This document shows, piece after piece, positions 1-32,000 of a DNA stretch of 32,000 bases. The stretch is from Schaalia meyeri (GTDB taxonomy: Bacteria; Actinomycetota; Actinomycetes; Actinomycetales; Actinomycetaceae). The stretch covers positions 360,001 through 392,000 of the forward strand of contig NZ_FNLK01000012.1 in the NCBI RefSeq assembly GCF_900105015.1. Reading direction: 5' to 3'. Made by a program: the position numbers and the translations under genes. The stretch's first letter is position 1; each line of letters starts with the position of its first letter. The notes under the pieces are model-generated. The model had not been told where the DNA came from. It was given only the letters and a program-made list of their open reading frames with translations, and did no database searches.

Positions 1-553
1 GGGCCTCCAGGTCATCCGCGTCGCCATGGGCCGCCAGGACCCGAGCACGCACGCTCACCGGCGCCATCTCGGGGTTGTTCCAAGCGGCGCGCGTGACGGC
101 GTCCAGCGCCTTAGCCGCCGGGACGGCGTCAACCAGGACATCCCCCTCGGGTACCACCACATCGATAGACACCAGGGAGGGGCGACCAAAGCCCTCACCG
201 ACCTCGACGTTCACGCTGCGATGCAATCGCGGGGACCGCTCCCCGCGATCCGCCTCGCCTGCGGGATGAGAGCCGCCGGAGTCGGCCTGGTTAATAGACG
301 ACGGGAAGCGCGCCTCAAGGGCGGCGGACGTTAGGTCCGTAAAGCGCTGCGTGCGGCCGGTGCCTCGCGTCGAGGACAGTGCCCTCCAAGCGATGCCGGC
401 GCCGATCGCACCCACGCCGAGCGCGCCGATGACCAGCGGCCCGGCGATCTGCGGGAGGCGTCCGCGCAGCCCCGCGGCGGTCACCTTGTTGACGGGGGTC
501 GAGACGCGCATCCATCGGCGCACCTCGCGCAGGGGATCGTTGGGGTCGTTCAT
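1..553 (-). CDS. Hypothetical single-pass membrane protein, N-terminal part; the ORF runs off the left window edge and is absent from the supplied ORF track
   Basis: Minus-strand frame from ATG (553..551) down to base 2 has no stop (hand-checked) and shows strong GC3 bias. One hydrophobic helix, IAGPLVIGALGVGAIGAGIAW. The start overlaps the stop of the upstream ORF as ATGA (550-553). Confidence 0.55.
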   Translation of the reverse strand, partial: MNDPNDPLREVRRWMRVSTPVNKVTAAGLRGRLPQIAGPLVIGALGVGAIGAGIAWRALSSTRGTGRTQRFTDLTSAALEARFPSSINQADSGGSHPAGEADRGERSPRLHRSVNVEVGEGFGRPSLVSIDVVVPEGDVLVDAVPAAKALDAVTRAAWNNPEMAPVSVRARVLAAHGDADDLEA

Positions 554-2037
554 AACCTGTCCTTTCGATAAAGGGCGAGCGCGCCGAGGACGCGCCCGGG
601 CACCGGGACGCGGCGCGGAACTCGGGAACGGGCCACGCGCGGCAGGCGGGGCACCGTGGCCACATAGTCGATTGGATAAGTGGTCGGCTCGAAGGCACCG
701 CCGCGCTCCAGGGCAGCGACCGTGTTCCACGTGTTGTCCGAGGTGGGGGTCAGGAGATCCTGCCAGATTTCGTAGTGCATGACGCGCGTGGGTTCCCCCG
801 GGGTGGGCAAGAAATCCTGTAGGGCAGCCATTGACGAGGCCAACCTCCCCCACGGGGTCACGCGCACCTTGCGCTCAAGCATCCGCACCGTCTCCGTGTA
901 CGTTGATGACGAGTGCGCGTAATACAGGGGGCGCGTCCGAGGCCGCACGAGGCTGCGCCCGACGGTGACGCGCCGGTCGGGAGCACGGTCGGGGGAACCG
1001 TCGAGGCTGGGCACGACGTCCTGGTCGTGGGTGACGGCTACGGTCACCACGTCGGGGCGCACCCGGATGCGGCGGTTCGGACCGCCGGTGGACAGGATTC
1101 CGACCACGTTGACCCCGGCCTCGTGGGCCGGGACAGAGGCCAGCGCGGTGGCGACGATCCCACCCTGGGAGTGCCCGCAGATGAGGACGGGCTGGCGTTC
1201 CCACTCGTCGGCAGGGACCCCGTCGCGCTCCATGGCGGCGTGCAGCGCGCGGACGACGCCGACACTCACGGAGCTCTCTAGGCCGAGCATGAGGCGGATA
1301 TTCGCCTCAATGTCGGCCGGGTTGTTGGTGGAGCGAAAGTTCATGGCCTCCGTTCCAACCAGGCACATCAGCCAGCGGCGTGCCTCGCCCTCACCGACGC
1401 GCGTGATCTTCACGGCGGGACCCAGGGTGCGAGACCAGTAGAGCTCGTCGATGTCGGCACACATGTCCGACAGGGCCTCGGGGGCGTCCACGCGGCGGAT
1501 CTGAGCCTCGGGGTGATCCGGCAACGGAGGCTGGAAGGGGGGATCGGCGTCAGAATCGCGCAGGAGCGCGACGTGGACGGCACCGCCGCGAAGCGCGCCG
1601 ACCGCCGTTCCGACGGTGAGCATTCCGGTCATCAGCGCGTCGTATCCGCGCCTGGGGATGAGGGGAAGCATGCGTGCCATGCGCCCGTCGCGGTCCGCTC
1701 CGACGGCGATGACCGCGCGGGCCCAGGCACGCCCCAGGGTGGCCGTTCGGCGGGCCATGTGGGAGAGGGAACGGATAAGCAGGGTGTCGAGGCCTGGCGT
1801 ATCGAAGAAGATTCGCTGAGACTTTTCGCTGATCGCACTCCCCATTTCGTCGGAGACGGAACGCGCGCGGCTTCGGAGATGGTCGGGCAGCGCGGTGATC
1901 TCCGCAGCCGCGCCGATGGCGACCGTGGCCGCGAGCGCAGGCAGGATGGGGGCGACTTTGAGGCGCAGGTAGAGGCCGGGGTAGGCCTGGGGGACACGGC
2001 GTATCGCGCGGTAGCGCCGACGCGGGCGTCGCCTCAT
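550..2037 (-). CDS. Alpha/beta-fold serine hydrolase (lipase-like); family not recognised
   Basis: 495-aa ORF with nucleophile-elbow motif LICGHSQGGIVATALAS (G-H-S-x-G). Coding-type GC3. Translationally coupled (ATGA) to the downstream membrane-protein ORF. The true start is uncertain because the N-terminus is Arg-rich. Confidence 0.7.
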   Translation of the reverse strand: MRRRPRRRYRAIRRVPQAYPGLYLRLKVAPILPALAATVAIGAAAEITALPDHLRSRARSVSDEMGSAISEKSQRIFFDTPGLDTLLIRSLSHMARRTATLGRAWARAVIAVGADRDGRMARMLPLIPRRGYDALMTGMLTVGTAVGALRGGAVHVALLRDSDADPPFQPPLPDHPEAQIRRVDAPEALSDMCADIDELYWSRTLGPAVKITRVGEGEARRWLMCLVGTEAMNFRSTNNPADIEANIRLMLGLESSVSVGVVRALHAAMERDGVPADEWERQPVLICGHSQGGIVATALASVPAHEAGVNVVGILSTGGPNRRIRVRPDVVTVAVTHDQDVVPSLDGSPDRAPDRRVTVGRSLVRPRTRPLYYAHSSSTYTETVRMLERKVRVTPWGRLASSMAALQDFLPTPGEPTRVMHYEIWQDLLTPTSDNTWNTVAALERGGAFEPTTYPIDYVATVPRLPRVARSRVPRRVPVPGRVLGALALYRKDRL

Positions 2038-2131
2038 ATCCCCTCCTTGTTGCGTTGCGTCCTATCTCCACCCTACGGCGGGTCTCACCCGGGTGCGCCA
2101 TATGGGGATGCGTGTCGGCAGCCCGCACCCC

Positions 2132-2160
2132 TTGACTATCATACCCCCTAGGGGTACGCT
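2132..2160 (+). promoter_or_regulatory. Putative csoR-copZ-copA promoter with an embedded CsoR-type operator
   Basis: TTGACT (2132-2137), 17-nt spacer, TACGCT (2155-2160). The inverted repeat TACCCC-cta-GGGGTA (2142-2156) lies inside the spacer. The csoR ATG at 2168 sits 8 nt after the -10 with no SD, suggesting a leaderless mRNA. Confidence 0.55.
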
Positions 2161-2167
2161 CGATCGT

Positions 2168-2458
2168 ATGAGCACCAAGCACGGGTACCACGGCAACACC
2201 GAGAATCACCTCGCGCGCCTGCGCCGCATCGAGGGCCAGGTGCGCGGCCTGCAGCGCATGATCTCCCAGGGCGAGTACTGCATCGACATCCTCACGCAGG
2301 TCTCGGCCGTCCAGTCCGCACTGGATTCCGTCGCGGTTCGCCTGCTCAAAGACCACATGAATCACTGCGTCGTCACGGCGGCACGCGAATCCGACGATGC
2401 CGCCCAGGCTAAGGTCGATGAGGCGGCGGCGGCCATCGCGCGCCTCATCAAGTCATAA
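2168..2458 (+). CDS. csoR: CsoR-family copper-sensing transcriptional repressor
   Basis: 96 aa from the internal ATG of ORF 2093..2458. Small all-helical protein with Cu(I) ligands of the CsoR pattern: Cys in GEYCIDIL plus H-x-x-x-C in DHMNHC. It lies directly upstream of copZ/copA. Confidence 0.88.
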   Translation: MSTKHGYHGNTENHLARLRRIEGQVRGLQRMISQGEYCIDILTQVSAVQSALDSVAVRLLKDHMNHCVVTAARESDDAAQAKVDEAAAAIARLIKS

Positions 2459-2473
2459 TCACCAGGAGGAACC

Positions 2474-2719
2474 ATGAGCACCGAGATCGATCGCACCGTG
2501 GAATTGTCCGTGGACGGAATGACGTGTGGCCATTGCGTCATGAGCGTCACCGAGGAGCTGAAGGAGCTCCCCGGCGTCAAGAACGTCGAAGTCATCTTGA
2601 ACTCGGGCGGCACCTCCAAGGTGACTGTCCTGACCGACACGCCCCTAGACGACGCGGCGCTGGGCGACGCGGTGTCTGAGGCCGGCTTCACGTTGGTCGG
2701 CGTCTCACGCGACTTCTGA
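2474..2719 (+). CDS. copZ: Heavy-metal-associated (HMA) copper chaperone
   Basis: 81 aa with the GMTCGHC metal-binding motif and ferredoxin-like HMA length. AGGAGG SD lies 5 nt upstream (2464-2469). Confidence 0.92.
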   Translation: MSTEIDRTVELSVDGMTCGHCVMSVTEELKELPGVKNVEVILNSGGTSKVTVLTDTPLDDAALGDAVSEAGFTLVGVSRDF

Positions 2720-2736
2720 GGGTCGCCGCACCTCAC

Positions 2737-2770
2737 GGACGAGGTCGGGGCACCGTCCCCGGCCTCGTTC
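2737..2770 (+). terminator. GC-rich stem-loop between copZ and copA (possible attenuator or weak intrinsic terminator)
   Basis: gaggtcgggg (2741-2750) pairs with ccccggcctc (2757-2766), with one G-U pair and a 6-nt loop. The stem is extendable by about 4 bp and is followed by gttcccttt. The U-tract is weak. Confidence 0.3.
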
Positions 2771-2804
2771 CCTTTGACCACACCCATACCCTGGGAGGGT
2801 ACCC

Positions 2805-5363
2805 ATGACCGCCCGCTCCGACCGCAACGACTCCCCCACTCGGGGCGTCCCGATCACCGAGCCCAACCCGGCCTCGGCCCCCGCGATTCAAGTCGGCGAG
2901 GGCACGCGCAATCACGCCGCCGACCTGCGCGCTTGCCTGGTCGTCTGCGCCCCGCTGGGCCTGGCGGTGATGCTCCTGTCCATGATACCCGCCTGGCAGT
3001 TCACCGGCTGGCAGTGGGTTGTGGCGCTCGTGTCCCTTCCGGTCGTCACGTGGGGGGCGTGGCCCTTCCACCGCGCGGCGTTCGCGGCCGGCAGGCACGG
3101 GTCGACCACGATGGACACGCTCGTGTCGCTGGGAGTTATCGCGTCGGCCGCGTGGAGCTGGTGGGCGCTCCTGTGGGGCGGTGCCGGTACCCTCGGGATG
3201 CGCATGCACATGAGCCTGATCCCGCGCGCCTCTCACGGCTCCCACGCGGAGATCTACTTCGAGGGTGCCTGCATGATCGTCGTGTTCCTCCTGACGGGCC
3301 GCTACCTGGAGGCCCGAGCACGCTACCGTGCGGGAGACGCCCTGCGCTCGCTGCTCACCATGGGCGCGAAGGAGGCGACGCTCGTGAGCGTCGATCCCAT
3401 CTCGGGCGCGCGCAGCGAGAGGGTCGTTCCGGCCTCCCACCTGCAGGTCGGCGACCTTTTCGCGGTGCGCCCGGGCGAGAAGGTGGCGACCGACGGCCTC
3501 ATCGTCGAGGGCTCCTCGGCCCTGGACACCTCCCTGCTCACGGGCGAGTCCGTCCCCGTGGACGTCTCCCCGGGCGAGGAGGTGACGGGCGCGACCGTCA
3601 ACACGTGGGGTGCGCTGCTGGTGCGCGCCACCCGCGTCGGCTCCGACACGACGCTGGCGCAGATCGGTCGCATGGTCACCGAGGCTCAGGCGGGCAAGGC
3701 CCTCGTCCAGCGCCTGGCCGACCGCATTTCCGGCGTGTTCGTGCCCGTCGTCATCGCGGTGTCGCTGGCAACCCTGGCCGGATGGCTGATCGCGGGCGGC
3801 AGCGTGCAGGCGGCGTTCACCGCGGCCGTCGCGGTGCTGGTCGTCGCGTGTCCGTGCGCCCTGGGCCTGGCGACGCCCACCGCGATCCTGGTGGGGTCGG
3901 GGCGCGCCTCCCAGCTGGGCATCCTGATTCGCAACGCGGAGGTCCTGGAGCTCACTCATTCGATCGACACCATGCTCCTGGACAAGACGGGCACGGTGAC
4001 GACCGGTGTCATGTCGCTGGAGTCGGTGGGGGTGGCCCCGGGGATCGACGAGTCCGATGCCCTTGCCTTGGCCGCCTCCGTCGAGGCTCTCTCGGAGCAC
4101 CCGGTCGCCCGCGCGATCACCGAGGGTGCTTCCTCTCGCGGGCTGTCGCTGGAGCCGGTGACGGCGTTCTCGAACCAGCCGGGCCTCGGCGTCGTCGGCG
4201 CGACCCCTCGCGGGGTGGTGCTGGTTGGACGCCCGGCATGGCTCGCCTCCCTAGGCGTCGACGTCCCTGCTTCCCTGCGCGACGTCGTCGGCCGGGCCGA
4301 GGCCTCAGGCGCGTCCGCGGTCGTCGCGGCGCTCGCGCCGTCACTGGCCTCAACCCCGGATCGCCCAACTGCGGCAGTGCCCGTCGTCACGGACACCCCT
4401 GTCGGTGGAGAACACGCCGGGTCCGAGCCCGAGGTCGCCCCGCCCATCGCGACCCTGACGATGAGCGTGGGAGGCATGACGTGCGCGTCGTGCGTGCGCC
4501 GCGTCGAACGCAAGCTCGGCAAACTCGACGGCGTCGTCGCCGAAGTCAACCTGGCGACCGAGTCCGCACGCATCACGCTCACCGCCCCGCACAGCGACCA
4601 GGAGATCGAGGCTGTCGTGAGCGCCGCCGGATACTCGGGCACCGTCACCTCGCGCACCGACGCCGGTTGCTCCGGAAGCCCCGGGGGCGGGCGCACCGGC
4701 GCGGGCGAGGCTGCCGGGGCCACCGCCGCTTCGGACGCGGGCGAGCGTGAGGGGGAGGCGACCTCGTCCCTGGTGGTCCCCGAGCGCGTGGAGGGACGCG
4801 CGTTCGCCGCCCTGGTCGTGCGCGACACCGTGAAGGACTCCTCGGCTCGAGCGGTTGCCGAGCTGCGCGAGCTAGGCATCGAGCCGATCCTGCTGACGGG
4901 CGACAACCAGGAGGCGGCGCGCCACGTCGCCGGACAGGTCGGGATCGACCGCGTCATCGCCGGCATCTTGCCCGAAGGCAAGCGCGACACCGTCGCCCAC
5001 CTGCAGGAGCAGGGGCGCACGGTGGCCATGGTGGGCGACGGCGTGAACGACGCGGCCGCCCTGGCGCAGGCGTCCACGAGGGGCCTGGGCATCGCCATGG
5101 GGTCGGGCACGGACGTCGCTATCGAGGTGGCGGACATGACGCTCATGAACTCTTCGCTCATGTCCGCGGCGGCGGCGATCCGCGTGTCCCGCAGGACCCT
5201 TCGCGTGATCAAGCAGAACCTGTTCTGGGCGTTCTACTACAACGTCGCGATGGTGCCGCTCGCGATCGCGGGCCTGCTCTCCCCGATGCTGGCGAGCGCC
5301 GCGATGGCCTGTTCGTCGGTGTTCGTGGTCCTCAACTCGCTGCGCCTCCGACGGGCGAAATAG
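2805..5363 (+). CDS. copA: Copper-translocating P1B-type ATPase with no N-terminal HMA domain and an internal HMA insertion
   Basis: 852 aa. CPC in VACPCALGLATP, DKTGT (3981-3995), SEHP, TGDN (4896-4907), GDGVNDAAAL. GGGAGGG SD upstream. An internal GMTCASC HMA domain lies at 4452-4646. Confidence 0.95.
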   Translation: MTARSDRNDSPTRGVPITEPNPASAPAIQVGEGTRNHAADLRACLVVCAPLGLAVMLLSMIPAWQFTGWQWVVALVSLPVVTWGAWPFHRAAFAAGRHGSTTMDTLVSLGVIASAAWSWWALLWGGAGTLGMRMHMSLIPRASHGSHAEIYFEGACMIVVFLLTGRYLEARARYRAGDALRSLLTMGAKEATLVSVDPISGARSERVVPASHLQVGDLFAVRPGEKVATDGLIVEGSSALDTSLLTGESVPVDVSPGEEVTGATVNTWGALLVRATRVGSDTTLAQIGRMVTEAQAGKALVQRLADRISGVFVPVVIAVSLATLAGWLIAGGSVQAAFTAAVAVLVVACPCALGLATPTAILVGSGRASQLGILIRNAEVLELTHSIDTMLLDKTGTVTTGVMSLESVGVAPGIDESDALALAASVEALSEHPVARAITEGASSRGLSLEPVTAFSNQPGLGVVGATPRGVVLVGRPAWLASLGVDVPASLRDVVGRAEASGASAVVAALAPSLASTPDRPTAAVPVVTDTPVGGEHAGSEPEVAPPIATLTMSVGGMTCASCVRRVERKLGKLDGVVAEVNLATESARITLTAPHSDQEIEAVVSAAGYSGTVTSRTDAGCSGSPGGGRTGAGEAAGATAASDAGEREGEATSSLVVPERVEGRAFAALVVRDTVKDSSARAVAELRELGIEPILLTGDNQEAARHVAGQVGIDRVIAGILPEGKRDTVAHLQEQGRTVAMVGDGVNDAAALAQASTRGLGIAMGSGTDVAIEVADMTLMNSSLMSAAAAIRVSRRTLRVIKQNLFWAFYYNVAMVPLAIAGLLSPMLASAAMACSSVFVVLNSLRLRRAK

Positions 5364-5602
5364 GGCTGCGCAGCTCGCCTGCAAGTCGCCCTCGCGCCCA
5401 CCCCCGGGCCTCGCGCGAAACCCAGACCACCCCTCCTTACGACCTTCGGGCCTGCTGTGCAACCCAGACCACCCCTGCATGCCCATTTCGGCCCGATTCT
5501 ACGCATTTCACGCCCGCAGGGGCGACGCCGGTTTCACGACCTCTCGAGCACCGCACAGGCCCACCCCGATTTTTGCGCGGGCTGACCGCGCCAGCCGGCA
5601 CC

Positions 5603-7258
5603 TCAAGAGGTGCGGCGCACGACGCAAAAACCGTCCCGGTCATAAACGGTTTCATAGGTATGGCTGGGGTGAGCGCTGGTTACCCAGGACTGCGCATCAA
5701 CCTTCGCGCCGCCCCACGCGTAGGAAAGCTGGTCAACGACCACGTACTCCGGCGGCGTGTCCATGTCCTTTGTGGTGCCCACCCAATACACCGCTCGTCC
5801 GGGCACCAGCCGCGCAAGCAGCGTTGTGTCGGTCTCGACGCGCGCGCCCGCGGGCACCGCATCCAACGCCCCCTGGGCGGCATCGAGGCGCGGACTCTCC
5901 GTGAGGGCGGGCAGCTTCCACAGCGGCAACGACGTCCAGGCGAGGACCACAGACACTGCGGGCACGCAGGCCGCCACCCACGCGGCGTGAGGCCACGGGG
6001 CTCCGGAGGAGGCCACGGTTCCGTCTCCGCCCGAACCGCCCTCGCCGGGCGTATGCGCGCCCGCACAGCCTCCCTCACGGCCGACGGCATCGGCCACGTT
6101 AACGCCACGTCGGGTGCGGCTCGCATGGCCACCCGGGCCATTGTCCCCGTCGCGGGCCGCCCCCTCGTTCGCGCGCGCCTTGCCGGGGTCCGGGTCAGCT
6201 GCTCTCGCCTGCACGCCGCGCGCGACCCACCTGTCGATGACGTCCAGCAGCGAGCACGCGGCGATGGGGACCAGCACGGCGTTGTAGTGCCACGAGTCCC
6301 ACTGGTAGTAGGCGTCGACGGAGCCGACGAAGCGCCACGCGAGGGTGGGGGCGACCAGAGCAAACCAGGGCGACGAGACGCCCGCCAGCCCGGCACCGGC
6401 CACCAGGACGAGCAGCGTCGCGAGTTTGACCGGCGGGTCCGTCAGGATGCCCCACGGGGAGGGAAGAGCCCTGGCGGAGGTCGTCCCGCCGATGGAGGTG
6501 CCCGCACCGGTTGCGGAGCCGTCGAGGGAATAGGCCCACGTTCCCGCAGGATTCAAGGCCGGAAGCAGGACTTTAACGGTCACCACAAACGCGACGATAC
6601 CGAACAGAGCGTACGCCACGGCCAGGAGAACGCCGGAGCGGCCATGGCCTCGCCTGCGCCACGCCATGGCCAGGCCCGCGACGAAGACCGTCAGCCCCAG
6701 ATCCTCCTTGACCAGGACAAGGGGGGCAAGCCACGCCATGCACGCACCCCACCGGCGCTCGACGAAGGCGACGCCCCCGAAGGCCAGCAGCGGAACGGCC
6801 ACGCACACCTCGTGAAACTGGGCGGCGACCGCGCCCTGAAGCCCCCAGCCCAACCCGTAGGCGATCCCGACCAATAGGGCACCCCCGCGCCCGAGCAGGC
6901 GCTGGGCGAGGCGAGCGACGGGCAGCACCGACACCGCGATCAGCACATCCTGGACGACCAGCAGGGTCAACGCGGAGGGAAACAGGCGGAAGAGGGGACC
7001 AAACAGGGCCAGGATCGGGTGAAAGTGGTCCCCGAGGAGGTTATAGTCGGGGCTCTTGATGGGAACGATGGGCGCCTCAAAGCGCGAATATGCTTGGACG
7101 GCCTCGGTGAAGATCGCCAGGTCCCACGAGGGCACGACGAGGGCGCGCCACTGAGCCACCGAGTAGCACACGTACAGCGCGCCGACCGCGAGCGCGACCG
7201 CGGCGGGAAGCCACCAGGAGGAAACGAAGCGGCCGAGCCCGACTCGGCGCTCGCTCAC
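5603..7258 (-). CDS. Polytopic membrane protein, DUF2079-like (GT-C-like predicted glycosyltransferase)
   Basis: 551 aa with many TM helices and an N-terminal pattern including LLGDHFHPILALFGPL, typical of DUF2079 (from memory). The GTG start overlaps the stop of the upstream GT2 gene (GTGA, 7255-7258). Confidence 0.8.
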   Translation of the reverse strand: MSERRVGLGRFVSSWWLPAAVALAVGALYVCYSVAQWRALVVPSWDLAIFTEAVQAYSRFEAPIVPIKSPDYNLLGDHFHPILALFGPLFRLFPSALTLLVVQDVLIAVSVLPVARLAQRLLGRGGALLVGIAYGLGWGLQGAVAAQFHEVCVAVPLLAFGGVAFVERRWGACMAWLAPLVLVKEDLGLTVFVAGLAMAWRRRGHGRSGVLLAVAYALFGIVAFVVTVKVLLPALNPAGTWAYSLDGSATGAGTSIGGTTSARALPSPWGILTDPPVKLATLLVLVAGAGLAGVSSPWFALVAPTLAWRFVGSVDAYYQWDSWHYNAVLVPIAACSLLDVIDRWVARGVQARAADPDPGKARANEGAARDGDNGPGGHASRTRRGVNVADAVGREGGCAGAHTPGEGGSGGDGTVASSGAPWPHAAWVAACVPAVSVVLAWTSLPLWKLPALTESPRLDAAQGALDAVPAGARVETDTTLLARLVPGRAVYWVGTTKDMDTPPEYVVVDQLSYAWGGAKVDAQSWVTSAHPSHTYETVYDRDGFCVVRRTS

Positions 7259-8103
7259 CCGACCATCTCCGTGCGCCGCACGCCGGGCGAGGGCAAGTGA
7301 TCCGCGCCGTCATTGGACGAGGCCGGGGCCGGGTAGGGCACGCCGATTCCCTGCTCGTGGGCGGCGCGGCGCTTGGATCGGGCATTGGAGTGAAAGCCCT
7401 GAGAGACGGTGGCCAGCAGGGCGTCGACCATGCGCGCGGCCCGGTTGAGGGAGCCGAGGGATCGATCGGCGCCAGAGTGGGTGAAGTTGCAGGGGACTTC
7501 CATGACGGACAGGCCAGCCCGCAGCACGTTGATGGTCATGGCGGCTTCGAGGACGTAGCGGCCGTTGAAGGGCATGGCGGCATTGATCGCCTCGCGCGTC
7601 AGGCAGCGCTGGTAGCTGAGGGGGTAGTGGCAGGTCCAACCGGTCTTTCGGCGGATGAGCCTGCGGGCCACGCCGGGGGCATAGCCGGAGTACTCGCGTT
7701 TCTGGGCGGGCACGGCGATGGTCATGTCGGCTTGACGGGCGGAGACGGCCTCGACGAGGGCGGTGGCCTCGACGGCGGAATCCCCGAGGTCGGGTGAGAG
7801 CAGCAGGATGTGACGGGGCGGGCCGTCGGGACGGTCCCGCATGGCTGCGACCTTCACGCCGGTTTCGATGGCCGAGGCGCGCCCGCGCTCGACGGAATGG
7901 CGCACGACGACGGCTCCGGCTGCCCGGGCGACGCGCCCGGTGTCGTCGGTGGATCCGTCGTCGACGACGATCAGGAGGTCAACGCCGGGTATGGCGCGGC
8001 ACGCGCGCACAGTGGCGGCGACAGCGCGGCCGACGTTGTGTGCAGCAATGACGGCTGCTACGCGCTGCGACTGAGAACCATGGGACCCACTGTGATAGTT
8101 CAC
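7255..8103 (-). CDS. Family-2 glycosyltransferase (polyprenyl-phosphate sugar synthase-like)
   Basis: 282 aa. N-terminal GT-A signature VAAVIAAHN...LLIVVDDGSTDDT (DxD region). Confidence 0.85.
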   Translation of the reverse strand: MNYHSGSHGSQSQRVAAVIAAHNVGRAVAATVRACRAIPGVDLLIVVDDGSTDDTGRVARAAGAVVVRHSVERGRASAIETGVKVAAMRDRPDGPPRHILLLSPDLGDSAVEATALVEAVSARQADMTIAVPAQKREYSGYAPGVARRLIRRKTGWTCHYPLSYQRCLTREAINAAMPFNGRYVLEAAMTINVLRAGLSVMEVPCNFTHSGADRSLGSLNRAARMVDALLATVSQGFHSNARSKRRAAHEQGIGVPYPAPASSNDGADHLPSPGVRRTEMVG

Positions 8104-8117
8104 AACAAACAGTTTAC

Positions 8118-8149
8118 GGGCGGCGGGACGCCAGCGCGCCCCGCCGCCC
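8118..8149 (-). terminator. Probable intrinsic terminator of the 8195..9076 gene
   Basis: GGGCGGCGGG (8118-8127) pairs with CCCGCCGCCC (8140-8149), with extra pairing inside the 12-nt loop. On the minus strand it is followed by gtaaactgtttgttgtg. It lies about 45 nt downstream of the stop codon. Confidence 0.5.
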
Positions 8150-8194
8150 GCAATGTGAGCGACAAGCCTATCTAAACGACAGGTAAAAAATGTC

Positions 8195-9076
8195 TCAGCG
8201 GATCGTGACAGCTCGCGAGACCAGGCCCTGACGCGCGCGGCGCTCCTTGCCGTCCAGGCGCTCGGTGACGGTCAGCGCCTGCTTGAGGGCCCGTGCCAGC
8301 TCCTGCGTGCCCGGCGCGGCGTCGGCCGCCCCGGTTCCCTCGGGCAGCTCGAAGACGGGGACGATCAGGCCGCACGCGCGGAAGGAACCCACGTAGCGGG
8401 ATCCTTCGCCGACGTTGGCCGCCCCGCGCACGGCCAGGCGGGCCAGCGCGTCAAAGAGCTTGGTTTCGTCGTTGTCCGTCAGGAAGCGCACGAAGTTACG
8501 GTTCATCTCGCACCAGTACGCGCCCGGGACGCCGGGCACGGGTTCGGTCGGGATGATCTCATCGCGGTTGCGTTCCAGGGCGCGGCGCGTCTGGTCGTCG
8601 ATCTCCTCAGCGGGGTCGAACCAGAACGAAAAGTCTTCCTCGATCTTCATGTCCGTGAAGCTGTCGGCGTCAACGATGTCCTGGAGACGTTCGGAGGGCT
8701 CGCGCACGTCCACGGAGATGACGCCTTCGTCACCGGCTTCCTTCGCGGCGATGGCCGCCAACAGGGCGGCACCCGCGTCGTGGCTGAGGTCCGCGGAGTT
8801 CGAGCGCGTCTGCAACGCGACCATGATGCGGCCGTCGGGGCGCACCATGGCGGGGTGCCCCTCGGGCAGCAGGGTGACGAAATCGAATTCGATTGAGCCG
8901 TGTTCCGCATCGGTGCACGCGGTCAGCGTGGCCGCCGGGATGAGTTCGCGCATGGCGACCAGCTCAATCTCCTTCGGCAGCCCCTCGTAGGGGCGCGCGA
9001 CGAAGGGGATCGGCGGTCGATACGCTTTGAGCTTGGCGGGATCGGTGACCTTTTTGCGGCGGCTTGCTTTACCCAT
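8195..9076 (-). CDS. Conserved actinobacterial protein, DUF5926-like
   Basis: 293 aa with a basic N-terminus MGKASRRKK followed by PFVARPYEGLP...WVAMRELIPAAT-type sequence, recalled as DUF5926. No catalytic motif recognised. Confidence 0.75.
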   Translation of the reverse strand: MGKASRRKKVTDPAKLKAYRPPIPFVARPYEGLPKEIELVAMRELIPAATLTACTDAEHGSIEFDFVTLLPEGHPAMVRPDGRIMVALQTRSNSADLSHDAGAALLAAIAAKEAGDEGVISVDVREPSERLQDIVDADSFTDMKIEEDFSFWFDPAEEIDDQTRRALERNRDEIIPTEPVPGVPGAYWCEMNRNFVRFLTDNDETKLFDALARLAVRGAANVGEGSRYVGSFRACGLIVPVFELPEGTGAADAAPGTQELARALKQALTVTERLDGKERRARQGLVSRAVTIR

Positions 9077-9169
9077 GTGAGTATCGTAGCCGGTTTCCCC
9101 TGGGCGACCAGGCCGGGACCCGGTGAACCGGTCATCTCACCCAGCCCCGTCCCTGCCGCCGCGCCCCTC

Positions 9170-10789
9170 TTACCGCACGTCGCCGCGGGCGATCGCCTCG
9201 ACGCCGCTCAGGCCGGCACGGTACGAGGCCAGGAAGCGCTCGTATCCCGCCACCCCCTCGGGCGTGGGGGCCAGCGCAGAGACGGAGGCGTCTGCGAAGA
9301 CGCGAGAGCGCAGGTATTCGGGCAGAGGCAGGGCGGTGGCGGCCTCGTCCCCGAAGAGACCGGCGCGCGCGGCCCGGTAGCGTGCGAGCACCGCAATGCC
9401 CCACGCGCCGCCCTCGCCCGCGGTTTCGCCGACGGAGACGGGGATGTTCAGGGAGTCGGCGAGGATCTGCTGGGCGACACGGGGGGTCTTGAAAAGGCCG
9501 CCGTGGGCGAACAGCGAATCGAGGCGCACGCCTTCCTCGCGCAGGATGTCGACCCCGATGCGCACGGCGGCGAAGACACTCATGAGCTGGGCGCGCACCG
9601 CGTTGGCCAGGGTGACGCGCGCGTCAGGCGTGTGCGTCAAGAGCGGCTGCGCGGCGGTCAGTCCGACGAGGGGCTCGGCGGAGAGCGTGTTGTAGGCCAT
9701 GACCCCGCCCGCGTCCTCCTCGCCCGTGAGCGCGTGCGCGTAGAGGGCGTCATAGATCGCGGGAGTGCGCACGTCGGCGCCGATGAGGCGCGCGAAGGAG
9801 GCGAACATGGACACCCAGGCATCGATCTCCGAGGCGCCGTTGTTGGAGTGGGCCATGGCGACGGGCGAGCCGTCGGGCGTGGTCACCATGTCGATCTCGG
9901 TGTGCAGATTGGACAGGGACTTCTCCAGGACCGCCATGAGGAACACGGATGTTCCACACGAGATGTTGCCGGTGCGCTGGGCGATCGCATTGGTGGCGAT
10001 CATGCCGGTGCCGGCATCCCCCTCGGGCGGGCACAGGGGAATGCCGGGCCGCAGGGTACCCGTCGGGTCGATGAGTGCGGCACCCTCGGCGGTCAACGTC
10101 CCCGCGTCTTCGCCCGCGACGAGGACGGTCGGCAGGACGTCGCGCAGGCGCCATGGGACCCGGGAGGCCACCAGCGCCTCGTAGGCCTCCATCATGGGGC
10201 GGTCGTAGGTGAGCGTGGCCGAGTCGATGGGGAACATCCCGGATGCGTCGCCAACACCGAGGACGTCCCGCCCGGTCAACTGCGAATGCACCCAGCCGGC
10301 CAGCGTGGTCAGGCGGGCGACCTCATCAACCCGTTCCTCGCCGTCCAGGACCCCCTGGTGCAGGTGCGCGATCGACCAGCGCAGGGGGATGTTGAAAGAG
10401 AATAGGCGCGTGAGTTCGCCCGCGGCGCGCCCCGTGTTGGTGTTGCGCCACGTGCGGAAGGGGGCGATCTGGCGGCCGTCGGCATCGAAGGCGAGGTAGC
10501 CGTGCATCATCCCGGAGATGCCGATGGAGCCGTAGGAGGCGGGGGTCGTTCCGTAGCGGTCGCGCACGTCGGCGACCAGGGAGGCGTAGGCCTCTCGCAG
10601 GCCCTCCACCACCTGGTCCAGGGTGTAGGACCACAGGCCGCCATCGAGGTGGTTCTCCCAGGAGTGCCCGCCGGTGGCCAGCACCTCGTGGTCGGGTCCG
10701 ATCAGGACGGCTTTGATCCGCGTGGAACCGAACTCGATGCCGAGCGCGGTGTTAGATGCGGCGATGGCGGCGCTAGGGTCGGTGATCAT
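9170..10789 (-). CDS. FGGY-family carbohydrate kinase (xylulokinase/ribulokinase-like)
   Basis: N-terminal actin-fold phosphate-1 motif LGIEFGSTRIKAVL and C-terminal GGLFKT-type motif. Start placed at ATG 10789 because AAGGAG lies 6 nt upstream. The track ORF extends to 10831. Confidence 0.85.
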   Translation of the reverse strand: MITDPSAAIAASNTALGIEFGSTRIKAVLIGPDHEVLATGGHSWENHLDGGLWSYTLDQVVEGLREAYASLVADVRDRYGTTPASYGSIGISGMMHGYLAFDADGRQIAPFRTWRNTNTGRAAGELTRLFSFNIPLRWSIAHLHQGVLDGEERVDEVARLTTLAGWVHSQLTGRDVLGVGDASGMFPIDSATLTYDRPMMEAYEALVASRVPWRLRDVLPTVLVAGEDAGTLTAEGAALIDPTGTLRPGIPLCPPEGDAGTGMIATNAIAQRTGNISCGTSVFLMAVLEKSLSNLHTEIDMVTTPDGSPVAMAHSNNGASEIDAWVSMFASFARLIGADVRTPAIYDALYAHALTGEEDAGGVMAYNTLSAEPLVGLTAAQPLLTHTPDARVTLANAVRAQLMSVFAAVRIGVDILREEGVRLDSLFAHGGLFKTPRVAQQILADSLNIPVSVGETAGEGGAWGIAVLARYRAARAGLFGDEAATALPLPEYLRSRVFADASVSALAPTPEGVAGYERFLASYRAGLSGVEAIARGDVR

Positions 10790-10972
10790 GTGTACTCCTT
10801 GGGTCTTCATTGACGAGGCCGGGGCCGGCATGTGTGTTCACGGTAACACCATCGCACCCGTTCGGGGAGCCGATTGCTCTCACTTGCCCGCGGGGCGACG
10901 CCTGGGCCCCGTTCCCGCCCCCACCGCCCTCGCCCCCCCTGCCAGTCACCGCCGGGAGGACTGGGGCTTTCG

Positions 10973-11569
10973 TTAAGACGCCCCGATTCCCTCGGCGAAG
11001 AGACTCCGCATTCGATCGATGAAGACCAGTTCCTCCTCGGTGGGGGGCTTGGTGGAGCCGCGCTCGATCAGGGTCAGGGCCACCGACGCGTAGACGTGAG
11101 AGGCCAGGGGCAGAACCGAATCGTCAACGCGGCCCTTCGCCCACTGCCTGAACACCGACCGGTACATCTGGCGTAGCCGCTCGCTCAGGTCGCCGTCGTC
11201 TCCCCCTCGAATGCACAGCAGCGTGGTCAGGGCGCGCCCGTTGCGCGCGTAGAAGTCGGCCAGGTGCCGGCTCTGGGCCACACCGTCTCCTCCGCCGAGC
11301 CACATGCTCTCGATGGCCGGGGTGATGTCCTCCAGGAGGTAGGAGACCACCTCGGCCAGCAGGGCGTCCTTGTCCGTGTAGTGGTCGTAGAAGGTGGTGC
11401 GCGACACCATTGAGGCCGCGCAGATGTCGGTGACGCTCACGTGAGCGTAGGGCTTGGCCCGGCATGCCGTAATGAGGCCGGAGCGGATAGCGCGCCGCGT
11501 CTTTCGGATGCGCAGGTCCAGGTTCTTCTCGGCGTCTCGCCCGTGTGTGTCGGCCGCCCGCAAGAACAT
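10973..11569 (-). CDS. TetR/AcrR-family transcriptional regulator
   Basis: 198 aa. N-terminal HTH signature VSVTDICAASMVSRTTFYDHYTDKDALL. Divergent from a hydrolase gene. Confidence 0.88.
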   Translation of the reverse strand: MFLRAADTHGRDAEKNLDLRIRKTRRAIRSGLITACRAKPYAHVSVTDICAASMVSRTTFYDHYTDKDALLAEVVSYLLEDITPAIESMWLGGGDGVAQSRHLADFYARNGRALTTLLCIRGGDDGDLSERLRQMYRSVFRQWAKGRVDDSVLPLASHVYASVALTLIERGSTKPPTEEELVFIDRMRSLFAEGIGAS

Positions 11570-11613
11570 GTCTCTCCGATCAATAGCTCAGCATTTGCAT
11601 CCCTATCCTACGC

Positions 11614-11655
11614 ATAGCGGATGGAGTGTTCGGTAACAAACACTCCATCCGCTAT
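11614..11655. promoter_or_regulatory. 17-bp perfect inverted repeat, candidate TetR operator
   Basis: ATAGCGGATGGAGTGTT (11614-11630), 8-nt spacer, AACACTCCATCCGCTAT (11639-11655). It is centred in the 127-bp divergent intergenic region. Confidence 0.55.
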
Positions 11656-11696
11656 TGTGCGATCCGCCCTGGCTGACACGCGCGTAACCTCGAAGC

Positions 11697-12860
11697 ATGT
11701 TCACGCACTATACGGGCAACAGGCAATTCGACCTGCAACTGAACCGCTCCCTGAACCCGATCCTGGACCGCCCCGGAATGGAGCGCCTGGCCGCGAGCGC
11801 CCTCCCCCGCATCCGCTCCACCCGCCAGATCACTGAGCTCGCCCAGGAGTTGGCGGAGCGCTTAGAGTCCGAGGGGGACGCGGCGGCCGCGTGGCGCCTG
11901 CACTCCCTGGCGGCCTTTTATCTGCCCGCGAGCGACCCGCGCAAGCGCCGCTTCATCAACGCGATGTCGCGCGGCTTCGACGCCTCTCACTCCCACCTGG
12001 CGCTCAGCCGCCACGCGATCCCCTACGGCGGCGGGGCTCTGACGGCGATCCGCTGGGAGGCGGACCTACGCGACCGTGCTCGCTGCGGCGAGGCCGTCCC
12101 GCGCGTCCTCGTCATGATGAACGGCTTCGACGGCTACGCGGAGGAGATCATGAGCTTCGCCGAACACTTTCCTTCCCGCCCCTTCGACATCATCGCCTTC
12201 GACGGGCCCGGACAGGGGCACACGGCGCTGGCGGGTATGCCTCTGGAGCCGCGCTGGGAGCACCCGACGACCGCGGTCCTGGACTACTTCGACCTCAACA
12301 GCGCGGCCGCCCTCGGCCTGTCCTTCGGTGGCTACCTGGTCATGCGCGCCGCCGCCCACGTGCCGCGCATCAGCCACGTCATCGCTTTCGACATGATGTA
12401 CCGGCTGCTGGACGGGCTGACGATGCCCCTGCCCCGCCCCCTGCGCCCCCTCGTTTCCTCGGTCGTCGAGCGCGCGCGGCCCGCGTGGCTGATCGACGCG
12501 GCCATGTCCGTCGTACCCCGCGCGAGCGCGGACCTGGCGTGGAAGCTGCAGCAGGCGCGCCACCTGACGGGACTGAGCAGGCCCAGCGACGTGGTGCGGG
12601 CGCTGGGAGCGTTCACAATGGAGCCCCTGGCGGGCATGATTCGCCAGCCCTGCCTGGTGATGGCGGGGGACGCGGACCAGTACGTGCCGATCACACGCCT
12701 GGCGGACGTGCGACGCGTCCTGGCGGGCGCCGAATCGCTGGATGTGCAGGTGTTCCACCAGGCGCAGGACCCGGACATGGCGCAGCACTGCCAGATCGGA
12801 AACCCTCACCGAGCCTTTGAGATCATGGGTGACTGGCTGACGCGTTCACCTGCGCACTAG
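11697..12860 (+). CDS. Alpha/beta hydrolase
   Basis: 387 aa with FDGPGQGH and nucleophile elbow LGLSFGGYLV. Divergently paired with the TetR gene. Confidence 0.82.
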   Translation: MFTHYTGNRQFDLQLNRSLNPILDRPGMERLAASALPRIRSTRQITELAQELAERLESEGDAAAAWRLHSLAAFYLPASDPRKRRFINAMSRGFDASHSHLALSRHAIPYGGGALTAIRWEADLRDRARCGEAVPRVLVMMNGFDGYAEEIMSFAEHFPSRPFDIIAFDGPGQGHTALAGMPLEPRWEHPTTAVLDYFDLNSAAALGLSFGGYLVMRAAAHVPRISHVIAFDMMYRLLDGLTMPLPRPLRPLVSSVVERARPAWLIDAAMSVVPRASADLAWKLQQARHLTGLSRPSDVVRALGAFTMEPLAGMIRQPCLVMAGDADQYVPITRLADVRRVLAGAESLDVQVFHQAQDPDMAQHCQIGNPHRAFEIMGDWLTRSPAH

Positions 12861-12901
12861 AGCCCCACGTCAGCCGACCTGATCCCACTGAGCGAGCATT
12901 T

Positions 12902-12920
12902 TTCGATATTTTGTATCGAA
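12902..12920. promoter_or_regulatory. Small AT-rich inverted repeat upstream of the defence operon
   Basis: TTCGATA-ttttg-TATCGAA in an AT-rich 87-bp leader. A second inverted repeat, ATAGC-n5-GCTAT (12935-12949), overlaps the ATG. Confidence 0.3.
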
Positions 12921-12947
12921 TACGACGTTTTGAGATAGCATGTCGCT

Positions 12948-14258
12948 ATGCATCTCCTGCGATTCACGTTTGAGAACCATCGGTCGTTCCGCGACGAGGC
13001 GACCCTCGACCTGACGCGCTCCTCCCTCAAGACACTCCGCCTACCGCAGGGCACCACATGGGGTGACCACATCCACCACGTGGACGGGATCTACGGGGCC
13101 AATGCGTCCGGGAAGACGAATGTCCTCGACGCGCTCCACTACACGCTTGGGGCCATCGGGTCCTCTGCAACATCCTGGCTCGATCACTCTCAATTCCCTC
13201 GAGCGCCCTTCGCCCTCACCCCGCAGTCCACGACAGTTCCCGCCACATTCGAGCTCGAGTTCATTCACGACGGCCGGCGCTATGAGCATCGATTCGTCGC
13301 GAGCGCTGACGGCGTTGTTGATGAATCACTCCGCGTCGTCGGCACTCGATGGAAAACGGTCTACACGCGGTCGAAGAACGGACGCGTCAAGGGCCTCAGG
13401 GGAATCCCAAGTGTCCACTCGCGCGAACTTGCACTATCACGCGCAGCTCGACTCGGCAATGCGATCATCGAGCCTATCTGGAAAGCACTTATGCGTGGAT
13501 TCGACATCTATCGCGTCGGAGACCGCGAGGTTAGTGAACGCCTCGATCACATCGCACGACAGCTCCAAGACCGAACCCTCAGCCTTGATGCTCTCGTCAC
13601 CCTCGCACACATCGCGGATACCGGGATCACAGACATTGAGGTTGAGGTTGAAGAACGAGCAATTCCCTCACAGTTCGCACAGCTACTCGCACAGATGATC
13701 GCTCCTTCGAACGACGCCGATCAGGAAGACACACCAGAGAACTCGTCGGACGAAGCCGAGGAGCTGAGCAATTTCATCGCACGCAACCTCCTTTTCCGCC
13801 ATGGAACAGAGAGCGGAAGACTCAGAAACTCCGACGAGTCCACGGGAACCATGGCTTGGCTTGCACTGGGGACAGCCGTCGTCAGTGCTCTCAGGCAGGG
13901 CAAAGTCCTCGTCGTCGACGAGCTGGGGGCAAGCCTGCACCCACAGCTTTCCCGCCTCATCATTGACTGGTTTGAAGATCCAGAAATCAACACGACGGGT
14001 GCCCAGCTGATATTCACGAGTCATGACATGACCCTGCTCGATGCAGGCCGTGGCGACAGGGAGAAGTGGGAGCAGGTGTGGTTCGTTGAGAAGGGCGCCG
14101 ACGGAGCGAGCGAACTCTTCAACCTCGCTGACTTCCCGCTCCAAAAGGGCAGCAACATCGTCAAGCAGTACCTCGAGGGCCGATTCGGCGGCGTGCCCTA
14201 CACGGTTCCTTCGCTCATACACACACTCCTGAACACTCACGCCGAGGAAAAGGAGTGA
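12948..14258 (+). CDS. AAA_15/AAA_21-type (ABC/SMC-like) ATPase, AbiLi/RloA-like defence ATPase
   Basis: 436 aa. Walker A GANASGKTN (13095-13118), Walker B/D-loop VLVVDELGASLHPQ, H-loop IFTSHD. Lower G+C than the flanks. Followed 6 nt later by an RloB gene. Confidence 0.88.
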   Translation: MHLLRFTFENHRSFRDEATLDLTRSSLKTLRLPQGTTWGDHIHHVDGIYGANASGKTNVLDALHYTLGAIGSSATSWLDHSQFPRAPFALTPQSTTVPATFELEFIHDGRRYEHRFVASADGVVDESLRVVGTRWKTVYTRSKNGRVKGLRGIPSVHSRELALSRAARLGNAIIEPIWKALMRGFDIYRVGDREVSERLDHIARQLQDRTLSLDALVTLAHIADTGITDIEVEVEERAIPSQFAQLLAQMIAPSNDADQEDTPENSSDEAEELSNFIARNLLFRHGTESGRLRNSDESTGTMAWLALGTAVVSALRQGKVLVVDELGASLHPQLSRLIIDWFEDPEINTTGAQLIFTSHDMTLLDAGRGDREKWEQVWFVEKGADGASELFNLADFPLQKGSNIVKQYLEGRFGGVPYTVPSLIHTLLNTHAEEKE

Positions 14259-14264
14259 GAAGCA

Positions 14265-14849
14265 ATGGGACGACGTGATCCTCGCAAATCCCGTCACGCA
14301 AAACAGCTCAAGACGCATTACGCGGTCTTCACGGAAGGGTTGGTCACTGAACGTCAGTACCTTGAGCTGTTGCTCAAGCACCTCCGTCCTCGCCATGCGG
14401 CTTTTTCGATTAAACCTATCGGCAAAGATCCTTCGAGAATATTCACCGAGTACCGCAAAGCCGAGCGACGAGGCGATTTCGACCGCGCGATTCTCGTCGT
14501 TGACGTCGATCAGCACCACAAGCTTGACACGGTTTTGCGGGACTGCAGGTCTTCTACCGCCGTTGACGCAATCGTCACCAACCCTTGCTTCGAGCTGTGG
14601 CTGCTCTGGCATGCCACCGACAGACGAGGGTATACGGAAACACGCGAGTGTGTCAGGCTCGCGCGCATCAACAATCTGACGGGGGACAAGGATCTCAACA
14701 CGAAGTTTCCGATTGCCAGCTTCCCCGAGGCCGTGAAGCGGGCACAACAAGCGTGGTCGGAGCTCGCACCGAACAAGAAGGGTCCCAATCCGTCATCCGC
14801 CATGCCGTGGCTCATCGACCTGATGACGTCCACGCACCACAACAGCTAG
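14265..14849 (+). CDS. RloB-like (Toprim-related) protein, AbiLii-like
   Basis: 194 aa with RloB hallmarks: FTEGLVTERQYL (the CEGxxTE-type Glu), VVDVDQH (DxD) and TNPCFELWLLWH. Confidence 0.85.
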   Translation: MGRRDPRKSRHAKQLKTHYAVFTEGLVTERQYLELLLKHLRPRHAAFSIKPIGKDPSRIFTEYRKAERRGDFDRAILVVDVDQHHKLDTVLRDCRSSTAVDAIVTNPCFELWLLWHATDRRGYTETRECVRLARINNLTGDKDLNTKFPIASFPEAVKRAQQAWSELAPNKKGPNPSSAMPWLIDLMTSTHHNS

Positions 14850-15784
14850 CTGAGCTCAGCTCGCCTTCCGCCAACAACCCCGCAGCGGCGGGCCACGGCG
14901 TGCATGACGGCGGCGGCCCCGTCGTTTTCGACGGCCGCGGTCACGTGGCGCGCGTGAGAGCGCACCTCCTGGGACGCGCCACCCATAGCGACACCAAACG
15001 CCGCCCACTGAATCATCGCGATGTCGTTCGTGCCGTCGCCCACAGCGACCGTGCCGAAACCGGGGACGTCCAGGCGCGAGCGCAGCGCCTCCAGGCCGCT
15101 GGCCTTCGTGACCCCCAGGGGTTCGATGTCGGCCCACGACGTCCAGCCGACGAAGACCTCGTGCGTGCGCGCCATGCTCAGGGAATCCAGGGCCGCCTCG
15201 AAGCGATCGCGATCCATGCCGGGCACGCGCACGACGACCTTGGGGGTCGGCGTGGCGGCCAGCTCCTCCATGGAGACAATGCGACGGTCGGCGCCCTCGA
15301 TCTCGTTGTTCGGGAAGGGCGCGGACAGCAGCGTGTCCGGGTGAGGCATTGACGCAAACACCGCCTCCGGGAGGGCGTCCGCGATCTCTGCCAGGAGCGG
15401 CCCGGGCACAAAGGTGCGTTCCTCGACGATCTCGCACGCCCCGTCCGACACGCGCACGAGGGTGGCGCCGTTATTGCACAGCGCCCACCCGTCCGTAAAG
15501 TTCAGAAGCTCCAGGATCGGGCAGACCCCCTCGAGCGCGCGGCCCGAGGCGATGATCACCTGGGCACCCGCGCCGGCCAGGCCGTGGATCCCCTCAAGGA
15601 CGCGCTCGGTCGCCCCCGCGGGGGTCAGGATCGTGCCGTCGATGTCCAGCGCAACCAGGACCTTCGACGCGTCCGACGGGAAGTCCCGGGGCAGGGCGGC
15701 CCCGGCCTGGTCGCGCAGGACACCGAAGGGCCGGGCGGCCTCCCCCGAGGGCGGGACCGTCAGGAAACGCTCCTGCGTCATCAC
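14846..15784 (-). CDS. HAD-superfamily Cof-type (IIB) phosphatase
   Basis: [11 protein letters not shown] (motif I) and [16 protein letters not shown] (motif IV). The start (GTG 15784 or ATG 15781) overlaps the serS stop. Confidence 0.88.
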
Positions 15785-17055
15785 GCCACCGGGTTCAGGA
15801 CCTCAAGCCCTCCCAGGTAGGGGCGCATGGCCTCGGGCACGTAGACGGACCCGTCAGGGCGCTGGTGGTTCTCCAGGATGGCGACCAGCCAGCGGGTGGT
15901 GGCCAGCGTGCCGTTGAGGGTGGCGACCGGAGCCATGCCGTCCTCGCGGCGCTCGCGAATGCCCAGGCGGCGTGCCTGGAAGGTGGTGCAATTCGAGGTC
16001 GAGGTGACCTCCATGTAGCGCTCCTGGGTGGGCAGCCACGCCTCGCAGTCGAACTTGCGGGCGGCGGAGGTCCCCAGGTCGCCGGCGGCCGTGTCGATGA
16101 CGCGGTAGGGCAGCTCGACCTTGGCCAGCATCTGTTCCTCCCACGCCAGGAAGCGCGCGTGCTCCTCGGTGGCGTCCTCGGGGCGGCAGTAGCTGAACAT
16201 CTCGACCTTGTTGAACTGGTGGACACGGATGATGCCGCGCGTGTCCTTGCCGGCCGACCCCGCCTCGCGGCGGTAGCAGGTGGACCAGCCCATGTAGCGC
16301 TTGGGGCCGCCGTCAAGGTCCAGGATCTCGTCCGCGTGGTAGCCGGCCAGGGCCACCTCGGACGTGCCTGTCAGGTACAGGTCGTCGGTCGGCAGATAGT
16401 AGATCTCGTCCGAATGCTCATTCAAAAAGCCGGTGCCGCCCATGACCTGGGGGGTCACCAGGGTCGGAGTCATCATGGGGACGAACCCGGCCTCGATCCC
16501 CTGGTCCATGGCCATCGTCATGAGGGCCAGCTCGAGGCGGGCGCCAATGCCCTTGAGGTAGTAGAAGCGGGCGCCAGAGACCTTCGCGCCGCGCTTCGTG
16601 TCGATCGCATCCAGCCCCTCACCGAGGGCCAGGTGGTCCCTGGGCGCAAAGCCCTCCTGGGCAAAGTCGCGGGGGGTGGGCCCCTCGTGGCGCAGGACCA
16701 CGAAGTCCTCTTCGCCGCCGACGGGCACGCTGTCTGCGATCAGGTTGGGCAGCAGGCGCGCCAGGCGGTCGGCCTCGGCGTCGGCGGCGCCCGCCCGGGC
16801 CTCGGCGGCCTTGACCTGCTCGGCGAGCTCCTTGGCGCGGGCCAGGATCGCGGGGCGCTCTTCCTTGGAAGCGCGGCCCACGGACTTGGAGACCTCCTTC
16901 TGGGTGGCTCGCAGCGACTCGAAGGCCTGCAGGGCCTCTCGGCGCTTCGCGTCGGCTTCGATGATCTCATCAACGAGGCCGGGGTTGGCTCCGCGGGCAC
17001 GCTGGGAGGCGCGGGCGGGTTCGGGGTTCTCACGCAGGGCACGCACATCAATCAT
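15781..17055 (-). CDS. serS: Seryl-tRNA synthetase
   Basis: 424 aa. N-terminal coiled-coil arm [12 protein letters not shown]... and class II core motifs (FRxE-type [29 protein letters not shown]). Confidence 0.96.
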
Positions 17056-17171
17056 GCGACCATCCTATGTCAGGTGGGCGCGTCGTGTCCCCACCCGCCC
17101 CGGGGTGAATACCGCGTCGCAGGTCAGGTTTATGCGTCCTCCCTCGATCAAGGGGTCGGGTTACCCAACAG

Positions 17172-17316
17172 TTATCCACCTTTGGCGAATAACCGTGTGG
17201 ATAACCCGGCGAGGTGCATACACCAACGGACCGCACCCGAATCGAAGCGCAACGAATATACATTTGTCAGCCCGTCTTCACCTCCCTCTCCGGTCGGCGA
17301 GATACCCTTATCCACA
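17172..17316. promoter_or_regulatory. Cluster of three DnaA-box-like 9-mers
   Basis: TTATCCACC (17172-17180, + strand), TTATCCACA (17196-17204, - strand) and TTATCCACA (17308-17316, + strand, abutting ATG 17316). Boxes 1 and 2 form a 9-bp inverted repeat, GTTATCCAC/GTGGATAAC. Confidence 0.45.
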
Positions 17317-18623
17317 TGGACGCATCGTCTTGGGCACTCGTCGCGGCCTTTGTCGCGGGAGGAATCGGGGTGGCTCGCATCGCCACCGCGCTGACGCGTC
17401 GGCACCGCAGGCGCCGCGCGCTGGCGGCGCCCTCTACCGCCGACGACCCATCGCGCGGGCGCCCGCGCCCCTGGGTCGTCATGAACCCCTCGAAGCACGA
17501 GGACCCGCAGGCATTTAAGGACCTCATCAACCGCGAGGCCGCAAAACTCGGAATCACCCACGTTCACTGGCTCGAAACCACCCGCGAAGACCCCGGAACC
17601 GGCCAGGCGGTGCGCGCGCTCGACCTGGGAGCCTCCCTCGTCATCGCGGCCGGCGGGGACGGGACCGTGCGCGCGGTCGCCGCCGGCATGGCGGGATCGG
17701 GAGTGCGCATGGGCATCATCCCGGCGGGCACCGGCAACGTCCTGGCCGGCAACCTGTCCATCCCCGATGACCCGGTGCACGCCCTGGCCATTGCCCTGGG
17801 TGCCAACCACCGGGACGTTGACCTGGCGTGGGTGCGTTTCGAGGAGCACGCCGAGGCTCCCACCCTGCCCGCCGAGGGAGGGCTGCGCCGGGCCGCCCGC
17901 GCCACTCGGGCCCCTTCGCCGGCGGGCGCCTCGTCCAAAGAGCCCGGGGCCGACGAGTACGCGTGCCTGGTTATCGCTGGCATGGGCTACGACGGTGCGA
18001 CCATGGCCGACACGAACAGCGACCTGAAAAAGCGCATCGGGTGGATCGCGTACGTGTGGGCGGGCCTGGGCGCCATGGGGGTCCCGCGCATGAAAGCGCG
18101 CCTGACCCTGCGCTCCCCCGCCGCGCCCGCACCCGACCCACTCGGGGTGGGCGACCAGATTTCCGGCAGGATCATCGACCACACCGGGGCATCCTGCCCG
18201 CGCTCAAAGCGTCCGACGCACCAAGCCGACGAGGTCACCGACGTTGAGGCGCGCTCCGTCATGTTCGCGAACGCGGGCGAACTGAAGATGCTGGTCCTGG
18301 CCCCCGACGCTGACCTATCCGACGGGCTCATCGACGTCATCGCGGTCGACGCGCAGGCCGGCCTGCTCGGCTGGGCGGACGTGACGTGGAAGATGCTGGG
18401 GCAGCTCATCGGTCTGCGTCCCGTCAACCTGCCCGTGTCAACGGGCACGCTCGCCTTCCGACAGGCCAGGGGCGCGTCCGTGAGTGCCCAGGAGGCGCAG
18501 GTGTGCCAGGTGGACGGCGACGCGATCGGTGTCGCCCGCACCATGCACATTCGGACCCAGCCGGGCGCGCTCGACGTCGCGGTGCCCGCCGAACGCACGT
18601 GGATGGAGCTGCTGCCCGGCTGA
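17316..18623 (+). CDS. Diacylglycerol/lipid kinase family protein (DAGK_cat, YegS-like) with an N-terminal TM helix
   Basis: VIAAGGDGTVRAV and IIPAGTGNVLAGNL motifs. Start chosen at MDASSWALVAAFVAGG, the hydrophobic helix. The track ORF starts at 17214. Confidence 0.82.
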   Translation: MDASSWALVAAFVAGGIGVARIATALTRRHRRRRALAAPSTADDPSRGRPRPWVVMNPSKHEDPQAFKDLINREAAKLGITHVHWLETTREDPGTGQAVRALDLGASLVIAAGGDGTVRAVAAGMAGSGVRMGIIPAGTGNVLAGNLSIPDDPVHALAIALGANHRDVDLAWVRFEEHAEAPTLPAEGGLRRAARATRAPSPAGASSKEPGADEYACLVIAGMGYDGATMADTNSDLKKRIGWIAYVWAGLGAMGVPRMKARLTLRSPAAPAPDPLGVGDQISGRIIDHTGASCPRSKRPTHQADEVTDVEARSVMFANAGELKMLVLAPDADLSDGLIDVIAVDAQAGLLGWADVTWKMLGQLIGLRPVNLPVSTGTLAFRQARGASVSAQEAQVCQVDGDAIGVARTMHIRTQPGALDVAVPAERTWMELLPG

Positions 18624-18630
18624 GGAGGCG

Positions 18631-19638
18631 CTACACCAGGGGCCACGAGGGCGCGGGGCCGCCCGCCTCGCCCGACCCGTCGCCGCCGCGGAGCAGGTCT
18701 GCGACCCACGCGCGACCCGCGCGGAAGGCCTCGTCGCTGGTCCCCGGGGCCATCGACGCACGAACGCCGTCCACGCGCGGGTATGATCCCATGAAGCGGA
18801 CATCCGGCGAATACCTGTGCAGGTCCACCAGCGCCGCCTGCACCCGCTCCTCCCGGATGTGTCCGACGATGTCAATGCTGAAGGTGTAGTTGCCCAACCC
18901 ATCGCCGCTGGGACGCGACTCGATACGCGACAGGTCGACCCCGCGCACCGCGAACTGCTCCAGCAGCGTCAGCAGCGCGCCCGATTCGTTGACGGGCAGC
19001 GCAACCTGGATGGTCGTCTTATCCGCGCCGGTCGGCAACGGCACCGCGCCGGGGCGTGCCACCAGCACGAAGCGGGTGATCGCGCCCGGATTGTCGGCCA
19101 CGTCCCCGAACAGGGCCTCCAGGCCGTAGGTCGACACGGACATCGCGTTGCACAGGACCGCATCGAAAGAGGCGTCCCCATCCGACAGCAGCTCCGCGGC
19201 GGCGGCGGTCGACGTCGCGGGCAGGTGGATCGCGCCCGGGAAGGTCTGTTCCACCCAGGCCCGACACTGGGCCCACGCGTGCGGGTGCGTGCCGATCCGA
19301 CGAATATCGTCCGGGCGCGTGCCCGGCAGGACAGCCAACTGGAAGACCACGTTGACGTGCATCTCGGCGAGAATCACCAGTGGCTCGCCGTGCGACAGCG
19401 AATCCAACGTCGCGTTCACGCCACCCTCGATAGAGTTTTCAATCGGAACGACGGCCCGATCGGCCTCACCCCGGCGCACGGCCGCCAGCACCTGCGGGGC
19501 GCTGGGCATCGGCAGCAGGACCGCGCCGGCGGGCGCGACCTGGTGAACAGCCTGTTCGGTAAACGTACCGAATGGCCCCAGAAACGCGATGCGCGGCTTG
19601 GCGCCCAGGGGCGCGGGGCCGGGAATGTTCGTCGTCAT
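18631..19638 (-). CDS. pheA: Prephenate dehydratase
   Basis: RIAFLGPFGTFTEQA N-terminus, ACT-domain ESRP motif (LSRIESRPSG) and FSIDIVGH. The start is either ATG 19638 or 19680 (track). Confidence 0.9.
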   Translation of the reverse strand: MTTNIPGPAPLGAKPRIAFLGPFGTFTEQAVHQVAPAGAVLLPMPSAPQVLAAVRRGEADRAVVPIENSIEGGVNATLDSLSHGEPLVILAEMHVNVVFQLAVLPGTRPDDIRRIGTHPHAWAQCRAWVEQTFPGAIHLPATSTAAAAELLSDGDASFDAVLCNAMSVSTYGLEALFGDVADNPGAITRFVLVARPGAVPLPTGADKTTIQVALPVNESGALLTLLEQFAVRGVDLSRIESRPSGDGLGNYTFSIDIVGHIREERVQAALVDLHRYSPDVRFMGSYPRVDGVRASMAPGTSDEAFRAGRAWVADLLRGGDGSGEAGGPAPSWPLV

Positions 19639-19800
19639 GCTGCAAGGGTATCGACACGCCCCCGCGCGGCGCGTTCCCACGGGTGCGAAAGCGGCTCATT
19701 GTGGCCAATCGCGCGGGCTCACGCAGGGCACGGGCGGGAGCTGGCTCCGCGGTGTCGCCGCGGCGCTCCGCCCCGCTCACAGTCGGCCAGTCCCGCAGTC

Positions 19801-22062
19801 CTACTTGAACGCCTCGGCTCCGCCGCCGGGGGTGACGTTGCCGCACGCGGTGATCTTCCAGAGCTTCGCGGTGCCTCCCGCGTCCACCAGCTCGAAACCG
19901 GTGGACGTGTCGACGCCGTAGAACCCCGGGTTGCGGGTCGAACGCATGAAGTTGTAGTAGGCGCCGTCTTCCTCTTCGTAAAAGTGGGTGATGCCGAGCC
20001 TGCGCACGACCGCGCACACCTGGGGATCGGTGGCGATGTTGCGGAAGCTCTGGACCAGGACCTTCTGGGAGGCGCTATCCGCGTTGACGGTGCTCAGCTG
20101 CGGGAAAACGGCCTTGCGGCCCCCCAGCATCTCGACGTAGGCCTCACCGGCGATGGGGTCGCCGACGATCAGGGCGTCGGGAGCGGTCGTGAATTTCATG
20201 CGGCGCAGCATGGACAATTCGCCGGTGGTGGCCATCCCGGGCTTGCCCAGGTGCGCGGGGTCGTACACGTAGGCGACGGCCGCATTCCGGGCGTCGATCG
20301 CCCCGAAACCCGACAGCACCAGGACGAGAACGCCGACGCCCAACTGGATGGGCCAGCGGGGGGCTTCCACGGCCTCGTCCAGACCGCGCTCCGTGAGGAT
20401 TCTGCGCAGGGATGCGGTCCATGCCGCGTGGATCAGCCGGACGATGGCCGCGAAGCCGACCGCCATGAGGATGGTCAGCGCAACGTCCTCGACGCCCATG
20501 ATGCGTCGGGCGTCCTTGTACCAGGGGGCCAGCAGGTAGGTGCGCAGCGCGGAGTTGGGCGCGTAGGCCAGGGCGGTCAGGGACGCCAGGATCAGGTAGG
20601 AGACCAGCGGCCAGCGCGGCAGGGGCGCATCTTTCCTGGCGGAGGCGGCCGGGTACCCCGCCTGGTTCGCGCCCCCTCCGAGGGTTAAGGCGTCCGCCCA
20701 GCCGCTGTCCCCGTCCAGTCCCGCGTTGGCTGCGGCGCGCTCCAGTGGATCCGGGCGGAGCCAGAGTGTGTGAAGACCGGCGATAACAGCGACACCGACG
20801 ATGAGCAAGACCAGCTGGACCAGGGACCACTGGGTGAATCCCGACGTGGCGGAAAAGGGCGGGTAGGGCAAGAACGCGTGGGAGAATGCCTCGCTCCAGC
20901 TGCTTCCGTTGCGCTGGTACCTGCCCATGGCTTGGATTTTCGGGGAGGCCAGCGCGATGAGGGGCACGGCGATCACGGTCACGCCCAGGGCGACCCACGC
21001 GGCGGCGCCGATTTTGCCTCGCCCATCACGGCCCAGGCTCAGGCGCGTCAGGGACGCGATGGAAGCCAGGAGCGGCGCCACCAGGAAAGCCAGCAGCGAG
21101 AAGGCGGCGCTGGGGTGGACTCCGACGAGGCCGAGGGCACCGATCAAGAGGAAGAGGCCCTGGGGGATACGGCGCGTGAACGCGCGCAGACCGTCCCCCG
21201 CGCGCAGGTCGTCCACGAGTCGGCGGCCCGCGACGATGCTGGCGGCGGCGAGGCCCGGGACCAGAGCGGTTCCGGTGGAGTTGGGCCACTGGTTGTACAT
21301 CGTCAGGGCGTCGGCCGGCATGTTGAGCAGCGCACCGCCGATGACGGGGGCCGCGAGGAGCGCGGAGCGCGAGGTGGTCAGCACGGAGACCAGGGCCGCC
21401 AGGCCGATGACCCACACGGCCATGAGGGCCAGGGAGGACATGTTGGAGGTCTGGACGACGGAGTCAAAGCGCGCGAAGAGCGCGACGAAGGCGTGCCAGC
21501 CCGTCGGATAATAGACGCGGCGCCCGCCGTAGAGCTCGTGGAGCCCGCCGAAGGGGCTGGCGTCCTTCCCGTAGAGGATCGCGTGAACCCCGTTTTGATG
21601 GAAGGTGGGGTCCCACTGCTGGACCGGGTTCGCAGGGTCGGCGCCCGCGATGAGGGGCCAGGCAGCCAGGAGGAATCCGGCGAGGATCGTGCCCCACGTG
21701 GCCGCCCGGATCGCGGCCTGGGCGCCTCCGATCGGCACGCGCACGCCGATGGCTTCGCGCAGGGGCTGGCCCCTGAGGGAGAATCCTTCGTTGTTGCGAT
21801 GAAAAAAGCTCAGGCTCCACGCGCCCGCCCCGCCCAGGGTGCTGAGTCCCAGGGCGGGCAGGGCGGTGGAGGGCTCCCACTCGATGCCCAGGGCGGGGTA
21901 GGCCACCGACAACAGCGTGATCAGCCCAAAGGTGAAAGCCGGCGCCGCCCCGATGGCCGCCAGCGAGGAGCGCACGCCGGCCCGTAGCCACATGAACCCC
22001 GGCAGCACCAGGGCGACCATCATGGCCAGCAGGGTCGGGACCAGCATCCACCAGGCGAGCAC
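19801..22062 (-). CDS. Large polytopic membrane protein (GT-C-like; possibly DUF6541 family, from memory)
   Basis: 753 aa with at least 12 predicted TM helices in the N-terminal two-thirds and a soluble C-terminal domain. It starts 3 nt downstream of the dedA stop. Confidence 0.75.
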   Translation of the reverse strand: MLAWWMLVPTLLAMMVALVLPGFMWLRAGVRSSLAAIGAAPAFTFGLITLLSVAYPALGIEWEPSTALPALGLSTLGGAGAWSLSFFHRNNEGFSLRGQPLREAIGVRVPIGGAQAAIRAATWGTILAGFLLAAWPLIAGADPANPVQQWDPTFHQNGVHAILYGKDASPFGGLHELYGGRRVYYPTGWHAFVALFARFDSVVQTSNMSSLALMAVWVIGLAALVSVLTTSRSALLAAPVIGGALLNMPADALTMYNQWPNSTGTALVPGLAAASIVAGRRLVDDLRAGDGLRAFTRRIPQGLFLLIGALGLVGVHPSAAFSLLAFLVAPLLASIASLTRLSLGRDGRGKIGAAAWVALGVTVIAVPLIALASPKIQAMGRYQRNGSSWSEAFSHAFLPYPPFSATSGFTQWSLVQLVLLIVGVAVIAGLHTLWLRPDPLERAAANAGLDGDSGWADALTLGGGANQAGYPAASARKDAPLPRWPLVSYLILASLTALAYAPNSALRTYLLAPWYKDARRIMGVEDVALTILMAVGFAAIVRLIHAAWTASLRRILTERGLDEAVEAPRWPIQLGVGVLVLVLSGFGAIDARNAAVAYVYDPAHLGKPGMATTGELSMLRRMKFTTAPDALIVGDPIAGEAYVEMLGGRKAVFPQLSTVNADSASQKVLVQSFRNIATDPQVCAVVRRLGITHFYEEEDGAYYNFMRSTRNPGFYGVDTSTGFELVDAGGTAKLWKITACGNVTPGGGAEAFK

Positions 22063-22065
22063 GGC

Positions 22066-22731
22066 CTATCCCTCCTGGGAGGTGGCGCGGCGCTTGCCCA
22101 TCACCTCGATGACGACGGGCATAACGGAGGCCAGGATGATGGCCGCCAGGATCAGCGTCAGATTGTCGTGCACGAAGGGAACGTTGCCCAACAGGGCGCC
22201 GACCAGGATGAATCCCGCGCCCCAGATCAGGGCGCCCAGGGTGTTGAAGGCCAGGAACTTCGGGTAGGGGTAGCGGGCGATGCCGGCCGCGATCGGGATA
22301 AAGGTGCGCACAAAGGGGATGAAGCGCCCGATGACGAGCGAGCGGCCCCCGTAGTTCGTGAAGTAGTGCTCGGCCTTGTCTAGGTGCTTCGTCTTCAGGA
22401 CGCGCGCGTCGGGCTTGAAGAAGCGGCGGCCCCACTTGGCCCCCAGGAAGTAGCCGACCTGCGCGCCGACGAACGCCGCCACGACCACCAAGCCGATCAG
22501 GGTCGGCAGGTGCAGCCCCAGGTGGTCGTGCAAAAGCCCGGCGGTGAACAGCAGAGATTCCCCTGGCAGGACGGGGAAAAGCACGCCGGATTCGATCAGG
22601 ACGATGAGCATCGTTCCCCACAGCACCCACGGCCCCATGGCCTCTAGCAGGGTCGCGGGATTTTTAAACCACTCGATAACGGTGTGCAGCATCGACGGAT
22701 CCGATGCGCTCACGAGTGTCGACCAGGTCAC
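22066..22731 (-). CDS. DedA-family membrane protein
   Basis: 221 aa with LFPVLPGESLLFTAGLL and GRFIPFVRTFIPIAAGIARYPYPKF signatures. Confidence 0.9.
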   Translation of the reverse strand: MTWSTLVSASDPSMLHTVIEWFKNPATLLEAMGPWVLWGTMLIVLIESGVLFPVLPGESLLFTAGLLHDHLGLHLPTLIGLVVVAAFVGAQVGYFLGAKWGRRFFKPDARVLKTKHLDKAEHYFTNYGGRSLVIGRFIPFVRTFIPIAAGIARYPYPKFLAFNTLGALIWGAGFILVGALLGNVPFVHDNLTLILAAIILASVMPVVIEVMGKRRATSQEG

Positions 22732-22796
22732 GATAGGGCCCTTTTCTGCCGGGAATGTGTCCCCCTTACCCTACCTTTGTTGACCACGAATATAGG

Positions 22797-25796
22797 ATGG
22801 TCAACATGAGGAAGCGCAAGGATTCACACGACGACACTCCGGTCGGGGACAAGAATCTCCTTTTCGTCCCCTCCTCATCCGACAATCCATCGGAATCCGG
22901 GGTCGACGCGCTGATGGGAATGATGAACGAGGCCACCACCGCTCCGCTTCCCGCCCCTCCCCCGCCCTTGCCGCCCTCGGAAACGCCCACCCAGGTCATG
23001 ACGCCCGTCGACGCGGGCGCCCCGGCCGCGGCGCCGATCGACATGCCGCCTGCCATTCCCCCCACCCAGCCGACGCCGACTAAGGCCGAAGAGGCCTCGC
23101 CGACTCTCGTCCTGAGCGCGGTAGAATCCCCGCCTCCCCCACCGGACGAGGCAGCCGCGCCCCCGCAGAGCGCCACGCCGGGGGACGCACCGCCTAAGGC
23201 AGCCGAGCCTCTCGCCGACTCTCGCGAGGAGGAACCCGCCCCCTCCATTCCCATCGAGGCGACGACGAGCGGAGAGGACGCTCCCGCGCCCCCCGTCCGC
23301 AGGCTTAGACTCCCCCGCCCCGTCTACATCGCGGATCGCGTCCTCGCCGTGCGTCGCCGCCGGGAGGACATCGCCGACGTCGTCATCTCCCTGCTCGCAC
23401 TCGTCGCCATCTGGACGATCGGCACACTGGCCAGCGCAACGACGCGCGGCGTGACGATGGACGTCCTACGCTTCCAGGTCATTCGCCAGATCCTGCTCCT
23501 GCCCGTCAGCCTCGTCGAAGGCCTCATCATCCTGGTCACGCCCATCCTCGTGATCGTCTCGCTCGCCCTGCGCAGGCGGCTCCAGACGGTCATCCAGGTA
23601 CTGGTCACGAGCCTGGTCGCCGCGGTCGGCGGGTGGATCATCATCCTGCTCACCGGACTGCTTCCCTCCGACCTGACCGCGCCCCTCAGCGTGGACCGGG
23701 CGATCGCCACGCAGGGTTCACAAACCGGCTTCGCGATCGCCATCAACCTGGTGATCGTCACCCTGTGTGCGCTCTTTACATCGGCGGGCGAGGCCCAGTC
23801 GATGCGCGCGATCCGCTGGGGATGGGCCGGGTTGTGGATCATCTTAGTCCTGGGCGTCCTGCGCTCCTCTATGACCCTGCCCGTCGCTTTCATCTCCGTC
23901 TTCCTGGGCCGCGCCTTCGGATCGGGATCGCGGTGGATCATGGGTTATGACGACCAGAGGGCCCGGGGAGACGCACTGGTGGAGGCGCTGCTCAGAATCG
24001 GCATCACGCCGTCGCGGATCGTGCGCTCCGACCTGGACACCTCCGAAGAGCCCCTGTCCACGTGGGCCATCGCCGAGAACTCGCGCGGGCGCCTCACGCA
24101 GATGCCCGCTGACCTGGGCGACATGGGGGTCACCGTGACGCGGCGCCCCGACCCCAACCACCACCGGCACTACCAGGTGTGGAGCGACGCCGGATTGGCG
24201 TACGAGCTCATCGTCATGGACCCGGGTCAGGAGCTGACCGGCACCCTCCTGGAGATGTGGAACAACCTGCGCCTGCGCGGGATCAGCCGGTGGGTGTCCC
24301 CCTCGATGAAAGCACAGGCGGAGCGTTCATCTTTCACCACGCTACAGGCGCTGCGCGCCGGGGTGTTCACACAGGAGCCGATCAGCATCGCTTCGGCATC
24401 CGACTCGATCATCATGGTGCTTTCCGCGCTGCCCGTGACGACTCCCCTGACGACGCTCGGCGAGGACGCCACGGACGAGGTGCTGGACCGGGCGTGGGAG
24501 CAGCTGCTGTTGGCTCACTCGCGCGGAATCTCGCACCGCGCGCTCACCCCCGAGGCCGTGGTCGTCGATTCCTCCGCCGACGTGTGGCTGCTGGATTGGG
24601 ACTCCGGCGAGGTGGCGACTACCGAGCTGAACCAGTCGATCGACGTCGCCCAGATGCTGGTCCTCACCGCCCTGGCTGTGGGTCCCGAGCGCGCGCTTGC
24701 GGCCGGCCGCCGCTGCGTCGGCGAGGAGATGCTGATCGCGTGCGCCCCGGTCATCCAGAAGCCGGTTCTGCCCGCGTCGGTGAACCAGATGCTGCGCCGA
24801 TCCGACCTGCTCAGCGAGCTGCGTGCCGACCTCGTGGGGGACTCCGAGGCCGAGACCGCCCCCACGGCGGACCTGCAGCGTTTCCGCCCCCGCATGATCT
24901 TTACCATCGCGGTCCTGTTCATCGCTGTCTTCGTCGTCCTGGGTTCGCTCAACTTCCGCGATATCGTCTCCACGGTGACCAGCGCAAACCCGTGGTGGAT
25001 GGCCGCTTCCGCGGTGCTGGCCTGCCTGATTTGGGTGGGGTCGGCCATCCCGCTCATCGCCCTGTCTCCCGAGAAGCTGCGCTTGAGCGACACGCTCATC
25101 GCGCAGGTCGCAGCGTCGATTATCACGATCGTCGCGCCCGCCGGCGTGGGACCCGCCGCCCTCAACCTGCGCTACCTGCGCAAGCGCCGCGTCCCGACCG
25201 CGATGGCGGTCACGACGGTGACGCTCATGCAGATCTCTCAGGCGCTCATCACGATCATCCTGCTGCTGCTCGTCATGGTCATCGCCGGTTCCTCCCTGTC
25301 TGTATCGGTGCCCTACGGCACGATCCTGGGGGTCGTCGCCGTCGTGATGGTGGCGGTGGGCGTCATTGTTGCCGTCCCACGGATCCGCCGCTGGATCTGG
25401 GTAAAGATCGAGCCGACGTGGCAGCAGGTGTATCCGCGCCTGCTGTGGATCATCGGCCAGCCTCGCCGCCTGGCCGCCGTCGTTACCGGCAACCTCCTGA
25501 TGAACATCGGCTATGTGGGCGCGTTCTGGACCGCCATGATCGCCATGGGTGGTTCCATGAACTTCTCCACGGTCGCGATCACCTACCTGACCGCGAACGC
25601 GGCCGGATCCTTCATTCCGTCCCCCGGCGGCATCGGCACGGTGGAAACGGCGCTCACGTCGGGCCTGACCGTCGCGGGCGTATCCTCGTCGGTCGCTATC
25701 GCCACCGCCCTGCTGTATCGTCTGGTCACCTTCTACGGCCGCATCCCCTTCGGCTGGCTGGCCATGAAGTACATGGAGAAAAAGGACCTGCTGTAG
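22797..25796 (+). CDS. Multi-domain membrane protein: Pro-rich N-terminus, TM block, kinase-like (probably inactive) domain, and a C-terminal LPG-synthase-TM/flippase-like domain
   Basis: The C-terminus has the UPF0104/lysyl-PG-synthase TM signature FIPSPGGIGTVETAL. The middle has HSRGISHRALTPEAVVVD...LLDWDSGE, resembling the kinase/APH catalytic loop and DxD/DFG regions. The start is uncertain (22755, 22797 or 22806). Confidence 0.85.
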   Translation: MVNMRKRKDSHDDTPVGDKNLLFVPSSSDNPSESGVDALMGMMNEATTAPLPAPPPPLPPSETPTQVMTPVDAGAPAAAPIDMPPAIPPTQPTPTKAEEASPTLVLSAVESPPPPPDEAAAPPQSATPGDAPPKAAEPLADSREEEPAPSIPIEATTSGEDAPAPPVRRLRLPRPVYIADRVLAVRRRREDIADVVISLLALVAIWTIGTLASATTRGVTMDVLRFQVIRQILLLPVSLVEGLIILVTPILVIVSLALRRRLQTVIQVLVTSLVAAVGGWIIILLTGLLPSDLTAPLSVDRAIATQGSQTGFAIAINLVIVTLCALFTSAGEAQSMRAIRWGWAGLWIILVLGVLRSSMTLPVAFISVFLGRAFGSGSRWIMGYDDQRARGDALVEALLRIGITPSRIVRSDLDTSEEPLSTWAIAENSRGRLTQMPADLGDMGVTVTRRPDPNHHRHYQVWSDAGLAYELIVMDPGQELTGTLLEMWNNLRLRGISRWVSPSMKAQAERSSFTTLQALRAGVFTQEPISIASASDSIIMVLSALPVTTPLTTLGEDATDEVLDRAWEQLLLAHSRGISHRALTPEAVVVDSSADVWLLDWDSGEVATTELNQSIDVAQMLVLTALAVGPERALAAGRRCVGEEMLIACAPVIQKPVLPASVNQMLRRSDLLSELRADLVGDSEAETAPTADLQRFRPRMIFTIAVLFIAVFVVLGSLNFRDIVSTVTSANPWWMAASAVLACLIWVGSAIPLIALSPEKLRLSDTLIAQVAASIITIVAPAGVGPAALNLRYLRKRRVPTAMAVTTVTLMQISQALITIILLLLVMVIAGSSLSVSVPYGTILGVVAVVMVAVGVIVAVPRIRRWIWVKIEPTWQQVYPRLLWIIGQPRRLAAVVTGNLLMNIGYVGAFWTAMIAMGGSMNFSTVAITYLTANAAGSFIPSPGGIGTVETALTSGLTVAGVSSSVAIATALLYRLVTFYGRIPFGWLAMKYMEKKDLL

Positions 25797-26010
25797 AAAC
25801 ATGAGGCGGCCCAGCGTGGCTTGCCTCATCCGAGCGCGCGTTCGATCTGGCGTTCGTTGCCTGACAGAGCGACCGGCGCCTACGAATCCGCACGCTGAAC
25901 GCGCTGCTCCTCGTCTGCATCCAGCAATCACTTGAGGATGCGCTCCCTGAGCTCGCTGAGCCGATACGGCGGTGGAACGGGCGTCATGTTTCTTCTATCC
26001 ACTCTTACGT

Positions 26011-26049
26011 CCAGTTACTTCTAATTTTATCTCAATTAGAAGTAACTGG
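26011..26049. repeat. 16-bp perfect AT-rich inverted repeat
   Basis: CCAGTTACTTCTAATT (26011-26026), loop ttatctc, AATTAGAAGTAACTGG (26034-26049). It lies in an AT-rich patch of about 70 bp between convergent genes. Confidence 0.8.
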
Positions 26050-26181
26050 ATATTTCTTAGCCTCGATCGCCCTCATCGCACGTCGACGAGGGCGACAGAC
26101 CCGGCCGGGCGCGCTGAGGGTGCTCCTTCACAAAACGCGGCCTTCCCCGCCCTGTGCGGCAACCAACCAATCGACCAGGGG

Positions 26182-27912
26182 CTACTGGCGGTCCGATAGC
26201 TCCAGGTTCGCACGAACGACGATTCCAATTCGTTCCACCATCGCCTCGTCCACCCACGATCCGTCCAGGTCGGCCAGGCGCGGATGCGCGGGTTCCTCAT
26301 CGAACAAACGATCAAAACCCAGGATCGCCCGCCACAGGGGGATGAGCTCTTCGTGATAGGTGTGCCCGTGGCCGCCCGGAGCCGTCCCCGCGACCGGCAG
26401 ATCCGCCAGAACCTGAATGAACGTCACGAAACGCGTGAACTCGACGGTGCGTGACACGTCGCGCCCCGCACGCTCGCGCAACCAATCCGGTTGTGTCCAT
26501 ATCAGCTTCTTGTTCCACCACACGACCGGATCCGAGGGGTGCTGGGCGTACACGAGGCGCGGGAAACCCCACGGCCCCAGCTCGCGGCCGTACAGGTCCG
26601 TGCGCAGGTCCGACGGCTCGTTCACGAAGCGCACGCGCCGCGCGTTGTCCACCACGGGCGCCACCTCGGGACTACCCTTGTGCCGCGCGGCCGTCAGCGC
26701 CGCGTGCATCGGCGTAAACGCCGGGGTTCCCACCCACAGGGCGCCGTCGACACTCTCCAGCGCGTCATTTGCGCAGGAAAACACCGACTGCGACGCGAAC
26801 GCACCGAGGGACTCCCCGCACACGAACAGGGCGGGACGGTCGGCCCGGTCCATGGAATCCAGCTCGGCGCGAACCGCGCGAAACAGGACCGCCGACGCCT
26901 TTTGCGACGGCTCCAATCCCGTCAGCCAATTCAAAGCGGAGGGCACGTACGAATACTGCAGCGACGCGGTCGCGCAGTCGCCGCGCGTCAGGAACTCAAG
27001 GGGCTGGACCTGCCACTCATCCACCCATCCGGAGCCGGTCGAGGTGGCCAGCAGGATCACCGCGCGATCGAAGGCCCCGGTGCGGTGCAGCTCCGCCACC
27101 ACCGTGGACGCGGCCTGCTCGATTCCGGCGCCTCCCGTGGGCATGCCGGCGTAGACGCGGATGGGTTCTTTCGCCGCTCCCCCACTGACCTGCGCGATGT
27201 CCAGGCGCGACGGGCCCCTGCCCAGGAACACGCGCCCCTGACCGCCCACCGACTCCCACGTCACGGGCGAGGACGCAGACGCGGAACGCTCTAAGACGAA
27301 GGGCCGGTAGATGCCGCGGGCCGTACGCGTGTTCATCTGTTCCGCGTGGTGGCGAAAGAAACCGATGCCGCCGCGCAGGATCACGTTCGAGGTCAGAAAG
27401 AACACGATGACGCACACGATGGCCACGCCCACCACCACGGCCGCCGGCCTAATCATGTACGCCGCCAGCGCCGCGATCAGCATGCGTCCCACCTGGATGA
27501 AAGCCTCCACGATCGCCAGTAAACACCAGGCGACCACGACCGATCCGGCGGCTCCCAGGAGGTATTCGCCCAGGTTTTCGCCCGGCATGTTCACCAGCTT
27601 CGAGGCCTTACGTGCCCTCCGATACGACTGGATCACCGCATACAGCCACCACACGGCGAACAGGGCGGCGATTCCCACGCGGAAACCGAGCTCGACGGGC
27701 TCGGAGGCGCTGATCGTCAGTCCCGTCACGCGGATGACTCGCGTCCCCACGTTCTGGACGATGACGCCGCCCACGTAGCCGCACGTGACCAGGACGCCCG
27801 AGGCGATCGCGTGCCACGCCCACGAGCGCGCCATCAGCGAGGGCGCGACGCTGACCGCATACATGGCCAGGGCCGCGATCACTCCCAGGAACGACCAACC
27901 CATGACGCCCAT
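26182..27912 (-). CDS. Membrane-anchored alpha/beta hydrolase (Abhydrolase_9-like)
   Basis: 576 aa with about 5 N-terminal TM helices followed by a hydrolase domain with nucleophile elbow VCGESLGAFAS. Confidence 0.82.
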   Translation of the reverse strand: MGVMGWSFLGVIAALAMYAVSVAPSLMARSWAWHAIASGVLVTCGYVGGVIVQNVGTRVIRVTGLTISASEPVELGFRVGIAALFAVWWLYAVIQSYRRARKASKLVNMPGENLGEYLLGAAGSVVVAWCLLAIVEAFIQVGRMLIAALAAYMIRPAAVVVGVAIVCVIVFFLTSNVILRGGIGFFRHHAEQMNTRTARGIYRPFVLERSASASSPVTWESVGGQGRVFLGRGPSRLDIAQVSGGAAKEPIRVYAGMPTGGAGIEQAASTVVAELHRTGAFDRAVILLATSTGSGWVDEWQVQPLEFLTRGDCATASLQYSYVPSALNWLTGLEPSQKASAVLFRAVRAELDSMDRADRPALFVCGESLGAFASQSVFSCANDALESVDGALWVGTPAFTPMHAALTAARHKGSPEVAPVVDNARRVRFVNEPSDLRTDLYGRELGPWGFPRLVYAQHPSDPVVWWNKKLIWTQPDWLRERAGRDVSRTVEFTRFVTFIQVLADLPVAGTAPGGHGHTYHEELIPLWRAILGFDRLFDEEPAHPRLADLDGSWVDEAMVERIGIVVRANLELSDRQ

Positions 27913-28168
27913 TGTGCCAGGTGAGCGGGGCCTGGTTCAGGAATATACGAGGCCGAGGCAGGTTCGATGATCAAGGTTTCACAAATAGGCCTGTCAAAAG
28001 TGTCACATCTTATGAAGCGGGCGGTTTGTCCAACCGCGCGGGCGTGCGAGTCGGTTCCGCTCCAGCGGGCGCGCATCCAAGCGAAACGCTCACTCCCATC
28101 CATGCGCCTGGGCGTGAGCAGTGAACTATCGCGAATAGCTCCATTCATTGAGCGACCCACCACTTCGC

Positions 28169-28197
28169 TTGACATGTGTTTGGTCGATTTGTAGGTT
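28169..28197 (+). promoter_or_regulatory. Sigma-A-type promoter of the WXG/T7SS-like operon
   Basis: TTGACA (28169-28174), exactly 17-nt spacer, TAGGTT (28192-28197). GTG 28204 lies 7 nt after the -10, so the transcript is predicted to be leaderless. Confidence 0.55.
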
Positions 28198-28203
28198 GTG
28201 CTC

Positions 28204-28614
28204 GTGAGTGGGGATGTTGGCTTTGTTCCAGGGTCGCTGATTGAGGCGGCTTCGGGTGTTCAGGACGCGTGCGACCCGTTTGTTGAGTCGGTTTCTTCCT
28301 TGGGCGATGAGGTTGCTGGCTTGATTCCGGGTGTGAATGGTTCTTACGTGGAGCCGTTGAGCAGCTCGCTGGAGTTGTGGGGTGAGTCCTTGAAGGTCTT
28401 GTTCGATGATCTGGGCCGTTTGGTTGAGGCGCTGGTGGGGGTTGAGAACTCGTTCGGAGCGTGTGAGAGTGAGATTGTTGCTTCGCTCATTCAGGCTGCC
28501 TCTGGTTATGGCGGGGATGGCGGGGATTCGTCGGGGGTAAATCCATTCGCTTCGGAGTTGGGTGGTGCCGGTGCTTCTGCTGGCAGGGGTGCTTCTGGTG
28601 CCTCGTCGGGGTGA
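28204..28614 (+). CDS. Small helical protein with a Gly/Ser/Ala-rich tail (orfA; possible T7SS substrate partner)
   Basis: 136 aa from GTG 28204 (the track ORF starts at 28198). No signal peptide. Predicted helix-turn-helix length. It starts with V-S-G-D, as orfB does. Confidence 0.65.
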   Translation: MSGDVGFVPGSLIEAASGVQDACDPFVESVSSLGDEVAGLIPGVNGSYVEPLSSSLELWGESLKVLFDDLGRLVEALVGVENSFGACESEIVASLIQAASGYGGDGGDSSGVNPFASELGGAGASAGRGASGASSG

Positions 28615-28648
28615 GAGCCGTTTGAGAAGGTCTTGGGGGGGGAACGCT

Positions 28649-28948
28649 GTGAGTGGTGATTCGATGTTGGTGTTTCGTGAGGCGGACGCATCGGCGATGA
28701 GCGAGGTGTTCGCGAAGAAGGCGGCGTTAATGCGTGAGTTTGTGCCGGATGTGCGCGATGGGGTCGTGAGTTCGGTGGGTGATTGGACTGGCGAAGCGCG
28801 TACTGCTTGTGATGCCGCGTTGGAGCGTTTGGTGGGGCGCGGGGAGGAGCTGGCCGATTTGTTACAGTCGGCTTCTGGCGCGATGGACGAGATCCGAGAA
28901 GCGGGCATTCATGCTGAGGCGATGGCGTTCGCGCATATCGATGGCTAA
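28649..28948 (+). CDS. WXG100-family (ESAT-6-like) protein (orfB)
   Basis: 99 aa from GTG 28649, with a G-rich SD (gggggggaa) 4-5 nt upstream. Central W-x-G motif in VGDWTGEARTACD between two helical halves. Canonical length of about 100 aa. Confidence 0.72.
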   Translation: MSGDSMLVFREADASAMSEVFAKKAALMREFVPDVRDGVVSSVGDWTGEARTACDAALERLVGRGEELADLLQSASGAMDEIREAGIHAEAMAFAHIDG

Positions 28949-28960
28949 GGGAGCGAAGTG

Positions 28961-29299
28961 ATGAGCGATTTTGAGGTTGATCTGCAGGCGATGTCGTCTC
29001 TGGTGTCGTCGTTGTCTTCGTTTGAGGAGGCTGCCAAAGAGTATGACGTGGAGGATTGGGTCCCCAATTCGGGAATGCTCGACAATCCGGACGTGTGGAG
29101 TGTGACAAATTCGTTCCAGGACACTTGGGAGAAGGGCCTGAACGATTTGCGTTCGGATATTTCGGCCGCCAGCAGCGCCCTGGGTGGGGCGTTGGGCGCG
29201 TATGGGGAATATATGGAAAAGTCCAGCGAACTCATGCAGACAGTCGCCCAGGCTGCGTCTGACCTGGAGCAGTCTCCCGTTGTTGGTTCGGGGGCGTGA
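28961..29299 (+). CDS. Small acidic helical protein (orfC; EspC-like or T7SS-target-like)
   Basis: 112 aa from ATG 28961, with AAGGGAG SD at 28947-28953. No signal peptide or TM helix. Helical heptad-like sequence. Confidence 0.65.
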   Translation: MSDFEVDLQAMSSLVSSLSSFEEAAKEYDVEDWVPNSGMLDNPDVWSVTNSFQDTWEKGLNDLRSDISAASSALGGALGAYGEYMEKSSELMQTVAQAASDLEQSPVVGSGA

Positions 29300-29305
29300 T
29301 TTGCT

Positions 29306-32000
29306 GTGGGCGTGAACGCTCAGGGTGCTCCTGTTTTCACGATTGGCGGCGATCCGGGTGGGATTCGCACGCGCGCCCAGGTGATGGCGGATCGGGCGGC
29401 GGAGTTCGCTGACGTGTATTCGGGCCTCACATCCCTGAAGTCTGACGGGTGGAAGGGGCGCGCGGCGGATCGTTTCCGTGAAAAGTTTAAGGTTCAGACC
29501 CAGGGGTGGATGGACGCGCAGACCGCGTTTTCGAGTGCCTCTGCGGCTTACCTGTCCTACGCCACCACGTTGGAGAACGCACAGAACCAGTTGCCCGGTA
29601 TCCGGTCGCGGTGGGAGCAGGGCCGCGCCGCGGTCGAAGCGGCGCAGGCCAATCAGGACAGCGTTCGCAGCCAGGCCGCGTCCGCTGGCGTGCCCGCGGT
29701 GTTTGATTCTTCGTGTGACGAGGGGCCGGGCGAGGACGCCATGGCCGCAGCGCAGACGGATTTCAACACGCTGGTCGCCACTGTCAACGATGCGGGGAAT
29801 CAACTGATCTCGGCGCTCAACGCGGGGATCGCGATGCTCCCCGAACGCACATGGTGGGACGCTACCTGCCGCACGGTCGGCTCTGTGCTGGTTGGCTTCG
29901 TGGAAGCCGTCGCTGACTTGTTGAAGCTGGCATGCAAGCTTGGCGGTTTCGATACCGTATTTGATTTTGGGCGCATGCTGATGGGGGACATGTCTTGGGA
30001 TGAGTACATGGCTAAGCACGCGTATCTTCCCACCGAAACCGTCACAGGTTTGGCCAAAGCGTTATGGCAGGACCCCATTGGTTTCATGAAGGGGCTTGGT
30101 AAGGCAGTTTTAGACTGGGATGCGTGGGCCGATGACCCTGGTCGAGCGATCGGACACCTGCTCCCCGACGTGATCATCGCGGTAGCAACGGCAGGTACAG
30201 GCACAGGGGCATCCGCGGGCGAGAAAGCCGCATCAGGAGCGGCCCGCGCGGCTCGCGCGGCCCGCATCGGCCGCGAGGTTTTCAAAGCGATCCTGCCGGT
30301 CAACCCCGACGATATTCGCGCGGTATCTAAACTCGGTAAAAACCTGGTCGAAAAGCTCTCGAACCGCGGCATCAACACCACGGGCAGCGTCGCGCAGCTA
30401 TGCAACGATGCAAAGAAGATGACGAGCGCCTTGAACATAGACCACGCGGCGGTCGGGACAAACAAGTTCGCGGGGGCATCCAACCTCACCGGGGACGCAT
30501 CCCACGCTGGCCGGGGGGCTGACAATCTCGCGGGAGCCTACAACCTTGCGGGAGACACTTCACACGCAGGCCGGGGCACCAACAACCTCGCCAGTGCCTC
30601 CAACCTCGTCGGGGATACCACCCACGGTTCGAGCAACCTCTCCGGGGCCTCCAACCTCACCGGGGACGCCGCTCACGCAGGCAGGGGCACCAATGGCTTT
30701 AATGGGTCCTCCAACCTCGTCGGGGATGTCGCTCACGCTGGCCGGGGGACTAGTGGTTCTTCGGGTGTCGCCGACACGGCCACGATGGCCGAGGCGTCGC
30801 GTGGTTCGCACGCGAATGGTTACGCTCATGCGCAAGTCGGCGGCGGCTCCTACGGTGGTGATACCGGCGTTCACGGTGCTTCATCCACCCACGCGCAGGG
30901 AGCCCACCACCCCGATGGCGGGATGCCCGCGAGGGATGTGCACGCCGGATCACGCTCAGACTCCGCCGCCGGTTACAGCGACTCCCACCCGACGGCTTCC
31001 CACGACATCCAGAGTGCCCCCCGGGGTGCCTCCCACGACCCGTCCCAGGGCGGCTCCCGGGGTGCCTCCCGTGATGTGTCCAGCTCGGGCGGTCACGGCA
31101 ATCAGCCGCAGAACTCCCACGCCGCACAGGGCGGGAACGCCTCTGGCGCAGAGCGGGGCTCGTCATCGAATGGTTCGTCTTCGAGTCAAGGACACCACGG
31201 ATCCGGTCAGGGTACCCAGGGCGGCCCACAGCCCACCAACCCCGCAGCCCCCAAGCACCCCACAGGTGGGGACGCCGCTGCCCCGCAGCGCTCCCAGGCT
31301 GCGGTGAGCGGCGAGGCCCCGCGCGGCAGCGAGGCGGCCACGCCCAGCCAGGCCTCGCCCAAGCCCGCTGCAAAAACTCACGCGCCCGACGCTGACGCTC
31401 CACACGCTAAGGGGGACGCGTCCAAGCCTGCCCCCCAGGCGGAGCCATCCAAGCCCGCACCCGACACCGACCGTGCTCACGCCAAGACCCACGAGCCCAG
31501 GTCCGCGCATCCCACCCAGGACTCCCCCACCAAGACCCGCGAGCCTGCGGGAAAGGGCGAGGTGAATGAAACACCCGTCGCGGCCGACAAGCCGACGACG
31601 GAGCACCACGCCGGAAACAAGCCTGGCTCGCACGCGGGCGAGAAGCGCTCGGGGCACGCAGCCGACACGGACAATAAAAACGCAAACAACTCGGCACACA
31701 AGCAAGAACCCGAGACCAACTCCGAGGCCAACCCTGGCGAACAAGCGCACGAGGACGCCGCGAAGTCCAACAACACCAAGCAGACCACGCGCGACGACCC
31801 GACAGCTGACAAGCACGCCCCCAACGAGAAGGCAGAGGACCCCGCAGACACCAAGACCCACGGCGATAAGGACGAGACAAGCACGCCCCCGGCGAAGGAC
31901 AACGCGCACGATGCCAGGTCCGAGGCGGATAGCAGGCCCACCAAGAGCAGTGAGCCCGAGCCTGCGGAAAAGGGCGAGGTGAATGAAACACCCGCCACGG
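29306..32000 (+). CDS. Giant T7SS-signal (WXG-containing) domain protein, polymorphic-toxin-like; the 3' end lies beyond the window (orfD)
   Basis: Open frame from GTG 29306 to the window end (at least 898 aa, not in the track). The N-terminus GDPGGIRTRAQVMADRAAEF...SDGWKGRAADRFREKF...AAYLSYATTLENAQ matches the helical WXG-type N-domain of actinobacterial T7SS toxins. It is followed by repeats and a disordered region. Confidence 0.8.
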   Translation, partial: MGVNAQGAPVFTIGGDPGGIRTRAQVMADRAAEFADVYSGLTSLKSDGWKGRAADRFREKFKVQTQGWMDAQTAFSSASAAYLSYATTLENAQNQLPGIRSRWEQGRAAVEAAQANQDSVRSQAASAGVPAVFDSSCDEGPGEDAMAAAQTDFNTLVATVNDAGNQLISALNAGIAMLPERTWWDATCRTVGSVLVGFVEAVADLLKLACKLGGFDTVFDFGRMLMGDMSWDEYMAKHAYLPTETVTGLAKALWQDPIGFMKGLGKAVLDWDAWADDPGRAIGHLLPDVIIAVATAGTGTGASAGEKAASGAARAARAARIGREVFKAILPVNPDDIRAVSKLGKNLVEKLSNRGINTTGSVAQLCNDAKKMTSALNIDHAAVGTNKFAGASNLTGDASHAGRGADNLAGAYNLAGDTSHAGRGTNNLASASNLVGDTTHGSSNLSGASNLTGDAAHAGRGTNGFNGSSNLVGDVAHAGRGTSGSSGVADTATMAEASRGSHANGYAHAQVGGGSYGGDTGVHGASSTHAQGAHHPDGGMPARDVHAGSRSDSAAGYSDSHPTASHDIQSAPRGASHDPSQGGSRGASRDVSSSGGHGNQPQNSHAAQGGNASGAERGSSSNGSSSSQGHHGSGQGTQGGPQPTNPAAPKHPTGGDAAAPQRSQAAVSGEAPRGSEAATPSQASPKPAAKTHAPDADAPHAKGDASKPAPQAEPSKPAPDTDRAHAKTHEPRSAHPTQDSPTKTREPAGKGEVNETPVAADKPTTEHHAGNKPGSHAGEKRSGHAADTDNKNANNSAHKQEPETNSEANPGEQAHEDAAKSNNTKQTTRDDPTADKHAPNEKAEDPADTKTHGDKDETSTPPAKDNAHDARSEADSRPTKSSEPEPAEKGEVNETPAT
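30479..30769 (+). repeat. In-frame tandem repeat, five units of 60 nt (one is 51 nt), inside orfD
   Basis: Units start at 30479, 30539, 30599, 30650 and 30710. The encoded consensus is SNL-x-GD-x-x-HAGRG-x-x-N-x-x-x-A. Confidence 0.85.

Follow-up and report, generated by a model that had tools for sequence, protein, structure and literature searches.

Does the gene run at the end of this window, three small helical proteins followed by one giant protein with a WXG-type head, encode an exported toxin with its own partners? Analysis of the window (the whole 32,000-nt stretch of DNA from the oral bacterium Schaalia meyeri) together with related loci favored this interpretation: with a probability of roughly three in four, the locus is a polymorphic toxin module of S. 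meyeri with predicted export by Esx (type VIIa). The module is real and widely conserved, and belongs to a known class of system rather than to a new one.

Results

Layout of the locus

The module consists of four co-directional genes on the + strand (28204-32000; Table 1), and all four ORFs were found at the spacing described in the earlier sequence-only reading, with intergenic gaps of exactly 34, 12, and 6 nt. The near-consensus promoter placed ahead of them held up in part: the TTGACA hexamer and the 17-nt spacer were present, but the -10 hexamer agrees with TATAAT at only 3/6 positions, and for this reason a sigma-70 consensus scan reported no site at the element, which we regard as a putative promoter only. 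Since the element stops immediately 5' of the orfA start codons, the transcript may be leaderless.

Comparison of the small ORFs with orthologues in other Schaalia species revealed that differences were commonest at third codon positions (20, 15, and 53 at positions 1, 2, and 3 for orfC against locus L012); judged from this pattern and from their recurrence beside orfD homologues, orfA, orfB, and orfC are genuine genes. The NCBI annotation lacks orfA and labels orfB DXP synthase. No Sec or Tat signal was seen at the four N-termini, which were judged by eye without a predictor, and no T7SS core gene emerged when the remaining 17 large ORFs of the window were scanned with Pfam, both as stated in the sequence-only reading. 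Likewise, no EccC gene was found within 10 kb in eight S. meyeri loci. The window also contains an AbiL-type defence pair, 14 kb away from the module.

Table 1 Features of the module in the window
Feature	Position	Strand	Description
Promoter-like site	28169..28197	+	TTGACA (28169-28174), 17-nt spacer, TAGGTT; read from sequence
orfA	28204..28614	+	ORF, 136 aa; 138 aa if GTG at 28198 is the start
orfB	28649..28948	+	ORF, 99 aa
orfC	28961..29299	+	ORF, 112 aa
orfD	29306..32000	+	Cut at window end; 898 codons open inside window
T7SS_signal head	29342..29845	+	orfD residues 13-180; PF21725 E 1.6e-20, 74.5 bits, cut-off 27
Second conserved region	29846..30235	+	orfD residues 181-310; family alignment
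Disordered hydrophilic spacer, start	30506..32000	+	Residues 401-1290 of full protein

Head, second region and spacer of orfD

The profile-HMM searches suggested earlier gave a match above cut-off for orfD, in its T7SS_signal head, but none above any curated cut-off for orfA, orfB, and orfC of the window, and no protein of the module matched LXG, DUF3130, or DUF3958 in Pfam. In the orfD head, a helical hairpin containing W49-K50-G51 (29450-29458) precedes a third helix, and G48, W49, G51, and R52 were invariant in 44 homologues. AlphaFold2 placed the helices at residues 17-42, 52-127, and 140-177; averaged over blocks of 10 residues, pLDDT was mostly 83-98 and fell once, to 63, in the loop at 131-140. 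The best specific Foldseek matches of the head were PPE proteins from PE-PPE-EspG complexes (probability 0.96-1.0, TM 0.39-0.49), at E-values of about 0.04-0.1 that are not significant alone. The second conserved region, the most invariant part of the alignment, reads DP.GF.K.LGK..LDWD.W.DDP.RA.GHL.PD, then a hydrophobic AVATAGTG stretch; it had no Pfam match, and the confidence of its model was low to moderate. Both the W-K-G motif and the TWWDAT...DPIGFMKGLGKAVLDWDAWADDPGRAIGHLLPDV stretch pointed out before are present in the orfD translation.

The end of orfD was read in a near-identical genome (CP066065.1; identity to the window 99.98%), in which the full-length protein has 1493 aa (L002, 10346-14827). 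Its disordered spacer comprises 890 aa with 4% hydrophobic residues, and a 60-bp × 2.6 tandem repeat (30461-30615) is included in its first part. Spacers of such size were found in oral Schaalia/Actinomyces orthologues only, whose copies have 729-2030 aa, compared with 490-620 aa for family members elsewhere; the spacer length also differs among strains, and the gene is split in the L005 assembly and in L089. These data could be read as decay, in which a huge low-complexity insertion inactivated a compact toxin of ~550 aa and left S. meyeri orfD non-functional. We consider this very improbable, because the frame is open for 1153-1493 codons in 7/8 S. meyeri loci with head and toxin domains intact, and because conservation within the species is 97-100% for the orfD head, for its partners, and for the immunity gene. 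Moreover, AesB, a Schaalia Esx effector shown by experiment to be secreted, also has disordered regions (PMC13622651).

Toxin end and downstream cassettes

A toxin domain and an immunity gene had been anticipated beyond base 32000, and the extended sequence revealed a TNT domain, a candidate immunity gene, and orphan cassettes. The C-terminus of orfD, outside the window, is a TNT-type NAD+ glycohydrolase domain homologous to that of CpnT (PDB 4QLP_B, E 3e-13; the alignment includes the GQPGGxIQ stretch); its Pfam TNT score, 26.6 bits, lies 0.4 bits below the cut-off of 27. An ORF of 181 aa overlaps the orfD end, and its position and co-variation with the TNT cassette suggest that it encodes the immunity protein; the product had no match in Pfam or to any PDB chain, including the TNT-IFT complex entry. 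Downstream of this gene lie orphan toxin-end and immunity cassettes, among them a TNT fragment (66% identical) and, directly after it, another 181-aa gene (85.6% identical). Toxin ends differ by strain, with TNT in L001-L003 and ART/ADPrib_exo_Tox in L004 and L006-L008. L002 also contains an orphan ART cassette that shares 96.7% identity with the L006 toxin end; the neighbours of this cassette (295 aa and 167 aa) are 94-98% identical to their L006 counterparts.

NAD+-depleting enzymes are common in anti-phage defence. This background, the overlap of immunity and toxin genes, as is often seen for antitoxins, and the AbiL-type pair elsewhere in the window would all suit a toxin-antitoxin or abortive infection system, in which the NADase or ART is freed inside the producer, for example upon phage attack, and is never secreted. 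Against this stand the T7SS_signal/WXG domain at the head of orfD, its conserved WXG100-like partners, and a disordered spacer of 890 aa for which a cytoplasmic toxin-antitoxin pair has no evident need. In addition, warhead swapping with orphan cassettes is the signature of secreted polymorphic toxins (PMC3482391). Together, these points make a purely intracellular role highly unlikely.

Small partners and their conservation

The orfA product is helical, WXG100-like but divergent, and carries a Gly/Ser/Ala tail. It had no match of its own in Pfam or NCBIfam; its Nocardioides pini orthologue, at 29.9 bits, clears the cut-off for WXG100. Profile comparison showed orfA to be related to orfB (hhalign probability 80%, E 1.4e-5). 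The description of orfB as WXG100-like stood as similarity, with W-T-G in the middle of the protein, but its own scores (WXG100, E 0.0036; TIGR03930, E 1.1e-5) were under the respective cut-offs (18 bits vs 27.3 for WXG100 likeness). The orfB family shares a conserved C-terminal tail, EVxNVAIV(N/G). orfC is acidic and helical, with the family core SYD.EVDL...KD.DVEDLVP...RWE.G.NNL...NY.E and an all-helical monomer model of low confidence (pLDDT 52). Yxxx[DE] was present in 66/79 orfC sequences and in most lineages, whereas the Schaalia orfC lacks the canonical YxxxD/E and in the window reads YGEYM.

The proposed four-gene co-occurrence was borne out across Actinomycetota. Among 80 loci from other species, homologues within ~1.1 kb upstream of the orfD homologue were found in 78 loci for orfC, 77 for orfB, and 76 for orfA; these loci cover Actinomycetaceae, Nocardioides, Aeromicrobium, Motilibacter, Rubrobacteraceae, and a Chloroflexota MAG. 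orfC is thus a near-universal partner encoded directly 5' of the toxin gene; in 78/80 loci its 3' end lies within a few nt of the toxin start codon. Outside Actinomycetaceae, the orfA-orfB pair is inverted, with its linkage to orfC-orfD retained. A T7SS core was found near the module in one locus only, Aeromicrobium L037, where a bona fide EccC (1182 bits to PDB 4NH0) lies 3 kb away.

The orfA-orfB genes could be an ordinary spare EsxA/EsxB-like WXG100 pair beside the toxin, with only orfC, or nothing, serving orfD export: the two proteins are nearer to each other and to generic WXG100 than to orfC or the orfD head, the inverted pair is divergently transcribed as a separate unit, and the orfA profile also matches the WXG100 gene adjoining EccC in L037. 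This explanation is unlikely, since the pair stays within ~1 kb of orfC-orfD in 76-77/80 loci of distant lineages despite the inversion, a linkage not readily accounted for unless the genes are functionally connected; in addition, the module relocates as a unit to different chromosomal sites, and, since a core T7SS lies nearby in one locus only, the pair cannot be explained merely as a component of an esx cluster.

Base composition and mobility

Base composition agreed with the earlier description of a segment of lower G+C with a G+T-rich coding strand: G+C was 0.59-0.64 in the module segment vs 0.65-0.73 in the backbone, GC3 was 0.60-0.75 vs 0.83-0.91 in backbone genes, and positions 28001-29000 exhibited a GC skew of +0.31 and an AT skew of -0.30. 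Module G+C was below that of the flanks in every species checked, and the module occupies different chromosomal sites in different species. Horizontal acquisition, as had been proposed, is no more than plausible.

Discussion

PE-PPE and EsxA-EsxB pairs carry a two-part secretion signal on a helical bundle. We propose that orfC, probably translationally coupled to orfD, pairs with the orfD head to form a helical bundle with such a signal, which in most lineages would consist of WxG on orfD and YxxxD/E on orfC. As divergent WXG100 paralogues, orfA and orfB would probably form their own heterodimer, either joining the bundle as Lap/Tap-like targeting factors or acting as a co-secreted EsxE-EsxF-like helper, and docking to the EccC ATPase may be signalled by the conserved orfB tail. 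The producer is probably shielded by the 181-aa protein, and recombination with the orphan cassettes would permit the warhead to be swapped. As in PE-PPE, a WxG-bearing head structurally nearest PPE occurs with a YxxxD/E-bearing partner in most lineages, like PE; however, sequence homology is lacking, the Foldseek matches have weak E-values, and neither an EspG-like chaperone gene nor, in Schaalia orfC, the motif was seen.

The partner set was first thought to be novel for actinobacteria, but it is preceded by published systems (PMC3482391, PMC13444075, PMC13622651). WXG-headed polymorphic toxins were catalogued in 2012 (PMC3482391), and EatA/TapA1/TapA2/EatI of Mycobacterium abscessus is a T7SSa, ESX-4-dependent toxin with Lap-like partners; the accompanying Actinomycetota survey revealed one or two Tap-like genes per locus, with TNT-family payloads included (Benedict et al. 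2026, PMC13444075). In both actinobacterial loci, genes for small helical proteins precede a toxin whose N-terminal head is helical and elongated, and an immunity gene lies downstream. In contrast to the EatA locus, the present one has three small genes instead of two, two of which form a separable, invertible pair; its head is PF21725; its payload is predicted to be an NADase or ART that acts in the cytoplasm, whereas that of EatA is a cell-wall arabinanase; and it has no lipoprotein immunity gene, in a monoderm host.

M. tuberculosis esxF-esxE-cpnT-ift (PMC7810871, PMC8593097, PMC12635105) similarly comprises two WXG100 genes, a TNT-ended toxin, and then an immunity gene. It lacks the third partner and the disordered spacer, CpnT forms an outer-membrane channel with its N-terminal domain and comes from a diderm, whereas Schaalia has no mycomembrane, and the CpnT target, the host macrophage, is a further difference from orfD. 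Firmicutes T7SSb LXG/Lap toxins and EsaD with EsxB/EsxC/EsxD (PMC9600955, PMC10801868, PMC10653861) share the helical head, two or three upstream helical partners, the variable C-terminal toxin, downstream immunity genes, and orphan cassettes; the secretion machine would be T7SSa EccB-E/MycP here vs EssA-C there, and the resemblance to LXG/Lap is one of working principle, not family membership.

The reading as a T7SS effector with small helical partners gains from the PF21725 head, the TNT end, the co-occurrence, and a reported inducible Esx system in the species: a preprint described functional eccC-dependent Esx in S. odontolytica and induction of Esx proteins in S. meyeri W712, another strain than ours (Wang et al. 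2026, PMC13622651). The same work noted Schaalia Esx substrates adjoining WXG100-like genes; the distal candidate substrates of S. odontolytica were undetected in the secretome under the conditions used. Like orfD, AesA-AesB and these distal candidates combine helical heads with C-terminal disorder in the same genus and with the secretion system predicted for orfD, and each distal candidate adjoins a small WXG100-like gene. AesB, whose activity is directed against Saccharibacteria epibionts, differs from orfD in lacking a recognisable enzymatic domain.

A probable strain-variable toxin with a putative T7SS signal head

Reading of orfD past the window end in CP066065.1 (L002), one of eight S. 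meyeri loci (L001-L008) and 99.98% identical to the window, revealed a full-length protein of 1493 aa. Residues 13-180 scored 74.5 bits (cut-off 27, E 1.6e-20) against PF21725 (T7SS_signal, "putative T7SS secretion signal domain"), a domain common to 66 of the 68 database homologues, the exceptions being P0019 and P0026. The family shares an invariant G-W-x-G-R, which includes the WxG, and its most conserved stretch, residues 181-310 with the motif DP.GF.K.LGK..LDWD.W.DDP.RA.GHL.PD, had no match in Pfam. An AlphaFold2 model of residues 1-335 (44 homologues) placed helices at 17-42, 52-127 and 140-177, with the WKG motif at the first turn; block means of pLDDT over residues 11-180 were mostly 83-98 with one dip to 63 in the 131-140 loop, and confidence was low past residue 270. 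Foldseek comparison of this head with the PDB returned PPE proteins of PE-PPE-EspG complexes as the best specific matches (probability 0.96-1.0, TM 0.39-0.49), but since their E-values were 0.04-0.1 and BAR-domain helices scored about as well, the likeness to PPE is suggestive only.

The last ~200 residues of orfD matched Pfam TNT (tuberculosis necrotizing toxin, an NAD+ glycohydrolase; PF14021) with E 8.1e-6 and 26.6 bits, narrowly short of the cut-off of 27, and comparison with M. tuberculosis TNT (PDB 4QLP_B) gave E 3e-13 over ~155 residues, with GQPGGxIQ aligned. The domain is likely homologous to the TNT NAD+ glycohydrolase. By the sequence-only reading, any C-terminal toxin domain would lie past base 32000, and this putative TNT-type end in L002 would be that domain. 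The closest payload relative is the M. tuberculosis esxF-esxE-cpnT-ift operon (PMC7810871).

Between head and payload, residues 401-1290 are hydrophilic and presumably disordered, because only 4% of them are hydrophobic; in this, orfD is reminiscent of the Schaalia effector AesB with its disordered C-terminus. In nearly all non-Schaalia loci (L015-L088), PF21725 toxins measure 490-620 aa. The oral Schaalia/Actinomyces orthologues range from 729 to 2030 aa; the longest is that of S. odontolytica UMB0018 (L009), and two further oral Actinomyces genomes (L012, L014) have copies of 729-735 aa. The toxin is enlarged in the oral Schaalia/Actinomyces clade by an inserted disordered spacer of variable length, and this expansion is clade-specific.

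Comparison of the eight S. meyeri loci revealed that the first 2.7-4.1 kb of the region are 97-100% identical, and that the toxin ends are TNT in L001-L003 and ADP-ribosyltransferase (ART) in L004 and L006-L008. A 181-aa ORF of L002, overlapping with the stop codon of orfD, is a candidate for the downstream immunity gene looked for on the sequence-only reading; the genes and fragments that follow are listed in the table. The orphan ART fragment among them shares 96.7% identity with the L006 toxin end, and the 295-aa and 167-aa genes recur in L004 and L006-L008, there behind a full-length toxin with an ART end. At the level of gene content, orfD therefore shows both features of a polymorphic toxin as defined by Zhang et al. 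2012: a constant N-terminal trafficking region with strain-variable C-terminal ends, and an adjacent candidate immunity gene followed by orphan toxin-end/immunity cassettes. Because this cassette pattern is a textbook signature (PMC3482391), we infer that warheads are swapped by recombination with the orphan cassettes. The same pattern makes the 181-aa protein a likely candidate for the TNT immunity protein, as judged by position and co-variation only; neither it nor the 295-aa and 167-aa proteins matched Pfam, and the 181-aa protein had no sequence match in the PDB.

An independent oral Actinomyces-type contig (L089) carried the same four genes elsewhere in the chromosome, with ldh and a cation-efflux gene as flanking neighbours. 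Its toxin is divided over two ORFs, one of 494 aa for the head and one of 547 aa for the ART part; two 167-aa genes and an Imm61 gene come next.

Coordinates and order of features in the window and in homologous loci
Feature	Sequence	Position	Strand	Remarks
orfA	window	28204-28614	+	136 aa (138 aa from GTG at 28198)
orfB	window	28649-28948	+	99 aa
orfC	window	28961-29299	+	112 aa
orfD	window	29306 onward	+	open for 898 codons up to window end
Antisense ORF	window	28126-28908		253-260 aa, opposite orfA/orfB
P-type (E1-E2) ATPase ORF	window	2805-5363	+
AbiL-type pair	window	12948-14849	+	two genes
1013-aa ORF	window	22755-25796	+
Truncated copy of 181-aa ORF	L002	downstream of orfD, first		113 aa
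Orphan ART fragment	L002	downstream of orfD, second
295-aa and 167-aa genes	L002	downstream of orfD, third
Orphan TNT fragment	L002	downstream of orfD, fourth
Second 181-aa gene	L002	downstream of orfD, fifth
orfD orthologue	L009	1053-7154		2030 aa
EccC gene	L037	13731-17705	-	1324 aa
Further WXG100 gene	L037	19394-19702	+
Four-gene region	L089	3028-7827

The small proteins orfA, orfB and orfC

The sequence-only reading had called orfB WXG100-like. Matches to the corresponding models do exist, but they lie under the cut-offs: 18 bits against 27.3 for WXG100 (PF06013; E 0.0036) and 25.5 bits against 44.85 for TIGR03930 (E 1.1e-5). The window copies of orfA and orfC matched neither model, none of the three proteins scored above any curated family cut-off, and no curated family model covers them. 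Among orthologues, orfA of N. pini exceeded the WXG100 cut-off (29.9 bits), those of orfB gave sub-threshold WXG100 or WXG100_2 matches, and those of orfC weak matches to WXG100, EspC and DUF6507. From these profile matches, the small proteins are best described as putative divergent WXG100-like proteins.

Profile-profile comparison related orfA to orfB (probability 80%, E 1.4e-5) and revealed no clear relation of orfC to either. The orfB family is marked by a central Trp and by EVxNVAIV(N/G), a tail conserved at the C-terminus, and the orfC family by a strongly conserved core with RWE.G. Yxxx[DE] occurs in 66 of 79 orfC sequences; the Schaalia clade, including the window, reads YxEYM instead, and the canonical YxxxD/E has evidently been lost from Schaalia orfC. 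A monomer model of orfC was all-helical at low confidence (pLDDT 52; shallow alignment of 20 sequences).

NCBI records name orfB "1-deoxy-D-xylulose-5-phosphate synthase" (e.g. WP_232618721.1), clearly a wrong name for a WXG100-like protein of 99 aa, and lack orfA altogether. Both database errors, the DXP synthase name and the unannotated gene, are corrected by our analysis.

Gene layout and phylum-wide linkage

The ORF coordinates agree with the four co-directional genes and the gaps of 34, 12 and 6 nt described from sequence; orfC and orfD lie in the same reading frame (28961-30310). The lower G+C and skewed coding strand ascribed to this segment were likewise recovered, with G+C of 0.59-0.64 in the module vs 0.65-0.73 elsewhere in the window, a GC skew of +0.31, an AT skew of -0.30, and GC3 of 0.60-0.75 for module genes vs 0.83-0.91 for backbone genes. 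The near-consensus promoter proposed upstream of orfA stood only in part: a perfect TTGACA and a 17-nt spacer are present, but the -10 element, TAGGTT, fits the E. coli consensus poorly, and a sigma-70 consensus scan did not report the promoter-like element.

Some gene callers place an ORF antisense to orfA and orfB. We rejected it as a Ser/Arg/Thr/Asn-rich junk translation; the sense ORFs have homologues conserved across the phylum.

To survey the linkage of the four genes, 16 orfD heads from a database search were aligned, and the alignment was used to fetch 80 loci on one-genome-per-species contigs. By phmmer, virtually all loci had an orfC homologue that ended a few nucleotides upstream of the toxin start (E 1e-10 to 1e-18). 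After three HMM rounds, and with the window left out of the count, homologues lay ~1.1 kb or less upstream of the toxin in 78 (orfC), 77 (orfB) and 76 (orfA) of the 80 loci, so the expected co-occurrence of the four genes in related genomes holds across other species. The exceptions were a 1.3-kb contig (L013), L071 with no match for all three, L070 with orfC only, and L064 without orfA. All four genes point the same way, in the order A>B>C>D, in Actinomycetaceae (Schaalia, Peptidiphaga, Ancrocorticia, Actinobaculum). The A-B pair of Nocardioides, Aeromicrobium, Motilibacter, Rubrobacteraceae and a Chloroflexota MAG lies on the opposite strand, divergent from C-D, and has a GC3 of ~0.9, typical for real genes of those genomes. 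That linkage outlasts inversion of the A-B pair over such distances argues for a functional unit of four genes. Within Schaalia, substitutions in orfA, orfB and orfC are concentrated at third codon positions.

The identical orfC protein was found by exact-protein look-up on S. meyeri chromosomes and many oral metagenome contigs. A Schaalia-only orfC profile searched against 1.84 billion representatives returned only 34 clusters; the profile was too narrow to give the size of the family, on which the 80-locus survey tells more. Complete four-gene modules were also present in a Candidatus Limnocylindrales MAG (L034, Chloroflexota) and a Rubrobacteraceae MAG (L024, deep-branching Actinomycetota), which reflects either a reach of the module beyond Actinomycetia or binning contamination.

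Secretion machine and proposed mechanism

Pfam scans of the remaining window ORFs agreed with the sequence-only reading that no T7SS core gene lies in the window, and no EccC/EssC ATPase was found there or within 10 kb of the module in L001-L008. An Aeromicrobium sp. locus (L037) was the only one of the 80 with a T7SS core at such a distance: its EccC gene lies 3 kb from the module and encodes a protein with three Walker A motifs that scored 1182 bits against Thermomonospora EccC (PDB 4NH0), and a further WXG100 gene is present. According to a September 2026 preprint (PMC13622651), the Esx system of S. odontolytica is functional, depends on eccC and secretes EsxA, EsxB, AesA and AesB, and S. 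meyeri W712 induces Esx proteins upon infection by a Saccharibacteria epibiont. In the same preprint, Schaalia candidate Esx substrates away from the cluster each adjoin a small WXG100-like gene, and these distal candidates did not turn up in the secretome under the growth conditions applied there.

What we observed directly are the identities of the domains, the polymorphism between strains and the synteny across the phylum. We estimate at roughly three in four the probability that the module encodes a polymorphic toxin exported by a T7SS and served by helical partners of its own. We are far less sure of the individual roles of orfA-orfD within that picture, which might be as follows. orfC would pair with the PPE-like, WxG-bearing head of orfD, and the resulting helical bundle would carry a T7SS signal in two parts. 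orfA and orfB would form a WXG100-type dimer that serves either as one more targeting factor of the Lap/Tap kind or as a helper co-secreted in the manner of EsxEF. EccC would recognise the complex, with a candidate docking signal in the tail of orfB; the TNT domain would then deplete NAD+ of the recipient, and the 181-aa protein would shield the producer.

A bolder scenario, which we consider improbable, starts from a compact 550-aa T7SS toxin that gained a disordered spacer of ~0.2-1.5 thousand residues in the oral clade, so that an NADase or ART warhead could reach through the thick cell wall to surface-attached cells. Such a toxin would serve as a contact weapon against epibiotic Saccharibacteria, reportedly restrained by Esx in the genus, and orfA-orfB a toxin-dedicated EsxEF-like export/translocation device, not a simple chaperone.

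Comparison with known systems

WXG-headed T7SS polymorphic toxins of Actinobacteria, including those with ART payloads, were catalogued by Zhang et al. 2012 (PMC3482391). M. abscessus EatA was shown experimentally to bind the upstream helical proteins TapA1 and TapA2 and to act through ESX-4 (Benedict et al. 2026, PMC13444075), and a survey of similar Actinomycetota loci in that study described one or two Tap-like genes and TNT payloads. The present module differs in having three partners, with orfC near-universally coupled to the toxin and orfA-orfB separable. Firmicute LXG/Lap systems and EsaD with EsxB/C/D follow the same logic but belong to different families, and none of the four proteins matched LXG (PF04740), DUF3130 or DUF3958 at E up to 1.

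Because of the EatA/TapA1/TapA2 precedent, the claim of the sequence-only reading that no partner set has been characterised for this actinobacterial class is no longer generally true. For the PF21725 family itself, the partner set is, as far as we found, still uncharacterised, since a literature search for PF21725 or T7SS_signal found no paper and no curated model exists for orfA, orfB or orfC. Thus the earlier observation was confirmed and its interpretation was largely right, but not its suggestion of a new class; the locus is an uncharacterised member of an already described kind of system.

Esx/T7SS toxins of non-mycobacterial Actinomycetota have received almost no experimental study. The four-gene unit defined here and conserved over much of the phylum comprises a PF21725 toxin, orfC as the partner coupled to it almost everywhere, and the linked pair of WXG100-like proteins orfA and orfB. 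It supplies concrete, testable candidates for the recognition of large toxins by T7SSa, and it offers a natural comparison of compact soil versions with giant-spacer oral versions. S. meyeri itself is reportedly intractable to genetic work. The species hosts Saccharibacteria, to which its Esx system responds, and this makes the locus a reasonable candidate effector in that interaction or in dental-plaque competition.

Other genes of the window

The rest of the window consists of housekeeping and envelope genes (P-type ATPase, serS, pheA, DUF6541, an MprF-like protein, Abhydrolase_9). In the 1013-aa ORF, a lysyl-phosphatidylglycerol-synthase transmembrane domain was matched only at residues 716-997, after ~700 leading residues without a Pfam match. 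The P-type ATPase ORF carried its heavy-metal-associated domain match internally (residues 552-610) and not N-terminally, either an unusual position or an ORF-call artefact. An AbiL-type anti-phage defence pair occupies an islet with G+C of 0.59-0.60 vs ~0.69; its first member is a 436-aa AAA_21 ATPase matching PADLOC AbiLi (E 3.6e-79), and its second a 194-aa RloB-like protein matching AbiLii (E 2.2e-18) and Pfam RloB (E 3.7e-21).
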